The notes under the pieces: model-generated
Databases searched by the model: none
What the model was told of the DNA's origin: nothing
Seen by the model: the letters and a program-made list of their open reading frames with translations, nothing else
Source of the DNA: Candidatus Woesearchaeota archaeon
Lineage (GTDB): Archaea > Nanobdellota > Nanobdellia > Pacearchaeales > GW2011-AR1
Length of the DNA stretch: 64,000 nucleotides
Reading direction: 5' to 3'
Assembly: GCA_964612685.1 (NCBI GenBank)
Contig: CAZTCF010000003.1
Coordinates: 3,685-67,684 of the forward strand
In this document: piece after piece, positions 1-64,000 of the stretch
Position numbering within the stretch: the first letter of the stretch is position 1
How the letters are laid out: every line of letters begins with the position of its first letter
Program-made: the position numbers and the translations under genes

Positions 1-49
1 GAATGGTTTGTTCGCTAGAACTTTAACCAGGCTGAGCTACGGAGCCATA
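1..49 (-). repeat. 49-nt direct repeat, copy A; the minus strand carries a tRNA-like 5' end (acceptor 5' strand plus D-arm 5' half); runs off the window edge
   Basis: Identical 49/49 to 72..120. The minus strand reads TAT-GGCTCCG-TA-GCTC-AGCCTGGTTA-AAGTTCTAGCGAACAAACCATTC. No D-stem 3' strand, anticodon arm or T-arm is visible inside the window. Confidence 0.6.
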
Positions 50-71
50 TCAGTGTTTGGCGAAGTAATCA

Positions 72-120
72 GAATGGTTTGTTCGCTAGAACTTTAACCA
101 GGCTGAGCTACGGAGCCATA
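72..120 (-). repeat. 49-nt direct repeat, copy B; a tRNA-like 5' fragment that cannot be a complete tRNA, because copy A starts 22 nt downstream
   Basis: Identical to 1..49. The tRNA-like +1 G is at position 117. The 22-nt spacer (50..71) has no tRNA features. Confidence 0.6.
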
Positions 121-142
121 CTTCAGAAAAAGATACAATTAC

Positions 143-151
143 TTTATAAAA
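143..151 (-). promoter_or_regulatory. TATA-like box (TTTTATAAA on the minus strand) about 26 nt upstream of the tRNA-like 5' end at 117
   Basis: The spacing fits an archaeal TATA-to-start distance. The same box type recurs upstream of many genes in this window. Confidence 0.4.
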
Positions 152-174
152 TTATCCAATACACCACAATTATC

Positions 175-182
175 TTTATAAT
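175..182 (+). promoter_or_regulatory. TATA-like box (TTTATAAT) about 22-29 nt upstream of the ATG at 204; the mRNA would be near-leaderless
   Basis: Position relative to the ORF start. Confidence 0.35.
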
Positions 183-203
183 TATGAAACCTTACAAAAA
201 ATA

Positions 204-773
204 ATGTATCTAGAAGAATTATTTTTAAAAAAAGAAGAGCTGCCTATTCTTTACAAAACTTGTTTTCAAGTACCAATACATGTAAAATTACTTGACCCCA
301 CATTAAAACTAGATACATCCATAGCCCAAAGAATTTTTCCTGAAGTTGCAGAAGAGTGGTATGAAGAATTAAAAAAATATAATCCAGAAGACAAAGAGGA
401 AAAAAAGTGGATTGATGATGTATTTTTAAAAGAGAAACCTATTATAGAAAAACATTATAATCATCAGATATTCAATTTTTGGCAAGATGATGTAAACCTT
501 GCTGAAAATGGTCTAGTGACTTGTTTCTCAATAAACAGAAATGCTGGAGGAAGTATTTATTTTTATGAGGAAGACTTAAACTGCCAATCAATAGGTTCAG
601 CATACATTCATTTCCCTAATGAAAAATACAAAGAATTTAAACCAGAAAATCAAGACAACTTATTTGTTTACTCAAGCCACAATATAGACCATTATCCCGG
701 AGCACTATTTTTAAGAAATTGGGCAATAAAATATATGAATGAAGTTTTCAAACAACATCTTCAAGAGTCTTGA
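204..773 (+). CDS. hypothetical protein (189 aa)
   Basis: Long ORF with no recognisable motif. Confidence 0.6.
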   Translation: MYLEELFLKKEELPILYKTCFQVPIHVKLLDPTLKLDTSIAQRIFPEVAEEWYEELKKYNPEDKEEKKWIDDVFLKEKPIIEKHYNHQIFNFWQDDVNLAENGLVTCFSINRNAGGSIYFYEEDLNCQSIGSAYIHFPNEKYKEFKPENQDNLFVYSSHNIDHYPGALFLRNWAIKYMNEVFKQHLQES

Positions 774-1026
774 TATGCTTCATTAAATCTCTAGCAAGCT
801 CCTCACCAATATCTCCTATCCATTCATCTCTATTTTGTATTTTGATAAGTTCGCAATCATGAACCTTTGAATTAAATATTTCTTCCACGTTACATCTACT
901 AACTGCTTCTCCACTCAATATTCCCATTGTACCATTCAAATGATTTTTATAAGTTATGAAATATTTTTGAGGAGAATCAGAATCTTCATTTAAATAATCA
1001 TTGCCTATATTGCTTTCAAAATCCAT
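748..1026 (-). CDS. hypothetical protein; start moved to the first ATG (MDFESN...)
   Basis: The ORF-track start at 1068 is a TTG. The ATG at 1026 has a TATAAAA-like box about 20-27 nt upstream. Confidence 0.4.
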   Translation of the reverse strand: MDFESNIGNDYLNEDSDSPQKYFITYKNHLNGTMGILSGEAVSRCNVEEIFNSKVHDCELIKIQNRDEWIGDIGEELARDLMKHIKTLEDVV

Positions 1027-1078
1027 AATAATTCCAATAATCAATATTTTATAAGAATTGTTATACAAAATTACTAGT

Positions 1079-1390
1079 TCATAAAAATTTCTTTAATTTC
1101 TCACTAAAATCATCTTCGCTCATAGCCCCAACAAAATTAGCAACAACTTTCCCATCTTTAAACAAAACAAAATTTGGAATTGAAGAAACATTAAATTTTT
1201 GAGCAATAGCATGTCCGTCTTCCACATTAACTTTTCCAACTTTCAACTTGTTTCCGAACTTTTCTGCAACATCCTCAACAATAGGTCCCATCATAACACA
1301 GGGCATACACCAGTCTGCATAAAAGTCAATCAATGCCGTTCCTTCTTTTATAAATTCATTGAATTCCCCGTTCGTTAATTCTGTAACCAT
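1079..1390 (-). CDS. trxA: thioredoxin
   Basis: 103 aa. Active-site motif W-C-M-P-C (a WCGPC variant). Flanks typical of the thioredoxin fold (FYADWC..C, IPNFVLFKDGK). Confidence 0.9.
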   Translation of the reverse strand: MVTELTNGEFNEFIKEGTALIDFYADWCMPCVMMGPIVEDVAEKFGNKLKVGKVNVEDGHAIAQKFNVSSIPNFVLFKDGKVVANFVGAMSEDDFSEKLKKFL

Positions 1391-1439
1391 GTTGTTTATA
1401 GAAATATCGTGTTTTTAAAATTGTTGGTTTTTAATTAAA

Positions 1440-3047
1440 TTATAACTTATCTTCAATCCCTTTTATTCTTAAATCTTGAAAGTTTTTATGCATCTCCTCA
1501 TTATAATTTCTTAACCTCTGATTAATCTTCATACAATTTTTACCCTGATAACTTAATTCAGGACAGAATCCAGTATAATGACATTTAGGAGATATTAAAT
1601 CCGGATAAGGTAAAACGCTCTTCACTATTTTTGATTCTTTTTCAGTTATTTCTCTCATTTCAGCCTCTGCGGTTCCGCATAATCTCAAAGACATATAACC
1701 CGTTGTAAGATTGTACAAATCATAATTCTTAACATTCATCATCTTAATTCCACGAGGGATTATTGCAATCGCTTCACTTTCTTTCACCCCAGAATCTATC
1801 AATTTCTGATAAACATTGAGAGAATTTGAAAACTCCCTTGTCCATAATTCAAAATTATCTTTATTTTTCTCAATAGAACTTGGAATTGACAAAACACTTC
1901 TCCAATAATCAGGGTTTTCTCCAGCAATATCTTCATCAAACGCTAAATTCTTTGCTCTATTTACAGCATGATAGATTGATTCGGTATCTTGTGAAAGAGT
2001 TCTATGTCTCTTAACCTCTCCCCACACTCTCCAAGGAATATTTGATGCTATCTTAATATTAACAGTGGTATTAAAATCCCCTACAATTTCTTCTAAATCT
2101 CCAAGAATTCCCTTCCATCCTTCTTGAATTAAAGAGGGATTTAAGAAAATCTCATTTCTTTTCTCAAAATAATTCTTTAATCTTCTTTCAAATTCCGGAC
2201 TTTTTTCGATCTCTGAAGAAATTAATTGAGGAGAATAAAGCTGTTCAAAATTTTTCCATCTATCTGATTCAAGAATTTCTTCTGCATAATTCTTATCCAC
2301 TCCTCTAACATCCCTGAATATATTCGGATGTACACACCCTGTTCTCGGGGCTTGCTTTCTGGCCTCATAAATAGTCCTCATTCCATGTTCTCTAACAAAG
2401 TTTTCCAATTGAGATATAACTTCTTTACCTTCTTCAGGCATCGCTTCAGGATCTCTTTCTGCAAGTTTTGAAAAATGTATTAATGTTTCAAGAGGCATAA
2501 ACATAAATCCTCCCCCCTTATGTCCATATTGAACAATCTTTGCTGCTTCTTCTTTTGGAACTCCCTTTGTCTGTAAAAATTCGTAAGCCTCAATATTTCT
2601 TTCAGATTGTTTTAAATATAAATTAGTTAATTCTTCTCCTTTTTCTGCAATTGTCTTTGGGATAACAATTGCTTCCTTAGTTACAGGAACTCTTCTTCCG
2701 GAAGGCATCAATGAACTTCCGAAAACAGCAGTTGTGAAAATTGAATCGACAAACTTTGAGCTATCTCCTTCCAAAAAAGCCCAGAAACCCGGAGTTGTAG
2801 CCATAGAAGCATGCCCAGAACTCCCAACCTTTATGAGCATTTTTCTAACTTTATTACTTATATCGACATCGGACTTTTTTAAATCAATCAATTCTCTTAA
2901 AGCACCAGTATCTTTGTAAGTTATGTTTGCAGCACCATAAACAAATTCATCAGGTGTAACTGTTATCTTTTTTCCTTCCTCACCTTCAAATTCTAATACA
3001 GGACCATAAGAAATAACATCGACTTTAGGATTTATTATTACAGCCAT
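1440..3047 (-). CDS. thyX: FAD-dependent thymidylate synthase ThyX-like, double length (535 aa)
   Basis: ThyX signature RHR-xx-S-xxxx-S-x-Y is present as KRHRTLSQDTESIYH near residue 350. The N-terminal half has a GH.S...F.F..G.S-like segment (SSGHASMATTPGFWAFLEGDSS) but no RHR motif. It sits among other dNTP-metabolism genes. Confidence 0.75.
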   Translation of the reverse strand: MAVIINPKVDVISYGPVLEFEGEEGKKITVTPDEFVYGAANITYKDTGALRELIDLKKSDVDISNKVRKMLIKVGSSGHASMATTPGFWAFLEGDSSKFVDSIFTTAVFGSSLMPSGRRVPVTKEAIVIPKTIAEKGEELTNLYLKQSERNIEAYEFLQTKGVPKEEAAKIVQYGHKGGGFMFMPLETLIHFSKLAERDPEAMPEEGKEVISQLENFVREHGMRTIYEARKQAPRTGCVHPNIFRDVRGVDKNYAEEILESDRWKNFEQLYSPQLISSEIEKSPEFERRLKNYFEKRNEIFLNPSLIQEGWKGILGDLEEIVGDFNTTVNIKIASNIPWRVWGEVKRHRTLSQDTESIYHAVNRAKNLAFDEDIAGENPDYWRSVLSIPSSIEKNKDNFELWTREFSNSLNVYQKLIDSGVKESEAIAIIPRGIKMMNVKNYDLYNLTTGYMSLRLCGTAEAEMREITEKESKIVKSVLPYPDLISPKCHYTGFCPELSYQGKNCMKINQRLRNYNEEMHKNFQDLRIKGIEDKL

Positions 3048-3049
3048 TT

Positions 3050-3457
3050 TTATTCTCCTTTTTTATATTCATCTCTTACTTGTTTAATTATATCTAAATA
3101 TTCAATACTTTCCCTTAAAACTCCAATAGTATCTTTAAGAGAGGTATTCGATGTCATATCATACTGCTGATCTTCAAATCCATAAACCAGACAAGGAATT
3201 GTTCCAAGAGTTTCATATTCTTTTAATAATCTCAAAGCAGTAATCTTTCTATCTGAAAACCACTTTGTAAAATTTACATCATCTAATTTTAATATTTTCT
3301 CAATATCAGACCTAATAGGATTTTTAATTCTTGGCTCTCCAAAGAATTCTCCAGAGTGTTTCCTTTCAAGCTTCTCCATCTCTTCTTTTGTATCGTCCTT
3401 AAAACCATCAACAGCAGGATATTTTAGTTTCCATTCCGGATGCGCTTTTATTGGCAT
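3050..3457 (-). CDS. hypothetical protein (135 aa), 2 nt downstream of thyX
   Basis: Tightly packed, co-directional ORF with no recognised motif. Confidence 0.6.
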   Translation of the reverse strand: MPIKAHPEWKLKYPAVDGFKDDTKEEMEKLERKHSGEFFGEPRIKNPIRSDIEKILKLDDVNFTKWFSDRKITALRLLKEYETLGTIPCLVYGFEDQQYDMTSNTSLKDTIGVLRESIEYLDIIKQVRDEYKKGE

Positions 3458-3557
3458 GAATTGTGAAGATCAATTTCTTTTATAAAGATAATTGAACTTG
3501 AAAATAGATATATTATTATGCACAAATACTTTTAAAGAAAATATTCTAAAACAAGAT

Positions 3558-4049
3558 ATGCCATTAGAACAAAAGTATGATTATGTGATTCCTAACCATA
3601 TAAAAAAGATTAAAGCACCAGAGGATCAAATTCTTGCATTACTAAGAGATGTAAAATCAAATGTTGCTCTTCTTAACATGGATATTAGAAGATTAAGTTT
3701 GCAGGATGTTTCAAATATAATTGAAAGAGGAGAATTAATTTTTCCTAAAATTATCTCAGATGGAAATAAAGAAGTTAAAATTAATTATAATGTTGACTTA
3801 TCAAAAGCAAAACAATTAATTAATGATTACAAATACAAATCCGAAGGAGGATGCCAATCATGCATTTATATAAGAGGATTTATGCCACTTCAAGATGAAC
3901 ATGTAACTTTCTGTAGCAAATATGAACAAAGTGATGCTATAGATTCGGGTTTTTCTCCTAGGATTGATAAATTCTATAAAGCTGGTTGCGAAGATAAAGA
4001 AAGTAAAATAAAAAGAAAATTAGAAAACCTCTTAGAAGGACAAGCTTAA
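3558..4049 (+). CDS. hypothetical protein; start uncertain (the track start at 3492 is a TTG, the first ATG is at 3558)
   Basis: ORF with a TTTATAAAG box near 3479. C-terminal Cys pairs are present (GGCQSCIY, FCSKYE, AGCEDK). Confidence 0.45.
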   Translation: MPLEQKYDYVIPNHIKKIKAPEDQILALLRDVKSNVALLNMDIRRLSLQDVSNIIERGELIFPKIISDGNKEVKINYNVDLSKAKQLINDYKYKSEGGCQSCIYIRGFMPLQDEHVTFCSKYEQSDAIDSGFSPRIDKFYKAGCEDKESKIKRKLENLLEGQA

Positions 4050-4627
4050 TTCTGTTTTTCAATTTTACCCTTACTAGTCATTCTCCCACCCTGGTGCTGT
4101 CCAGAATATTCTCTTTTAATCTCTCCAAGAACAGTTTGCCAATAAATTTTAAACATCCTTGCACCCAATTCAAAATCAAAATCATAATCGCTGTTATTTG
4201 AAATACCAAATACCAACTGTCCAGAATATCCAGGATTTGTAGTTGAACAAGCCAAACTAACCCCTCCCTTTTGAAGGGAAACTCTTGGTTTTATATCTGG
4301 GATTATATATCCTTTAGGCTCTCCTGGTTGATAAAGTATTTTTTCTCCAGGGCAATTTATCTTTTCAATTGTTCTAACTAAAAAATTTTCTCTTGGATGA
4401 AGAGTAATCCTTTTGTTCCCATCAACTTCAATATCCCCAATAACCTCTGTCTTTGGAGAGTATCTATCAGTAATACCAAGAAAACTTTCTCCACAAATCT
4501 TCTCAACTCTTCCAACCCTTAATTCTAAATCAATACCTTCAGGATTTTCATATTCTCTCTCGCTTAACCCTTCTATAAGATTATACTCTTTGTTTAACTC
4601 TAAAACTTTAAGTGCAGATAATATCAT
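4046..4627 (-). CDS. dcd: dCTP deaminase / dUTPase-fold protein (Dcd-like)
   Basis: PRVSLQKGGV, NPGYSGQLVFGISNNSDYDFDFELGARMFKI and the C-terminal YSGQHQGG are typical Dcd-family segments. Confidence 0.8.
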   Translation of the reverse strand: MILSALKVLELNKEYNLIEGLSEREYENPEGIDLELRVGRVEKICGESFLGITDRYSPKTEVIGDIEVDGNKRITLHPRENFLVRTIEKINCPGEKILYQPGEPKGYIIPDIKPRVSLQKGGVSLACSTTNPGYSGQLVFGISNNSDYDFDFELGARMFKIYWQTVLGEIKREYSGQHQGGRMTSKGKIEKQN

Positions 4628-4683
4628 TTTATTTAACTAAAATATCTCTTCTATTTTAAAAATATAATTACAATACAATATGC

Positions 4684-5100
4684 TTATTTAACCCCAGTAC
4701 TTCCAAATCCACCCTCTCCTCTTACGCTTTCAGAAAGTTCTTGAACTTCTTCAAATTCAACAGTGGGAAAAGGTAAAACAATTATTTGACCAATCTTGTC
4801 CCCTATCTGATAATCATCCTCTCCAAGTTTATTGAATCTTATGACTAATTCTCCTCTATATCCAGAATCTAAAATCCCGACTGAATTCTTAAGCATTAAA
4901 TCTTTATTTGTTACACTGCTCCTTGCAAAAATAAGCATAACATAGCCTTCAGGCATTTCAAAAGATAATCCTGTTCCATACTCCAAAAATTTTTCTGTTT
5001 CTTTTTTAGAAATCGAATAAACATCCATACCTGCATCTCCGGGATGTGCATATTTTGGAATAATCGCATCAGGATGCAATTTTTTTATTTTTATTTTCAT
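4684..5100 (-). CDS. dut: dUTP diphosphatase (trimeric dUTPase)
   Basis: Canonical motifs AGMDV, ARSS, LDSGYRGEL and RGEGGFGSTG. Confidence 0.92.
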   Translation of the reverse strand: MKIKIKKLHPDAIIPKYAHPGDAGMDVYSISKKETEKFLEYGTGLSFEMPEGYVMLIFARSSVTNKDLMLKNSVGILDSGYRGELVIRFNKLGEDDYQIGDKIGQIIVLPFPTVEFEEVQELSESVRGEGGFGSTGVK

Positions 5101-5112
5101 GTTAAAAAAATC

Positions 5113-5439
5113 TTACCTAAACAAATTTTCAAGCAATTTAATTGCATTTTCTCTTGTATGTGGAAAATCACAATCAGAGCAATCCCAAATTTTCCCCTCG
5201 TGATTATCAATATATTTTCCTTTTAAACTATTTATTTTGCATGCACCTTCCTTGACAGTTCTATCATAATTTGGACAATAACAGAAAAAACAATTTAAGC
5301 TTTCAAGGTTATGGCATTTAACATCCTGTTCATAACAAATACATCCATGAAGATTAACTTTCTTTTGATTTTCATAATCATGATTATCAATAATACCCTC
5401 AACATTTTTATTGATAATTTCAGTTGCTAATTCATGCAT
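5113..5439 (-). CDS. small cysteine-rich (probably metal-binding) protein
   Basis: 108 aa with clustered Cys (GCICY, KCHN, NCFFCYCPNY, GACK, WDCSDCDF). It resembles the archaeal 'cysteine-rich small domain' family; this is tentative. Confidence 0.6.
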   Translation of the reverse strand: MHELATEIINKNVEGIIDNHDYENQKKVNLHGCICYEQDVKCHNLESLNCFFCYCPNYDRTVKEGACKINSLKGKYIDNHEGKIWDCSDCDFPHTRENAIKLLENLFR

Positions 5440-5445
5440 TTTAAA

Positions 5446-8400
5446 TCACGCTCCACACCCTCCAACCTTATCCCCGCAAGTTTTACATTCAAAACAATTA
5501 GGTCCTGATTGAATCATGACGTTACCACACCCAGAACAAGTCTTTCCCCTTGAATTATTCTTTCCATTACCATTGCCATTTGGTAAACTAAATGCCTCTC
5601 CCTCAACAAATCCCCCTGTTTCAGAATCCTTTAAAACATCATCTATATTCCATTCGTCAATGTCCCTTCTTCTATAAGTTCTAAATGCCCCATTTTTAGC
5701 TCCTCTTAATTCATTAAGATTTATTTTATCTATCAAAGCATGTTCAGCCATCTCTTTATCTCCAAGATATTCTAATCTTAAAACTTTGTAAGCAAAATCC
5801 AAAGGTGAACTTGCAGTTTTTATATATGGATGTCCTATAACTAATCCGTTTGGCTCGAATTGTTGTCCTCCCCATCCTTCGATAGCATCTTCAAGACTTA
5901 AACCTCTTTTCAATGCTTTCGAGGCAGAAATACCTGTGGTTGTAAGTATAGCTCCTAAAGTTGAACCTGCCTTATAACTCAAAAAGGTTATTTGTCCAGG
6001 ACGTCCATCATCATACTCGCTTGTTATAATATGGAAAGGTGTTCCTCCTATCTGAACCTCCCATTCAAAGGCTTTTCTTCTATGATCTAACTCTTCTTTC
6101 TCTCCTCTGTTCAATTTCTTATGACTTTTGCCTCCAAAATCAACAGCACTTATTGGTTTACTATTATTTCTGAAAACAGTTATTCCTTTAAGTCCCAATT
6201 CATACCCTTTAATGTAGGAATCATAAATATCCTTAACCGTAGCGTTCTCAGGGAGATTATTTGTTTTTGAAATTGCACCAGATATGAAAGGTTGAGCTGC
6301 AGCCATCATCCCAAGATGCCCGTCCATACTTATACTTCCCTCTGCCTTTGCGTTTCCAAATGCAGTATCAAAAATTTGAGCATGTTCTGGCTTTACATGG
6401 GGAGCATTTCTTATTGTATTGTACTTCCCCACAAATTTAGAAATATCGGCAATTTCACTTTCATTGTATTTTAAATTTTTCAAAGCAGTTTCAACATCCT
6501 TATTTGCAATTACAACATTCCCTCCTCCAGCCAAATTTTTTCTTATACTCAAAGACATTGCTGGCTCAATTCCAGTTGTACTGCAACCCATCAAGAAAGA
6601 TATGGTACCTGTTGGAGCAAGAACTGTCGCCTGTGCGTTACTAAATCCGTATCTTTCCCCATTCTCGAGAACATTTTCCCAGGACTTATAAGCAGCTTCT
6701 TTTAATTTTTCATCTCCAACCTCTTCCCACAATATATTATCAAGACTTTTCTTGTGTTTCTCCATAACTTCCAACATTGGCTTTTTATTGAATTCATAAT
6801 GTGTAAAAGTTCCCTTTGACTTTGCAATCTCTGTAGAGGTTTCATAAACTGCTCCAGTCATTAATGCGGTTAAAGCTCCAGCAACTGCTCTCCCCTTATC
6901 CGAATCATAAGGAATTCCTTTTCTCATTAACAAAGAACCCAAGTCAGCATACCCTGCCCCGATAGTTGCAAATTCCGGACTTACCATTGCAATATCTGCA
7001 ACAGGATAAGATGCAGCTTGATTTGCAATATTTTGTGCTATTGAAAAAATCTTGTAAGCCTTCTTGTATCCTTCCACATCAAAGCTTCCATCTTCTTTTA
7101 AAAAATGAGTAAGTCTCTGCGAAAATAAACTACAAGAGGTATCATTTAAAAAAGCATACTCTCCACATGGATTTGTAGAAGTTTGTTTTCCTGAATTTTT
7201 AGCAGTATGCATTTCTTGTATCTTTGAATCATATTGAACGGCTGGGTCCCCTATTCTCCAACTTCCAAAAGCAATTTCTTTCAACATCCTATCAGCAGAA
7301 AATTTCTTGTTTGGTTTTCCATCGTTAACATTATATGTTTGTATATCTTCTCCATTTTTAACTGCTTCAAAGAAATCATCATCTAATCTTACAGAGATAT
7401 TTGTATTTTGAAGCGCAACAGTTGTGTATGCCTCTCCGTCCATTCCAGGACTAAATCCATTTTGCATCAAAGTTAATGCTTTCTTATCCTCATTTACTTT
7501 AGCTTTTATTACATCCATTGATTCTGGATGTTTATAATCAATACCTAAAAATCTTGCAGCCCTTCTAGTCTTACCACCGGATTTAATTGAACCTGCAACT
7601 TTATCATATATAACTTCAAAACTCACAACCCCCGAAGCTTTCCCCCCTCCAGATAAACTCTCTCCATTACTTCTTATTGAACTTCCATTATGTCCATTTC
7701 CTGAACCTGAACTAAAGATAGCAACCTCATCTGTTGTTTGCTGAGCAAGACTTTCTAAATCATCTCTTGGTCCTCTTATGAAACATGCATGTAACTGAGG
7801 GTGAATATACTCCCCGTTCAAAACCCTTTTTATTTCTCCTGTTTCAGGATCCTTAATGTAATTCATACCAGAACTTCCTTCTATTCCATAAGAATTAAAC
7901 AACCCTGCATTGAATTGTGTCGGCGAGTTAAATGCTCCTGCCCCATTTGCCTGTAAAAAATACAGTTCATTTCTGAAATTTTCTCTGTCTTCTTCAGTCT
8001 TAAAGTATCCTAATTTCCAACCCTCATCAGCAAAAAAATCCCCCACTCTTTTATTAAGATGTTTCAAAGAAAATTCATATTCAGAACCAATTTTTCCCTT
8101 AAGCTTTTCTTTCCATTCACTTTTTGTTGGTTTAAAGAAATATTTATCTGCAACAATTGAAGCATCAATATCATTCATCCATTCTGGAATTTCAGCATTT
8201 TTCATTTCAAATTTTGCTTTTCCTGTATTGAAATCTTCAATTCTTAAATGTCTTTCATTGTACTTTACAGAATCAAGGGGATTTTCATAATCTTTTGAAA
8301 AATATCTTTCAACTGTCAACCCTTCCTTCGGAGAGGTATCATGATAAATTCTCCCTACATCGAATCTATCTAAATACTGTTTTCCCTTAAGGTTATAAAC

Positions 8401-8616
8401 CAAAATTTCCCCATTAGATATTGCAGCATCCAATTTCTCTTTACTTAACCCCTCATTATCAATGACTTTGTAAGAATCCTCGATTAAAATATGTCTTTGT
8501 TTATCATAAGAACCTAAGAACATTGGAGAGTATTTTTTAACATCATCATTCAAAGAAATAGGTTTATACTTTGGAACAAATTTCTTCTCTAAATTCCCTT
8601 CCTCATTTTTCACCAT
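5446..8616 (-). CDS. nrdJ: adenosylcobalamin-dependent ribonucleotide reductase, class II
   Basis: 1056 aa with the active-site segment TNPCGEYAF, long RNR-like core blocks, and a C-terminal Cys-rich tail (CSGCG...CFECKTCG...GGCGA). Confidence 0.93.
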   Translation of the reverse strand: MVKNEEGNLEKKFVPKYKPISLNDDVKKYSPMFLGSYDKQRHILIEDSYKVIDNEGLSKEKLDAAISNGEILVYNLKGKQYLDRFDVGRIYHDTSPKEGLTVERYFSKDYENPLDSVKYNERHLRIEDFNTGKAKFEMKNAEIPEWMNDIDASIVADKYFFKPTKSEWKEKLKGKIGSEYEFSLKHLNKRVGDFFADEGWKLGYFKTEEDRENFRNELYFLQANGAGAFNSPTQFNAGLFNSYGIEGSSGMNYIKDPETGEIKRVLNGEYIHPQLHACFIRGPRDDLESLAQQTTDEVAIFSSGSGNGHNGSSIRSNGESLSGGGKASGVVSFEVIYDKVAGSIKSGGKTRRAARFLGIDYKHPESMDVIKAKVNEDKKALTLMQNGFSPGMDGEAYTTVALQNTNISVRLDDDFFEAVKNGEDIQTYNVNDGKPNKKFSADRMLKEIAFGSWRIGDPAVQYDSKIQEMHTAKNSGKQTSTNPCGEYAFLNDTSCSLFSQRLTHFLKEDGSFDVEGYKKAYKIFSIAQNIANQAASYPVADIAMVSPEFATIGAGYADLGSLLMRKGIPYDSDKGRAVAGALTALMTGAVYETSTEIAKSKGTFTHYEFNKKPMLEVMEKHKKSLDNILWEEVGDEKLKEAAYKSWENVLENGERYGFSNAQATVLAPTGTISFLMGCSTTGIEPAMSLSIRKNLAGGGNVVIANKDVETALKNLKYNESEIADISKFVGKYNTIRNAPHVKPEHAQIFDTAFGNAKAEGSISMDGHLGMMAAAQPFISGAISKTNNLPENATVKDIYDSYIKGYELGLKGITVFRNNSKPISAVDFGGKSHKKLNRGEKEELDHRRKAFEWEVQIGGTPFHIITSEYDDGRPGQITFLSYKAGSTLGAILTTTGISASKALKRGLSLEDAIEGWGGQQFEPNGLVIGHPYIKTASSPLDFAYKVLRLEYLGDKEMAEHALIDKINLNELRGAKNGAFRTYRRRDIDEWNIDDVLKDSETGGFVEGEAFSLPNGNGNGKNNSRGKTCSGCGNVMIQSGPNCFECKTCGDKVGGCGA

Positions 8617-8620
8617 CTTA

Positions 8621-9058
8621 TTATAACCCTTTCATCTCCTGTTTAAAATCTTTTATATCCTGGAATTGTCTATATACAGATGCAAATCTTACATAAGCTA
8701 TGTCATCAAGCTTCTTCAATTTTTTCATAACTAATTCTCCTATAACTGAAGTTTGAACCTCTTTTTTTCCTATTTTTCTTATTTGTTCATCAATTTCATT
8801 AATCATTTGGTTTATTTTTTCCTGCGGGACTGGACGTTTTTCAAGAGCCCTTTCAATTCCGGCTTCTAATTTTTTTAAATCAAATTTTTCCCTACGCCCA
8901 TCTTTCTTTATAACATATAAATCGCTTCTTTCAACTCTTTCATATGTGGTAAACCTTTTTTTACATTTCAAGCACTCTCTTCTCCTTCTTATACCATCAG
9001 GAGAACTTCTTTTATCAGTAACCTTTGATTCTTTATTAGCACAATATGGACAATTCAT
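8621..9058 (-). CDS. nrdR: transcriptional repressor NrdR (zinc ribbon plus ATP-cone)
   Basis: MNCPYC...CLKCKKRFTTYERVE zinc ribbon followed by an ATP-cone (VIKKDGRREKFD...). The ATG at 9058 has AAAGAGGGG about 8 nt upstream. The longer track ORF starts at a GTG. Confidence 0.9.
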   Translation of the reverse strand: MNCPYCANKESKVTDKRSSPDGIRRRRECLKCKKRFTTYERVERSDLYVIKKDGRREKFDLKKLEAGIERALEKRPVPQEKINQMINEIDEQIRKIGKKEVQTSVIGELVMKKLKKLDDIAYVRFASVYRQFQDIKDFKQEMKGL

Positions 9059-9077
9059 GTTATTTTTCCCCTCTTTA

Positions 9078-9103
9078 ATCATATACAAGATGTTGTATAT
9101 GAT
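9078..9103. promoter_or_regulatory. perfect 11-4-11 inverted repeat ATCATATACAA-GATG-TTGTATATGAT; candidate operator of the nrdR-nrdJ operon
   Basis: Lies 20-45 nt upstream of the nrdR ATG and downstream of a TTAAATA box (minus strand, about 9123..9136). A partial second copy AATATACAAG is at about 9197. Confidence 0.45.
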
Positions 9104-9295
9104 ACCTCCCTTAATTACCACCTGTTGTATTTAAGAGAAACCTCAAAAAAATAACTCCTATTTAAACTTTAGTAACCACTAATCATTTCAACATGAATAT
9201 ACAAGTTTCTATAAGGAAAATATTAAAAATTGGCACTCTAATTTCAACCGAACATTTTTAAAGTTTGCAAATATAATTATTTCAGGAGGTGATAA

Positions 9296-9565
9296 ATGGC
9301 ACTAAACGAAATTGTAAATCAACTTGGAATTTCTCCCTGGATTTTAGGGATTATTTTAATTTGGTCCCTCATATGGAAACTTTTAGCCCTTTGGAAATCT
9401 GCTAGAAACAACCATTTAAAATGGTTTATCGTATTGGGTATCTTTAACACAGTTGGAGTTCTGGAAATATTATATTATTACATATTTTCAGACATGAAAG
9501 CTAACTCCAAAAAAGAAAAAACTGATAAAAAGAAAAAAACCAACCAAGGAAAAAATAAAAAATAA
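9296..9565 (+). CDS. small membrane protein with a Lys-rich tail
   Basis: Strong SD (CAGGAGGTGATAA-ATG). Two hydrophobic helices. Confidence 0.65.
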   Translation: MALNEIVNQLGISPWILGIILIWSLIWKLLALWKSARNNHLKWFIVLGIFNTVGVLEILYYYIFSDMKANSKKEKTDKKKKTNQGKNKK

Positions 9566-9570
9566 ATTTT

Positions 9571-9801
9571 TTAATTTCTTTTTCTTATTTTTTTATTATT
9601 CCCATTCCAGAAAGTTATTATTGCAGAGAATATAAATCCACAAGTAACTGAGAGAATAATCATATTGGAAATTGTAAACATACTAACATAACCCTCCCAA
9701 AGATTAGGAATTACATCAAAGTATACAAAAAAGTAAATAAACGAAAATACAACCACAGAATAGAAAAACCCTCTTAATCCCCACCATACCCATTTTGTCA
9801 T
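9571..9801 (-). CDS. small membrane protein, tandem paralog of 9804..10058
   Basis: MTKWVWWG...FF..VVVF is similar to MSKWRWVYWGAFFSVVLF in the neighbouring ORF. Confidence 0.55.
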   Translation of the reverse strand: MTKWVWWGLRGFFYSVVVFSFIYFFVYFDVIPNLWEGYVSMFTISNMIILSVTCGFIFSAIITFWNGNNKKIRKRN

Positions 9802-9803
9802 TT

Positions 9804-10058
9804 TTATACTGTCTGAACTCCCTCCTTCTTTGAGCCAATTAAAATAGATAACCCCAATAAAAATCCAATTACCAGAGAAGAAATTACAACATTTACGAGT
9901 TTTGAAAAGAATTTTCCAATACCAGACACATCCATATTTCCAAGCATTAATACTGATGATGGATTCTCAAAGACTCTTTTGTAAATTAAAAAATACAAAA
10001 CAAAAAATAGGACTACCGAGAAAAAAGCCCCCCAATACACCCACCTCCATTTGCTCAT
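9804..10058 (-). CDS. small membrane protein, tandem paralog
   Basis: Start set at MSKWRW by analogy with the downstream paralog. Confidence 0.5.
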   Translation of the reverse strand: MSKWRWVYWGAFFSVVLFFVLYFLIYKRVFENPSSVLMLGNMDVSGIGKFFSKLVNVVISSLVIGFLLGLSILIGSKKEGVQTV

Positions 10059-10153
10059 AATTAATACACCAATCAAGGATATTTAAATTTAATTAAAAAA
10101 TCAAAAAATACCCTACTAAAAAGATTTATAAAAAACAATTTCTTAACTTTCTA

Positions 10154-12016
10154 ATGAGGTGCAAGTTATTTTTAGCAGCTATATTCTTATTATTTATGTT
10201 AGAATTTGTTCCAGCTCCCTATATTTATTCTGTTTCTTGGAATATGACCGAGGTAATGGATGGGCAACAGGTAAAATTAATTGTTGAAGGAGAGGGATTA
10301 ATAGGACATCCAATATCTTTTAAAATATTCGAAAAAAATCAAGAAGGCTCTGATACACTTATGAGTAATCCTCCTTCTACTATTGTCTTTAATAATAAAA
10401 CAAGCAATTATTATACTTTTGACTATGCTCTTTGGAATGCAGTTTACCAGGATGATACATATGGAAGTGAAACAGACCCTCCTGAGTATTATTTCGCTGC
10501 ACAGGTTGCAGATAGAGCCCCAGATTCTTGGACATATGTTCAAAGTTCAACAAAATACGAAGACTTACTCAAGGTATATCCAATAGTATCTGGACCGGGG
10601 GCAATATGGACAACAAATGGAGATTGTGGAGATATAGACCAGGATATAAATCATTTTGCTAGAGGAGAACATGTTTACATAAATGGAGCCGGATTTGAAC
10701 CTGGAGTATATAACTGGGATATTATAGGGGGTCCTGGAGGTTCATCTGGGGATCCTGGAATTCAAGTTGCATCTGGAACACATAATGTTGGACAAGATGG
10801 AACATTCTGCCTTGAAGCATACAGAGTAGCTTTAGATGATTGGGGAGAATATAACGTGGATTTCGGGGATAAAAATGATAACTATAGAGTTGATCCAAAT
10901 TTACCAATTGTGGGAGATTGTAAATTAACTAATGTTTATTGGGACGTAACAACTGCTTTTGAAGGTGAAATGGTAATCATAAAAGTTATGGGAACAGAAG
11001 ATTGCGATGGAGATGATATCTCATTTATTGTTAAAGAAAAAGATGCATTTCCTAATTTAGATGATGATGTTAAAATAAATCCATTAGATGTTCACTTCGA
11101 TTCTTCAAGATATAATCATGGGTATTGGATAGCCGAAGCACAAGATAACAATGATGAAGAGGGAGGACAAACTTATCCTCCAGAATACTACTTTATGGCA
11201 ACAGTTGCTTCTACAGGAGAAAAATTAGAAAGTTCTAACCTTCTGGAAGTATTAAACAGAGATATTACTTGTGCAGGAATAAACTATTGTTCTGATTATC
11301 TTAACCAATTAGACTGTGAAAGAGACAACTGCGAAGTTGGAGAAGATAGTGTTCCTACAAATATAAATTGTGGAGAAACCTTATTCAACCCAATAACTGA
11401 ATGTTGGGACAATACAAATTGTGGATGTTTTTGGAATATTACTTTAGGGTTATGTGAAGGAGGATGGGAAGTAGATTCGAGATGTTTTTGTACAACTAAT
11501 GACGAATGCTGGCTTGTTGGAGGTTTATGTCAAGATGATTGCACTTGTTTTGGCAATAGCATCCCAGATGGAGAAGGCTCCTGTGATTATACTCCTGGAG
11601 TTTGTAACACAAACGATGAATGCTGGCTAGCAGGAGATAAATGTAATGAAGATTGCACCTGTGAAGAAAGATATGAACCGAATGGTGAAGGAAGTTGTGG
11701 ACAAGGATACCCTTCACCAGGTACTTGTTTTTATACAGATACTACCCCCCCGTATGATTGTCAAGAGGGAGGAGTTTTTGTTAGAACGCAGTCAGCCCAA
11801 TGGATATGGGCTCCTGGAAATGAAATATCAATGTATGATCCATTAGGAAAACACCTTCAGTGTGTAGATATAGAAGAAGTATTTGTCTGTCCAAGCTCAG
11901 TTGAAGTTCCTTTCTTCGGAACATTTAATATAATAATTGTAATTGCAATAACCAGCTTAATTTATTTAGGGTATTCAATTAACAACAAAAAAAGGAAAGA
12001 AAATTCAACTCCCTAA
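10154..12016 (+). CDS. large secreted Cys-rich surface protein with a C-terminal membrane anchor and internal duplications
   Basis: N-terminal signal/anchor and a C-terminal TM plus KKRKE. A duplicated domain is marked by PPEYYF(A/M)A.VA. There are two Cys-rich modules C.TNDECWL.G..C..DCTC......GEGSC. Confidence 0.8.
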   Translation: MRCKLFLAAIFLLFMLEFVPAPYIYSVSWNMTEVMDGQQVKLIVEGEGLIGHPISFKIFEKNQEGSDTLMSNPPSTIVFNNKTSNYYTFDYALWNAVYQDDTYGSETDPPEYYFAAQVADRAPDSWTYVQSSTKYEDLLKVYPIVSGPGAIWTTNGDCGDIDQDINHFARGEHVYINGAGFEPGVYNWDIIGGPGGSSGDPGIQVASGTHNVGQDGTFCLEAYRVALDDWGEYNVDFGDKNDNYRVDPNLPIVGDCKLTNVYWDVTTAFEGEMVIIKVMGTEDCDGDDISFIVKEKDAFPNLDDDVKINPLDVHFDSSRYNHGYWIAEAQDNNDEEGGQTYPPEYYFMATVASTGEKLESSNLLEVLNRDITCAGINYCSDYLNQLDCERDNCEVGEDSVPTNINCGETLFNPITECWDNTNCGCFWNITLGLCEGGWEVDSRCFCTTNDECWLVGGLCQDDCTCFGNSIPDGEGSCDYTPGVCNTNDECWLAGDKCNEDCTCEERYEPNGEGSCGQGYPSPGTCFYTDTTPPYDCQEGGVFVRTQSAQWIWAPGNEISMYDPLGKHLQCVDIEEVFVCPSSVEVPFFGTFNIIIVIAITSLIYLGYSINNKKRKENSTP

Positions 12017-12054
12017 AAAAGATTTAAAAATAAATTTATCTTAAGTTAGTTAAT

Positions 12055-12354
12055 ATGAACACAAAACCTACAAAAAAGAAGGTAATATGGACAATGGTAT
12101 TTGCATTTCTTATAAATGCGGCAGTCCCTTTAATTAATTGGGTTGTAACAACAATCACCTGGCCATTGGTTAGAACATATCTTGAAAAAAATGAATTAAC
12201 TGGGCTTTTTGGACCAGCAACAATCTCGACACTTATTGCATACTTAATTTCCCCAACAAATATTATTGTATTTTTACTCGAAATTCTAATAATCTATTTC
12301 ATTTGGAGTCTTTTTCAGAAAAAAAGAAATCCAAAAATGCCTATGAAAAATTAA
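12055..12354 (+). CDS. small membrane protein (99 aa)
   Basis: Three hydrophobic segments. A TATA-like AAAAAGATTTAAAAATA box lies upstream. Confidence 0.6.
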   Translation: MNTKPTKKKVIWTMVFAFLINAAVPLINWVVTTITWPLVRTYLEKNELTGLFGPATISTLIAYLISPTNIIVFLLEILIIYFIWSLFQKKRNPKMPMKN

Positions 12355-12391
12355 AAACAATCTTTAAAAACCAATATTTCTATTCAGAGGA

Positions 12392-12901
12392 ATGTCACTT
12401 AAGCTATTGAAGCATACTAACAAAGATATAGATATCTTTTACACATATGAAATGGTAGAAGATAGAGGATTATCCAATAAAATTAGTTTAGATGTAGCCT
12501 GCTATAGAACAGAAGAAAATTTCATTGGCAAAAATGATGATTACAAAAACATCATAAAGGAGAACTCCAAAAAAACAGGACTTGAAAGAATAGCAATTCT
12601 AACAGCGCATGGAGATAGTATAAGAAACAACTGGTTTTATTTCAATGAAGATGCTGGATCTCCGATACAACATTGGATAGATGATGTAGATGGTAAATAT
12701 AACGTATTAATTCTAGATGTTTGCAATCCAAAAAACTCCCAGATAAGTTCAGAAAATTCAATTGTAATACACCCGAACGGAGGAGTATCCAACCGATTAC
12801 TTATGCAGGACTTGGTACAACTTGAGCTATACTTACCCGGAATAGGATATTTAGACTCTTATCTTTTTGAAGAACAATTAAAAAAATTAAAAGAAAAATA
12901 A
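12392..12901 (+). CDS. hypothetical protein (169 aa)
   Basis: ORF. ILTAHGD and LILDVCNP segments loosely resemble a His/Cys dyad of a caspase-like fold. This is very tentative. Confidence 0.6.
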   Translation: MSLKLLKHTNKDIDIFYTYEMVEDRGLSNKISLDVACYRTEENFIGKNDDYKNIIKENSKKTGLERIAILTAHGDSIRNNWFYFNEDAGSPIQHWIDDVDGKYNVLILDVCNPKNSQISSENSIVIHPNGGVSNRLLMQDLVQLELYLPGIGYLDSYLFEEQLKKLKEK

Positions 12902-12918
12902 ATAAAATAGACTTCTAA

Positions 12919-13173
12919 CTATTTTCCACACCCGCAAGAGCCAGTTCCAGAAACTGCTCCACAAGTTGCAAGTCCACAATTACTTTGGGCTGTGCATCCT
13001 CCAGCATTCCCTCCAGGACATCCTGTGCATGTTGAAGAGCCAGTTGCCTGTATTGTCTGATCTGTCGATTCTTGTACGTCTGAATTGTATGAAAATGCAT
13101 TAACCAACGCTATGCTTCCCATAAGTAATATCAACAATCCAAAACTTATAGACACAATTATCCATGTTTTCAT
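12919..13173 (-). CDS. small secreted or membrane-anchored Cys/Gly-rich peptide (84 aa)
   Basis: Strong SD (CAGGAGGTTAAA-ATG). N-terminal hydrophobic anchor. The C-terminal 40 aa read TCTGCPGGNAGGCTAQSNCGLATCGAVSGTGSCGCGK. Confidence 0.65.
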   Translation of the reverse strand: MKTWIIVSISFGLLILLMGSIALVNAFSYNSDVQESTDQTIQATGSSTCTGCPGGNAGGCTAQSNCGLATCGAVSGTGSCGCGK

Positions 13174-13361
13174 TTTAACCTCCTGTATGATTTAATTAAC
13201 ATTTTATCTTGAGCCTTGTTTATTTTTTCGTATTTTTTAATACAATCTTTACAGCAAAATTCATCATCCTCTTCAAGAACCATTCCGCACATTTTACATC
13301 CTCTACCCAACCCAGAATAAATCTCCTTTTCACAAATAGGGCAATTTAAATTATTACTCAT
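13170..13361 (-). CDS. TRASH-like metal-binding domain protein (63 aa)
   Basis: CPICEKEI...CKMCG...FCCKDCIKKY fits the C-x2-C...FC-x3-C pattern of TRASH domains. A GGAGGA SD lies upstream. Confidence 0.55.
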   Translation of the reverse strand: MSNNLNCPICEKEIYSGLGRGCKMCGMVLEEDDEFCCKDCIKKYEKINKAQDKMLIKSYRRLK

Positions 13362-13953
13362 TTAATGTTCCTCCTTCACCAAGTACTTCTGCAGGAAATT
13401 CTCCGAATATACTTAATTGGAGTATATCCTCTTTTGAAATCAAGGAAGGATTATAATAAATCATGAACTTATTTGGAAAAGAATATTCAACTGCTTCTAT
13501 TCCATCTGTTGTTTTTAATTCATCTGAGATTAAAGGGGCGTGCCCTGGACAAGGGATTTTAGAGGTGATATGTAGAAAAGAGGTGTTCTCATTGTCCAGA
13601 GCAGAAACAAATCCTGTACCCCAAAAATTAGCTATCAGAGGAAATATGAAAAAGAAAAGCAGGATGTTTATCCCAACTGTTGAACCATACATTATGAATA
13701 AATATCCTTTTTTATCTCTAATTCCTTTCCAAGATAATTTTTTATTCTTCTTTAAATAAAAGAAAGAAGAAAGTGTTGCAAATCCCAATGAGATCAAGAT
13801 AAGATAATAGAAGATATTTCTATTCATAAGTATTGGTTTAAAAAATTGCATTAATATTGTTGCTCCAAATACCGCTGCTAGTATAAATACTATACAACCT
13901 ATATGGGGGATTAGCCCATATATCATTCCTTTGAAAGCGTTTCTATTTTTCAT
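13354..13953 (-). CDS. membrane protein with a C-terminal HMA-like (ferredoxin-fold) domain
   Basis: Four hydrophobic helices (the first contains PHIGC). The C-terminal segment LHITSKIPCPGHAPLISDELKTTDGIEAVEYSF...IYYNP looks like a heavy-metal-associated fold with CPGH in place of MxCxxC. Confidence 0.55.
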   Translation of the reverse strand: MKNRNAFKGMIYGLIPHIGCIVFILAAVFGATILMQFFKPILMNRNIFYYLILISLGFATLSSFFYLKKNKKLSWKGIRDKKGYLFIMYGSTVGINILLFFFIFPLIANFWGTGFVSALDNENTSFLHITSKIPCPGHAPLISDELKTTDGIEAVEYSFPNKFMIYYNPSLISKEDILQLSIFGEFPAEVLGEGGTLNE

Positions 13954-14014
13954 TATTTATTAATAGAAAGCTTTATTATAATCGCTTTGGAGAAACTAGT
14001 TACATCTATTTATT

Positions 14015-14488
14015 TTAGTCTTTTAACACAACAATGTTATTCATCCCGCGTCTTTTTCTTTCAATAACCTGTTTAGATTCTAATTTATCAAGCAATCTTG
14101 TTACTCCCACCTTACCAATATTTAACTTCTCCATTAAATCGGCCTGAAACATCGCATTACCTTCATTTAATAATAATTCTACAACTTCTTTTTCCCTTTT
14201 ATCCAAAGAAGAATAATCTTTTTTCTTCTTCTTTTCTTTTATTGTTTTTACAATTACTTTTTCCTTTGGTTTTACAAACATCAAAACAATACCAATAATA
14301 AATATCACCCCGACAATAGCTAAACTTATCCATGTTTGTATAGCAATAGTATCGTACATTGAACAAGAATCTCCATGAGTACAGGTATCTCCAACTATCC
14401 TTTTCAAAGCAGCATTGAAAATCCAGACTATAACTCCCATTAAACCTGCAATGCCTGTAATTATCCAACCAACTGTTTTATTTTCCAT
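14015..14488 (-). CDS. membrane-anchored winged-helix transcriptional regulator
   Basis: Two N-terminal TM helices flank a C-x5-C loop (DTCTHGDSCSMYD). The C-terminal wHTH reads EKEVVELLLNEGNAMFQADLMEKLNIGKVGVTRLLDKLESKQVIERKR. Confidence 0.7.
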   Translation of the reverse strand: MENKTVGWIITGIAGLMGVIVWIFNAALKRIVGDTCTHGDSCSMYDTIAIQTWISLAIVGVIFIIGIVLMFVKPKEKVIVKTIKEKKKKKDYSSLDKREKEVVELLLNEGNAMFQADLMEKLNIGKVGVTRLLDKLESKQVIERKRRGMNNIVVLKD

Positions 14489-14491
14489 TTG

Positions 14492-15151
14492 TTACCCATC
14501 AATTATTTTATCTTTATTTACCCCAAACTCAATTAACCATTTTTTAATCCTCTCTACAAAACCTAAAGGACCACAAACATAAAAATATTTATTGAAATCG
14601 GTTATCTCTTTCTTCAAAAAAGCCTTGTTTATTCTCTTATTTAAGTATCCTTTTCTTTTTTCTTCTGTCAATGAAAAAACAACATTTTCACCAAGGATTT
14701 CATTTAACTCCCTCTCACATATAATATCTTTATGGGTTTTATTAAAGAAGAGAAGTTTATTCTTTTTAATTATCTCCTCTCCTAAACTTCTGAATATACT
14801 TAAAAAAGGAGTTATTCCAGTTCCACCCGCAATAAATATTCCTTCCCCCTTATAACCAAAATATCCAAAGGGCTCATCAATGATTAATTCTTCTCCTGCT
14901 TTAAGTTCATGTATTTTTTCGGTTATCCCATTAGGATATTCCTTTATTATAAATTCCAAAACACTCTCTTCTGATCTGGAAGTAAAAGTAAAAGGCCTTT
15001 TTTCATTTCTAAATCTAAGTGTATTTATTGAAACATTTGTAGCCTGTCCTGGATTAAAGACATATCCTTCTGGTTTTTCCGTTATAATTCTTTTAACATT
15101 ATGAGTCTCTAAATCAATCTTAAGAATCTTAACTGGTTGTTCATTTATCAT
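14492..15151 (-). CDS. FAD/NAD(P)-binding oxidoreductase (ferredoxin-NADP reductase-like)
   Basis: RPFTFTS (the RxY(S/T) FAD motif) and GGTGITPFLS (NAD-binding motif). The start was moved to MINEQP to remove a 32-nt overlap with iscU. Confidence 0.8.
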   Translation of the reverse strand: MINEQPVKILKIDLETHNVKRIITEKPEGYVFNPGQATNVSINTLRFRNEKRPFTFTSRSEESVLEFIIKEYPNGITEKIHELKAGEELIIDEPFGYFGYKGEGIFIAGGTGITPFLSIFRSLGEEIIKKNKLLFFNKTHKDIICERELNEILGENVVFSLTEEKRKGYLNKRINKAFLKKEITDFNKYFYVCGPLGFVERIKKWLIEFGVNKDKIIDG

Positions 15152-15152
15152 T

Positions 15153-15548
15153 TTACTTTTTAGCTCCTGATTTATAATCATCAATGGCTTTTTTCAAAGC
15201 CTGAGAAGCCATAGTAGAACAATGTATCTTTATATTCGGAAGCCCACCAAGACTCTCAACAACATCAGTATATTTTATCTTTTCAACATCACTTAACTTC
15301 TTTCCTTTTGCAAGCTTTGTAATCATAGAAGAAGTTGCAATAGCAGCAGCACATCCAAAGGTTTTGAATTTTATATCCTTTAAAATCTCCTCCCCTTTTT
15401 TATCCTTCTCAACCTTAATATATACCCACATTATATCCCCACATGTAGGATTTCCAATCTTACCGACTCCACTAGCATCTTTTATCTCGCCCATATTTTG
15501 GGGATTTGTAAACTCTTTCAAAACTTTTTTATTATAATCTAGTGGCAT
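15153..15548 (-). CDS. iscU: Fe-S cluster assembly scaffold IscU/NifU-like
   Basis: GNPTCGD, FKTFGCAAAIATSS and HCSTMA give the three conserved Cys of IscU. Confidence 0.9.
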   Translation of the reverse strand: MPLDYNKKVLKEFTNPQNMGEIKDASGVGKIGNPTCGDIMWVYIKVEKDKKGEEILKDIKFKTFGCAAAIATSSMITKLAKGKKLSDVEKIKYTDVVESLGGLPNIKIHCSTMASQALKKAIDDYKSGAKK

Positions 15549-15556
15549 TTTAAAAA

Positions 15557-16012
15557 TTATGGAATCAATCCCTCTCCTTTCAAAACTTCTTTATGTGCAT
15601 ATGCTAATTTCATATTTTTAATCTCAGAAGGATTAAACCAATTAACTTCCCTGGTTTCATCTTTAGGTTTAGGTGTTCCTTTAGTTATCTTCCCATAAAA
15701 TGGAACATCAACACTATGAAATTTACAGTTTTTCTCAGGTAAATTTTCATAAATATTTTTACTTCTCTTAATTATATTAATATCAACTCCTAACTCCTCT
15801 TTAACTTCTCTCTTAGCAGTATCCTCCAATTCCTCTCCATAATCAGGCATTCCCCCGGGTAACCCCCAAAACCCAGGATAAGTATGCATATTCATGTTTC
15901 TCTTACCAAGCAGTATTTCTCCTTTAGAGTTTTGAATTATAACAGGAACTCCAACATAAACATATTTTTGCTTAACTAACTTTAAAAACAAATTAACAAG
16001 TGAATGGCTCAT
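15557..16012 (-). CDS. NUDIX hydrolase
   Basis: Nudix box GGMPDYGEELEDTAKREVKEELGV. Confidence 0.9.
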   Translation of the reverse strand: MSHSLVNLFLKLVKQKYVYVGVPVIIQNSKGEILLGKRNMNMHTYPGFWGLPGGMPDYGEELEDTAKREVKEELGVDINIIKRSKNIYENLPEKNCKFHSVDVPFYGKITKGTPKPKDETREVNWFNPSEIKNMKLAYAHKEVLKGEGLIP

Positions 16013-16245
16013 CTTCTTTTCACCCCCAATTTTTTTCCCTTCTTTCCTTCTTCCTTATTCAATCTCTCAATGAATTTATCAATCTCTTTTGAATTCATTC
16101 CATGAGCTATACATCCCTCTTCAATTGTTTCCATATGAGCCATTGGACACCCCATACATCCCATTCCAGAAGAAAGTAAAAGCCCAGCTAATTCTGGTCT
16201 TTCCATTAACAACTCATTCATATTTGTCTTTCTAGTTATTTTCAT
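16009..16245 (-). CDS. DUF1858-like redox-disulfide domain protein
   Basis: 78 aa with the GMGCMGCPMAHMETIEEGCIAHG pattern typical of hybrid-cluster-protein-associated DUF1858 domains. It overlaps the Nudix start by 4 nt. Confidence 0.65.
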   Translation of the reverse strand: MKITRKTNMNELLMERPELAGLLLSSGMGCMGCPMAHMETIEEGCIAHGMNSKEIDKFIERLNKEEGKKGKKLGVKRR

Positions 16246-16268
16246 TTTATTTTAAAATTAAATCAAAC

Positions 16269-16397
16269 TCAATCTTCGTCTTCATAAAAGTCACTTTCTT
16301 CTTCATGCAAATCCGCATCCTCTTCATCAAGTTCTTCTTCACATTCGGCCTCGTTCTTGATTTCACATGCATGCTTTTCAAATTTATTCTTTTTCAT
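16269..16397 (-). CDS. unannotated small acidic ORF (42 aa): MKKNKFEKHACEIKNEAECEEELDEEDADLHEEESDFYEDED
   Basis: Below the 60-aa track cutoff. Its ATG overlaps the iscS TGA stop (ATGA), which suggests translational coupling. It fills an otherwise empty 148-nt gap. Confidence 0.4.
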   Translation of the reverse strand: MKKNKFEKHACEIKNEAECEEELDEEDADLHEEESDFYEDED

Positions 16398-17542
16398 CTT
16401 ATTAAAGGACTAAACCTCCTCAATTTAATTACAATTCCCTTTATTTTGCTTAAGAAATAATCAACTTCTTCTTCAGTTGTATATTTGCTTATGCTTATTC
16501 TAAGAGAACTATTAGATTGTAATGCATTCAAACCAAGCGCTTTCAAAACATGACTTGTTTGAAGTGAATGTGACATACATGCACTCCCTGTTGAAGTGTA
16601 AATCCCATCATTTTCTAAATATCCCCCTATTGCTTCTCCCTCAATATCATTGAAAGAAACATTCACATTATTACAGAGTCTTTTGCTCCCTCTAGGACCA
16701 TTTAATGTTACATTATCTATTTTCAACAACCCCTCAATCAATCTATCCCTTAGTTTTTCCATTTTCTTAACATCCTTTTCACTTGCAATCTCTGCAGCTT
16801 TTGCAAAACCAACAATCCCTGAAACATTTTCAGTCCCACTCCTCAGTTTGTGTTCATGTCCCCCTCCGTGAAATAACGGAACAATATTAATACCTGATTT
16901 TATATATACTGCCCCAACTCCCTTAGGACCATATATTTTATGAGAATTTAATGTAACTAAATCAATATTTTGCTTTTTGACATTTATTGGAACTTTTGTA
17001 TAACTTTGACATGCATCCGTATGAAGTAAAACCCCTCTCTCATGACATATCTTCCCAATACTCTCCAAATCCTGGATTGTACCTATCTCATTATTAGCAT
17101 GTATTACGGAAACAAGAAAAGTTTTTTCATTTATCTCTTTCTTTAATTCATTTAAATCAATAAACCCCTCTTTATTCACATCAAGATAAGTGACTTTTGC
17201 TCCCTGCGTCTCTAGCCACCTACAAGTATTCAAAACACAATCATGTTCTATAGACGTTGTAATAATATGATTTTTACGAGGGTAATTTGCAAAAAATAAA
17301 CCCTTCAACACTAAATTATTCCCCTCAGTTCCTCCGGAAGTAAAAATTATTTCTCCTGGATTTGCTTTAATAGATAGTCCAATTGTTCTTCTGCTTTTTT
17401 CAAGAGCATATTTTGCCTTTATCCCCGCATCATGTTGAGAAGAAGCATTCCCAAATGTATCCGTGAAATAAGGAAGCATCTCTTTCAAAACCTTTTCATC
17501 AATTTTTGTCGTTGCTGCATTGTCAAAGTATATTTTTTTCAT
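16394..17542 (-). CDS. iscS: cysteine desulfurase (IscS/NifS family)
   Basis: YFDNAATT, the PLP-lysine motif SHKIYGPKGVG, and the active-site SGSACMS. The ATG at 17542 overlaps the arsR-like stop (ATGA). Confidence 0.92.
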   Translation of the reverse strand: MKKIYFDNAATTKIDEKVLKEMLPYFTDTFGNASSQHDAGIKAKYALEKSRRTIGLSIKANPGEIIFTSGGTEGNNLVLKGLFFANYPRKNHIITTSIEHDCVLNTCRWLETQGAKVTYLDVNKEGFIDLNELKKEINEKTFLVSVIHANNEIGTIQDLESIGKICHERGVLLHTDACQSYTKVPINVKKQNIDLVTLNSHKIYGPKGVGAVYIKSGINIVPLFHGGGHEHKLRSGTENVSGIVGFAKAAEIASEKDVKKMEKLRDRLIEGLLKIDNVTLNGPRGSKRLCNNVNVSFNDIEGEAIGGYLENDGIYTSTGSACMSHSLQTSHVLKALGLNALQSNSSLRISISKYTTEEEVDYFLSKIKGIVIKLRRFSPLIR

Positions 17543-17877
17543 TTTCCACACCCCTTGCATTCTTTACAGTTACAAAAAGACTTGGAATGTTTATCAATCA
17601 TTTCAAGTAACGGAATTATTGTTTTCCGGTTTAAGGAATATATCCTTTCTTTCCCATTTTTCTTAACATCTACAATATTACATTTTTTTAGTAAAGCTAA
17701 TGCATGAGAAATCTTGCTTTGTTCAACCTTAAGTTCATAAGTTAAATCGGTAACTGAACTTTCTTTATCCTTCAATACAGAGATTATCTTTATCTTTAAG
17801 GGATTTGCAAGATTTCTAAAAAATACATGGTATGTTGAGAAATTTGAATTATTTGAACTCTTATTCATATGAAACAT
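17539..17877 (-). CDS. ArsR/SmtB-family transcriptional regulator with a C-terminal Cys cluster
   Basis: wHTH segment LANPLKIKIISVLKDKESSVTDLTYELKVEQSKISHALALLKKCNIV. C-terminal CNCKECKGCG. Confidence 0.85.
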   Translation of the reverse strand: MFHMNKSSNNSNFSTYHVFFRNLANPLKIKIISVLKDKESSVTDLTYELKVEQSKISHALALLKKCNIVDVKKNGKERIYSLNRKTIIPLLEMIDKHSKSFCNCKECKGCGK

Positions 17878-17907
17878 ATTTCATAAGTATTTATAAATGT
17901 TGTGGAT

Positions 17908-18087
17908 TCATCCCCTATCTGGAAAAAGATGTCTTCCCTTAAATTTGTAAAATATATCTCTTAGATGTATCTTGTTTTTTAAGGAGTATCTTTTATCTTC
18001 CTTTTCCTCTGTTTTAGAAGAATAATTACTCTCTTCAAGAGCATTCGAAGAGCAATAATTTGTTTCTTCAACTTTTCTTTCTATCAC
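17908..18087 (-). CDS. possible small ORF (59 aa, GTG start) between tRNA-Trp and the ArsR-family regulator gene
   Basis: AGGAG lies 5 nt upstream of the GTG. There is no internal stop and no recognisable motif. Just below the track cutoff. Confidence 0.25.
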   Translation of the reverse strand: MIERKVEETNYCSSNALEESNYSSKTEEKEDKRYSLKNKIHLRDIFYKFKGRHLFPDRG

Positions 18088-18107
18088 TTTTACTCCTGTA
18101 TTTAATA

Positions 18108-18178
18108 TGGGCCTGGAGGGAGTCGAACCCCCATCTGCTGCTCTGGAGGCAGCCAGTCTACCGTTGGCCTACAGACCC
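18108..18178 (-). tRNA. tRNA-Trp (anticodon CCA)
   Basis: Folded by hand. Acceptor GGGTCTG/CAGGCCC. Anticodon stem GCTGC/GCAGC with loop CTCCAGA. T-arm GGGGG-TTCGACT-CCCTC. Discriminator A. No encoded CCA and no intron. Confidence 0.9.
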
Positions 18179-18199
18179 TATAAATCATCTAGAAAAAGT

Positions 18200-19411
18200 T
18201 TATTTTTTAATCTTTCTCTTCTCTTTAATTTTAAGATACAGAATAATCGCAGGAATCATAACAATTGCAGAAATAAGAATAGTATATTTAGGTCCTATGC
18301 TATCCACTAAAAACCCTTCAAGAGGCAACACCAAGATTACAGCTATCGAAAAAATCATATTTCTGACACTTCCAATAGTAGCTCTCAATTTAGAGGGAAC
18401 AAATCTATGAAAATAAACTTCTTCTGATGGTCCTTTAGAGCTATAGAAAAACAGTGTAAATAACATGATTAAGATAGCAATTAAAATTGAATTAGCAAAA
18501 ATAACCAAGAAACTTACAAAAATCCAGATAATTAATGCAAGGATAATGAAATTTCTTTCCTTGTTCTTTTTTAAAAATTTAGTTGCAAAAATAGGAGAAA
18601 TTGCCATAACAAAAGACATTATACTCCACAAATAACCAAAATGATATTCTTGCATTCCTAAACTTTTCAGAAGAGGTGTCCAGGCTATTGATCCCTGTAA
18701 ATTACATGCAAACATTGCAATAGTTCCAGCAAAAATCAAATAAAATAAAACATTATGTTTGTAACTATAACTCAAAGAAATTTTGGTTTGAGATTTTAAT
18801 TTAGATATAGACTTCATAATGCCCGATTTCTTTTTTACATAAGACTCTTTAGTGAAAAAAAGTAAAAATAAAACTGAAAAAATATATGAAAAAGAAGTGA
18901 TCAACCAAATTATGCTCAATCCATATTCTTTTACAAAAAAAGCTCCAATAATTCCAGAAAAAATCATTCCAGTATAAATAAAGAAGTTCATTTTATTGAA
19001 AAATGGATGCACTAATTTTTTGTTATGTTTGTTTACTATATCAACTATCCAAGCATCTTTGCTACCTGAAGAAAAAGTGGTAGCAAAACCAAATAAAATA
19101 AAAGAAAACACCATTAATTTAAAGTCTTTAAAGAAAAATAAAGAAAATATTGCAATTGCTTCCAGAATATATCCAAATAAAACAGAATTCTTCCTGCCAT
19201 ATAGATCTGCAAATGCTCCTGTAGGAATCTCAAATATCAGAGAGGTTAAAGGCCAAACAGCTAACAAAATACCCATCTGAAAAGCAGATAATCCAATAGA
19301 TGAAAAATAGATAACTAAGAAAGCAGGAATAATATATAAGATAGATGAAATAAAATATTCAAGATAAAATGGCCAAAGTAACTTAAGTTCTCCTTTTTGA
19401 AAAAATCTCAT
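18200..19411 (-). CDS. MFS transporter
   Basis: 403 aa with about 12 hydrophobic helices. GAFADLYGRKNS matches the MFS loop 2-3 signature. Confidence 0.8.
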   Translation of the reverse strand: MRFFQKGELKLLWPFYLEYFISSILYIIPAFLVIYFSSIGLSAFQMGILLAVWPLTSLIFEIPTGAFADLYGRKNSVLFGYILEAIAIFSLFFFKDFKLMVFSFILFGFATTFSSGSKDAWIVDIVNKHNKKLVHPFFNKMNFFIYTGMIFSGIIGAFFVKEYGLSIIWLITSFSYIFSVLFLLFFTKESYVKKKSGIMKSISKLKSQTKISLSYSYKHNVLFYLIFAGTIAMFACNLQGSIAWTPLLKSLGMQEYHFGYLWSIMSFVMAISPIFATKFLKKNKERNFIILALIIWIFVSFLVIFANSILIAILIMLFTLFFYSSKGPSEEVYFHRFVPSKLRATIGSVRNMIFSIAVILVLPLEGFLVDSIGPKYTILISAIVMIPAIILYLKIKEKRKIKK

Positions 19412-20100
19412 CTCAGCTTCTTTATCTCTTCAATCTCCTCTTGGGAGATAGCACATCCTTTAGACTTGGTCGCATAAAGTAAAGCATCCAGTATAGAAAT
19501 CCCATCCTTTAACTCAATAAGTCCTTTCTTCCAGGCAACATACATCAATTCAGCGGAACGAATAACCTGAAATTTTTTAAAATAATCAAAATTATTTTTA
19601 ACAACTCTTATATTTGTATGCAATTTCCTACTAAGCAAATCCTTGAGATTCTCCGGTTTTTCAATAAGCATTCTTGTTGTTCTTTCATCAATTGCGATAA
19701 CATTTACTATCTTTTTATCATTGAGAATACTACTAAGCGCCAAGCAGGAAGCCTCTCCAAGATGCATTATTTTAACTTGTTCCTTTGAACTAGCAAAAAA
19801 AGAATTTGCAACATCCATTATCTTAATGGCCCTTGCTTCTATCTCCGAATTATCAAACCCGTAATATTCAGCAAGTTCTAAAACTCCATCATCCAAAAGT
19901 TTTTTTGACCTCAATGCTTCTAATTCAAAGTTCTTTATATTAATAGGTTTGTCTATTATTTCTTCTTTTATTTTAGAAGTAATCAAAAAACTCCCATCAA
20001 ATATTGTTTTAAGTTTTCTAAGCTCATCGGTTAATCCATTCATTGAAAGAGTTATTAGGGTTCCAGCATCAAATATTATTGCTTTGTTTAATGGTTTCAT
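19408..20100 (-). CDS. hypothetical protein, possibly with a PIN-like fold
   Basis: N-terminal IIFDAGTLI and a later AIDERT provide acidic residues spaced as in PIN domains. Weak. Confidence 0.55.
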   Translation of the reverse strand: MKPLNKAIIFDAGTLITLSMNGLTDELRKLKTIFDGSFLITSKIKEEIIDKPINIKNFELEALRSKKLLDDGVLELAEYYGFDNSEIEARAIKIMDVANSFFASSKEQVKIMHLGEASCLALSSILNDKKIVNVIAIDERTTRMLIEKPENLKDLLSRKLHTNIRVVKNNFDYFKKFQVIRSAELMYVAWKKGLIELKDGISILDALLYATKSKGCAISQEEIEEIKKLR

Positions 20101-20101
20101 T

Positions 20102-20377
20102 TTAATCTCTTAAATCCCTATATTTTGGTTTAGTTTTAAGTATCTTAATCATGTAGACAACAGATATTCCAGCAAAAATTAAGCCTAATGCAAGAGCCGG
20201 CCAAGATTCAGTTACAAAAGTACTGACTATCAAACCCGCAGCACCCAGAAAATTAAGAAGATGGTAAAGCAAATAATCAATCTTTAATTTTCTCTGAGAA
20301 AATAGTATATACGCAAAAACTATCAATAAAACCCCCAACCATCCAACTAAAGAAAATACATCAAACTCAAAAATCAT
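20102..20377 (-). CDS. small membrane protein (91 aa)
   Basis: Three hydrophobic helices. It is overlapped by 4 nt by the upstream gene. Confidence 0.6.
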   Translation of the reverse strand: MIFEFDVFSLVGWLGVLLIVFAYILFSQRKLKIDYLLYHLLNFLGAAGLIVSTFVTESWPALALGLIFAGISVVYMIKILKTKPKYRDLRD

Positions 20378-20934
20378 TTAAACATCTCCATTGCCAATTT
20401 AATTCTTGATTTAGTATTTCTTGTATAGTTTTCAGGCACATCGGGTATGCCCGTTTTACCGGCATAATCTGCAAGTTCATATTGACTAATTCCCAAGAGG
20501 CTTGCTGTCTGTTCCATAGAAATACCGTGTTCATAGATTCTGGAAGCCTTACTTATCTCCGCATTTCTAAAAACTTCTTTAATATACTTCTTTAATTTTC
20601 CAGAAAGATTTTCAATACTTCCCCTAATCATCTTGAAATCTTCTCTAAATTTATCATATCTTTTTTCTTCAATGTCTTTTATAGATTTATCAAGATACAA
20701 AAGAACATTGCTGTAAAACTTTTTCCACCCCGGGAGCTGTCTATAATCCAACCTTTCAACTATCTTACTTAAGGAATAAACAATTACCGCAACTGCAATA
20801 TTATCTGGATCTTGAGTAAGAGAAGCGGTATTTATTGTCTGATTACTCAACCCTCTAATATTAAAAGAATCGTTTCTTTCTAATGCATCTCTAGTCCCTT
20901 TCAAAATTCTTAAGATATTATCACTCTCCTGCAT
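20374..20934 (-). CDS. hypothetical protein with a C-terminal HTH-like segment
   Basis: MEQTASLLGISQYELADYAGKTG resembles an HTH. Confidence 0.6.
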   Translation of the reverse strand: MQESDNILRILKGTRDALERNDSFNIRGLSNQTINTASLTQDPDNIAVAVIVYSLSKIVERLDYRQLPGWKKFYSNVLLYLDKSIKDIEEKRYDKFREDFKMIRGSIENLSGKLKKYIKEVFRNAEISKASRIYEHGISMEQTASLLGISQYELADYAGKTGIPDVPENYTRNTKSRIKLAMEMFK

Positions 20935-20985
20935 ATTTTTCTAAAGAAAAAAGATTATTTAAAGGTTAATATATTATAATAGATT

Positions 20986-21330
20986 ATGAAACAAGTACTT
21001 TTAGATACAAATTTTATTATCACATGCGTGAATCAAAAAATAGATTTTTTCCAAGAAATACCCTTAATGGGAATTAAAATAATAATTCCAGAAGAAGTAA
21101 TCTCTGAACTCAAAAATCTTAAGAAAACCTTTGAACTCAAGCTTTTAGAAAATGAAGGAGAAAAATTCAAAAAAATAAGCCTAGATGGAAAAAATGTTGA
21201 TAATGCTATAATTAATTTTGCAAGAAAAAATCCGGATATTATAATTGCAACGCTTGATCAAGAGGTTAGAAAAAAGATAAAAAGCAAGAAGATGGGCATA
21301 AGAAACCGAAAAAAATTAGAAATAGTATAA
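20986..21330 (+). CDS. PIN-domain protein (Fcf1/Utp24-like)
   Basis: VLLDTNFII at the N-terminus and IIATLDQEVRKKI near the C-terminus. It sits in the conserved archaeal position upstream of rpoE'. Confidence 0.75.
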   Translation: MKQVLLDTNFIITCVNQKIDFFQEIPLMGIKIIIPEEVISELKNLKKTFELKLLENEGEKFKKISLDGKNVDNAIINFARKNPDIIIATLDQEVRKKIKSKKMGIRNRKKLEIV

Positions 21331-21385
21331 GAAAATCCTTGACATAAGCTTTTTAAACCAATTTTTACTCTAGTTTTCATATAAA

Positions 21386-22015
21386 ATGTTTTATTTAGCC
21401 GAAGTTGAAGATTATGTAAGAGTAGAGCCGAAATTGTTTGGTTTACCTACTGTAGAAGCTGTTGACCAGCAACTTAGAGATATCTATTCTAATCATTATG
21501 ATAAAGAAATGGGCAGATCTGTTGCAGTGATAGAAGTTCTTGAGGTAGGAGAGGGGGTAATAATCCCCGGAGATGGTGCAACATACTATAACTCAAAATT
21601 TAAGTTACTTGTTTGGAAACCAGAATTACAAGAATTAATATATGGAGAGATAGCAGAAATAACAAAATTCGGAGCATTCATTGATATGGGAGTAATGAGA
21701 GGTATGATTCATATTAGTCAAACAATGGACGATTTTGTTAGTTTCAGTAAAACAAATCTTTTATCAGGAAAAATGTCAAAAAGAAACCTCAAACAGGGAG
21801 ACGCTTGTATGGCAAGAATTGTTGCAATATCTCACAAGGGAGAAGATCCAAAGATAGGATTAACAATGAGACAACCTGGTTTAGGAAAATTAGAGTGGAT
21901 AAAAGAAGATTCTATGAAAAAGGAAAAAGAAGCAGAAAAAGCAGAAAGAGTTGCTAAATCTGAAGCAAAAGGGGATAAAAAAGACAAAGAGAAAAAAGGC
22001 CCTAAGAAAAAATAA
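21386..22015 (+). CDS. rpoE: DNA-directed RNA polymerase subunit E' (Rpo7) with a Lys/Glu-rich C-terminal tail
   Basis: The N-terminal Rpo7 domain and S1 domain (GEIAEITKFGAFIDMG...GMIHISQ) are followed by about 40 aa of KE-rich tail. Confidence 0.9.
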   Translation: MFYLAEVEDYVRVEPKLFGLPTVEAVDQQLRDIYSNHYDKEMGRSVAVIEVLEVGEGVIIPGDGATYYNSKFKLLVWKPELQELIYGEIAEITKFGAFIDMGVMRGMIHISQTMDDFVSFSKTNLLSGKMSKRNLKQGDACMARIVAISHKGEDPKIGLTMRQPGLGKLEWIKEDSMKKEKEAEKAERVAKSEAKGDKKDKEKKGPKKK

Positions 22016-22016
22016 A

Positions 22017-22208
22017 ATGGCAAAAACGAAAGCTTGTAAATTGTGTGGAACCATCGTCGAGGCTGGAGACAAATGTACTAACTGTGGTTCAAAAGAGCTC
22101 ACAGAAAACTTCAAGGGAAGAGCGGTAATACTTAATCCAGAAAAATCCGAAGTAGCAAAAAAACTAAATATAAAAGAACAAGGAAACTTTGCAATAAAAA
22201 CAAGGTAA
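22017..22208 (+). CDS. spt4: transcription elongation factor Spt4 (RpoE'')
   Basis: MAKTKACKLCGTIVEAGDKCTNCGS zinc ribbon. Start taken at the internal ATG right after the rpoE stop. Confidence 0.85.
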   Translation: MAKTKACKLCGTIVEAGDKCTNCGSKELTENFKGRAVILNPEKSEVAKKLNIKEQGNFAIKTR

Positions 22209-22218
22209 ATCAATTAAA

Positions 22219-22560
22219 ATGGAAATAAAAGACATTAAAGAGACAAAAAATCTTGTATTCGAAAGAAGAGAAATAGAAGCAAAGATACATTCGGAAAGTA
22301 CTCCAACCAACAAAGATGTTGCAACTGCTCTTGCAAAGAAACTTTCATCTTCTGAAGATGCAATAAAGATAAAGGGAATATATGGAAAATTCGGAGTTAA
22401 AGAATTTCAAGTTAAAGCAAATATTTACAAAAGCAAAGAAGAGAAAAATAAAATAGAAAGAAAAACAAAGAAAGAAATTGAAACTGAAAAGAAAGAGTTA
22501 GAAGAGGCTAAAAAAGCAGCAAAGGAGGCTAAAAAAGCTTCTGAAGAAAAGAAAGAATAA
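22219..22560 (+). CDS. rps24e: 30S ribosomal protein S24e
   Basis: [22 protein letters not shown]...IKGIYGKFG pattern, then a KE-rich tail. Confidence 0.9.
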
Positions 22561-22562
22561 AA

Positions 22563-22781
22563 ATGGCAAAAAAAATATTAAAAAAAGGAAAGAAAAAACA
22601 CGTAAACAAACCTACTAGCAAGAAATACACAAAATACCAAATCGATGGAGATAAAATTAAAAGGCTTTCAAAGTTTTGCCCAAGATGTGGACCAGGTGTA
22701 TTTTTAATGAGTTCTAAAGGAAGACTTTATTGTGGAAAATGCCATTATACCGAGTTTTTGACTAAAGACAAAAGTGAATAG
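22563..22781 (+). CDS. rps27ae: 30S ribosomal protein S27ae
   Basis: [26 protein letters not shown] zinc ribbon after a Lys-rich N-terminus. Confidence 0.9.
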
Positions 22782-22787
22782 ATAATC

Positions 22788-22829
22788 CGCTTTAGTCAGG
22801 AACGAGCTGAATTCGAAGGAAAGAAAGCG
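22788..22829. terminator. locally GC-richer hairpin (CGCTTT...AAAGCG) between convergent genes, followed by a T-run
   Basis: 6-bp outer stem and a CGA/TCG inner stem, then ATTTTTTA. Convergent gene ends lie at 22781 and 22835. Confidence 0.3.
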
Positions 22830-22834
22830 TAAAT

Positions 22835-23524
22835 CTATTTTTTATTTGCTAGAAAAACACCAACAAGGCCTAAACCAAAAAGTATAGCTCCATAACCCAG
22901 AGAACCTTTAAGAGTACCTGCGATTACATTTCCAGTAAGAGAAGGATAACCAATTGCGATGCCCAAAACAATAGAAAGTGCTGAAACAACTGTGATTGTC
23001 TTCTCCAATCCTGAAGGATGACTTCCCAAAACTTCATTACAATATTTCAATATTTTTTCATTTTTTTCATTATAAATATTCTTTTGATATGCTGCTTTCA
23101 CTAATCTTTCCCCTCTTCTTGCAAGAGCTTTTTTGTATTTATTAATTAAATCTTTAGAAATATCTCCTTTTTTAATACCCTCTTTAATTCCTGGAGAATC
23201 AAAACTAGATTCAATAGTATCAAACATATTATATGCTGCAAAAATACCTCCATTATATTTCTGACTTGTTGAATCAGAAATTTGATTATTTAACAAAGAG
23301 AGTGCATAAGCATATTCTCTATCTAAATCTCCATTAGAATTTATTTTATAACCTATCTGCCAGTATTTTGCTTGGTCTCTAGCCTTTGTAGCAATCCCTT
23401 TTCTATAACCAAATTCCTTAACTCTCTTGCCTTTTTCAGCTAATTCCTTATCTTTCTTTTCCTGAGCTTCTCTACCCACTCTATTTTTCTCAGATAGCGA
23501 TTTATAATCAACCTCTCTTACCAT
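22835..23524 (-). CDS. hypothetical protein with C-terminal TM helices
   Basis: The track start at 23584 is a TTG. The first ATG gives MVREVDYK... The C-terminal 60 aa are hydrophobic. Confidence 0.6.
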   Translation of the reverse strand: MVREVDYKSLSEKNRVGREAQEKKDKELAEKGKRVKEFGYRKGIATKARDQAKYWQIGYKINSNGDLDREYAYALSLLNNQISDSTSQKYNGGIFAAYNMFDTIESSFDSPGIKEGIKKGDISKDLINKYKKALARRGERLVKAAYQKNIYNEKNEKILKYCNEVLGSHPSGLEKTITVVSALSIVLGIAIGYPSLTGNVIAGTLKGSLGYGAILFGLGLVGVFLANKK

Positions 23525-23580
23525 CCCCTTTAAAAATAAATACAAGTTTATAAAGATTATTCTTCCAAACAAATTAGAAC

Positions 23581-23781
23581 TCAAGACTGCTGCTTAGACA
23601 TTTTCTGTACAAGTTTATTATATCTATGAACATAATCTAAAACAAAATATCCCTCATCTGAATATTCGTCGATAATCATTCTTAATTCATTTATCTCTTT
23701 AGGAGTCTTAGCTCTCTCAAAAAGACTATCCAAAATGTTTTTTACTTCATCTTCTAATTCCATTTTACTCAATAAATACAA
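23581..23781 (-). CDS. hypothetical small protein (66 aa)
   Basis: ORF only. Confidence 0.5.
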   Translation of the reverse strand: MYLLSKMELEDEVKNILDSLFERAKTPKEINELRMIIDEYSDEGYFVLDYVHRYNKLVQKMSKQQS

Positions 23782-23882
23782 TATAAATTATTTTATAATA
23801 TTTATAGCATTTTAGAATATATTAAATAGAGAGTATATTCAAGTATAAATAAGCTTATAATATATTTGGCTTTTCGGAGAAA

Positions 23883-24179
23883 ATGAATAGACTTGAAGAA
23901 ATAGCCAACAAAATTGAATTAGAGATAACAAAAAATATCCCCTTAAATAAAGAACAAATTATTAACCTAATAGGAACATGGTATCTTTATCAAAATTTAA
24001 AGATAAAGCAGGGAAGTTTTCATGAAGAAAAATACAAAACATACGATTTATTATACCTAGCAAAAGAAATACAAAAGGGAAAAACCCCTCTAGAGATAAT
24101 GAACCTAATAATTGACGAATGTGAAGATTATTCCAGAAAAAAGATAATGACTAATCACCTTAAAGAAACAAGAAATTAA
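23883..24179 (+). CDS. hypothetical small protein (98 aa)
   Basis: ORF only. Confidence 0.55.
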   Translation: MNRLEEIANKIELEITKNIPLNKEQIINLIGTWYLYQNLKIKQGSFHEEKYKTYDLLYLAKEIQKGKTPLEIMNLIIDECEDYSRKKIMTNHLKETRN

Positions 24180-24252
24180 TTGGAAGTAGGTATTTTAACA
24201 TTAATCTTAATTTATTCTATAAATTTATAAATTAAATCTATCTTATAACGGG

Positions 24253-25851
24253 ATGGTTAAAGGAGTTCATTCGAAAAAATTAATTTTCTCATTTTTTATT
24301 ACAATATTAATCCTAATCTTATTCATTTCTTTGGTATCAAGCACAGAAAATAATACAAAGGGAATTTCAATAACTGGAAAAAGTATAATGGATAAGATCG
24401 CCCCTCAAAACGAAACAGAAATACAAACACCTCTAACAGGGAATATAATATTTTCAAGTAAACCAAATGACTTACAAAAAGTTTATTCAAAAAGTCTTCC
24501 ATCGGTTGCAAAGATAAATGTTTACTACTCTTACGATGTGTTTGTACCTCAGCTTAAGAGCATAGATTTCAAATATAATTTCAACCATTATTATCCTTTA
24601 TATGAAGACTTAAACGTAAAAATGGATTCAAGTACTAATGGTTTTGACTCTTTCTTTGGAGATTCATTCTGGGATAATTTCTACCCTGGAGAATATTATG
24701 GAGAAGACGAATTAGGAACTTTCAATTATGAAATGAATGAGATAGATATAGCAAATTTAAAACAAGAATTCTATCAATACCATAATGGAACAATTCCTCT
24801 TGTTGGAGGAACAGGATTCCTAATTGACTCAAGAGGATATATATTAACCAATGCCCATGTAGCAACACTTGTAGAATCTGAAATAAAAACCTCGCTTGAA
24901 AGTATAGGATATTATTATTACCTATATTATTACTATCTGCTGTATAACAATGCAAACTACAATGATAATGTATCAATGGAAAAATATGAAGAATACTTAC
25001 AAAAGACTCTATTTCTTGAAGAGAATTTAGAAGTAAGAAACTTAAAGATAAGTAGGATAGAAGTCATACTTGGAGATGGGGAAGACATAAAAAAATATGA
25101 TGCAAAACTAATAGATTCAAATGAAAATTATCTTGATGAGACTGGAGGAAGAGACTGGGCATTATTAAAAATAGAAGGTGAAAACTTCCCATCATTGCCT
25201 CTTGGAGATTCAAATGACATTCCAATTGGAGAGGATATTGTTGTAATTGGTTATCCCTGGACATCAGAAGGAATAACTTATTCAAATAATTTTTACGTAT
25301 CATCTACCCCTACTTATGGAAAAATAACAAATATTGTACCCTCTGGAAACTATAAAGACATACAAATAGATGTAAGCATCGAAGGAGGAAATAGTGGGGG
25401 ACCTGCCCTAAACCTAAATGGAGAAGTAATAGGAATAGCAACATCTGGATATAATGGATTAGGAGGAATATACAATTATTTAACACCGATTAATGATATA
25501 AAAAATGAGATAACAATAATTCCAAAACAAAGTGAAATTGATGTATTCTGGAATAATGGGCTGGAGAGTTTTTGGAATGAAAACTATGCTGAAGCAAAAT
25601 CAAACTTTAAACAGGTTGAATCAATAAGCCCAAATCACCCCTATATCCAAGAAATTATTAAACAATTAAACGATTTTCCAAATACAAACAGCAATTCAGA
25701 TTTAACAGATCCAAAATTAAGGTATGAAAAAAAGGCTTCGACAACCTCTATAATACTTATAGTTCTAGGAATAGCAATAGTTATTCTTTTATCTTTTATT
25801 GCATTTAATATTTCTAAGAGAAACAGCAAAAGAAAGAAAAAGAAATCCTAA
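24253..25851 (+). CDS. membrane-anchored trypsin-like serine protease (S1C/HtrA-like core, no obvious PDZ)
   Basis: Catalytic triad contexts GTGFLIDSRGYILTNAHV (His), RDWALLKIE (Asp) and GNSGGPALNLNGEVIGIAT (Ser). N-terminal anchor and C-terminal TM plus KRKKKK. Confidence 0.85.
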   Translation: MVKGVHSKKLIFSFFITILILILFISLVSSTENNTKGISITGKSIMDKIAPQNETEIQTPLTGNIIFSSKPNDLQKVYSKSLPSVAKINVYYSYDVFVPQLKSIDFKYNFNHYYPLYEDLNVKMDSSTNGFDSFFGDSFWDNFYPGEYYGEDELGTFNYEMNEIDIANLKQEFYQYHNGTIPLVGGTGFLIDSRGYILTNAHVATLVESEIKTSLESIGYYYYLYYYYLLYNNANYNDNVSMEKYEEYLQKTLFLEENLEVRNLKISRIEVILGDGEDIKKYDAKLIDSNENYLDETGGRDWALLKIEGENFPSLPLGDSNDIPIGEDIVVIGYPWTSEGITYSNNFYVSSTPTYGKITNIVPSGNYKDIQIDVSIEGGNSGGPALNLNGEVIGIATSGYNGLGGIYNYLTPINDIKNEITIIPKQSEIDVFWNNGLESFWNENYAEAKSNFKQVESISPNHPYIQEIIKQLNDFPNTNSNSDLTDPKLRYEKKASTTSIILIVLGIAIVILLSFIAFNISKRNSKRKKKKS

Positions 25852-25863
25852 ACAGATTAATAT

Positions 25864-25995
25864 TTAATTTCTAACTTTCTTTACAGACTTTCCTAATTCA
25901 TCTATTTCCAAACCACATTTAGGGCAAAACCACCCGCCAAAACCTTTTGGATTTTTAGTTAAAGGAAGTTCACAATCACATTTTGGACATTTCAT
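25864..25995 (-). CDS. unannotated small zinc-ribbon protein (43 aa): MKCPKCDCELPLTKNPKGFGGWFCPKCGLEIDELGKSVKKVRN
   Basis: Translated by hand. Two CxxC pairs. Below the track cutoff. Confidence 0.5.
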   Translation of the reverse strand: MKCPKCDCELPLTKNPKGFGGWFCPKCGLEIDELGKSVKKVRN

Positions 25996-26072
25996 ATTAA
26001 TCACAAGAATACTTCCCCTTTAAACCTTCCTTTATGAGTAAACCCTAGTTTATTCCATAAAATTAAACAGAA

Positions 26073-26405
26073 CTATCTAAATATCAATCTTGTAGGAGTA
26101 AGCTTATTTTCTCTTGCAAACTCTTCCAATTCCCCCTCAGCAATGTCCTCTTTACTTGAAAAATTTGTTTTAACATCTTCTATAAATTCGTCTCTGTCTT
26201 GATAGTTTTTTCTTCCAAAAATCCTATTTATTATATTCCCAGAATAAACCTTTTCTATATTTCCTTCCAAGGAATATCCAAACCCTAACAAAGAATTACT
26301 CGCAGCAATCTGAGCTCCAAGCTTACTTCTAAGAACTAAAGTCTTTATATCTCCATTAACAATTACTTTTGGAAAGACATATGCTTTCAACTCTGGATTT
26401 ACCAT
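26073..26405 (-). CDS. hypothetical protein (110 aa)
   Basis: ORF only. Confidence 0.6.
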   Translation of the reverse strand: MVNPELKAYVFPKVIVNGDIKTLVLRSKLGAQIAASNSLLGFGYSLEGNIEKVYSGNIINRIFGRKNYQDRDEFIEDVKTNFSSKEDIAEGELEEFARENKLTPTRLIFR

Positions 26406-26485
26406 GTTTTTTCCATAAGAATTAGCATATTTAAGTATTATTATGATATGATTATTATGAAGTTATATCATTATTTTGATAAAAC

Positions 26486-26521
26486 CCTGGGAGCATTTCA
26501 AAAAATGCTGAAACTCCTAGG
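26486..26521 (-). terminator. GC-rich hairpin (CCTGGGAG...CTCCTAGG with inner AGCATT/AATGCT) followed on the minus strand by GTTTTAT
   Basis: Lies 50-85 nt downstream of the stop of 26571..27491. It shares the 13-nt arm AAAACCCTGGGAG with 27542..27554. Confidence 0.4.
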
Positions 26522-26570
26522 ACAAGAAAATCATTATTATAATTTAGTTAAATAAAACAAAACCAGTATT

Positions 26571-27491
26571 TTAATCAGAAAATCTTACAAGAGGATAAGT
26601 TTTTACTTCTGAAGGTATACCTGCTTGGTTTGGGTACGGAAGTACCCCTGTTTTATAATTACAGAGTGTAGTTAAGTATTCGTTCGAATTTGCATAATTT
26701 AAACATTCTTCACTCTCATTAATTCTTCTTAAACAGTCAGCAACAGAGCCTGAATGAGCAAGCTCATAACAAATATTTAATCTTTGTTCTCTAGAGAATT
26801 CACTAAGATTTGATCCAATAAACAAAACATAATTCTTACTTGCACTATAATAGCAGTTTTTTTCATAAGTTCTCCAAGGAAAACAATAATCACTGAGATT
26901 ATTAGAAATCCCGTAATCATTTCCTTCTTGTATTGCTCCTAAAATTTCTTGATATCTCTCTTCTATAGATTTTTCTTTTAATATCCCTAAAGTGTCTTCT
27001 GTAGGATTTATCATGTAGATATTACGCTTAAGAGGACCCGGATATTCATATGCATTAATATAAAATTTATCCTCACAGTTATATATTTCCAAAACTCTAT
27101 GGAATAGCCTTGAACCTACATATTCGTATTCATACTCCCATATTAAATTACACCTGCTGTCACTACCAGGGGAAATACTTGTAGAAAGCGCAACCCCTTT
27201 AATACCTTCAAGTTCTTTAAGTTTGTTCAAATTAAAATCGTCTACATCTGTAGCATCCCAACAAAATTGATCATATCCGGAATTTATCATTTCTTCTCGA
27301 GAAGAAAATTCAGAGTATCCCTTACATTCTTCTAAAGTATTGATCCATCCAGAAAGAAAAGTTATGCGCTCTTCCTTTGATATATCATATTCAACCTGAG
27401 TCAAATCCTCTATGGGTCTAGGATAAAACATAATCACTAATGCGACTATTAAAATGACTCCAATAATTCCAATAATCCAACCCTTTTTCAT
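26571..27491 (-). CDS. membrane-anchored extracytoplasmic Cys-containing protein (306 aa)
   Basis: N-terminal TM (WIIGIIGVILIVALVIMF) and multiple Cys. No recognised domain. Confidence 0.7.
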   Translation of the reverse strand: MKKGWIIGIIGVILIVALVIMFYPRPIEDLTQVEYDISKEERITFLSGWINTLEECKGYSEFSSREEMINSGYDQFCWDATDVDDFNLNKLKELEGIKGVALSTSISPGSDSRCNLIWEYEYEYVGSRLFHRVLEIYNCEDKFYINAYEYPGPLKRNIYMINPTEDTLGILKEKSIEERYQEILGAIQEGNDYGISNNLSDYCFPWRTYEKNCYYSASKNYVLFIGSNLSEFSREQRLNICYELAHSGSVADCLRRINESEECLNYANSNEYLTTLCNYKTGVLPYPNQAGIPSEVKTYPLVRFSD

Positions 27492-27546
27492 AAATCAGAC
27501 AAGTAAATATTCTTTAAAAATCTTTCAAAAGATGTTTTACGAAAAC

Positions 27547-27597
27547 CCTGGGAGATTCTTCAAGCCAACAAATAGTAGACCTGAAGCGTCTCCTGGG
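27547..27597 (-). other. second GC-rich hairpin (CCTGGGAGA...TCTCCTGGG, inner CTTCA/TGAAG) followed on the minus strand by GTTTTCG
   Basis: It has the same 13-nt 5' arm as the 26.5-kb hairpin. It sits just upstream of the TATA-like box of 26571..27491. Confidence 0.35.
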
Positions 27598-27860
27598 TAA
27601 AAAGAGGTGATAAAAAATCCAATACTAAGAACTATTTAAACCTTTCGTTTCTGTTACTCTTTAAAAATGACAAGGAGTGGTAAACATAGAGTAGTAATTA
27701 AAAATTTGATAGTCCTTATATAATTGCGATAAAATGAAAGCATATAGCAACTACATCTATTTCTTATTAATAACTACATAAAATCTTGCGTTTAAATTAA
27801 ACCAATTCAATAAAAATAAACCATATAAATCCTTATAAATATAAATCAAGACTCTCAGAT

Positions 27861-28463
27861 ATGCCTCACCAAAAGTTTATGGAATCATTTAACAATCTTT
27901 TTGAAGAATTTTACAGAAGCAAAAATATTGCAAATAGCCCTTCTTTTGGAGTTTGCTATAGGAGCAGAAATGCCAAATACCTACAAACCGATGAATATTC
28001 GCAAGATTCTAAAAAAACAACTCCAATTATTCATAAATTAAGCTCTCAGGAAGAAGATTTAAACGATTTAAAATTTCTATCAAACCTTGACAGCAGAGTA
28101 AAAAGATTTTTAGGTCCCGGATTAATTGGAAAATATAATCTGGAAACAGGATTAATTACACTACCTTTAGATAAATCTGATCTCCCAGAAGAATCAGAAA
28201 ATGTTTTACCCAGTTTTATATATTCATTTGCAGGAATTACAAAAGATTTTTACGATAATATTACAAATAAAACAAAAGAAAAAAAGATGCTGGATAATAT
28301 AGGTGCTTATGTGCTTCTTTGGAGTTTAAAGGATGACAAAAATCCTTTAGAAATTATATTCAATTATTATCCCGAAGAATCTCCAAATGAATTGTTAAGA
28401 ATTCTCAAAGGAAAAGATTTAGAAGAATTCATAAAAAAACATGATTTAAGTCAGACTGGATAA
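27861..28463 (+). CDS. hypothetical protein (200 aa)
   Basis: ORF only. Confidence 0.6.
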   Translation: MPHQKFMESFNNLFEEFYRSKNIANSPSFGVCYRSRNAKYLQTDEYSQDSKKTTPIIHKLSSQEEDLNDLKFLSNLDSRVKRFLGPGLIGKYNLETGLITLPLDKSDLPEESENVLPSFIYSFAGITKDFYDNITNKTKEKKMLDNIGAYVLLWSLKDDKNPLEIIFNYYPEESPNELLRILKGKDLEEFIKKHDLSQTG

Positions 28464-28507
28464 AAAGCTTCAAAAACATTTATATTCTTCGTTTAATTAA
28501 AGAAAAA

Positions 28508-29506
28508 ATGGAAAAGAAAGGTGAATTTTTTGATAATCCTCTTAGCTCATTGAATCAAGAAAATAATCTTAACATCGTTGTTCCTGCAACCCCTACAAAG
28601 ATAAACGTAAAACAAGAAGAAATTCAGGATTTACTATTTAGCAGAGAAATAGAATGGCAGGACATAATATACGATTTGATAAACACAGAACAACTAAACC
28701 CCTGGGATATTGATTTGGTTGTTTTAACAGAAAAATATTTTCAAAGAATACATGAGATGGAGGAAAGGGATTTTTTTGTCTCAAGCAAAGTACTTCTTGC
28801 AGCATCTTTTTTGTTAAGAATAAAATCAGAGATTCTTCTCAACAAGTACATAAAAAGTATAGATGATATACTATTTGGAAACAAAACAGAGATAAAAAAA
28901 TCTTCTTTTGAAAGAATTGAATTAGAAGATGAAATTCCAGAACTAATTCCAAGAAGCCCTCTCCCAAGATTCAAAAAAGTAACACTTAAGGAATTATTAG
29001 AATCCTTAAACAAAGCAATAATAACTGAGAATAGAAGAATAAAAAAAGAAATTGTAAACAAAAATGCTCTCCGAGAAAGTTCTATATCATTACCTAAAAG
29101 AAAATTTAGCATAAAAGATAAGATCATTGAAATTACAACAATGCTAGAAAATCATTTTAGTTCCAAAGAAGAATTTAAAAGAATAACTTTTACAGAACTT
29201 GCAGGAGAAGACAGGGAAAAAAGAATAGAACATTTTTCTCCATTATTGCATCTTGAAAACCAACAAAAAATATGGTTAGACCAACCTTCCCATTTCCAAG
29301 AAATACACATATGGGAAAAGAAAAACTTCTGGGAAAAAAATGGAAATCCATTCCAGAATTTGATAACTGAGCTTAAAGAAGGAAATTATGAAGAAATTTC
29401 AGATGAGGAATTCGACAAATATTCCGATAAAAACGATGATGGAGATGAAGACATCCAGGAAAAAATAAAAAAAGGGAACAAAAAAGTAAAAGAGGAAGAA
29501 GAATGA
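28508..29506 (+). CDS. scpA: segregation and condensation protein A (kleisin ScpA)
   Basis: NPWDIDLVVLTEKYFQRI...FFVSSKVLLAASFLLRIKSEILL matches the ScpA N-terminal pattern. Acidic C-terminal tail. Confidence 0.75.
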   Translation: MEKKGEFFDNPLSSLNQENNLNIVVPATPTKINVKQEEIQDLLFSREIEWQDIIYDLINTEQLNPWDIDLVVLTEKYFQRIHEMEERDFFVSSKVLLAASFLLRIKSEILLNKYIKSIDDILFGNKTEIKKSSFERIELEDEIPELIPRSPLPRFKKVTLKELLESLNKAIITENRRIKKEIVNKNALRESSISLPKRKFSIKDKIIEITTMLENHFSSKEEFKRITFTELAGEDREKRIEHFSPLLHLENQQKIWLDQPSHFQEIHIWEKKNFWEKNGNPFQNLITELKEGNYEEISDEEFDKYSDKNDDGDEDIQEKIKKGNKKVKEEEE

Positions 29507-29799
29507 GCAGTAAAATAGCAGTCAACTACAATAATAGAATAATCTCTCTTAATTACTCAAGTCTTGAAAAAGACGAAAAATTGCTTAAACTCAATTTAAG
29601 CAAAGTTGCTGGTTCAGGAAAAGGGGACAATTATGCAAAAGCAGAACAAGAAGCACAGCTTTACTTAATAAAAAATGCATTAAATAAATCAACCCGCTTC
29701 CACAAATTAGAAAGAATTGTGGGGATAACACAAAATGTTCATTTATTAGATAAGGGAGAAATAAAGATTATTCTTGAAGGTTATGGGGTGTTTAATTAA
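29503..29799 (+). CDS. hypothetical protein (98 aa), 4-nt overlap with scpA
   Basis: ORF in the position where scpB often sits, but much shorter. No recognised wHTH. Confidence 0.5.
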   Translation: MSSKIAVNYNNRIISLNYSSLEKDEKLLKLNLSKVAGSGKGDNYAKAEQEAQLYLIKNALNKSTRFHKLERIVGITQNVHLLDKGEIKIILEGYGVFN

Positions 29800-29800
29800 A

Positions 29801-30472
29801 ATGAAACTGGCATCATTATTTTCTGGAGGGAAGGATTCTGTTTATTCTGCATATCTTGTCAAAAAACAAGGAAATGATTTAGTTTGTCTTATAACTCTTC
29901 ATTCAGAGAATAAAGAATCATATATGTTCCATACACCCAGCATTAAAAAGACAAAAAATCAGGCAAATGCAATGAAACTTCCTTTAATGGTTCACAAAAC
30001 ACAAGGAAAAAAGGAAGAAGAATTGAAAGATTTGGAAAACGCAATAAAGAAAGCAATAAAGAAATACAAAATTGAAGGAATTGTAACTGGTGCACTCCAT
30101 TCAGAATATCAAGCATCTAGAATACAAAAAATCTGTGATGATTTGAATATAAAATGTATAAATCCCCTCTGGCACAAAGAGGAAATAGGTTATCTTAAAG
30201 AGCTCTTAAAAGAAAATTTCAAGGTAATTGTGGTTGGAGTATTTGCATACCCCTTAAATCAATCCTGGCTAGGAAGAATTATTGACGATAAGTTCATAGA
30301 AGAAGTAAGAATACTAAAAGAAAAATACAAAATCCACCCTGCAGGAGAGGGAGGGGAGTTTGAAACATTTGTTTTAAATTGTCCTATGTTCAGTAATGAA
30401 TTAAAGATAAAAAAGTATAGAGATTTCAAGGAAGGTGAAAACTCCTGGAGAAGAGAGATTGAAATAAAATGA
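29801..30472 (+). CDS. dph6: diphthine-ammonia ligase (Dph6 / MJ0570-family ATP pyrophosphatase)
   Basis: MKLASLFSGGKDS (PP-loop) and HPAGEGGEFETFVLNCPMF. Confidence 0.85.
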   Translation: MKLASLFSGGKDSVYSAYLVKKQGNDLVCLITLHSENKESYMFHTPSIKKTKNQANAMKLPLMVHKTQGKKEEELKDLENAIKKAIKKYKIEGIVTGALHSEYQASRIQKICDDLNIKCINPLWHKEEIGYLKELLKENFKVIVVGVFAYPLNQSWLGRIIDDKFIEEVRILKEKYKIHPAGEGGEFETFVLNCPMFSNELKIKKYRDFKEGENSWRREIEIK

Positions 30473-31254
30473 ATGTTCTAAATTATTTATTGATTGCAAT
30501 TTCAATTAATTTGCTAATGTTTTTATTTGCATATAAATTTAAAACAGATAAACTTACAGATTTATCTTATGCTTTAACATTCATACTACTAACACTAATA
30601 AGTTTTGTTTATTCAAAATATGCAGAGTTTAAACTAATTCTTTTTATAATGATTATCTTATGGTCATTAAGATTGGGAATATTTCTTTTTATAAGAATAA
30701 AAAAAATAAAAAAAGACAGGAGATTTGATGGAATAAGAGAAAATTTCTTTAGATTTTTCCAATTCTGGTTATTACAAGGTATTACTGTTTGGGTAATTCT
30801 TCTTCCACCATTAATATTCTTTAGCTCCGAGATAAAAGTATCCCTTTTATCTTGGTTAGGACTCGCAATCTGGTTTATAGGTTTAACAATAGAAACAATT
30901 TCAGATTTACAAAAATATCAGTTTAACAAACATAATAAAGAGGATAAGTGGATTTCAACAGGATTATGGAAATACTCAAGACATCCAAACTATTTTGGAG
31001 AAATACTCTGTTGGATAGGAGTATACCTTTTCACTTTTAGCAGTTTAACATCTATTCAAAAGATATTTGCACTCAATAGCCCAATATTCATAACAATACT
31101 TCTACTATTTGTAACAGGAATACCCAAATTAGAAAATTATGCCAACAAAAAATGGGGGAAATTAAAGGAATATAAAGAATACAAAAGAAAAACAAGTATT
31201 CTAATTCCCTGGTTTTCAAAAAAGAAATCTCAAAAAAGAGAAATAACTATTTAA
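30469..31254 (+). CDS. DUF1295 / steroid-5-alpha-reductase-like membrane protein
   Basis: Multi-TM. WKYSRHPNYFGEILCWIG signature. Confidence 0.8.
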   Translation: MNVLNYLLIAISINLLMFLFAYKFKTDKLTDLSYALTFILLTLISFVYSKYAEFKLILFIMIILWSLRLGIFLFIRIKKIKKDRRFDGIRENFFRFFQFWLLQGITVWVILLPPLIFFSSEIKVSLLSWLGLAIWFIGLTIETISDLQKYQFNKHNKEDKWISTGLWKYSRHPNYFGEILCWIGVYLFTFSSLTSIQKIFALNSPIFITILLLFVTGIPKLENYANKKWGKLKEYKEYKRKTSILIPWFSKKKSQKREITI

Positions 31255-31314
31255 TTAAATACTAAATAATTATACTTAAATAGAAGGAATTCTTGGTAAT
31301 TTCATAAAAAGAGA

Positions 31315-32871
31315 ATGAAAATTCCGAAAATATTTGGAAATAAAATAGTTGTGCTAGTAATAGCTTTAGCTCTAATAATAGTTGTCTTGGTATCCTTAAT
31401 TAATGTAAGTAAGATAGCATTCACAGGATTCTCAAGTTTAAATGAAGGAGAGCAAGAAATACAGGAGAGTTCTATTTCAGATAGTACAAATAGGGGAAGT
31501 GCAATGTCAATAAATATCTTTGAGGAAAACCCTCTTGGACTAGAAGATGTTTATTTTATTGAAGAGAATGCAGAAATCCTTCCAGAAACAACTAAAAAAA
31601 GTAGGAGAGGTTCTAGCAACTCTAATCTACAAAATCTCCCCGGTACAAATCAGGAGGGAGAAAATAATGGAGAAAATGGAAATTCAAATAATAATGGAAA
31701 TGACAACCCCCCTATAACCTCAAAAAAATTAACAAAGAAACCAAAAGACTTAAACCTAAAAAAAGACGAAGTTGAAATAAATGAAGGAGAAGAATTCCAG
31801 GGGATAGTTCGATTAAACCTTGAAAAATCCAACAAAAAAATATCAAAATTTAACGTCAACTTTGATGAAGATATAGACTTATCAGATATAACGGGAGATT
31901 CCGACTTCGCAACAGGGAAATCATTTATGCACTCAACCTCTGGAATCCTTGAGGATATTGACCTCTATGTTCCAATAACAGAAGGTACGGATGGGGTAGT
32001 GGTATGTTCTGGAGCATCAAATTTCGAACAAATCTACTATGGATGTTCAAATGAACCCGGAATAACTAAAGAAGAACTTTTAACCCTCTCAAGTCCAAGA
32101 TTAGAAATAAGTACGGATGGATTATATTTTATTATTCATGGTATAACTGGTACTGGAGCAACAGGAGTAAACGTTACAAACATTACTTCAAGTCATCAAA
32201 ATGCAACCCCCCCGGGAAGTTTAGATGCAATTGCAGGAAACGTGACAGAGATAACAACCCCAGAAGGATGGGGGATAACCCAAGCCTGGGCAGGATATTA
32301 TGGGAATGTATCTGGAGCAATACAACTTGCAGACTCGGGAAATAACGTTCTATACAATTGGTCCCTATCCTCTCCAGAAGGAGAAGTATTTGCATCAACA
32401 AATGATTCAATATCCTGGAATCATGTACAATGTTTCAACTTCACCTCTTCAGGAACATACATAGATGAAAGTGGAGATGGAGGAACAACAAACCAATATG
32501 GAACGAACCTTACATTACTAGAAACCCAATATGGGATTGAAAATGATGATTTAGATGGGGTTGATGAAACATTCTACCTTTTAGGAATAGGAACACATAA
32601 TACCTTTTATGTTAATGCAAACGAGTTTACAGAAGGGGAATGTCCAAACACCAGAATTTTTGATTCTTCAGGATATGGAAATGACGATAATTTTGAAGAA
32701 ATTCTCTTATATGAACCCACAACATCTAGTGTTATCTTTACATCCTTGTTAAATGAAGATTTACCCGGGTTCGACAATAATCCTCATGATTTTGAAATGA
32801 TAGTACTTGAAGATGGACACCTAACAGATACCTCAACAACTCTTTATTATTTCTATGCAGTTATGTATTAA
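31315..32871 (+). CDS. large secreted surface protein (518 aa) with an N-terminal anchor
   Basis: N-terminal TM, an Asn/Gly-rich linker and a long Thr/Gly/Asn-rich beta-like region. Confidence 0.7.
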   Translation: MKIPKIFGNKIVVLVIALALIIVVLVSLINVSKIAFTGFSSLNEGEQEIQESSISDSTNRGSAMSINIFEENPLGLEDVYFIEENAEILPETTKKSRRGSSNSNLQNLPGTNQEGENNGENGNSNNNGNDNPPITSKKLTKKPKDLNLKKDEVEINEGEEFQGIVRLNLEKSNKKISKFNVNFDEDIDLSDITGDSDFATGKSFMHSTSGILEDIDLYVPITEGTDGVVVCSGASNFEQIYYGCSNEPGITKEELLTLSSPRLEISTDGLYFIIHGITGTGATGVNVTNITSSHQNATPPGSLDAIAGNVTEITTPEGWGITQAWAGYYGNVSGAIQLADSGNNVLYNWSLSSPEGEVFASTNDSISWNHVQCFNFTSSGTYIDESGDGGTTNQYGTNLTLLETQYGIENDDLDGVDETFYLLGIGTHNTFYVNANEFTEGECPNTRIFDSSGYGNDDNFEEILLYEPTTSSVIFTSLLNEDLPGFDNNPHDFEMIVLEDGHLTDTSTTLYYFYAVMY

Positions 32872-32918
32872 ATAATAAAAATATAAGGTTTTTTTAACTC
32901 TGATATTTTAATATAGAA

Positions 32919-34097
32919 ATGGGAATATTTGATTTTTTAAAAAAAGTATTGAAAGAAGATGAAAAAATAGAGCCAGAAAAAGAGAAATTAGCCTTCCCAG
33001 ATATTGAGGAATTTATAAAATCCAAGATAAAAGAAATAAAAGAAAAGGAAAAAGAAAGAAACTCCTTAATTAATCAAAAAATATCCCATTTTTCAAAAGA
33101 GATTAAAGAGAAAATAGAAATTGTAAATAGAGTAGATATTGAATCAAAAGAGAAAAACGATAAGATAAAGTCAATAGTCAACGAAGGGAGAAAAAAGTAC
33201 GTAGATTTTTTAGAAAGATTTATAGAGAATATAGAAAGTATTAAAAAAGAGAATCTAGAAGAAACTACAAAAGAAATAAATTTAGCTTTTTTACGTCTTA
33301 ACCAAAACTCTGGAAAAAGCTATGAAAGGGCAACTATACTCATTGGAAAAGAGATGGGAAGTATAAAAGAAACCCTAAAAAACTTCTCAAATGAACTATT
33401 AAAAATATTTAATGAGGATAAAGAGATTACATCCAATAAAAAAAGACTTCAAGTAATTCAAACAAAGCTAGAAGAAAACAATGAGATAAACAAAAAATTA
33501 GAAAAAATACAAGAAAATATATCCTCAATAGAAAAAAAAGTTAAAGAAAAAGAAGAAGAAAGTAAAGAAAGATACGATGAACTTGACAAAATAAAAACAG
33601 GTAAAGATTATCTTGAATACCTTGAAAATCAAAAAAATGTACAAATAAAAGAAGAGGATCTTGAAAAAATTATAATTGAATTTAGAGGTCTAATTGACTT
33701 TAAAGGACTTTCAAATTTCTTCCATATATTCCCTGAAAAAATGGAAATAGTTAAAAAATACAAGGATAATTTTCTGAGCGAATTTAAAATGGAAGGAGAA
33801 GGAAAGATTATAGAACTTCTAGAGGAATCCAAGTTAAATAATAATAAAATTAATGAGAAAATAAAAACCATAAAACAAAAAGAAAAAGAGATAGTAATTT
33901 CAAGAAATAAAATTAAAAAAATTGAAGTAGAACATCTATATTCTGAGATAGAGAGAATAAAAGAGGGTATAGACAATTTAATTAATGAAAAAGAATGGGC
34001 AGAAAAAAACAAAGAAAAAATGCAGTCTCAGGAGAAAGAGAATAAAGATATTATAAAAAAGCAACTAATTTCAATGAATATACATCTAGAAGACTAA
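32919..34097 (+). CDS. Lys/Glu-rich coiled-coil protein (392 aa)
   Basis: Continuous heptad-like KE-rich sequence. Confidence 0.65.
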   Translation: MGIFDFLKKVLKEDEKIEPEKEKLAFPDIEEFIKSKIKEIKEKEKERNSLINQKISHFSKEIKEKIEIVNRVDIESKEKNDKIKSIVNEGRKKYVDFLERFIENIESIKKENLEETTKEINLAFLRLNQNSGKSYERATILIGKEMGSIKETLKNFSNELLKIFNEDKEITSNKKRLQVIQTKLEENNEINKKLEKIQENISSIEKKVKEKEEESKERYDELDKIKTGKDYLEYLENQKNVQIKEEDLEKIIIEFRGLIDFKGLSNFFHIFPEKMEIVKKYKDNFLSEFKMEGEGKIIELLEESKLNNNKINEKIKTIKQKEKEIVISRNKIKKIEVEHLYSEIERIKEGIDNLINEKEWAEKNKEKMQSQEKENKDIIKKQLISMNIHLED

Positions 34098-34133
34098 AGA
34101 CAGATTTATAAATTTAAAATTTATATAATAATC

Positions 34134-34823
34134 ATGGGCGATAAAAAAGAGGAAAAAAGTCCAATTAAAGAAGAGATTCTTGAGGAAGAAGGTAAAAAAC
34201 TAAGTAGAGATATAGCTAGAAAGCATATCTATGTAAAAAATAAAAACAAATACCCTCTTCCCTTTGAAGAATATAAGATATATCATATAGATGGTAAACT
34301 ATTCAATGATGCTCCAGAAAACTTATATCTTTGTACCAAAGAACAAAGAAATGCATTATATGAAGAACAATTGAGAAGAAAAAAGCCTTTCACGTCATCT
34401 ATGGAAATTGACTTATTCTTAGATAAAATTGGAAAATCCTCTCCAGAAATATCAAAAGATAAGCAAATATATGAAAAAAACTACAACCCAAAGGTGCCCC
34501 TTTATTGGAAACAAAAGGAATCAAGAAAAAAACAGCTATTAAACCAAGAAGATCACCATACAGAAATAAAAAGTAAGATAATAGATGAAATAAAAGAAAG
34601 AGAAGAAGAAATAGAAATTGAGGAAGAGGAAAATCAATTCTATTATCACCAGAAAGAAAAAACCCCTAAACTAAAAAAACAATTAATACAAGAGATTAGA
34701 GAAACAGAGGCAATAAAAAAGATAAAGGAAGGAAAAAGAAAGATGACTCTCACTGAAAAAATAATAATCGCAATTGGTATCTTAATTGTTATCTTACTTT
34801 TTTACATTTATTTAAAGATGTAA
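34134..34823 (+). CDS. hypothetical protein with a C-terminal TM anchor
   Basis: ORF with the C-terminal segment IIIAIGILIVILLFYIYL. Confidence 0.6.
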   Translation: MGDKKEEKSPIKEEILEEEGKKLSRDIARKHIYVKNKNKYPLPFEEYKIYHIDGKLFNDAPENLYLCTKEQRNALYEEQLRRKKPFTSSMEIDLFLDKIGKSSPEISKDKQIYEKNYNPKVPLYWKQKESRKKQLLNQEDHHTEIKSKIIDEIKEREEEIEIEEEENQFYYHQKEKTPKLKKQLIQEIRETEAIKKIKEGKRKMTLTEKIIIAIGILIVILLFYIYLKM

Positions 34824-34832
34824 TTAATATAA

Positions 34833-36272
34833 TCACTTAAATTCAAAACTAGCAGAATGTGATGTCCCATCATTAAGATTTAATGTAAACTTCCTACAAC
34901 TCCCTTTCCAGTATTTTTCTGTTTTCCAAACATAAGTATATTCATCAATTAAAGGATTATAAGATAAAGTGCTTTGGCCAGCAGTAGATGTTTCTTCAAT
35001 TACATCTCCAATTAATGAAGAATCGCAAGAAGTCCAACAAGAGACAGGATTTGAATCAAATATATCTAATCCTTTATCTCCATTCAAGCTAAATTTAATA
35101 GGGACAGCACTTCCAGCCTTAACAAGATTTAACATAGGTAGATTATCAACTGGTTTCAAAAATCCACTCCATTCATAACACCCTTCATCAACATCCCCAT
35201 CACAATTATCATCTATACCATTACATATTTCCTCTGCACCCTGATGAACTGCAGGATTTAAAGGCTCACAATCAAATTCATCAGACATACCATCATTATC
35301 ACTATCTAAAAATACTCTTAATCCTAAATTTGGATAACCATTATTAATCCAAGAACTTATACCCCAGATGTTATCAAAATCCCATCCAGCATCTGTAAAT
35401 GTTGAATAAGTCTTCATTTCATTAGTTATCTTCCCAATCCCACAATCACTTGTTATTTGTCCTGAAGTTTCAACATCCCAAAATGAACTTACGCAAAAAC
35501 CAGGATTAACTCCAATTAAACCCCCCGCATACTCTTCTCCAAACACACTTCCAGTAGAATAAGAATTTGATACACTTCCTCCATTCAAACCAACCAATCC
35601 TCCTGAATAATGAGCTCCAGAGACTGAACCAGTAGAATAAGAATTCTCTATTTTCCCACCATTAAAACCTACAATTCCACCCGCACTTTGAAAACCAGAA
35701 ACATAAGAATCAACATTTCTACAATAAACAACTAAACCATTGTTGGGATGAGTCTCTCCAACTATACCTCCAACCTTACCATAAAAATTAGAATAAATTT
35801 TAGAACCAATAACACTTGAGTAAGAAACAATACTATTAGCATACCCCACTACACCTCCAGTTTTCTCTCCACCATAAATTGTTGCACTCACCAAATTTAT
35901 TCTAGACACAAAATAGTCAGATCCGAGAAAATTAAACAAACCCGTTTGTTCACTTAAAGGAGTGTTAATATACAAATTAAAAATAGCATAATCTTGTCCA
36001 TTATACTGTCCTTGAAATCCAGATGGATTACCCCTACCTATAGGAACAAATCCAGCACCTTCATTCCAATTAACAGTATCAGAACAATCAATATCATTTA
36101 TTTGAATAAAATATAAACCCTTATCCACATAAACAGAATCTCCAATCTCTTGTAACTCCACACAAGTCCCTACCTGAAATGGATCGTCAATAGTTCCAGA
36201 ACCTCCACTAAACGCACTTGCTAAACTCAAAGTTAGTATAAATACTCCTAAAAATAAACCCCCTCTCCTCAT
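34833..36272 (-). CDS. secreted GLUG-repeat protein with a Cys/Asp-rich module
   Basis: Signal peptide. Repeats of GG(I/L)VG.N.G.(I/V).NSYSTGSV.G (GLUG-type). DSDNDGMSDEFDCEP...CNGIDDNCDGDVDEGC. Confidence 0.8.
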   Translation of the reverse strand: MRRGGLFLGVFILTLSLASAFSGGSGTIDDPFQVGTCVELQEIGDSVYVDKGLYFIQINDIDCSDTVNWNEGAGFVPIGRGNPSGFQGQYNGQDYAIFNLYINTPLSEQTGLFNFLGSDYFVSRINLVSATIYGGEKTGGVVGYANSIVSYSSVIGSKIYSNFYGKVGGIVGETHPNNGLVVYCRNVDSYVSGFQSAGGIVGFNGGKIENSYSTGSVSGAHYSGGLVGLNGGSVSNSYSTGSVFGEEYAGGLIGVNPGFCVSSFWDVETSGQITSDCGIGKITNEMKTYSTFTDAGWDFDNIWGISSWINNGYPNLGLRVFLDSDNDGMSDEFDCEPLNPAVHQGAEEICNGIDDNCDGDVDEGCYEWSGFLKPVDNLPMLNLVKAGSAVPIKFSLNGDKGLDIFDSNPVSCWTSCDSSLIGDVIEETSTAGQSTLSYNPLIDEYTYVWKTEKYWKGSCRKFTLNLNDGTSHSASFEFK

Positions 36273-36355
36273 TTTAAAGATAAAATAAACCCTGCTTATA
36301 AATTTTTATGTGCCAATAGGATAATATTTATAAATTACAATCCCTATTTCAAAGA

Positions 36356-36949
36356 ATGAAAAATAGTAAAACTCTAGCACTTTTTTTATGTTTTACATTA
36401 ATCTTAGGTTTATCTTTTGCAGTTGCAGAAGGAGACAAGATAGGAAAAAACAATTCCAATGAAAAGAGTCTAAATATATTGAAAAGATCAAATTACGGTT
36501 CTTGTGTATCCGACCAAACAAAAGTAAAAAATTCCTGCTATAAACAAGAAAAAACCTCCTACAAAAATTGTGCTTCAAATGTTAAAGAGAAATATAAAAA
36601 CCAGGAAATAACAAACAAAACACAAATAAAAAATATGAAAACAGAATGTAGAAATGACTACAAACAAAAAATGAATCAATGCAAATCCTCTTTCAAATCC
36701 AATAAAGAAAATTGCGAGTCCTTAAAGCCTGATGTATTAACTTCAGAAAGTTGCACTGCTGGGGGAGGAAGATGGAACGAATGTGGAAGCAAATGTGCAA
36801 TAAACAGCCAAGGAAAACAAGATGTTGCCTGCCCAACAGTATGTGAAACCATATGCGAGTGTGGAACAATTGTGGGTTTAACCTGTCCGTCTGGGTATAT
36901 TTGCAATATTCCAAAAAATATACCTGATGCAATGGGGTATTGTAAATAA
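36356..36949 (+). CDS. secreted Lys- and Cys-rich protein (197 aa)
   Basis: Signal peptide. C-terminal CTAGGGRWNECGSKC...CPTVCETICECG...CPSGYIC. Confidence 0.65.
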   Translation: MKNSKTLALFLCFTLILGLSFAVAEGDKIGKNNSNEKSLNILKRSNYGSCVSDQTKVKNSCYKQEKTSYKNCASNVKEKYKNQEITNKTQIKNMKTECRNDYKQKMNQCKSSFKSNKENCESLKPDVLTSESCTAGGGRWNECGSKCAINSQGKQDVACPTVCETICECGTIVGLTCPSGYICNIPKNIPDAMGYCK

Positions 36950-36981
36950 GAAATATTCAATTAAAATCTCTATAATAATCA

Positions 36982-37257
36982 ATGGGTAAAAAAAGTGGTG
37001 CTGTATTGCTTTTAGTTTTGGTTTTGGGAATAGCATTTTTTTATTGGTACTTCATAATGCGAGCTCCCTGTCAACCTTTAGGAAGGTGTGAAATAACCTC
37101 AATTGATATTGGTTGTATATCAAACACAGATTGTTACTCTGGGTCTATCCATGGGACTTGCAATTTAAATACATTAAAGTGTGTAAACTTAATATACGAT
37201 GGAAATAAAGAACAATGCTTAAACGTTGGAGGAGAATGGGTAGAATGGGGATGTTAA
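36982..37257 (+). CDS. small anchored Cys-rich protein, paralog of 47945..48283
   Basis: Shares CNL.T.KCV and the C-terminal C.NVGGE(W/F)....GC-stop with 47945..48283. Confidence 0.6.
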   Translation: MGKKSGAVLLLVLVLGIAFFYWYFIMRAPCQPLGRCEITSIDIGCISNTDCYSGSIHGTCNLNTLKCVNLIYDGNKEQCLNVGGEWVEWGC

Positions 37258-37260
37258 ACT

Positions 37261-37506
37261 ATGAAAAATAAAAAAAAGTCAAAGAAATCGAAAGATGAAG
37301 GATATGAACTTATAAAGAAGTGGGTAGCATTTGGGAATAATAAAAAGGTATTTTGGAGAATAACCCTATCAACAGTATTCCTAACCTTAATAGGAATACC
37401 GGCTATGATAAAACACGAGAATTTCCTAAAGTACTTCCTGTTAATATGGATTCTTGAGATAATATATATCTGGATGTACATATGTAATAAAAGGAAAAAC
37501 AGGTAA
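37261..37506 (+). CDS. small membrane protein (81 aa)
   Basis: Two hydrophobic helices. Confidence 0.55.
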   Translation: MKNKKKSKKSKDEGYELIKKWVAFGNNKKVFWRITLSTVFLTLIGIPAMIKHENFLKYFLLIWILEIIYIWMYICNKRKNR

Positions 37507-37593
37507 TTTTTTATTCACAACAAATTAAAAGATAGCTTCAATCTCATTTGAACCTTTCAAATTATTTATAAATAAGTTATACTTACATCTTTC

Positions 37594-38220
37594 ATGGATG
37601 AAAATCATTTTATGCTAGTATCTTTGGAAGATTCAAAATCCAAAGCAATATCTGAGGTTTTAGGAAGCAAAACCTGCAAAAAAGTGATAGGATATTTATC
37701 CGAAAGAAAAGAGGCAAGCCAAAAAGATTTATCTGATGCGCTTAACATACCTATGAATACTCTGGATTACAATATAAAAAAACTTGTAGAATCGGGGTTT
37801 ATTCAAAAAAGAAATAATTTTTTCTGGAGTAAAAAAGGAAAAAAAATAGTTATGTATGAATTATCCAACAAATCAATTGTAATTTCTCCAAAAAAATCTG
37901 CTTCTCAAAAGTTCAAATCAATTCTCCCTGCCTTTATTTTAACAGCCGCTGGAACTTTTGCAGTATGGGTTTATGAAAAAATAAGATATGCTGGAAATTA
38001 TGTTACAGAAAATGTTGTTACATCTCCGGCAAGAGATTATGTAGAGGAATATCCACAAGAAATATTATTAAAAGGAGCAGAAGTCGTAACCAGCACAGGA
38101 ACTTCATCAGACTACTCATCTTTAATGGCTTCTGCTCCAATTTCATTATGGCCATGGTTCCTAGCAGGTGCCCTTATAATAATATTTTCACTTACAATAG
38201 TAAATTGGAAAAAACTTTAA
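37594..38220 (+). CDS. ArsR-type winged-helix regulator with C-terminal TM helices
   Basis: KTCKKVIGYLSERKEASQKDLSDALNIPMNTLDYNIKKLVESGFIQKR, followed by two hydrophobic segments. Confidence 0.75.
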   Translation: MDENHFMLVSLEDSKSKAISEVLGSKTCKKVIGYLSERKEASQKDLSDALNIPMNTLDYNIKKLVESGFIQKRNNFFWSKKGKKIVMYELSNKSIVISPKKSASQKFKSILPAFILTAAGTFAVWVYEKIRYAGNYVTENVVTSPARDYVEEYPQEILLKGAEVVTSTGTSSDYSSLMASAPISLWPWFLAGALIIIFSLTIVNWKKL

Positions 38221-38263
38221 TTTGTATAATAATATAGATGAAAGGAGGGAAAAAATAAAAACA

Positions 38264-39025
38264 ATGGGAAAAAACAATGCAATTGCAATAACTTCTATAA
38301 TAGCTGGAGTTGTATTAATAATTGCAATCCTCGCTTTAGTTGTATTTAATCCAGTTCAATCTTCTGGAAAAACAGTAACACAAACAGGGACCTCTAATAT
38401 TAAGGTAATGCCAGATTTAGTTACAGTTTATTTCAATATTGAAACAAAGGGAAATACAAGCTCTGAAGCCACAAAGGCAAACAATGAAATATATGAAGAT
38501 TTAATTGAAGAGATCATCATGGCAGGATTCGATAAAGAAGATGTTAAAACTCAAAGCTTCAACGTTTATCCTTATACCTATTGGGATGAAAAAGAAAGAA
38601 AAAGTAAAACAGAAGGATATACAGCAAACCATTATTTATGGGTTGAACTCTCTTCAGAAGAGATGGACGAAGTATCGTCTGTCATTGATGCTGGAGTTGA
38701 AGCAGGAGCAGGAATAAGTTATATAAATTTTGAGTTAACAGAAGAATCTCAAAAAGAGTATAAAACCCAGGCTCTCAAACAAGCTTCAGAAGATGCAAAA
38801 ATAAAATCGGAAGCTATAGCATCTGGATTTGGAAAGGAATTAGGAGAACTTATATCTGTACAAACAGGTGACTTTGGATATTATCCTTGGAACGTTTACA
38901 CTGCTAGCAGTGGAATGGCTTACAGAGAAGAAGATGTTGCCATGGCAAAAGAGGCAGCAATAAACATACAACCAGGTGAACAAGAAGTAAGTGCATCAAT
39001 AACCGCAACTTTCAAGCTAAAGTAA
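38264..39025 (+). CDS. SIMPL/DUF541-like (BP26-like) secreted protein
   Basis: Anchor, then I.VMPDLVTVYFNIETKG..SSEA and a C-terminal I.PGEQEVSASITATFKL pattern. The ATG at 38264 is preceded by AAGGAGGG. Confidence 0.7.
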   Translation: MGKNNAIAITSIIAGVVLIIAILALVVFNPVQSSGKTVTQTGTSNIKVMPDLVTVYFNIETKGNTSSEATKANNEIYEDLIEEIIMAGFDKEDVKTQSFNVYPYTYWDEKERKSKTEGYTANHYLWVELSSEEMDEVSSVIDAGVEAGAGISYINFELTEESQKEYKTQALKQASEDAKIKSEAIASGFGKELGELISVQTGDFGYYPWNVYTASSGMAYREEDVAMAKEAAINIQPGEQEVSASITATFKLK

Positions 39026-39075
39026 ATTTTTTATTTTTTTATTTATTATTTTAGCTTTTTCTCTTTTTAAAATAT

Positions 39076-39104
39076 AAAAAAGATGGACGCGACGTCCATT
39101 TTTA
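39076..39104. terminator. bidirectional terminator-like hairpin AAAAAG-ATGGACG-CGA-CGTCCAT-TTTTA
   Basis: Perfect 7-bp GC-containing stem flanked by an A-run and a T-run, between convergent genes (ends at 39025 and 39214). Confidence 0.5.
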
Positions 39105-39213
39105 AATTAAAAAAAATAAGAATAGATTATTCTTATTCAGAATTAAAAGTACAACCTGAACCTTTCATTTGAGAACGTCTTCCTTTCTCAAGGCCCATGG
39201 TATTCTTTCCCAT

Positions 39214-39570
39214 TTATTCTCTAAGTTCTTGCGCAGTTTCATAATCTCCAGATTGCATTGCTTCTTGAACTTGTTCTCTTAATTGTTGATATTCACCTTG
39301 GTTGTATTCCATATTCTGATGTCTTTCAACAAGAAAATTGAAGTTCTCTTCTGTCAATTGAGATTGCATAAGATTCTTCCAAGTTGCAAAATCTTTAGCT
39401 TCGATTGCTTTTTGCAATTCATCATGGAAAGCCTGAGCTTCTAATTGCTCTTCTTCAGTTAAATCCTGATTCATACCCTTTCCAAAACCAAATGGAAAAG
39501 CAGCAACAAGACTAACTCCCAAAAGAGCTATTATTGAAAAAGCCAAAACTCCAGCAGTTATTTTTTTCAT
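39214..39570 (-). CDS. secreted helical Gln/Glu-rich protein (118 aa)
   Basis: Signal peptide (GVLAFSIIALLGVSLVAA). AGGAGGAAT SD upstream. Confidence 0.65.
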   Translation of the reverse strand: MKKITAGVLAFSIIALLGVSLVAAFPFGFGKGMNQDLTEEEQLEAQAFHDELQKAIEAKDFATWKNLMQSQLTEENFNFLVERHQNMEYNQGEYQQLREQVQEAMQSGDYETAQELRE

Positions 39571-39708
39571 GTTTAAATTCCTCCTTACAAGGTATTGTAC
39601 TTTTCAAGAAAAATCCTTTTAAAAGCAAGATGGACAATAAATCCACTCCTCTTAAAAATCTTTAAATAATCAATTCAACAGATATAATAAACAGGACATA
39701 TCAACAAA

Positions 39709-40398
39709 ATGGCAGGACCTCCGATGCATAACTTAATCCAAGGAATTGGAACTGAACTTATTTACTCGTTCGTAATAATCGTATCTAGTTTAATGATTTA
39801 TTATTCAACAAAAGAAATGTACGAATTAAGTTCATACAAGGGAATAAAATATTTCAGACAGGCATTTTTATTGTTTGCAATAGCATATTTCTTTAAATCA
39901 TTCATAAAAATACTGCTTGTTTACTTTGGAACTTCAAGAATACTGGATATTAATATAAGATATATGGGTTCAATAACCCTGTTTATGTTTATGTTTTTTG
40001 GATCCCTAGCCGTATTCTATTTAGTACATAGTTTAATGTGTAAGAAATGGAATAAAAAATCAGAGATAGTATTGGGAGTATTTTACATGATATCAATACT
40101 AATTTCGTTTATTATAATAAATACCCGGGAGATTTGGGTGTTTATTGGAGCAAGTTTGTTTATTCTTGCTATAGCAATATTTGGATTATATTTAACACAC
40201 AAACAATCCAAGGAAAAGAAGAAAAAAGGAAGTATGCATCTAATTTACACCCTGCTATTTTTATTTTGGATATTAAATATAATTGATGTACTTATACAAA
40301 TCCCTTCCTACTTTTATCAGATATCTCTTTACCTTGCATCAATTGGAATATTTTTAACTATACTCTATAAAGTTCTCAAAAAAACAGGTTCAAACTAA
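39709..40398 (+). CDS. multi-pass membrane protein (229 aa)
   Basis: Six or seven hydrophobic helices. Confidence 0.65.
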   Translation: MAGPPMHNLIQGIGTELIYSFVIIVSSLMIYYSTKEMYELSSYKGIKYFRQAFLLFAIAYFFKSFIKILLVYFGTSRILDINIRYMGSITLFMFMFFGSLAVFYLVHSLMCKKWNKKSEIVLGVFYMISILISFIIINTREIWVFIGASLFILAIAIFGLYLTHKQSKEKKKKGSMHLIYTLLFLFWILNIIDVLIQIPSYFYQISLYLASIGIFLTILYKVLKKTGSN

Positions 40399-40399
40399 A

Positions 40400-40672
40400 A
40401 TGAAAAAACGTGGAAGACTAGAAATAATAAGAGATATTCTTAAGGTAATTCAAGAAAACAGAAATTCAATAAGACAAACCCCTCTTATAAGAAAATCAAA
40501 TATTTCAACATCAAAATTTAAAGAATACTTTAAAGAACTTTTAGAAAAAGGATTTGTAAAAGAAATAAAGGGGGATTCAGGAGAAAGAAAGGTTACATTA
40601 ACTCCAAAGGGATTTAATTTTCTAGAAAAATACAAGACCATAGTTAATTTCATTGAAGAATTCGAATTATAA
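40400..40672 (+). CDS. small winged-helix DNA-binding protein
   Basis: 90 aa. RLEIIRDILKVI...SIRQTPLIRKSNISTSKFKEYFKELLEKGFVKE...LTPKG is typical of archaeal wHTH proteins. Confidence 0.7.
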   Translation: MKKRGRLEIIRDILKVIQENRNSIRQTPLIRKSNISTSKFKEYFKELLEKGFVKEIKGDSGERKVTLTPKGFNFLEKYKTIVNFIEEFEL

Positions 40673-40683
40673 CTCCAAAGAGA

Positions 40684-41289
40684 TTACTTTTTCTTAACTT
40701 TTTTATTTTTTTCTTTAGATTTACCCCTTACTGCCTTCTCAATATTATTAAATACCTTCTTAGTTTCATCCTTAAATCCTTTCAATAACGAATCCTCTTC
40801 CTTAATTTTCTTTTTGACACTCTCCTTTTTAACTTTACCTTCAATCTTTTCTTTAGGTTCACTCTCCCTTTTATTATTTTCTTCAACAAAAATAATAAGA
40901 TATCCAATTATCAAAGTTATAAAGAATACATATACATACAAATTGTAAGACAATATTCTTTCCAGAGTACTAAAGTAAAAAAATGTCTGAGAAAATTCTA
41001 AAATTCTATAAAAAAGATTCAATATGAAAACCCCTAGTGCCCCAGAAGATACTGGTGCAAGAAGATTTAAGGGAAAGGGAAAATTCCAAAGAAGACTAGT
41101 TATCATCCCAACCAAAAAAAGTATGAAAAATAAACCTAAAAGTGAAGTAAGAAAATCAACTATTCTGATATAGGTATTATTGTGTATTGAAGATAGAAGC
41201 ACATTTAAGATAATCAAAACCACGATTAAAACAACAAAATTAACCATAGAGCGTAAAACTATTTTTAATGAAGAATTTTTTCCTGTCAT
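40684..41289 (-). CDS. membrane protein with a Lys-rich C-terminus (201 aa)
   Basis: Four hydrophobic helices. It follows the DUF2207 gene by 2 nt. Confidence 0.6.
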   Translation of the reverse strand: MTGKNSSLKIVLRSMVNFVVLIVVLIILNVLLSSIHNNTYIRIVDFLTSLLGLFFILFLVGMITSLLWNFPFPLNLLAPVSSGALGVFILNLFYRILEFSQTFFYFSTLERILSYNLYVYVFFITLIIGYLIIFVEENNKRESEPKEKIEGKVKKESVKKKIKEEDSLLKGFKDETKKVFNNIEKAVRGKSKEKNKKVKKK

Positions 41290-41291
41290 TT

Positions 41292-42977
41292 TTATCTACC
41301 TCCACCTCCTCCACCACCTGCTCCTCCACCACCTGCTCCTCCAAAACCTCCACCACCTGCTCCACCCGAAGCACTGGAAAAACTAGCTGAGGAAGCAAGA
41401 ATAACTCCATTATACATACTAACTTGCCTATCATTAATCAAATTATTAGCTTGAAGTTCTTTAATCACTTTATCTGGGACACCAAGAGCAGTAGCATAAA
41501 CAAGATACTCATTCCACATAACAACCGTCTTATGTGTTGCGGTTCTTATTGAAAAAGAATTCTTAAGATATCTTCTAAAGGACTTCCATTTCTGATATTC
41601 AATATAATGATTTTCTTTGTATTTAGAAAATAATGTTCCTTGAGTTAAAGGAATTGTAAAAAAAGATACAAGAAAAAACATAACGTATATTAAATCCAAA
41701 TAATCCATACCAGTATTAAGATTAGACCTAAGAATAAATGCAAAAAAACCAGATAAAATTAAAATAAGAATAACAATTCCAGAATTATTATGTAAGTATT
41801 TTTTACCTTCACTTTGAACATAATTTCTAACCTCTAAAAAATCACTTGACAATTCAGAATTCATCATAGAAATTTTAAGGTTAAAATACTCCCCATCAAA
41901 AGATTTTTCTTTTTGTTTAGAGGTTAAACCTCCAAGCAATAATCCTTTTTTAGATTTAGCTTTAAGTAATTTTTCAGCTTCTCCAAGAAGATTATATATT
42001 TTTCTTTCTAAAGTATCTCCTTCAAACTTGTTTAATTTAATATAAATCTCCTTATCTTTTTCTTTTATATCAATTATTTTTTTATTATAAAAATTTAAAA
42101 GTGTAGCGGCAAAAAAGTTTTTACCAATCCTTGAAAAAGGAGGATTGAAATAAGCAGCAACTTCCCAAAAAATTCTTTTACTTGGAAATGAACTTAATTC
42201 CTTAGGTATTTGTTCATAAGTGTTTTCTTTTCCAAAAATAAACCATACTAAAAAAAAGAAAATTCCTGGAAATAAAAAAAGAAGAAATTTTATTTTATAT
42301 TTAAGATTTGAATCAAATTCAAATTTATCTTTTTCAATTATATTAAAACCAGATATATCTCCAGAGTAAGGAATATATAAAATAACATTTTGATTTTCAA
42401 GATACCTCTCATCTTTTACAACCTCTCCATATATCTCAAAATTTTCATTTGTAAGTTTTATATGATTTCCAGGAGAGTACGCCACAAACTTAATGTAATA
42501 CTTACCCTCAACCATGAACAAATTCTCTGGGTGAATTTCATAATCTGCATTAATAGTGTATTCTTGATTTTCTAAAAAACCCAACTCGTTTCCAAATGTG
42601 CACCCATATTCATTGTTTTCAGTATAAAGATAAATGTTAGGATAAGAATTTCCATAATAATCTTTAAAATAATAATTTCCACTAGAACACTCAACCCCCT
42701 TAATAAGAAGATAATTTTCTGAATAAATATGGGAACTATTAAAAGAATATATCTCGCTTTCAAAACCTCTATATAAAGTATGATAAGGTTTATCCGGCTT
42801 GTAATGCAGCTCTTCTTGTATATTTTGCCCATCAACTACAATTTTTGAAGAATAAAAATTAAATTCAGAACTTCCTCCAAGAAACATCAATAAAACCCCT
42901 CCTAAAAGAAGGATAAATGTGACTATTAAAACAATTGGCAATTCTGGATTAACTCCAACCCCTTTAAATTTTCCCAT
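41292..42977 (-). CDS. DUF2207-like membrane protein with a poly-Gly C-terminal tail
   Basis: N-terminal TM, a large extracytoplasmic domain, central TMs, and a C-terminal SASGGAGGGGFGGAGGGGAGGGGGGGR. Confidence 0.75.
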   Translation of the reverse strand: MGKFKGVGVNPELPIVLIVTFILLLGGVLLMFLGGSSEFNFYSSKIVVDGQNIQEELHYKPDKPYHTLYRGFESEIYSFNSSHIYSENYLLIKGVECSSGNYYFKDYYGNSYPNIYLYTENNEYGCTFGNELGFLENQEYTINADYEIHPENLFMVEGKYYIKFVAYSPGNHIKLTNENFEIYGEVVKDERYLENQNVILYIPYSGDISGFNIIEKDKFEFDSNLKYKIKFLLFLFPGIFFFLVWFIFGKENTYEQIPKELSSFPSKRIFWEVAAYFNPPFSRIGKNFFAATLLNFYNKKIIDIKEKDKEIYIKLNKFEGDTLERKIYNLLGEAEKLLKAKSKKGLLLGGLTSKQKEKSFDGEYFNLKISMMNSELSSDFLEVRNYVQSEGKKYLHNNSGIVILILILSGFFAFILRSNLNTGMDYLDLIYVMFFLVSFFTIPLTQGTLFSKYKENHYIEYQKWKSFRRYLKNSFSIRTATHKTVVMWNEYLVYATALGVPDKVIKELQANNLINDRQVSMYNGVILASSASFSSASGGAGGGGFGGAGGGGAGGGGGGGR

Positions 42978-42993
42978 TTTTGAATATGATTAA

Positions 42994-44169
42994 TTATTTC
43001 CTTTGAACAATAACATTCTTTTTTGTTCTCTTTTCCAAAGTTAAGAGTTTCTCTTTTCCAGTAACCATGTCCTTAACCTTAAACTTCTTTTTTTTAACTT
43101 CTTCTGCTCCTACAAATATAACCTGTTTTATATTCCAAGAATTTGCATACTCTAATGCTTTACTTGGTTTACCATAATAAATAGATGCTGCATCCCCTTT
43201 ATCTCTCAACATACTTGCAATTTTTATTGCCTGTTTATCCTCATTCAAAGAAACAATAAGCACACTATTTTTTGTGAAATTAAAGTTTGAAAGCATAGCA
43301 AGCCTGTCTAAACCTAAACTTATCCCTGTACACTGAACCCCATTAAATTCATAACTCCCTCCCCCACAAATACTCTCTCTCATTTTATCTGTCCTTATTT
43401 CAAAAACAGTTCCATTATAGTAACTTAATCCTCTAGCAAGAGAAGGAGTGAATTTTGCTTCAACCCCATATATAGAAAGATATTCTTGAAATTCTTTAAC
43501 TTCTTTATAAGATTCATATTTCAAAAAATAATTTTCTGGTTTCTTGAATATTTCAAGAACTTTTTCAGCATTATATTTCTTAAGATTTCCTTTAACTTCC
43601 TTTTCAGGCAATTTATCTAACTTGTCAATCTCCTTTATGACATTAACCTTATCCTTTTCATTAACTCCTTCTTTCTCCAATACTTCATTTAACAATTTTC
43701 TATTATTAAAATATATCACAAACTTAATTCCTATTTTGCTTAATATCTCTCTTGCAATAGATAAGATTTCAACCTCATCTCTTACCTTGCTTCCTACCAC
43801 ATCAATATCGCACTGAAGAATTTGCCTAACCCGATTACTATTTACAGGCTCATCTCTGAAAACCTCTCCAATTTGATATCTCTTATAAGGTAATTTCTTA
43901 CCTTGCATGAGCCTTTTCAATTGAAATGTAAATTCGTATCTTAAAGCCAAATCCCTCTCACCCTTATCTTTCAACTTGAAAATATCACTTACAGCTTCAT
44001 CCTGCTTGTTTTCTCCCTGAACGAATTCCCTATACTCAATTAAAGGGGTCTCTGCAGACTCAAAACCATATCTTTCAAAAGTATCCACTAGTATTTTCCT
44101 TATCTCGGCCCTTTTACGAGCTTCTTCTCCTGTGTAATCCTTGAATCCTTTAACAGTCTCTATTGTCAT
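42994..44169 (-). CDS. hisS: histidyl-tRNA synthetase (compact, 391 aa)
   Basis: VKGFKDY, YKRYQIGEVFRDEP, RQILQCDIDVVG, and a C-terminal anticodon-binding-like domain. Confidence 0.8.
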   Translation of the reverse strand: MTIETVKGFKDYTGEEARKRAEIRKILVDTFERYGFESAETPLIEYREFVQGENKQDEAVSDIFKLKDKGERDLALRYEFTFQLKRLMQGKKLPYKRYQIGEVFRDEPVNSNRVRQILQCDIDVVGSKVRDEVEILSIAREILSKIGIKFVIYFNNRKLLNEVLEKEGVNEKDKVNVIKEIDKLDKLPEKEVKGNLKKYNAEKVLEIFKKPENYFLKYESYKEVKEFQEYLSIYGVEAKFTPSLARGLSYYNGTVFEIRTDKMRESICGGGSYEFNGVQCTGISLGLDRLAMLSNFNFTKNSVLIVSLNEDKQAIKIASMLRDKGDAASIYYGKPSKALEYANSWNIKQVIFVGAEEVKKKKFKVKDMVTGKEKLLTLEKRTKKNVIVQRK

Positions 44170-44645
44170 TTTCTATTTCCTCGGTTTATGTGATCTTCCT
44201 TGGCTTTTTTCTTATTAAGTTTAAGCCTTCTTCTAAAAGATTCTTTTTCAAGTTTCTTTAAAAGCTTTCTGACTTTTCCCATTATTCTAATAATTTTTCT
44301 TTCTATTAAATCTTTTCCATCACCATGCTCTAAATCTCTTATTCTCCAAACAATAACCCTTCCTTTAAAAGTAGTATAAAAAACTTCTTTAGGAACATTG
44401 TCCGCAACAATAACAACCAGATCTATTTTTTTCAACAACTCTATCTCCATCCCCTTAGGCCTTCCAGAAATATCAATGCCCAATTTTTTTGCCATGCTTA
44501 CTTCTGTTCTATTAAGAGGATAATCTCCGATTATAACCCCTCTGCTAAATGCCTTAAAATTATTATTCTTATTAATTTTATTGAAATATGCTTCAGCTAC
44601 CCTGCTTCTAAATCGATTATATTTACAAACAAAAAGTATTCTCAT
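44166..44645 (-). CDS. low-molecular-weight phosphotyrosine phosphatase / ArsC-like protein
   Basis: MRILFVCKYNRFRS gives the C-x5-R-S P-loop. Start moved to this ATG. Confidence 0.75.
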   Translation of the reverse strand: MRILFVCKYNRFRSRVAEAYFNKINKNNNFKAFSRGVIIGDYPLNRTEVSMAKKLGIDISGRPKGMEIELLKKIDLVVIVADNVPKEVFYTTFKGRVIVWRIRDLEHGDGKDLIERKIIRIMGKVRKLLKKLEKESFRRRLKLNKKKAKEDHINRGNRK

Positions 44646-44805
44646 CTCCCCTCTTTTCATAGAACAACCAAGAAAAATCAATATAAAAACCTTACACTTA
44701 TATGGAATAATTATTAATAATCTAAAACATCATAAAACAATGTTCAACTGATAACCTACTTACTATGAATGATTTCAAACAAATTAAAAATATCTGATAA
44801 TAACC

Positions 44806-45792
44806 TTAAAGTAATCCTTCTTTTATAATTTCATCCCAAGATTTTTCACCAAGTGCTACCAATGCTTCTTTAAAAGTAATTAAGGGTTTTCTGTATTTTG
44901 CAAAGTCATCTATTGCAATCCTTGGACAAGCTAATTCAACAAATCCTTCAATATCATAAAAGTTAATTAGTTTGTCTGGAGAAAATTCACTTATAGTTAT
45001 CAAAACAACTTCTTTACCCGCTTTCTTGAATTTATCCATTAATAATTTATAAGACCCAAACTGCTGCCCTTGTTTAACCCCCATAATTATTCCTATCTTT
45101 TTAGCTTCTTTGAATTTTTCAACAGATAAAATTCTCTGTCTTAATATCTTGTCTTTAACTCCCTTCATACTTTTTACTTCATTGTTATAAACATCAATTA
45201 AGAATACAGTTTTATCAACCGCGAGAGCTGCTCCCATAGAATGAAAATTATTTCCAACCACAACAAAACAATCGACTTTATCTTCTATATCTTTAAGCCC
45301 AAGATATTGACATCCAACAACCTGACCTTCATTAAAGATATTACCTTTTTTAGTTGAAAGTATTACTTGCTTTTTATTGTCCTTATAAAATTTTAGAACC
45401 TTATCAGCTTCATACAAATGTTGAACAGACAAACTCAACCCTATTCGTTTAAAATCTTTTAATTCTTTCAAGGATTTCTTTAATAAAGGAGTTAAATCAA
45501 GTTCATCCTTAATTGGGATATAAATAACAGGAAAATCGGCCTTCATAAATTCAGAATGACCAAAATGAACAATCAAATCTGCTTTAACCGCCTTGGCTTC
45601 ATCAACTGCAACAAAACATCCTCCCCAACAGGTTTCGCCTGAAAAAACAACATCTATATTCAATTCCTGAAATGTCTTCAATAAATCAAAAGCATTTTGT
45701 TTAACCCCCTCCGGAAGTTGAATTAAGACCCTCTTAGGTCTAAGTCTCTTCAATTCCCTTCTCAATTTTTCAATTTCAAAATTTAATGTCAT
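44806..45792 (-). CDS. dph2: diphthamide synthesis protein Dph2 (radical-SAM-type 2-(3-amino-3-carboxypropyl)histidine synthase)
   Basis: PKRVLIQLPEGVK..., GETCWGGCFVAVDEA, LACPRIAIDD. Start at MTLNFEIEK removes the overlap with trxB. Confidence 0.85.
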   Translation of the reverse strand: MTLNFEIEKLRRELKRLRPKRVLIQLPEGVKQNAFDLLKTFQELNIDVVFSGETCWGGCFVAVDEAKAVKADLIVHFGHSEFMKADFPVIYIPIKDELDLTPLLKKSLKELKDFKRIGLSLSVQHLYEADKVLKFYKDNKKQVILSTKKGNIFNEGQVVGCQYLGLKDIEDKVDCFVVVGNNFHSMGAALAVDKTVFLIDVYNNEVKSMKGVKDKILRQRILSVEKFKEAKKIGIIMGVKQGQQFGSYKLLMDKFKKAGKEVVLITISEFSPDKLINFYDIEGFVELACPRIAIDDFAKYRKPLITFKEALVALGEKSWDEIIKEGLL

Positions 45793-45799
45793 ATAAAGA

Positions 45800-46711
45800 T
45801 TACTGCTTACCCAACCAATCATAAGCAGACTTTGCTGCAATTGCTCCTTGGGAAGCAGCAACAACAACTTGCTTTAATTTATTATCTGTAACATCCCCCG
45901 CAGCATAAATACCGGGGATATTAGTGCTCATATTCTCATCAACCTTAATGAACTTTTCCGCGTCCATCTTCAAATCAAGTTTATTTGTGAATTCTGAAAG
46001 AGGAGAAGAACCTATTTCAATGAAAATCCCATCCACCTTTAAATTTTCTTTTTTGCCCTTTGAAAATAAGCTAATACTCTCAACTTTATCTTCTCCAATT
46101 ATCTCGATAGGTATTGAATTATAATGAATTTCAACATTTTCTTTTTGTTTCAATTTTTCTTCATTTATATTCTCGCATCTTAATTTCTCTCCTCTATAAA
46201 TTATATACAATTTTTTTGAGATATCTGAAAGAATAATTGCAGAAGTTGCAGCACAATCACTCCCCCCAATAACTGCTACATTTTTATTCTTAAAGAAAAA
46301 AGAATCACAAGTAGCACAATAGCTAACTCCTTTACCTAACAATTCAACTTCTCCAGGAATCTTTAACTTTTTTCTCTCAGTACCTGTAGCAATTATCAAA
46401 GACTTACATTTTAATTCTTGTTTAGCTGTTTTCACAATAAATTCTTTTCCTGATTTCTGCTTCTCAACTAAAGACACTTCTTCCAATATAAAATCAACTT
46501 CATATTCCTTAACTTGCTCATAAAATTTTTTCATAAGCTCAGGCCCAGAACCCCTAAATCCAGGCCAATTTTCAATCCTTAAAATAGAATTAGTTGTCCC
46601 CCCTATATCTTTAGAAATTATTCCAACCTTCAACCCATTTCTAGCTGAATATAATCCAGCAGTTAATCCAGCAGGACCAGCCCCAATTATTAATATATCA
46701 TATTTTTTCAT
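45800..46711 (-). CDS. trxB: thioredoxin reductase
   Basis: YDILIIGAGPAGLTAG, redox-active CATCD, a second GG.D dinucleotide fold, and AAGDV. Confidence 0.92.
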   Translation of the reverse strand: MKKYDILIIGAGPAGLTAGLYSARNGLKVGIISKDIGGTTNSILRIENWPGFRGSGPELMKKFYEQVKEYEVDFILEEVSLVEKQKSGKEFIVKTAKQELKCKSLIIATGTERKKLKIPGEVELLGKGVSYCATCDSFFFKNKNVAVIGGSDCAATSAIILSDISKKLYIIYRGEKLRCENINEEKLKQKENVEIHYNSIPIEIIGEDKVESISLFSKGKKENLKVDGIFIEIGSSPLSEFTNKLDLKMDAEKFIKVDENMSTNIPGIYAAGDVTDNKLKQVVVAASQGAIAAKSAYDWLGKQ

Positions 46712-46760
46712 CTTTCACTCCTAGCACATCTTAATAGAAATCTATTTTTAATACTTTTTA

Positions 46761-47696
46761 TTATTGAAAGGAAAACTTACTTGAAGGCCTACAAACTTCC
46801 TCCATCCCATCCTCATTAATAAAATAAACAATTGTTTGAACATTTTTAGGATTTTCAAGATGTTCTTCTAAAATTAAAACATATTTAGTAACCTGCTCAG
46901 AAGGTACAAGATTTCCCTCAACATCTATTACAAAGCTTGAAAATCCACTTTCATTTGTAAATACTAATTTTACCCCTCCCATCTGATCTTCCCCGGAACC
47001 CAATCTAGAAAGAACAACACTATAATTAGTTGTAACATTACTAACTTGATTTATATTTACAATTGTGCGTCCGCATTTTGTTTCTAAACTTGGAATACAT
47101 TTACTATTAAAACAAATATATCCCTCCCGAGTACACCCTCCAGCACATTGTCCTCCACATCCATCGTCTCCACACTCTGCCCCTGAAGGACAATAAATTA
47201 TACAGCTTGTAGTTCCAGAAGAACCAAAGATATACTCATCCCCCATATTACCTAAGTCTCCTTTTTTTATTTGAATATTCCCAATCTTTCTTTCCTTGAT
47301 TTCAAATTCAAAAACAGGACTTAAAGAAACTTTCTTCATCTTTGAAGCATTTGTAATATTTAATGAAAATAAAAATATCTTCGAACCCAATTCCTCTAAA
47401 GTTTCATTCACCAGAATTGTTTCAGTATGTTTCCCATCGTCCATAATAAATTTCATACCAATAAACTCCCCTTTTCCAATATTTCTCTTAACTAAAATAA
47501 GCAAAGAATTGTTATCCTTAATTTGAACCTGAGATAATTCAAGGTCTAAGGTATACTTTCCTAGAGTATTCTGCTCATTCTCATCTATAACTACTTCTTT
47601 TATAACAATGAAAGCAACTACAAGAAGTATAACAAACACAAAAATAAGTATTGCAGCAGTTTTTGAAAAACCTTTCTTACTCCCTCTTTTTAACAT
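46761..47696 (-). CDS. archaeal type IV pilin-like protein (class III signal peptide) with two copies of a shared beta-domain and a Cys-rich insert
   Basis: KKG/FSKTAAILIFVFVILLV N-terminus. C-terminal YSVVLSRLGSGEDQMGGVKLVFTNESG...VYFINEDG..EVC is paralogous to 50579..51160 and 55113..55589. Confidence 0.7.
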   Translation of the reverse strand: MLKRGSKKGFSKTAAILIFVFVILLVVAFIVIKEVVIDENEQNTLGKYTLDLELSQVQIKDNNSLLILVKRNIGKGEFIGMKFIMDDGKHTETILVNETLEELGSKIFLFSLNITNASKMKKVSLSPVFEFEIKERKIGNIQIKKGDLGNMGDEYIFGSSGTTSCIIYCPSGAECGDDGCGGQCAGGCTREGYICFNSKCIPSLETKCGRTIVNINQVSNVTTNYSVVLSRLGSGEDQMGGVKLVFTNESGFSSFVIDVEGNLVPSEQVTKYVLILEEHLENPKNVQTIVYFINEDGMEEVCRPSSKFSFQ

Positions 47697-47746
47697 CTAA
47701 AGATAAAGAGAGTGTATTTTAAAAAGATATTCAAAAGATTAAGAAG

Positions 47747-47818
47747 GGCGGATGGAGGGAATCGAACCCTCTCTATACGGACCACAACCGTACGTACTAC
47801 CGTTATACTACAACCGCC
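47747..47818 (-). tRNA. tRNA-His (anticodon GTG) with genome-encoded G-1
   Basis: Folded by hand. G-1 plus acceptor GCGGTTG/CATCCGC (one U-U mismatch at 5:68). D-arm GTAT-AACGGTA-GTAC. Anticodon stem TACGG/CCGTA with loop TTGTGGT. T-arm GAGGG-TTCGATT-CCCTC. Discriminator C. No encoded CCA. Confidence 0.9.
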
Positions 47819-47892
47819 AATACATATGTCGGTTCTAAACTTTGAACCAACCAATTTTACTAAATTAGAAGACTTTTAATTCTTTTTGTTTT
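47805..47892 (-). repeat. repeat unit copy 1: first 14 nt of tRNA-His (47805..47818), upstream leader, and 28-nt box TTAGAAGACTTTTAATTCTTTTTGTTTT (47865..47892)
   Basis: Compared by eye with copies 2 and 3. Read on the minus strand the box is AAAACAAAAAGAATTAAAAGTCTTCTAA, which is BRE/TATA-like and lies about 50-60 nt upstream of tRNA-His. Confidence 0.7.
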
Positions 47893-47944
47893 GCTAAATA
47901 AACATTAACGATATATTTTAAAATAAGTAGTTCTTTTAGTAATC

Positions 47945-48283
47945 ATGAAAAAGAGTACCATTGGTCTTATTATTATACTATCAATAGGGTTACTATTTTT
48001 CATTGTTTTATTTTTTTGGGGGAGTAGTTGTAAAACTATAACACAATGTTGGATAAATGAAAGTCAGTTAAATAATATAAGTTGTAAATCAGACAAAGAT
48101 TGTAAATGTGTTGGATGTTGGGAAAGTAATAGTTCCAATACGAAATATATTAGTGCAATTTGTAATTTAGAAACTTTTAAATGTGTTTCTCCAGAAGCAA
48201 ATTATGAAATAGCTAACCTTGTATGCACAAATGAAAGAACGTGTTCAAATGTAGGTGGCGAGTTTCATTCTGGGGGCTGTTAA
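47945..48283 (+). CDS. small anchored Cys-rich protein (cassette ORF 1), paralog of 36982..37257
   Basis: N-terminal TM, many Cys, CNLETFKCV and a C-terminal CSNVGGEFHSGGC-stop. Confidence 0.6.
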   Translation: MKKSTIGLIIILSIGLLFFIVLFFWGSSCKTITQCWINESQLNNISCKSDKDCKCVGCWESNSSNTKYISAICNLETFKCVSPEANYEIANLVCTNERTCSNVGGEFHSGGC

Positions 48284-48289
48284 TAGTTG

Positions 48290-48378
48290 TACTACAACCG
48301 CCATGAAAATGTGCAGTTGTGAAATTAATCACAGCACTAATTTAACCAATTTAGAAGACTTTTAATTCTTTTTGTTTT
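48290..48378 (-). repeat. repeat unit copy 2: 13 nt of the tRNA-His 5' end (48290..48302), a divergent spacer with a hairpin, and the 28-nt box (48351..48378)
   Basis: TACTACAACCGCC and TTAGAAGACTTTTAATTCTTTTTGTTTT are identical to copy 1. The spacer differs (GTGCAGTTGTGA-AATTAA-TCACAGCAC hairpin). Confidence 0.7.
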
Positions 48379-48441
48379 GTTCTTTTTAAGTTAATAGTTT
48401 CTTTTAGATAGATTTTTATTGTTCTTATATCTGGCTTAATT

Positions 48442-48753
48442 ATGGTAAAAAAATATCTCCCTCCACATCATATTCCTTTTAAAACAATCTTTGGTTATAA
48501 TACATTTAGGTTTCTCACTTTCCCAATTTTTATCTCATTATCCTTATTTATGGTTGTAGTATTTGGTCTTGATTGGCACATAGTAATATTTGTTTTATTT
48601 GCATTACTTTTTTTATGGAGAGATAGTGAAAAAGAATTTTTTATGTATAAAGAAAATTTATCAGAAGATATATTTGAATTTATTATTTGGATATTAATTC
48701 TAATTGTCACAATGATTATGTTTGGACCATTTTTATCAAACTTTGGTAGTTGA
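48442..48753 (+). CDS. small 3-TM membrane protein (cassette ORF 2)
   Basis: ORF with three hydrophobic segments. Its upstream region shares TAGTT(T)CTTTTAG with the region upstream of cassette ORF 1. Confidence 0.5.
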   Translation: MVKKYLPPHHIPFKTIFGYNTFRFLTFPIFISLSLFMVVVFGLDWHIVIFVLFALLFLWRDSEKEFFMYKENLSEDIFEFIIWILILIVTMIMFGPFLSNFGS

Positions 48754-48760
48754 TAGCATA

Positions 48761-48856
48761 ATACTACAACCGCCAATATATATGTCGGTTCACGAATATA
48801 CATTCATTAAACCAACTAAAATTACTAATTTAGAAGACTTTTAATTCTTTTTGTTT
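48761..48856 (-). repeat. repeat unit copy 3: 14 nt of the tRNA-His 5' end (48761..48774), a leader similar to copy 1, and the box (48830..48856) overlapping the last codons of the thioredoxin-like gene
   Basis: ATACTACAACCGCCAATA(T/C)ATATGTCGGTTC is shared with copy 1. The box encodes the C-terminal NKKN-stop of 48841..49080. Confidence 0.7.
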
Positions 48857-49080
48857 ATCAATTTCACAATTTCTTCTGGAGACAAAACCCTACCAAAAGA
48901 GATAACCTTTTCATCAATTACCAGGGCAGGAGTAGACATAACCCCATATTCAATGATCTTAGCCATGTCCGTAACTTTTTCTACATCTGCTTTTATCTTT
49001 AATTCTTCTAAAGCCTTTTTTGTATTTGCTTCAAGAACCTTACAATTTGGACATCCTGAGCCTAAAATTTTTATTTTCAT
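48841..49080 (-). CDS. thioredoxin-fold 'redox-active disulfide protein 2'-like protein
   Basis: 79 aa. MKIKILGSGCPNCK (CxxC at the N-terminus of helix 1). Confidence 0.85.
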   Translation of the reverse strand: MKIKILGSGCPNCKVLEANTKKALEELKIKADVEKVTDMAKIIEYGVMSTPALVIDEKVISFGRVLSPEEIVKLINKKN

Positions 49081-49298
49081 TATTTTTTACTCCTTAATCC
49101 AATAATTGATACAATTAATCCAGCAAGGAAAACTACAAAACCGTAAACACATGAAGGAAGGGTAAATATCTTTGTACTACATGAACCTCCCAAAGCACAA
49201 ACTTGCTGAAAAATTTCAGTATAACTTAAATAACCAGAAAATAAAACTCCTGCAAGTGAAATATAAAAGAGTGTCTTTAATGCTGTTTGTTTTTTCAT
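49080..49298 (-). CDS. small 2-TM Cys-containing membrane protein resembling the N-terminal half of VKOR-family proteins
   Basis: LAGVLFSGYLSYTEIFQQVCALGGSCSTKIFTLPSCVYG. The ATG at 49298 is preceded by AAGGAGGT. Confidence 0.55.
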   Translation of the reverse strand: MKKQTALKTLFYISLAGVLFSGYLSYTEIFQQVCALGGSCSTKIFTLPSCVYGFVVFLAGLIVSIIGLRSKK

Positions 49299-49348
49299 TT
49301 TTTGTACCTCCTTACATATTGATGAATACCAATATTTAAATCTCTCGT

Positions 49349-50059
49349 TTAAAACCAAATTTTTATCGTATAATAAACTCCAACAATTAAAAATACAAAT
49401 GCAATCACATACCTAGCATACTTTTCAAAAGTTTGAACTTTATTCATTACCCTTCCTATTTTAGCTACACTAAATGTTAAGATAAACGCAAAGATTATTA
49501 CTGGAAGTCCTGTTGCAAGAGAGAATACAGATGGAATTAGGAAAGCATCAGAATATTTCAACGCTAAAGGAATTAACATCCCAAAAAACAAGACAGCACT
49601 AAATGGACAGAAAGCAAAGGCAAATAAAACTCCCAATAAAAAACTTCCAAGATATCCTTTCTCTGAAAGTTTCTCCTTTATCTTATTCATTCTATTTCCA
49701 GATTTCAAGTGAGGAAATTTTATAACGTTCAACATTACTAATCCTATGAATATCAATAAAGGTCCTAATATCATTGTCCCATATTTTTGCAAGAACAGAG
49801 ATATGGCTTGAACGTTAACTCCAATATAAACAATTAATGCTGCAAGAAGAACATAAGTGAACATTCTTCCAAGAGTATAAACAAATCCGGTCAATAATGT
49901 TTTTTTACCATTATCTATCTTCTTGGAAATATAAGCAATAGCTGTTATATTTGTTGCTAAAGGACAAGGGCTTATTGCAGTCATTAATCCAATAAAAAAT
50001 GCAGCAATTAATGGAAAACTGCTTGTTGACATAGCTTCCATAAAAGACATTAAACTCAT
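49349..50059 (-). CDS. ccdA: CcdA/DsbD-type transmembrane thiol-disulfide electron transporter
   Basis: Six TM helices, with Cys in TM1 (AISPCPLATN) and TM4 (AFCPFSAV). Confidence 0.8.
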   Translation of the reverse strand: MSLMSFMEAMSTSSFPLIAAFFIGLMTAISPCPLATNITAIAYISKKIDNGKKTLLTGFVYTLGRMFTYVLLAALIVYIGVNVQAISLFLQKYGTMILGPLLIFIGLVMLNVIKFPHLKSGNRMNKIKEKLSEKGYLGSFLLGVLFAFAFCPFSAVLFFGMLIPLALKYSDAFLIPSVFSLATGLPVIIFAFILTFSVAKIGRVMNKVQTFEKYARYVIAFVFLIVGVYYTIKIWF

Positions 50060-50060
50060 A

Positions 50061-50522
50061 TTAACTTCCTGCTAACTTCCCTTCAATAACCCCTTTTAAA
50101 TAATTCATATAATCTTCTTTATTACTTATTTTATACCAAACATTTACGTTTTCTTCTTTAACGAAACTTCCATCTTTCCCATAAGTTCCAATTAACAATG
50201 AAGAACCCTTAGCTTCATATTTATCCACAAGTTCTTTGTTCTCAGACAAATCAATATTAATAGAAGCAAAAACGACTTTCCCTGATTTTAGTTGATCAGA
50301 AAAATAAGTATTGATTGTTTCTTCTGCATACGCCCCAACCGTCTTGCAAGAATAACACTGCTCAGTTGTATGGAAATGATAAATCTCTACTTTTTCAACC
50401 TCTCCAGAAATTTTAACCTTATCTCCAGAAGTATTCCCAGCAATGTATTTTGGAACCATTACTGCAATTACCAATAATACAGCCACACCCATTATAATAT
50501 AAGCATAATTATTCTTGTTCAT
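50061..50522 (-). CDS. membrane-anchored CxxC protein (thioredoxin-like, extracytoplasmic)
   Basis: The track start is a TTG. The ATG gives MNKNNYAYIIMGVAVLLVIAV (anchor), followed by HFHTTEQCYSCK. Confidence 0.6.
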   Translation of the reverse strand: MNKNNYAYIIMGVAVLLVIAVMVPKYIAGNTSGDKVKISGEVEKVEIYHFHTTEQCYSCKTVGAYAEETINTYFSDQLKSGKVVFASINIDLSENKELVDKYEAKGSSLLIGTYGKDGSFVKEENVNVWYKISNKEDYMNYLKGVIEGKLAGS

Positions 50523-50548
50523 TTGGTATCTTAGTCTAATGAATTTCA

Positions 50549-50571
50549 AAGACTTTTAATTCTTTTTGTTT
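50549..50571 (-). promoter_or_regulatory. fourth copy of the box (AAGACTTTTAATTCTTTTTGTTT); promoter-like element about 30-35 nt upstream of the ATG at 50522
   Basis: 23/23 identical to the core of the three boxes near tRNA-His. On the minus strand it reads AAACAAAAAGAATTAAAAGTCTT, similar to the AAAGATTTATAAA-type boxes upstream of other genes here. Confidence 0.5.
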
Positions 50572-50578
50572 CCTCAAT

Positions 50579-51160
50579 TTAATAAACTTCAAAACTGTTA
50601 GAATTATCGCAAAATTGTTTATTACCGTAATCGTCTAAAAAGTAAACAATAACATCAACTTTATTGGGATTTTCCAGCTTTTCCTCAGGGATACTAACCC
50701 GGATAGTTTCTTCAAAGATATCTCCTGGAACATCATAAATATGAACTCCCACATTATCCCTATTGGTAAAAACTAAACTAACCCCTCCAATAATTTCATT
50801 TCCATCATTAAATCCTCTTGAAAGAGTTACATCATATACCTCGGGCATTATGTTCACAATACCAATCACCCTAACTTCAGTATTAGCACACTTATAGCTC
50901 AAACTGGAGTATAAATCCCCCTCGTTAACAGTATTTCTAATTCCTATCCAAGCAATTCCTATGAGTATCATTAAGATAAAGAAAAGAAAGAAAATACTTC
51001 CAATAACAATAGAAACAATTGCCATCCACTCTCCTTTTTCATGAGTCTTCTTTATTTGAGAAAGAGAAATTATTCCTAAGATAAATCCAACGGGAAAAAA
51101 TAAAAATGTAAATACAAGTGCTAATATAGCTAAAGTATTGTATCCATTCTCCTCTCCCAT
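50579..51160 (-). CDS. membrane protein with the pilin-family C-terminal beta-domain
   Basis: The C-terminal YDVTLSRGFNDGNEIIGGVSLVFTNRDN...VIVYFLDDYGNKQFCDNSNSFEVY is paralogous to 55113..55589 and 46761..47696. The N-terminus has 3 TM helices rather than a class III signal peptide. Confidence 0.65.
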   Translation of the reverse strand: MGEENGYNTLAILALVFTFLFFPVGFILGIISLSQIKKTHEKGEWMAIVSIVIGSIFFLFFILMILIGIAWIGIRNTVNEGDLYSSLSYKCANTEVRVIGIVNIMPEVYDVTLSRGFNDGNEIIGGVSLVFTNRDNVGVHIYDVPGDIFEETIRVSIPEEKLENPNKVDVIVYFLDDYGNKQFCDNSNSFEVY

Positions 51161-51255
51161 AAAAAAAATAATAAAACCCTAGATATAAATCTTTCTAAAA
51201 TAAGAAAGAAACCTTTAAATAACGAATTTCATTTATTTAAAGGATAGAGGTGAAG

Positions 51256-53673
51256 ATGGATAAGAAAAAAGAGAAAATTCTATGGTTCAATGAATTGTCA
51301 ATTGAAGATGTCCCACTTGTAGGAGGAAAAAATGCTTCTTTAGGAGAAATGTACAGAGAACTTCATAAAAAAGGAGTTAAGGTTCCAAACGGATTTGCTA
51401 TAACTGCAAACGCATACAGATATTTTATTGAAGAGGCCGGGATAAAAGATAAAATAAAAAAGATTCTTTCAGATTTAAACACTCACGATATGAAAAATCT
51501 TTCTGAAAGAGGAGAAAAAGTAAGAGATGCAATACTCTCAAGTGAATTACCAAAAGACCTTGAAGAAGAAATAATAAGAAACTATGAAAAACTATGCAAA
51601 GAATACAAAAGAAATAATCTAGATGTTGCAGTTAGAAGTTCTGCAACCGCAGAAGATTTGCCAGATGCAAGTTTTGCAGGACAACAAGAGACTTTCCTAA
51701 ATATAAAAGGACATAAGGCTTTAATAGAATCATGTAAAAAATGTTTTGCATCTTTATTTACAAACAGAGCAATATCTTACAGGGTGGACAAAGGATTTGA
51801 TCATTTTAGTATTGCATTATCGGTATGTGTTCAAAAGATGGTAAGAAGCGATTTAGCATGTTCTGGAGTAATGTTCTCTATTGATACAGAATCTGGATTT
51901 AAAGATGCTGTATTCATTACTTCGTCTTATGGATTGGGAGAAAATATAGTATTAGGAGTTGTAAATCCAGATGAGTACTATGTACATAAACCCACCTTAA
52001 AACAAGGATATAAACCAATAATCTCAAGAAAGCTGGGAGATAAAATTCAGAAATTAATTTATTCTCATGAGGGAACAAAACCCACAAAAAATGTCTCGGT
52101 AGATCCGGAAGATAGAAAAAAATTCTCTCTCGAAGATAAAGAAGTGTTACAACTTGCAAAATGGGCATGTATAATTGAAGATCATTATAGCGAAAAAGCA
52201 AAAAAATTCAAGCCTATGGACATGGAATGGGCAAAAGATGGGCAAACAGGAGAATTGTTTATTGTTCAGGCAAGACCCGAGACTGTAAACAGTCAAAAAG
52301 ATATGAATATACTTGAAGAATACATTCTAAAACAAAAAGGAAAAATAATTGTGGAAGGAGGGAGTGTTGGATCAAAAATAGGATGCGGAAGAGCAAATGT
52401 AATCAAAGACGTTTCAGGAATTAATAATTTCAAAAAAGGAGAAGTATTGGTAACAGATATGACAGATCCTGATTGGGAACCCATAATGAAAATAGCTTCA
52501 GCAATAGTAACAAACAGAGGGGGAAGAACCTGTCATGCTGCAATTATCTCGCGTGAGCTAGGAATTCCTTGTGTTGTTGGAACAAACAAAGGAACTGAGA
52601 AAATAAAGAAAGGACAGAATATAACTGTAAGCTGTGCCGAAGGAGAAAGAGGAAAAGTCTATGAAGGAATATTAAAATACGAAGTTCAAAAACATAATTT
52701 AAAAGAATTAGGAAAGATAAAAACAAAGCTAATGATGAATATAGGTGCTCCAGACCAGGCATTCGAACAAAGTTTCACTCCAAACGAAGGGGTAGGACTT
52801 GCAAGAGAAGAATTCATAATTAATTCTCATATTAAAATACATCCTATGGCATTGGTAAATTACAATAAGATAAAAGATGAAAAATTAAAAGAAGAAATTG
52901 ATGAATTAACTCACGGATACAAAAACAAAGAACAATATTTCATAGACAAACTAGCAGAAGGTATTGGGATGATTGCAGCTGCATTTTACCCAAAAGATGT
53001 AATTGTCAGAACAAGTGATTTCAAGACAAACGAGTACGCAAACCTAATTGGAGGAAAAGAATACGAGCCAAAAGAGGAAAACCCTATGATTGGATGGAGA
53101 GGAGCTTCAAGATATTACAAAAATGAATACAAACCAGGATTTATCCTTGAATGTAAAGCATTCAAAAAAGTAAGAGAAGAATTTGGATTAAAAAATGTAA
53201 AAATAATGATTCCATTTTGCAGAACAGTAGATGAAGGTAAAAAAGTGTTAAAAATAATGGAAGAAAATGGGCTTAAAAGAGGGAAAAACGATTTAGAAGT
53301 TTATGTAATGTGTGAGATACCTTCAAATGTAATACTTTGTGACCAATTCTCAGAAATATTTGATGGATTTTCAATAGGAAGTAATGATCTAACTCAATTA
53401 GCTCTTGGATTAGATAGAGATTCTTCAATAGTTTCAGATATATATGACGAAAGAAATGAAGCAGTAAAAAGACTTATAGCAGATGTTATAAAAAAATGTA
53501 AAATATATAAAAGAAAAATTGGAATATGTGGACAAGCCCCTTCAGATTTCCCGGATTTTGCACAATTCTTAGTTGAATGTGGAATAGATTCTATTTCATT
53601 GAATCCAGACACAATAATAAAAACGAGAGTTGCAATTGCTGAGACTGAAAAAAAATTAAGAAACAAAAAATAA
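51256..53673 (+). CDS. ppsA: phosphoenolpyruvate synthase (pyruvate, water dikinase)
   Basis: N-terminal ATP-grasp blocks, phospho-His motif GGRTCHAAIISRELGIPCVVG, and a C-terminal PEP-utilising TIM domain (GFSIGSNDLTQL). GAGGTGA SD before the ATG at 51256. Confidence 0.93.
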   Translation: MDKKKEKILWFNELSIEDVPLVGGKNASLGEMYRELHKKGVKVPNGFAITANAYRYFIEEAGIKDKIKKILSDLNTHDMKNLSERGEKVRDAILSSELPKDLEEEIIRNYEKLCKEYKRNNLDVAVRSSATAEDLPDASFAGQQETFLNIKGHKALIESCKKCFASLFTNRAISYRVDKGFDHFSIALSVCVQKMVRSDLACSGVMFSIDTESGFKDAVFITSSYGLGENIVLGVVNPDEYYVHKPTLKQGYKPIISRKLGDKIQKLIYSHEGTKPTKNVSVDPEDRKKFSLEDKEVLQLAKWACIIEDHYSEKAKKFKPMDMEWAKDGQTGELFIVQARPETVNSQKDMNILEEYILKQKGKIIVEGGSVGSKIGCGRANVIKDVSGINNFKKGEVLVTDMTDPDWEPIMKIASAIVTNRGGRTCHAAIISRELGIPCVVGTNKGTEKIKKGQNITVSCAEGERGKVYEGILKYEVQKHNLKELGKIKTKLMMNIGAPDQAFEQSFTPNEGVGLAREEFIINSHIKIHPMALVNYNKIKDEKLKEEIDELTHGYKNKEQYFIDKLAEGIGMIAAAFYPKDVIVRTSDFKTNEYANLIGGKEYEPKEENPMIGWRGASRYYKNEYKPGFILECKAFKKVREEFGLKNVKIMIPFCRTVDEGKKVLKIMEENGLKRGKNDLEVYVMCEIPSNVILCDQFSEIFDGFSIGSNDLTQLALGLDRDSSIVSDIYDERNEAVKRLIADVIKKCKIYKRKIGICGQAPSDFPDFAQFLVECGIDSISLNPDTIIKTRVAIAETEKKLRNKK

Positions 53674-53717
53674 GATTAATCCGCCAATCTTAAAAACTCC
53701 TATTTCTCTTTATTCTA

Positions 53718-54938
53718 ATGAATAAACCTTCAAAAAAAATAAAATCGAACAAATATGAACTCTTAGCCCCGGCTGGAGACTTTGCAATGCTTACCACTGC
53801 AATTAACGCAGGAGCAGATGCAGTTTATTTTGGATTAAAAGAATTCTCATTAAGAGCAAATGCAAGAAACTTTGAAATAAAAGACTTAAGTAAAATAAAC
53901 GAAATATGCAACAAGAACAAAAATAAAAAAATAAAGAAATATCTAACTTTAAATTCAATAATATACACCAATGAACTTTCAAAAATTGAGAATATAATAA
54001 AAAGAGTAAAAGGAAAAGTAGATGCAATAATATGTTGGGATTTAGGAGTAATTAGTTTATGTAAGAAACATAAAATTCCATTTCATATATCCACACAAGC
54101 CTCAATTTCAAATATTGAATCTGCAAAGTTTTACAAAGATCTCGGGGCTGAAAGAATAATACTTGCTAGAGAATTAAATCTTAAACAAATAAAAGAAATA
54201 ATAAAAAAAATAGATATCAAAGTAGAAGTATTCATCCACGGAGCAATGTGTCTTGCGGTTAGTGGACGTTGTTTGATGTCTCAATTTTTATTCAACAAAT
54301 CTGCAAACAGGGGAGAATGTATACACCCCTGCAGAAGGAGTTATACAATAAAAGACACCCAGGAAGGGTATGAATTGGAAATTGAAAATAATCATGTACT
54401 CTCAGCAAAAGATTTATGCACCCTTCCTTTTATTGAAGAATTAAAAAAAGCAGGTATAACTTGTTTTAAGATAGAGGGAAGAAACAGAGAACCAAGATAT
54501 CTAGATACAGTTATCCGAGCTTACAGAAAAGCACTTGATAATAAACTTACAAAACAAGAAATAGAAGAATCACTTGAAGAACTAAAAAAAGTTTATAACA
54601 AGGGTTTCTCCTCTGGATTCTACCTGGGGCTACCAACCCAAAAAGACTTTTCAAACATAGAACATTCAAGTGCAACAGAAAAAAAGCAATTTGTAGGAAA
54701 GATATCTCATTATTATCCAAAGATAGGGGTAGCAACAATAAAATTAGTCTCGGAATTAAAGATTGGAGATAAAATTGCAGTTATAGGTAAAACAACTGGA
54801 ATAACTAACTCTAAAGTAGAAGGTATTGAGATTAATAATAAATCAGTTAATTCCGGAAAAAAGGGGCAAGAGATAGGAATAAAACTTCCCTTAGTGAGAA
54901 AAAACGAAGAAGTTTATAGGATAGTTAAAAACAATTAA
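53718..54938 (+). CDS. peptidase U32 family protein
   Basis: ELLAPAG...A.AI.AGADAVYFG, ERIILARELNL, VEVFIHGAMC, EGR.R pattern. Confidence 0.85.
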   Translation: MNKPSKKIKSNKYELLAPAGDFAMLTTAINAGADAVYFGLKEFSLRANARNFEIKDLSKINEICNKNKNKKIKKYLTLNSIIYTNELSKIENIIKRVKGKVDAIICWDLGVISLCKKHKIPFHISTQASISNIESAKFYKDLGAERIILARELNLKQIKEIIKKIDIKVEVFIHGAMCLAVSGRCLMSQFLFNKSANRGECIHPCRRSYTIKDTQEGYELEIENNHVLSAKDLCTLPFIEELKKAGITCFKIEGRNREPRYLDTVIRAYRKALDNKLTKQEIEESLEELKKVYNKGFSSGFYLGLPTQKDFSNIEHSSATEKKQFVGKISHYYPKIGVATIKLVSELKIGDKIAVIGKTTGITNSKVEGIEINNKSVNSGKKGQEIGIKLPLVRKNEEVYRIVKNN

Positions 54939-55074
54939 TTTTGTTAATATATATCTATAATACCTTGGAGAATACTATCATTGATTACTCTTGTAAATTG
55001 AACAAGGGTATGATTTTACTTAATTAATAAAAATATTTTGGGAATTTTATTAAACAAAATATCCATTAACCAAT

Positions 55075-55112
55075 AATAAAAAAGAATAAAAAAAGAATAA
55101 AAAAATAAAAAA
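55075..55112 (-). terminator. oligo-T tract (minus strand) immediately downstream of the pilin-like gene
   Basis: The plus strand reads AATAAAAAAGAATAAAAAAAGAATAAAAAAATAAAAAA, giving several T5-T7 runs on the coding strand. Archaeal termination typically uses T-runs. Confidence 0.35.
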
Positions 55113-55589
55113 TTAATAAATCTGGAAAGTGCTTGTTGTCTCACAGAAAGATTGCTCGTTAGTGTCCTCATTCAAGTAGAATACAACAACATCTACTTTA
55201 CTTGGAACTAAACCTGCACAACCCATTGCTGCCAAATCTATTTGAACAGTTGTAGTTTTCTGAGCTGGTAAAGGATAGTCTTCATTCAATATGTCAGTAG
55301 GACAACTTTCTAATTCCTCAGCATCGCTAACAACCAATTTAACTCCTCCAATCTCGTCTGTACCCCTCTTTCTATTAAGAGTTACATCATAAAGATCTCC
55401 ACCAGCAGAATTAACTTGAGTTACAACAACTTCAGATGATAAACACTTTGAACTGATATTCACATCATCAGCCCCTCCCTGCACAACACCCCTTATAACT
55501 AACCAGATTATACCGACTGCTACAAGAGTAAGCAGAATTATCAACAAAGTCGCAACAATTGTGGACAAACCCTTTTTATTATTTTTCAT
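55113..55589 (-). CDS. archaeal type IV pilin-like protein (class III signal peptide)
   Basis: MKNNKKG/LSTIVATLLIILLTLVAVGIIW is a textbook prepilin-peptidase substrate N-terminus. Strong SD AAGGAGGTTGAT-ATG. Confidence 0.8.
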   Translation of the reverse strand: MKNNKKGLSTIVATLLIILLTLVAVGIIWLVIRGVVQGGADDVNISSKCLSSEVVVTQVNSAGGDLYDVTLNRKRGTDEIGGVKLVVSDAEELESCPTDILNEDYPLPAQKTTTVQIDLAAMGCAGLVPSKVDVVVFYLNEDTNEQSFCETTSTFQIY

Positions 55590-55698
55590 ATCAACCTCCT
55601 TTCAGACTATTTAATATTTGAAGGAAAATTAAATTTCCATTCAAACGCATAACCATTACTGGTTAGTAAAATAAGAAAAAACACCTATAAAAACCTTT

Positions 55699-56910
55699 TT
55701 ATTTATTGAAACTATCAATAATTTTAAAGAATTCTTTACTATCAATGACTTTGTCAACCTCTGTTAAACCCCTTTGCTCTACAAATTTTACAAATGCTTC
55801 AGGCTTGTATCCCCTTTTCCTTAAAGAAGCAATAGTAGGTATTTTTTCATCATCATCTCCGGAAAACTCTCCAGAATCAATTAACGCATTAATCTTTCTT
55901 TTAGATAAAATTAAATCTTTGAATTTTATTCTACCCATAAAATATGTCCAGGGAAAATTCTTTCCAAATAAATCGAAAATCATCTTCTGTCGTTTTGCGT
56001 TATCCATATGATCCTTTCCTCTAATAATATGAGTCATACCTAATTCTATGTCATCAACAGAAACAACTAAGTTCATTAAAGGCCAAACTCTATACTTATT
56101 TTTTTGTTTAGGATGCTCTTTCTCAATTATTCTAGCAAGAGGAAAATCTCTCATTGCAGGATTAGGATCTTGCATTCCCAAATCCGACTTAAACCTTAAC
56201 ACCGCTTCTCCAGGTTTAAATCCTTTTTTCTTATCAAGCATTTTACTCCACCTGTAAATGTTCTCCTTGAGATCATTATTTCTACATGGACAATTTTCTT
56301 TGAGTTCAGAAAATCCCTTAAACTTTTCAGGAGAACAAGTACATATGTAACCCCTATTCTTTTTAATAATCTTCTCAATATATTCGTAATATAAATTCAT
56401 CCTATCAGAAGAATTAATATATTCGGTAACATTTCCAAAAATCCAATCGCAATCTCTTTTTATATTTGTATAAGCTTCTGAAAGAGTAGTATCTGGAGAG
56501 GTATCATCAATAATTATATAAAGTTTCCCCCCATATTTTTTAACATAAAGCGAAGAAATTAAATTAGAAATTATATGTCCTACATGTAAAGGTCCTGAAG
56601 GAGCAGGTCTAAATCGCATAATTACCCCCTTCTTTAAAGAAACTCCTGGAAGCTCTTCCAATCCCTCCCTTGTTTCTCTTTCTGAAACTAATTCTTTAAT
56701 TTTTTCATATTCTTTTTCCTGTTCTTCCAAAGAAAGATTATTTACAGAACAAACAATTTCATTGATCTCTTTCGAAAACTTTTTTACATCCTCCTTTTTC
56801 AATCCTTCAGCAAACAATCCAGAAATAACTGCTCCTTGATTTGCCTTTCCGTTATAGTGGAGAGCATTTTTAAGCGCATAAGCTCTTGCTTTTTTATTGA
56901 AATCTTTCAT
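55699..56910 (-). CDS. gltX: glutamyl-tRNA synthetase, archaeal type, catalytic part only (403 aa)
   Basis: RFRPAPSGPLHVGHI (HIGH), IIIDDTSP, Cys cluster CTCSPEKF...CPCRNN, VWPLMNLVVSVDD, THIIRGKDH, ILSKRK (KMSKS). The protein ends shortly after the KMSKS region. Confidence 0.8.
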   Translation of the reverse strand: MKDFNKKARAYALKNALHYNGKANQGAVISGLFAEGLKKEDVKKFSKEINEIVCSVNNLSLEEQEKEYEKIKELVSERETREGLEELPGVSLKKGVIMRFRPAPSGPLHVGHIISNLISSLYVKKYGGKLYIIIDDTSPDTTLSEAYTNIKRDCDWIFGNVTEYINSSDRMNLYYEYIEKIIKKNRGYICTCSPEKFKGFSELKENCPCRNNDLKENIYRWSKMLDKKKGFKPGEAVLRFKSDLGMQDPNPAMRDFPLARIIEKEHPKQKNKYRVWPLMNLVVSVDDIELGMTHIIRGKDHMDNAKRQKMIFDLFGKNFPWTYFMGRIKFKDLILSKRKINALIDSGEFSGDDDEKIPTIASLRKRGYKPEAFVKFVEQRGLTEVDKVIDSKEFFKIIDSFNK

Positions 56911-56911
56911 A

Positions 56912-57316
56912 TTAATCTACAGAACTTGAACCTCCAATCCTAACTTTCTTTTCAAGCAACTCAACCCTCTGTTGCAATAAATAAATTTGATTAGACATAT
57001 CTTCAATCCGGTCCGTCATATCTTTTAATCTTTTTGCAAGTCTTCTTCTTTTTTCATATGCATCCAAAGATTCACCAGGTTCAGAATCCTCTGCAGGCTT
57101 AAATCCAGAAGATGAAGAGTTATTTGATTGTTCAGAAGTTCTTTGGGTATTTGTATCTCCAAAAAAATTGAAAAACCCTCCCCCGGAACTTTCTTGAGAA
57201 GAAGTAGATAAAGGCTCTGAGGTTTTATTCTTTAAAGCGTCCTTAGAACGTTTTCTTTCATAATTCTGTTCCTCGGTTAAATCTACAATTCTATCTCTCC
57301 TGCTAAAAAATCCCAT
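56912..57316 (-). CDS. hypothetical protein: N-terminal MGFFSRR, Ser-rich linker, C-terminal coiled coil
   Basis: ORF 2 nt upstream of gltX. Confidence 0.6.
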   Translation of the reverse strand: MGFFSRRDRIVDLTEEQNYERKRSKDALKNKTSEPLSTSSQESSGGGFFNFFGDTNTQRTSEQSNNSSSSGFKPAEDSEPGESLDAYEKRRRLAKRLKDMTDRIEDMSNQIYLLQQRVELLEKKVRIGGSSSVD

Positions 57317-57390
57317 AAATAATAAAAATACCGATTATTTTTAAATATAGCTATCAAACATTTTTTAAATAAGAAATTCCTTAATTTTTA

Positions 57391-58785
57391 ATGGGTTCAG
57401 TAATTTCAGACATAATTGGAAAAATAAATCCTAAGTATAAAGATGGTCCTGTAGCTTTCCACACTTTAGGATATGATTCTGGAGTAGAACAGCTGGAACA
57501 AATATACTTTTTCATATTAGATTTAATGAGTGATTTTGGGTTAAAAACTGAAAAGCTAATAGATAATTTTTCTTCTTCACCAGGTTCAGGACATTTTTCA
57601 GAACTGGGGCAAAAAGCAACAATAATGCAAAATCAAGCCATGAAAGTTATGGGAGATATTAATACCGTATTGAGAAGTGTATTAAACATAATATATGATT
57701 TAAAGGAATTCAGAACAAGATTACAAAGTTACGATGATTTAAAATCTCCTGATAAAAAAGATGGGGCAATACTTTCTTTAAAACAAATCTGGATGGATAA
57801 AGTAGATATACAAAAGGGAAATTCAAGCATAAAGGCAATGGCTCTTGGACAAGCAGGATTTGTCACATTAATAGATGCATTTTTAGCTTCAAAGGATGAA
57901 AAAAGCGCTGAAAAATTAGACTTAAATGATAGAGTTAAAAGAATCTTAATTCCAAGAATTCACGAATTCAACATTTGGTTAACACAATCTGAACAAGAAT
58001 TAAGAAAAAGATATGAAATTGAAAAGAGCTACTTAAGAAGCCAAGTAAACAGTTTAAAACTTTACTCAAGATGGGCAAAGCCATATTTAAAGGCGGCTAG
58101 TGAGTTAGAAAACCAAGATATGGGAAGGGAACCAGCATTGGTTAAAACTTTCAACACACTTATGCTTAATTTAATTTTAATTGGAAAGAGAGAATTAAAT
58201 GTAAAAGATTCTGCAATGGATGGTCTATTACCAAAAGACTTTGCAAAAGAAAATTTCGTAAAAAAATTAAGAAAATACTATAGTTGTGTACTTGTAGAAT
58301 TTACTTTCAGGGGAATTCCTCAAAGAGTGTCTCAACAACCTCATTTTACATTTGGGGGAAAAGCAGATGTTACATTCAGAGCATATGCCTTAAATGAAGA
58401 TGAAATAAATAAATTAAATAAAGAACTGGAAAAATCAGATTTAAATGACGTTTTAAAATTAATAGACGGGGCAACAGACGATAGCCTTAAGCAGATGCAA
58501 GAAGAAATAGATTTCTTCCTTGAAGAAAAAAACAAGAAGGAAGAGGAAAAAAAGAAAAAAGATCAATCAAACCCTTTCTTAGCCCTATTTGGTGCATATG
58601 AAAATAAAGTAGATAAAGAAGCTTCAAAAAAGAAAGAACCAGATAAAGGAGATAAACCAATCAGAAAAGACGATTGGATTGAGAAAACACACATTCGCCC
58701 ACTTGCAGAGGAAGTAGCAGGCGCAACTGCAATGAGTTTATTTGATATATACAAGAAGTCTCATGGAATGGCTAGCTACACCTAA
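57391..58785 (+). CDS. hypothetical helical protein (464 aa)
   Basis: Long ORF with no motif recognised. Confidence 0.65.
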   Translation: MGSVISDIIGKINPKYKDGPVAFHTLGYDSGVEQLEQIYFFILDLMSDFGLKTEKLIDNFSSSPGSGHFSELGQKATIMQNQAMKVMGDINTVLRSVLNIIYDLKEFRTRLQSYDDLKSPDKKDGAILSLKQIWMDKVDIQKGNSSIKAMALGQAGFVTLIDAFLASKDEKSAEKLDLNDRVKRILIPRIHEFNIWLTQSEQELRKRYEIEKSYLRSQVNSLKLYSRWAKPYLKAASELENQDMGREPALVKTFNTLMLNLILIGKRELNVKDSAMDGLLPKDFAKENFVKKLRKYYSCVLVEFTFRGIPQRVSQQPHFTFGGKADVTFRAYALNEDEINKLNKELEKSDLNDVLKLIDGATDDSLKQMQEEIDFFLEEKNKKEEEKKKKDQSNPFLALFGAYENKVDKEASKKKEPDKGDKPIRKDDWIEKTHIRPLAEEVAGATAMSLFDIYKKSHGMASYT

Positions 58786-58822
58786 TCAAAATTATTATAT
58801 ATCTGATAATCCTAAATAATTG

Positions 58823-59437
58823 ATGTTAAAAAAAGCAAAATCAGTTAAAAATAAAGAAAAAAGAGAAGTAAAAAAGACTAAGGAATTAAAAAAGAACCTA
58901 AGCCAAGAAGAAATAAATTCCTTAGAACAGATGATAAATGAAAATGAGGCAAGAACAACCTCCTCAGAGATGAAAGAATTACTAAGAGGACAAATGACAG
59001 AGATTTTAACCCCTTCATTAAAAAAAGTTAATCCTCCACAAAAAAGCCAGATAATGCTAGAAAGAGACATCATCACTGGTTCTATCTCGCTTGAAAATTT
59101 AAATGGAGATGAAGAAGAAATAAAATATAATCTCATTGGTAAAAAAGACCAACAAGACTACAAACAAATAAGTCCGGAATACTCAGAAATACAAAAAGAG
59201 TCTCTTGAAAAAAATCCAAATATCTTAATAAAATCTCCTTCATTTATATCACAGGATAAAATAAACTTTGCAGATAACTTCCCCAAGAAAAATTTCAGAT
59301 TAATCGTAGAAGATGAGCTAAAAAATTCAAAAGATATGGATAAAGATTATGCATTTAGACAATCCTTTGATGAGAAAGAAAAAAAATTTTCCCGTAATCC
59401 ATTTGAGATGAAAGAAAAGAAATACAACAACTTTTAA
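58823..59437 (+). CDS. hypothetical Lys/Glu-rich protein (204 aa)
   Basis: ORF. ATG taken at 58823, since the track start is a TTG. Confidence 0.55.
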   Translation: MLKKAKSVKNKEKREVKKTKELKKNLSQEEINSLEQMINENEARTTSSEMKELLRGQMTEILTPSLKKVNPPQKSQIMLERDIITGSISLENLNGDEEEIKYNLIGKKDQQDYKQISPEYSEIQKESLEKNPNILIKSPSFISQDKINFADNFPKKNFRLIVEDELKNSKDMDKDYAFRQSFDEKEKKFSRNPFEMKEKKYNNF

Positions 59438-59473
59438 CAATAAATATATAAATAAAAAATCATTAAATCATAT

Positions 59474-61255
59474 ATGGTAAAGAAGGGGGGATATACTATT
59501 GAAAATACTTATCTAGGAGGGTATTCAAGCCTGGATCCAAATAAAGCGTATCTAACTAATTTTACAGGATATAGGGTAAATGCAAGAGAAATAGGAGCAC
59601 CAACAAAACCAGACACTGCAAACCAAATTCAACAAGTTACACAAATGCTCAATCAAGGAATAATCCCTATAGAAACAGGAGCAATAAGTCCAGAAGTATT
59701 TACTCAAATACCCAAACAACATTTCAAAGAAATAGACAGATTATCAAAATTAACGGGAGCAAAGATTTCTTTACATGCTCCAATTGTGGAACCATCTGGA
59801 ATGGGAGAACAAGGATGGAGCGAACTTCAAAGACAAGCAGCTGAAAGACAATTAAATGATGTCGTTGAAAAAGCATATGAATTGAGCTCAAAAGAACCCG
59901 TACCTATAACCATACACTCAACAGCAGGAGCAGGTTCAGAATATGTTCCAGATAAAGAAAAAGGAAGAAAGGTGTCTAAATTAATAGCCGTTGAAAAAGA
60001 AACTGGAAGACCAGTTACTGTTTTGGAGGAAGAAACATTATACTATCCACAAATGGATTTGGAAGAAGGTAAAAAATACACCCCAGAAATGCGCCTAAAT
60101 TCAATTAATCGTACAAAATGGGAAGAAACAATAAATCAACAATTTTTTAATAAAGAAAGAGCGGACCAGATAATAAAAGATAATTCATTGCAAATAAACC
60201 ACCTCTGGAACGAATTAAAAGAAGGGAAAATAGACCCTAATGATTTAACCCCAACACAAAAAAATACTTTTAGACATTTACAAAACGCTAAAACCTACCT
60301 TGATGATATTGAACAAAATGTTGAATCAATGTTTAACAAAGCCTGGAAAAATACAGAAGGAGACGACAAGAGTAGAGAGTATTTAAGAAAAGTTTCAGAA
60401 CGTTACAAAGAAGATATTTCAAAGGACGATACTCCTTTGGGCCAATCTAATGCCGTTCAAAACCTTATGGATGGTTTAAGGGTTGTTCAACCAAGAAATA
60501 TAATCTCAATAGAAGAATTTGCATTAGACAAATCTGCACAAACCTTTGCAAATGTTGCATTTAACGCTTACAATAAATTTGATAAAAAAGGGAATATACC
60601 AAAAATTAATATTGAAAATATGTATTCTGGAATGGCTTTCTCGTCTTTAGAAGATATGAATAAACTTATTGTTGAATCAAAAAACAAATTCGCTCAAAAA
60701 CTTATAAACGAAAAAGGGATAGATGAAAAATCTGCAAGACAAAAAGCAGACGAAGTAATAGGAATGACTCTGGATGTAGGACATTTAAACATCTCCAAAA
60801 AACAAGGATTCACAGATAAAGATTTATTGAAAGAAGTGGATGCAATAAAAAAACATGTTAAACATGTCCATTTAACAGATAACTTCGGGTTTTCCGATTC
60901 ACATCTCCCTCCTGGAATGGGGAATGTTCCTTTCAAGGAAATTTTAGAGAAGCTTGAAAAAGCAGGATTTAAAGGAAATAAGATAGTTGAAGCAGGAGGG
61001 TTTGTTCAACATTTTCAACAATCTCCTTATGTCCCTTCTCTTGAAGGATTAGGTTCCCCGATGTATTCTTCGGGTCCAGGTCCTTATTGGAATCAATCCT
61101 TGGGATTACAACAAGGATATCTCTCAGGATATGGGATGATGCTCCCAAATACAAATTATCAAACTTTCGGTGCAGGATTTTCTCAACTCCCACAAGAACT
61201 TGGAGGAGAATTAGCAAGAGGAGGAGGAAAATTTAATCAAAGAGGAATGGAATAA
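59474..61255 (+). CDS. endonuclease IV / xylose-isomerase-like TIM-barrel protein with a roughly 230-aa insertion and a Gly/Gln/Tyr-rich tail
   Basis: Metal-ligand-like blocks occur in order: ISLHAP, ITIHS, NIENM, TLDVGHL, HVHLTDNFGFSDSHLPPGMGNVPF, IVEAG. Compare E. coli Nfo: IENT, CIDTCHA, HLNDAK..GSRVDRH..LGEG. Confidence 0.65.
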   Translation: MVKKGGYTIENTYLGGYSSLDPNKAYLTNFTGYRVNAREIGAPTKPDTANQIQQVTQMLNQGIIPIETGAISPEVFTQIPKQHFKEIDRLSKLTGAKISLHAPIVEPSGMGEQGWSELQRQAAERQLNDVVEKAYELSSKEPVPITIHSTAGAGSEYVPDKEKGRKVSKLIAVEKETGRPVTVLEEETLYYPQMDLEEGKKYTPEMRLNSINRTKWEETINQQFFNKERADQIIKDNSLQINHLWNELKEGKIDPNDLTPTQKNTFRHLQNAKTYLDDIEQNVESMFNKAWKNTEGDDKSREYLRKVSERYKEDISKDDTPLGQSNAVQNLMDGLRVVQPRNIISIEEFALDKSAQTFANVAFNAYNKFDKKGNIPKINIENMYSGMAFSSLEDMNKLIVESKNKFAQKLINEKGIDEKSARQKADEVIGMTLDVGHLNISKKQGFTDKDLLKEVDAIKKHVKHVHLTDNFGFSDSHLPPGMGNVPFKEILEKLEKAGFKGNKIVEAGGFVQHFQQSPYVPSLEGLGSPMYSSGPGPYWNQSLGLQQGYLSGYGMMLPNTNYQTFGAGFSQLPQELGGELARGGGKFNQRGME

Positions 61256-61294
61256 AAAGATTAAATTTATTAATTAAAACCAGATTATAAAAAG

Positions 61295-61504
61295 ATGAGT
61301 AAAAAAGAGGAAGATAAAGTTCAAAAAATTGCAGCGCCAATAGTTGGATTTTTAGGATTAATGTTGATGATATTTAACTTAAAAATTACAGGAGCAGTGA
61401 TAGGAGAAGACTCAACTGTAACAATAGGGGCGTTCGGGGTGTTTATGATTTTTTTTGCTCTACTCTTGTTTGTTAGACCTTTAAAAAGAAACTTTAAAAA
61501 GTGA
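61295..61504 (+). CDS. small 2-TM membrane protein (69 aa)
   Basis: ORF with two hydrophobic helices. Confidence 0.5.
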   Translation: MSKKEEDKVQKIAAPIVGFLGLMLMIFNLKITGAVIGEDSTVTIGAFGVFMIFFALLLFVRPLKRNFKK

Positions 61505-61528
61505 ATTATACTATATACTAAGTAAAAG

Positions 61529-62410
61529 ATGGTGAAAAAAAAGATAAAAAAAGAGAAGAAGATTAAATCTAAAAAACAAGTTGTAAAATCTCCTGAAGAT
61601 AAAAAAAGTATAATCTCACACGAAATACCTACTCTAAAATTAAAAACAGAAAATGAAATTGCAATGGACTTTGCAGTTAAAGTATATAAAAAATTCAACA
61701 ATGTAGTAAAATCAATAGTTCTCTTTGGTTCAACAACAAAACAAAGCGCAACTCCAGGTTCAGATATTGATATAATGATATTAATTGATGACGTTTCAAT
61801 AAAATGGGATCAAGAATTAATTGCTTGGTATAGAGAAGAACTAGAAAAAATAATTGAAACAAGCCCATATAAAAAAGATTTACACATAAACACAATCAAG
61901 TTATCAACATGGTGGGAAGATTTAATGAGAGGAGACCCCGTTATATTAAACATATTAAGATATGGAGAAGCAATGATAGATGCTGGGAGTTTTTTTAATC
62001 CAATAAAACAACTTCTTATACAGGGAAAAATAAAATCAACTCCAGAAGCAATTTATTCATGCTTACAAAGAGCACCAATGCATTTTGCAAGAAGTAAAGC
62101 CTCCGAATTAGGAGCTATAGAAGGATTATACTGGACAATGGTTGATTCTTCACATGCTGCATTAATAGCTGCAAATGTGTTACCTCCCTCTCCAGAACAT
62201 ATACCTGGAGAATTAAAAATAAATTTTGTAAACTCCGGGAAATTAAAGATGAAGTATGTTGAATGGTTTAGAGAATTAAATGCGCTACATAAAAAGATAA
62301 CTCATGGAGAAATCACAGATTTAAAAGGAATACAAATAGATGACTGGCAAATAAAAACAGAAGAGTTCCTTAGAACAATGGCCCAATTAGTTAATGAATT
62401 AATCAGATAA
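61529..62410 (+). CDS. nucleotidyltransferase-domain (Pol-beta superfamily) protein with a helical C-terminal domain
   Basis: VLFGSTTKQSATPGSDIDIMILIDD is the minimal NTase GS...D.D motif. Confidence 0.75.
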   Translation: MVKKKIKKEKKIKSKKQVVKSPEDKKSIISHEIPTLKLKTENEIAMDFAVKVYKKFNNVVKSIVLFGSTTKQSATPGSDIDIMILIDDVSIKWDQELIAWYREELEKIIETSPYKKDLHINTIKLSTWWEDLMRGDPVILNILRYGEAMIDAGSFFNPIKQLLIQGKIKSTPEAIYSCLQRAPMHFARSKASELGAIEGLYWTMVDSSHAALIAANVLPPSPEHIPGELKINFVNSGKLKMKYVEWFRELNALHKKITHGEITDLKGIQIDDWQIKTEEFLRTMAQLVNELIR

Positions 62411-62412
62411 TT

Positions 62413-62697
62413 CTATTTCTCACTCATCATCTCTTTTAATTCTCTTATTCTTTGAATATCTAAATATTTCTCGGTTAATCTAAATACCTTTTCTTCTAGG
62501 TCTGGGCTATATTTTCTAAAAACCCTTTTTCCATTTTCTAGGCTATAAAGCAATTTATAATAAAATCCGATGTATATATCCCTAACCTTACTAACAGGAT
62601 ATTCGTTTCTAACCGAAATTTCCTTTATAGTATCAAGGTGATTTCTAGGACTAAACATTCTCGAATTTATATTTTCCAATTTAGTTTTTTTTGCCAT
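62413..62697 (-). CDS. hypothetical protein (94 aa from the first ATG)
   Basis: The track start is a TTG. The ATG gives MAKKTKLENI... Confidence 0.5.
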   Translation of the reverse strand: MAKKTKLENINSRMFSPRNHLDTIKEISVRNEYPVSKVRDIYIGFYYKLLYSLENGKRVFRKYSPDLEEKVFRLTEKYLDIQRIRELKEMMSEK

Positions 62698-62751
62698 TTT
62701 AATTAAAACAAAAAGAAAGAACAATTTTACCTGTTTATTAATCTATCTCTC

Positions 62752-63375
62752 TTATTTCTTTTTCTCTTCAGGAATAGCCAACATTTTTTCCAATCCTTTA
62801 GCCTCTTCTTTAGCACCCTGAGCAAGAGCTTCGGATACCTTTGTCTTAGTTAAATAAGATTGATACCCTCCAAATATTTTATTATAAAGTTCTTCCTGAG
62901 CCAAAACAGCTGCTTTTTTATCATCAGGCAACTTTTTGAATTCTTCCTCCGAAATATTAGTTTTCAAACTTCCAAGATATTTATCGCTAAACTTAGCTTT
63001 TGAACCCATTAGTCCCATTATATCACTTATCTTAGAATTATCCAAAGATTCCTGGACAATTGCAGCACAATCTTTCATTATTCCTAACTCAGAAACATTC
63101 CCACTATATCTAACCCCTTTCTCTCTAGATTTTAAGATAGAATTTTGCATAACATTGTATTCGGTTCCGTCAGAAGCATAAGCCTTAATTCCAGAATTAA
63201 AAGCAGGGAAATACTTGAACGCGCCCATAGCATCATTGTCTTCATCGCCATATTTATTATTTTTATAAACTATATAAGTTGCTGCTAAATCTACAAGATT
63301 ACTAGCTTTAAGATTCTTTAAAGCAACATCTCTTTTCTTCTCTTCTGGTGATTTTTCTTCTGATTTGTCTGTCAT
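62752..63375 (-). CDS. hypothetical protein (207 aa)
   Basis: ORF only. Confidence 0.65.
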   Translation of the reverse strand: MTDKSEEKSPEEKKRDVALKNLKASNLVDLAATYIVYKNNKYGDEDNDAMGAFKYFPAFNSGIKAYASDGTEYNVMQNSILKSREKGVRYSGNVSELGIMKDCAAIVQESLDNSKISDIMGLMGSKAKFSDKYLGSLKTNISEEEFKKLPDDKKAAVLAQEELYNKIFGGYQSYLTKTKVSEALAQGAKEEAKGLEKMLAIPEEKKK

Positions 63376-63532
63376 ATATTTTCTATAAACTCAAACTATT
63401 TAAATCTTTCGGTTATGTTACCATTTACTAAAAGTAACAAATGTAAGATAAGAATATTGACTTAAAATCATCTAATCAAAAATATTATATATAATACATC
63501 CCTTTATTATTTAATTAAATGAGGTTTAAAAA

Positions 63533-63877
63533 ATGGATAGAACACTGGATAAACTGGGGGCATGGGCTTTTGTAATCGGTCTTGTTTTAGCGATTATAAT
63601 AGCAATCTTTAGTGTGCAGCAAACCTGGCCAATGTATCTATTGCTTTTTCTTGGGCTTGTCGTGGGTCTTTTGAATATTGGCAATAGAGAAGTAGGTTCC
63701 TTTTTACTAGCTGCAATAGCCTTTATGTTTACATTTACAGCCTTAAGTACTCTCTCTGAAGGAATACCTTTGATAGGTGAGACTTTAGCTAGATTCTTAG
63801 GATTAGTAAATGCATTCATTGCACCTGCAGCAGCAGTTGTAGCATTTAAGGCGTTATTTAGTCACACAAAACACTAA
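63533..63877 (+). CDS. small membrane protein (114 aa, 4 TM)
   Basis: Hydrophobic ORF. GAGGT lies upstream of the ATG. Confidence 0.6.
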   Translation: MDRTLDKLGAWAFVIGLVLAIIIAIFSVQQTWPMYLLLFLGLVVGLLNIGNREVGSFLLAAIAFMFTFTALSTLSEGIPLIGETLARFLGLVNAFIAPAAAVVAFKALFSHTKH

Positions 63878-63905
63878 AGAATAAGTTTTTCTTTTTTTAT
63901 TTTTA

Positions 63906-64000
63906 TTAATTTTTCGAGAATTCATATAACACTCTTGTCTTACAAGGAAGTTTAGCTTTTATTGCCTTAAAGGCCTCTCTAGCTGCAGTAACTGCTTTTA
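63906..64000 (-). CDS. C-terminal fragment of a gene that starts beyond the window (...KAVTAAREAFKAIKAKLPCKTRVLYEFSKN-stop)
   Basis: The reading frame is open to the window edge. Translated by hand. Confidence 0.3.
   Translation of the reverse strand, partial: KAVTAAREAFKAIKAKLPCKTRVLYEFSKN

Follow-up and report, generated by a model that had tools for sequence, protein, structure and literature searches.

The accretion of CIMEs at tRNA-linked att sites is known from bacteria (ICESt1 and ICESt3 of Streptococcus), where it has been shown experimentally, concerns the 3' end of the tRNA gene and involves no promoter replacement. For a bacterial element with an integrase of a different lineage, Zhao and Williams (2002, J Bacteriol 184:859) reportedly found a tRNA gene to be entered at its 5' end. 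In archaea, one review attributes targeting of the tRNA 5' half to the pTN3-like (SSV-type) integrases of Thermococcales, and expression of the recombinant tRNA after integration to the integrase promoter (Cossu et al. 2017; PMC8371274); the same review calls this 5'-half targeting 'unique in archaea'. Gene capture in Sulfolobus (She et al. 2001), tandem proviruses (Krupovic & Bamford 2008; Krupovic et al. 2010) and the loss of the integrase after integration in Methanococcales plasmids are cited in PMC8371274 and PMC6563490, and integrons have been reported in Archaea (PMC9668308). Archaeal examples exist both of tandem arrays and of tRNA 5'-end integration with promoter replacement; this type of integration is rare.

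The locus analysed here lies at the tRNA-His gene of a Woesearchaeota (DPANN) archaeon, in a stretch of 64 kb (the window), and is very probably a hot spot of site-specific integration at the 5' end of that gene. As in the pTN3-like systems, the 5' part of the tRNA gene would serve as attB, an intact tRNA gene would be rebuilt and expressed from an element-borne promoter, and the old tRNA promoter would be left facing element DNA. In contrast, the target here comprises only 14-17 nt of tRNA-His, the elements reside in DPANN archaea, and the integrase has no significant PDB relative and matches Xer models weakly. In the 'suicidal' SSV type attP lies inside int, which is split into int(N) and int(C); in the integrated elements considered here int is not split by integration and attP lies ~65 nt upstream of it. 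As pTN3-like targeting has been called unique in archaea, the tRNA-His case would be a second, independent one.

The other systems are matched in part as well. Archaeal tandem arrays likewise re-use one att site, have direct repeats of a tRNA segment between successive inserts, include inserts without an integrase and reshuffle modules by homologous recombination between tandem elements; here, however, each insert is only ~0.4 to 5 kb in size and holds one gene or operon, has kept exact boundaries and contains a conserved copy of a putative promoter box. CIMEs are also att-flanked, integrase-less segments in tandem with an integrase-bearing element that can mobilise them, but they belong to bacteria, use the 3' end as their target and are established by experiment, whereas mobilisation is hypothetical here. 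The element of Zhao and Williams is said to share the reversal of the usual target orientation, with an element that must supply the tRNA 5' part and a promoter; it differs in being bacterial, in its integrase lineage and in that a cassette array has not been described for it.

Three direct repeat units are found at tRNA-His (Table 1), each made up of 14 nt of the tRNA start (G-1 to position 13), a spacer that varies and a 27-nt box that does not. The tRNA fragment (A), TACTACAACCGCC, which reads GGCGGTTGTAGTAT on the tRNA strand and has 13 nt in common with unit 2, starts at 47806, 48290 and 48762, and these are its only matches at up to one mismatch in 64 kb. The box (B), TTAGAAGACTTTTAATTCTTTTTGTTT, is the same in 27 of 27 nt at 47865, 48351 and 48830. 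Shuffled sequences gave no match to either, and no such units are expected by chance. The spacers S1, S2 and S3 are 46, 48 and 55 nt long; S1 and S3 have AATA(C/T)ATATGTCGGTTC in common, and S2 is dissimilar and contains a hairpin. A P-arm-like motif, GAACCGACAT, is present in S3 and in S1, where it lies 7 nt upstream of G-1, the same distance as in element-derived attR and attP sites. The full tRNA is reached from unit 1 alone: of the three occurrences of GGCGGTTGTAGTA(T) in the window, the one at 47805-47818 has the intact continuation. The tRNA body was called at 47746/7-47817 on the minus strand; the genome-encoded G-1 at 47818 and the acceptor stem were read directly. Unit 1 is presumed to be the current promoter and leader of tRNA-His, and unit 2 is a displaced att/promoter copy; its spacer type adjoins a full tRNA-His in two relatives (L027 and L045) and a fragment in another (L051).

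Table 1. Positions of the tRNA gene, repeat units, cassettes, operon genes and flanking genes in the window.
Feature	Position	Strand	Details
311-aa Cys-rich secreted protein gene	46761..47696	-	Left-hand host flank, downstream of tRNA-His
Intact tRNA-His (GTG), putative integration target (attB side)	47746..47818	-	ARAGORN; Rfam RF00005, 59 bits
Unit 1, tRNA-proximal	47805..47891	-	A1 47805-47818; spacer S1 47819-47864; box B1 47865-47891
Cassette 1	47892..48289	+	ORF 47945-48283, 112 aa, 11 Cys, signal-peptide-like N-terminus
Unit 2	48290..48377	-	A2 48290-48302 (13 nt); S2 48303-48350 (hairpin type); B2 48351-48377
Cassette 2	48378..48760	+	ORF 48442-48753, 103 aa, 3 TM segments judged by eye
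Unit 3	48761..48856	-	A3 48761-48774; S3 48775-48829; B3 48830-48856
arsE/G/F-like operon (inserted cargo)	48841..50522	-	NCBIfam TIGR00412, NF040495, NF040494; Pfam
ArsE/MTH895-type thioredoxin-like (Thioredoxin_3) gene, 79 aa	48841-49080	-	Operon member
92-aa protein gene, weak VKOR-like match	49080-49358	-	Operon member
ArsG/DsbD-type permease gene	49349-50059	-	Operon member
ArsF-family protein gene	50061-50522	-	Operon member
Box 4, most distal copy of the putative promoter box	50545..50571	-	2 mismatches, identical 21-nt core, no tRNA fragment
DUF4190 membrane protein gene, 'VYFLD' C-terminal domain	50579..51160	-	Pfam PF13828

A preliminary description, made from the window alone, had recognised the three units with their tRNA start, spacer and box, which the exact matches and the shuffles show to be real. 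The continuation of copy 1 alone into the complete tRNA was borne out by the tRNA call at 47746-47818, and the likeness of S1 to S3 and the hairpin of S2 by direct comparison. It had also correctly described two plus-strand ORF cassettes (one encoding an 11-Cys and one a 3-TM protein) with a common TAGTT(T)CTTTTAG motif, and had seen no integrase in the window, as tblastn, phmmer and a family HMM now confirm. Its count of three boxes was right as to their identity over 27 nt and missed the fourth copy at 50545-50571. This box 4 lies directly downstream of the DUF4190 gene and ~24 nt upstream of the arsF-like ATG. The alignments of two relatives (L017 and L082) to the window begin precisely at box 4, and the equivalent unit in both retains fragment, spacer and box; box 4 corresponds to the ancestral unit beside the host flank and is probably a remnant of the oldest unit.

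The ORFs of both small cassettes have their own AT-rich upstream region, and the TAGTT(T)CTTTTAG motif occurs in the window at 47928 and 48395 only (0.11 expected). A Pfam search with the two proteins gave zero matches. A homolog of the cassette 1 protein (70% identity, L079/L080) is encoded beside a copper-resistance cluster with neither box nor fragment nearby, so this gene occurs outside such arrays too. The operon is encoded on the minus strand and preceded by box 4, and cassette orientations are mixed across the array. Box B3 overlaps the final 5 codons and stop of the arsE-like gene. The repeated segment had been taken for the native junction between this thioredoxin-like gene and tRNA-His; the overlap of copy 3 with the last codons is real, but the gene itself, as comparison with relatives shows, belongs to inserted cargo, bounded here by box 4, and not to the native flank. 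A homologous arsR-F-G...E-permease block in L020/L024 has complete units on both sides and is missing at the empty site of L030, and the arsE/G/F-like operon is missing in L082 and L017. The conserved right-hand host flank is the DUF4190 gene, which is syntenic in L017, L082 and L020/L030; the 311-aa gene, the conserved flank on the left, has 83% identity in L021 and 92% in L082. When alternative arrangements in the same population were sought with the 311-aa protein, the source contig was the sole match. All three inserts, the two small cassettes and the operon, are cargo that lacks an integrase and has exact att boundaries.

The comparison covered ~30 Woesearchaeota loci; the search with a 21-mer of the box picks box-bearing loci only, so the apparent universality of the box is inflated. 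The pair of 14-nt fragment and box recurs in these ~30 loci, with 15 extra tRNA fragments, and every Woesearchaeota match of the 21-mer lies at or beside a tRNA-His locus. Diverged boxes or a different promoter are found in L019, L039, L040 and L058-L065. Content varies between conserved flanks. In L082, ~91% identical to the window on both flanks, cassette 2 is the sole cassette between tRNA-His and the DUF4190 gene (window 48353-48775, comprising B2, cargo and A3, against L082 771-1195; 92% identity); the homology blocks stop at the box and at A, and cassette 1 is absent. Cassette 1 recurs with box and A in L081 (window 47858-48299 against 1438-1879; 90% identity), where the block adjoins a different, intron-containing tRNA-His and the spacer is unrelated. 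On CAYPLY010000003 (L021 and L017) the flanks are 83-88% identical and the site holds ~11.8 kb of unrelated DNA, including a methyltransferase, a tyrosine integrase and a SUKH cassette that is also present in L019. Across the arrays, the cargo includes arsE/F/G-type, SUKH, toxin-antitoxin-like and radical-SAM genes. In four samples, which are low-coverage assemblies, contigs break at unit edges.

Empty and occupied sites could be paired twice. L030 lacks a 4-kb ars-type operon present in L024; to one side of it the two loci agree at 99.97% over 3260 nt, and the DNA past the tRNA 3' end differs as well. In the second pair (L029 and L054 against L025 and L047), the flanks are 99% identical on both sides of a 4172-bp insert that encodes int and two further ORFs of 418 and 114 aa, has a box and spacer of its own, and is bounded by a 17-nt repeat, GGCGGTTGTAGTATAAC, given also as GGCGGTTGTAGTAT(AAC). 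All 12 of the 12 integrase-less fragments end at GGCGGTTGTAGTA(T). The proposal that insertion had occurred repeatedly and site-specifically at the 5' part of tRNA-His is thus supported by the comparison of ~30 loci, and the observations that the preliminary description had named as checks were made: other cassette contents between the same flanks (L082, L021/L017), empty sites (both pairs above), the 14-nt and box pair elsewhere (~30 loci, 15 extra fragments) and recombinase genes, of the tyrosine type, beside such fragments in relatives.

These tyrosine integrase genes lie directly beside tRNA fragments (L017 556-1698; L025 5863-6960; L066-L071), their start ~65 nt past the fragment, and in integrated elements they form one continuous ORF of ~381 aa (L017) or 410 aa (L066-L071). 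The protein matches Pfam PF00589 (2.4e-11) and a PHROG integrase and has at least 86 homologous clusters; the catalytic residues R, K, R, H and Y do not vary among 80 sequences. A sequence comparison with the PDB gave zero significant relatives, and the match to Xer models was weak (32.8 bits, against a XerC cut-off of 335 bits). One attP geometry is common to four elements, whose integrases share 50-61% identity with that of L017: perfect, covarying inverted arms of 10 bp surround the tRNA segment a short way before int. The arm pairs are AAACCGACAC/GTGTCGGTTT, ATAACCGCAC/GTGCGGTTAT, TAACCGACAT/ATGTCGGTTA and AAACCGACAT/ATGTCGGTTT, spaced by 37 bp in three of the four and by 39 bp in the remaining one. 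Both arms, the tRNA segment and int occur on a single contig without a tRNA body in L058-L061 and L063-L065; to judge from their sequences, L058-L065 appear to be unintegrated attP forms that carry the tRNA segment. A candidate crossover core is CGGTT-GTAGTAT-AACCG, the right half-site of which is poorly conserved among attP sites.

In IMG/VR neither the attP pattern nor the box was matched, and the 17-mer led to six unrelated phage coding sequences without an integrase homolog; the elements are therefore not catalogued in IMG/VR as viruses. Their large proteins (418, 750 and 784 aa) matched no family in Pfam or PHROGs. In the window, no integrase of the relevant family was detected by tblastn, by phmmer (E<=10) or with the 80-sequence family HMM. 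The window has neither an integrase of this family nor an int-side arm, and present mobility of its three cassettes is hypothetical.

The preferred interpretation of the box is a portable BRE/TATA promoter that would be carried in by the inserting DNA. At the loci with a minimal spacer its AATTAAAA lies 28 nt upstream of G-1, and its sequence resembles the promoter of the window's own tRNA-Trp, GAAAG-ATTAAAAAATAA. In L039 and L040 the distal fragment has a different, classic TATA promoter and the tRNA-proximal unit has the box; the retention of another promoter at the distal fragments suggests that the box arrives with the insert. It looks as though the box re-drives tRNA-His after integration at the 5' end.

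The best explanation for these observations is a family of tyrosine-integrase elements that would carry attP a short way before int. Read along the tRNA strand, this attP would be composed of box B, a spacer with a 10-bp arm, GGCGGTTGTAGTAT(AAC), ~15 nt, the inverted arm and int, and strand exchange would take place within the 14-17 nt common to the element and the tRNA start. After integration, the tRNA body would be joined to the element's 14-nt copy, spacer and BRE/TATA box, so that the tRNA gene would remain intact and expressed, and the old promoter, spacer and 14-nt stub would be displaced to the far side of the insert, facing integrase or cargo. Repeated rounds would stack inserts with the newest nearest the tRNA; as each insertion would bring a new promoter and leave a 14-base copy of the tRNA start, accessory genes would come to be stacked. 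The array in the window would then represent three layers between host flanks (cassette 1, cassette 2 and the arsE/G/F-like operon), all of them without integrase and int-side arm. The modules conserved between genomes span box core, cargo and A and exclude the spacer. A simple crossover in A would keep spacer and box linked, so extra events must be invoked: spacers are swapped independently of cargo, probably through later integrations followed by deletions between identical boxes. The integrase-less cassettes may have been mobilised in trans, or left after int was lost by secondary-site or box-to-box recombination; the two small ones could be trapped remnants rather than autonomous integrase-less circles.

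The direct orientation of the copies, their similar spacing (484-486 and 472-479 nt) and the same arrangement in closely related strains (98.9-100% identity) would also suit an old local tandem duplication of the promoter-tRNA junction, with zero mobility and with selection keeping the 14-nt and 27-nt parts. Such an origin is most improbable, however: the cassette contents are mutually unrelated, relatives have empty/occupied pairs and an adjacent integrase, and the distal fragments of L039 and L040 bear a different promoter. It was rejected on the comparative evidence from L081, L082 and CAYPLY010000003, with presence or absence of cassettes and different contents between the same flanks. It is also doubtful that the box is a common strong host promoter, and that the array arose by homologous recombination or gene conversion among its copies without a dedicated recombinase. 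The resemblance of the box to the tRNA-Trp BRE/TATA, the box-only copies that precede ordinary genes (box 4 before the arsF-like gene; L025 4947 before a DUF6498 gene) and the spacers unlinked from cargo, which suggest box-to-box exchange, are consistent with this. Against it, all Woesearchaeota matches of the 21-mer lie at or beside tRNA-His, homologous recombination does not explain sharp 14-nt tRNA stubs, and the 4.2-kb int element within a 17-nt repeat and the conserved attP arms are likewise left unexplained. Casposons make target-site duplications of 14-15 bp, and some of them insert at tRNA genes. The 14-nt repeats have a length that fits such duplications, so they could be products of casposase/transposase-type insertion rather than of conservative recombination, and tandem casposon insertions are documented (PMC6563490). 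This is scarcely credible and was rejected: the cassette ends, read directly, lack terminal inverted repeats, and the 14-17 nt segment pre-exists in the apparently unintegrated attP beside a tyrosine integrase. No Cas1 or transposase genes stood out among the ORFs and Pfam marks listed for the examined loci.

A further reading bears on the integrase-less units, which may, though this is unlikely, form an active integron-like platform in which circles of box, cargo and 14 nt, down to ~480 bp, would be captured, excised and reshuffled by an integrase in trans, each captured gene bringing or gaining a tRNA-grade BRE/TATA promoter. The Woesearchaeota tRNA-His 5' site could then tentatively be regarded as a gene-capture platform that is integron-like and evolved independently from a lambda-type tRNA integrase; if true, it would offer genome-reduced DPANN archaea a compact means of exchanging accessory genes, for example for organoarsenical resistance. 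The precise boundaries in the 12 fragments point this way, as do the cassettes that recur across genomes and positions (cassette 1 in the window and L081, cassette 2 in the window and L082, SUKH in L017 and L019), the many genes of other arrays that directly follow a displaced box, in some cases with a GGAGG ribosome-binding motif, and the contig breaks at unit edges in four samples. Against it, the cassettes lack the int-side arm present in all four attP sites, the two small ORFs of the window run antisense to the displaced promoters, circular cassette forms and junctions were not seen, no unit-wide attC-like fold is predicted, and insertions and deletions of neighbouring cassettes can account for the positional differences.

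The array is not an integron. It has in common with integrons the arrays of small cassettes, the repeats of the recombination site that are conserved at the ends and variable in the centre, and the accessory cargo. Here, however, the site is the 5' segment of a tRNA, the attP that uses it is of the lambda type, with arms on either side, and both the IntI/attI/Pc platform and attC bottom-strand hairpins are absent. As regards the platform, the window has no match to the integrase family of the relatives, the only family used as query, and the array ends in the tRNA gene and the DUF4190 gene. In DNA folds of the three units on both strands the tRNA fragment never pairs with the box (z-scores -0.3 to -2.4), and there is a local 5-8-bp stem between spacer arm and fragment and nothing larger; attC-like folding was rejected on these predictions. 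Integron cassettes are mostly promoterless and co-oriented, whereas these have their own promoters and mixed orientation. The alternative suggestion of an integron-like cassette array in the preliminary description thus failed with respect to IntI/attI, attC fold, and cassette promoters and orientation.

Mobile elements of DPANN archaea are almost undescribed, and a full-text literature search for Woesearchaeota, integrase and tRNA returned, as far as titles and abstracts tell, no report of such elements. The hot spot and its relatives define a sizeable integrase family with its attP architecture, chromosomal target and cargo, and would represent a second archaeal solution for tRNA 5'-end integration with a replacement promoter, in this case with the integrase unsplit. 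The arrays illustrate a way in which very small genomes can keep and exchange accessory genes at a single essential gene. The precise 14-nt stubs provide a simple marker for islands in metagenome bins and guard against the mis-annotation of tRNA fragments.

A tRNA-fragment repeat at the start of the window (1..120) had been proposed as a second example. The repeat is real and of a different kind, being a 72-nt tandem unit (1-121) in which 24 nt from the start of a tRNA-Lys(UUU) with an intron are combined with 48 nt.

Three copies of a three-part unit follow one another rightwards on the plus strand from the start of tRNA-His. Each copy is composed of a tRNA fragment (A; GGCGGTTGTAGTAT on the tRNA strand, from G-1 to position 13), a spacer (S1-S3; 46-55 nt) and a 27-nt box (B1-B3; TTAGAAGACTTTTAATTCTTTTTGTTT), and two cassettes with one plus-strand ORF apiece are located between the units. 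The preliminary description of three units and two cassettes was accurate in its pattern matches, in its ORFs and in the overlap of box 3 with the end of the thioredoxin-like gene (79 aa), which amounts to its final five codons. The repeat similarity is also beyond chance: the A 13-mer has exactly three matches at <=1 mismatch in the 64 kb searched, the box has three perfect matches in the 64-kb window, and dinucleotide shuffles contained neither. A fourth box, overlooked in that description, is found upstream of the minus-strand operon in which the thioredoxin-like gene is the last of four.

Coordinates of the array and of related features (window positions unless a compared contig or locus, L, is named)
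Feature	Position	Strand	Details
tRNA-Lys(UUU) fragment repeat	1-121; L074 1843-2100	minus (window)	tandem 72-nt unit
C-terminal-domain paralogues	46761-47696, 50579-51160; L017 2427-3011, 6923-7399; L020 4240-4782, 6863-7333; L025 1068-1571	minus (window)	
tRNA-His(GTG)	47746/7-47817	minus	encoded G-1 at 47818
Unit 1	47805-47891		
Cassette 1	47892-48289	plus (ORF)	398 bp; 112 aa, 11 Cys, signal-like N-terminus
Unit 2	48290-48377		
Cassette 2	48378-48760	plus (ORF)	383 bp; 103 aa, three hydrophobic segments
Motif TAGTT(T)CTTTTAG	47928-47939; 48395-48407		
Unit 3	48761-48856		
Four-gene operon	48841-50522	minus	NCBIfam ArsE (TIGR00412), ArsG (NF040495), ArsF (NF040494) for 3/4 genes
Box 4	50545-50571		2 mismatches, identical 21-nt core, no tRNA fragment
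Intron-containing tRNA-His	L024 50-175; L030 246-372; L039 4553-4675; L081 1265-1386; also L040, L055		intron of ~45 nt after the anticodon
Shared SUKH/SMI1 immunity-type protein	L017 1837-2319; L019 386-865		Pfam
1.15-kb cassette	L039 4722-5860		winged-helix + nucleotidyltransferase pair, judged by eye only
5.2-kb block	L040 424-5647		two radical-SAM, GHMP-kinase-like, methyltransferase, judged by eye only

The 21-nt box core was used to search public genomes and metagenomes for relatives. This search, its sample biased by the box-based key, gave ~30 Woesearchaeota loci and a few unrelated chance matches. In the Woesearchaeota loci the box stands 25-70 nt upstream of tRNA-His. About 18 nt on its tRNA-ward side (TTCTAAATTAGTA.TTTT) are also conserved, which the search did not demand, and on its far side conservation breaks off abruptly, the DNA beyond always differing. 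A full tRNA-His adjoins 25 units; 15 units are stubs, with the tRNA 5' fragment and no tRNA body, and all 12 stubs without an adjacent integrase terminate at GGCGGTTGTAGTA(T). Window-like arrays occur in L048 (three units), L017/L021, L019, L020/L024, L025/L047, L039, L040 and L051, and contigs with the window's own arrangement (98.9-100% identity) were found in six other samples; several of the contigs compared are short assemblies with low coverage. Four contigs with the window's arrangement end at unit edges (48757 twice, 48351 and 48374). Among L004-L006 and L011, assembled independently from four samples, ends recur at those positions and at 50625/50626, and in ERZ27257431 exactly the interior of cassette 2 is absent between its two contigs. 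Shared ends of this kind may stem from a heterogeneous population or from nothing more than low coverage.

Cassette variation and empty sites, which the preliminary description had proposed seeking in related genomes, were both found (L082, CAYPLY010000003 and L081 for the former; L030 and L029+L054 for the latter). L082, a 1.8-kb contig with ~91% identity to the window across both flanks, has cassette 2 between two units from tRNA-His to the DUF4190 gene, without cassette 1 or the ars-type operon; aligned with the window it gives three homology blocks, ending at A1, B2...A3 and box 4. CAYPLY010000003, compared through the outer parts of the locus (L021+L017), has flanks 83-88% identical to the window's; between them stand a SUKH-domain cassette and unrelated DNA of ~11.8 kb. 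L030 consists of tRNA-His, one unit and then the host gene, whereas L024, 99.97% identical to it over 3260 nt on the host-gene side, has an extra unit and, inserted at A, a 4-kb arsR-F-G...E-permease block; its distal unit matches that of the empty site. The empty L029+L054 and the occupied L025+L047 are 99% identical on both flanks, and the insert in the latter is 4172 bp, bounded by GGCGGTTGTAGTATAAC. Cassette 1 recurs in L081 as a box+cargo+A block (90% DNA identity) adjoining a tRNA-His that has an intron and whose spacer is unrelated. Together, these comparisons rule out an old static duplication as the origin of the array.

A tyrosine recombinase is encoded in both the 4.2-kb insert of L025+L047 and the CAYPLY010000003 element. 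It matches PF00589 (2.4e-11) and a PHROG integrase, and its uninterrupted ORF (int) begins downstream of the displaced stub, at a distance of ~65 nt. At E<=1e-10 the integrase family takes in at least 86 clusters, some of which bear Pacearchaeota or Nanoarchaeota labels, and R164, K193, R267, H268, H294 and Y303 are invariant across 80 sequences. Four elements whose integrases share 50-61% identity with that of L017 have one common design of the integration site (attP): a 10-bp arm, 8-9 nt, the 14-nt tRNA segment (+AAC), ~15 nt, the inverted arm and int. Arm sequences vary by element, and the two arms covary. As L058-L065 have both arms on one contig and no tRNA body, they are elements in unintegrated form. 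The window's S1 and S3 each contain the spacer-side arm (GAACCGACAT), placed at the distance expected, which marks these spacers as derived from elements. The int-side arm is absent from every cassette in the window, and searches with the relatives' integrase family (tblastn, phmmer and a family HMM) found no member of it in the window, where the preliminary description had likewise seen no integrase. The remaining element proteins matched no recognisable family in Pfam or PHROGs, and scans of IMG/VR for the attP pattern, the 17-mer and the box returned nothing related. Integrase copies from Logan and JGI (L066-L071) are intact, at 410 aa; an N run and a duplicated YEGGLRTGECRRLKWG segment in the MTKZ01064819 integrase ORF (L025, ~6300-6400) are a scaffolding artefact.

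Written on the tRNA strand, the box is AAACAAAAAG-AATTAAAA-GTC. At the shortest-spacer loci AATTAAAA ends 28 nt before G-1, the distance of a TATA box in archaeal promoters. The window's tRNA-Trp has GAAAG-ATTAAAAAATAA 21 nt upstream, and at both L039 and L040 a different, classic TATA promoter stays with the distal stub and the box is in the tRNA-proximal unit. The distance, the likeness to tRNA-Trp and this promoter layout suggest that the box is a BRE/TATA promoter travelling with the inserting DNA. In a free element it would lie upstream of int; after integration, the rebuilt tRNA-His would be driven by it, with the old promoter facing int or cargo. PMC8371274 describes the same promoter-replacement logic for pTN3-like integrases.

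The oldest unit of the array would be box 4, beside the DUF4190 gene. The ars-type operon would have followed, bringing S3 and B3, then cassette 2 with S2 and B2, and lastly cassette 1 with S1 and B1. Modules common to different genomes run from the box core to A and do not include the spacer, which implies that spacers are exchanged separately. The simplest route would be a further integration at a later time and then a deletion between identical boxes, which would remove integrases too. Loss of int and the int-side arm exactly at the 14-nt edge could be due either to secondary-site recombination or to arm-less circles being captured by an integrase in trans.

For the 5' part of a tRNA gene, integration is documented as a rare event; tandem arrays and integrase-less remnants are likewise documented (PMC6563490; PMC8371274). 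Elements of the SSV/pTN3 type are excluded, as int is split in that type, whereas it is unsplit in the relatives' elements. Nor is the locus an integron (an integron-like array was the alternative put forward earlier): there is no IntI/attI at the ends of the array and no attC fold, and the cassettes have mixed orientation and promoters of their own; a casposon-type insertion was also rejected. The locus fits best among tRNA-targeting tyrosine-integrase elements, as a new form of them. It stands apart by its DPANN hosts, by a 5' target of 14-17 nt in tRNA-His, by a portable promoter box that is conserved, and by integrase-less cassettes that are unusually small and precisely bounded.

From its predicted proteins, the window's operon looks like organoarsenical-resistance cargo; its fourth protein (92 aa) has a weak VKOR-like match. 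The 4-kb insert of L020/L024 is a longer version, adding ArsR, ferredoxin, FmdE and a permease. Cargo genes of other arrays (L039, L017/L019, L040) mostly have the tRNA-His orientation and lie just downstream of the displaced box, and a GGAGG motif is present at the SUKH genes. The two small cassettes are the only places with TAGTT(T)CTTTTAG (0.11 occurrences expected); it stands at varying distances to box and start codons and is kept in the L081 and L082 cassette copies.

In some Woesearchaeota lineages tRNA-His contains an intron; at default settings ARAGORN reported no tRNA at these loci, and they have the same integration site and box as intron-less lineages. The hot-spot flanks in many genomes encode paralogous membrane or secreted proteins with a common C-terminal domain (GGVKLVFTN ... 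VYFLDE.GNE..C ... F) that no Pfam family covers, some with a pilin-like N-terminus (KKGLSTIVATLLII).

At the window start, the 72-nt unit joins 48 unrelated nt to the first 24 nt of a tRNA-Lys(UUU) that has an intron, and the complete tRNA gene is found just beyond the window edge (Rfam, 57 bits in L074). This repeat may be the scar of an event similar to the tRNA-His integration, or a simple tandem duplication. Its copy number varies between samples, as the intergenic length is 475 nt in L072/L075 and 546 nt in L074/L076.
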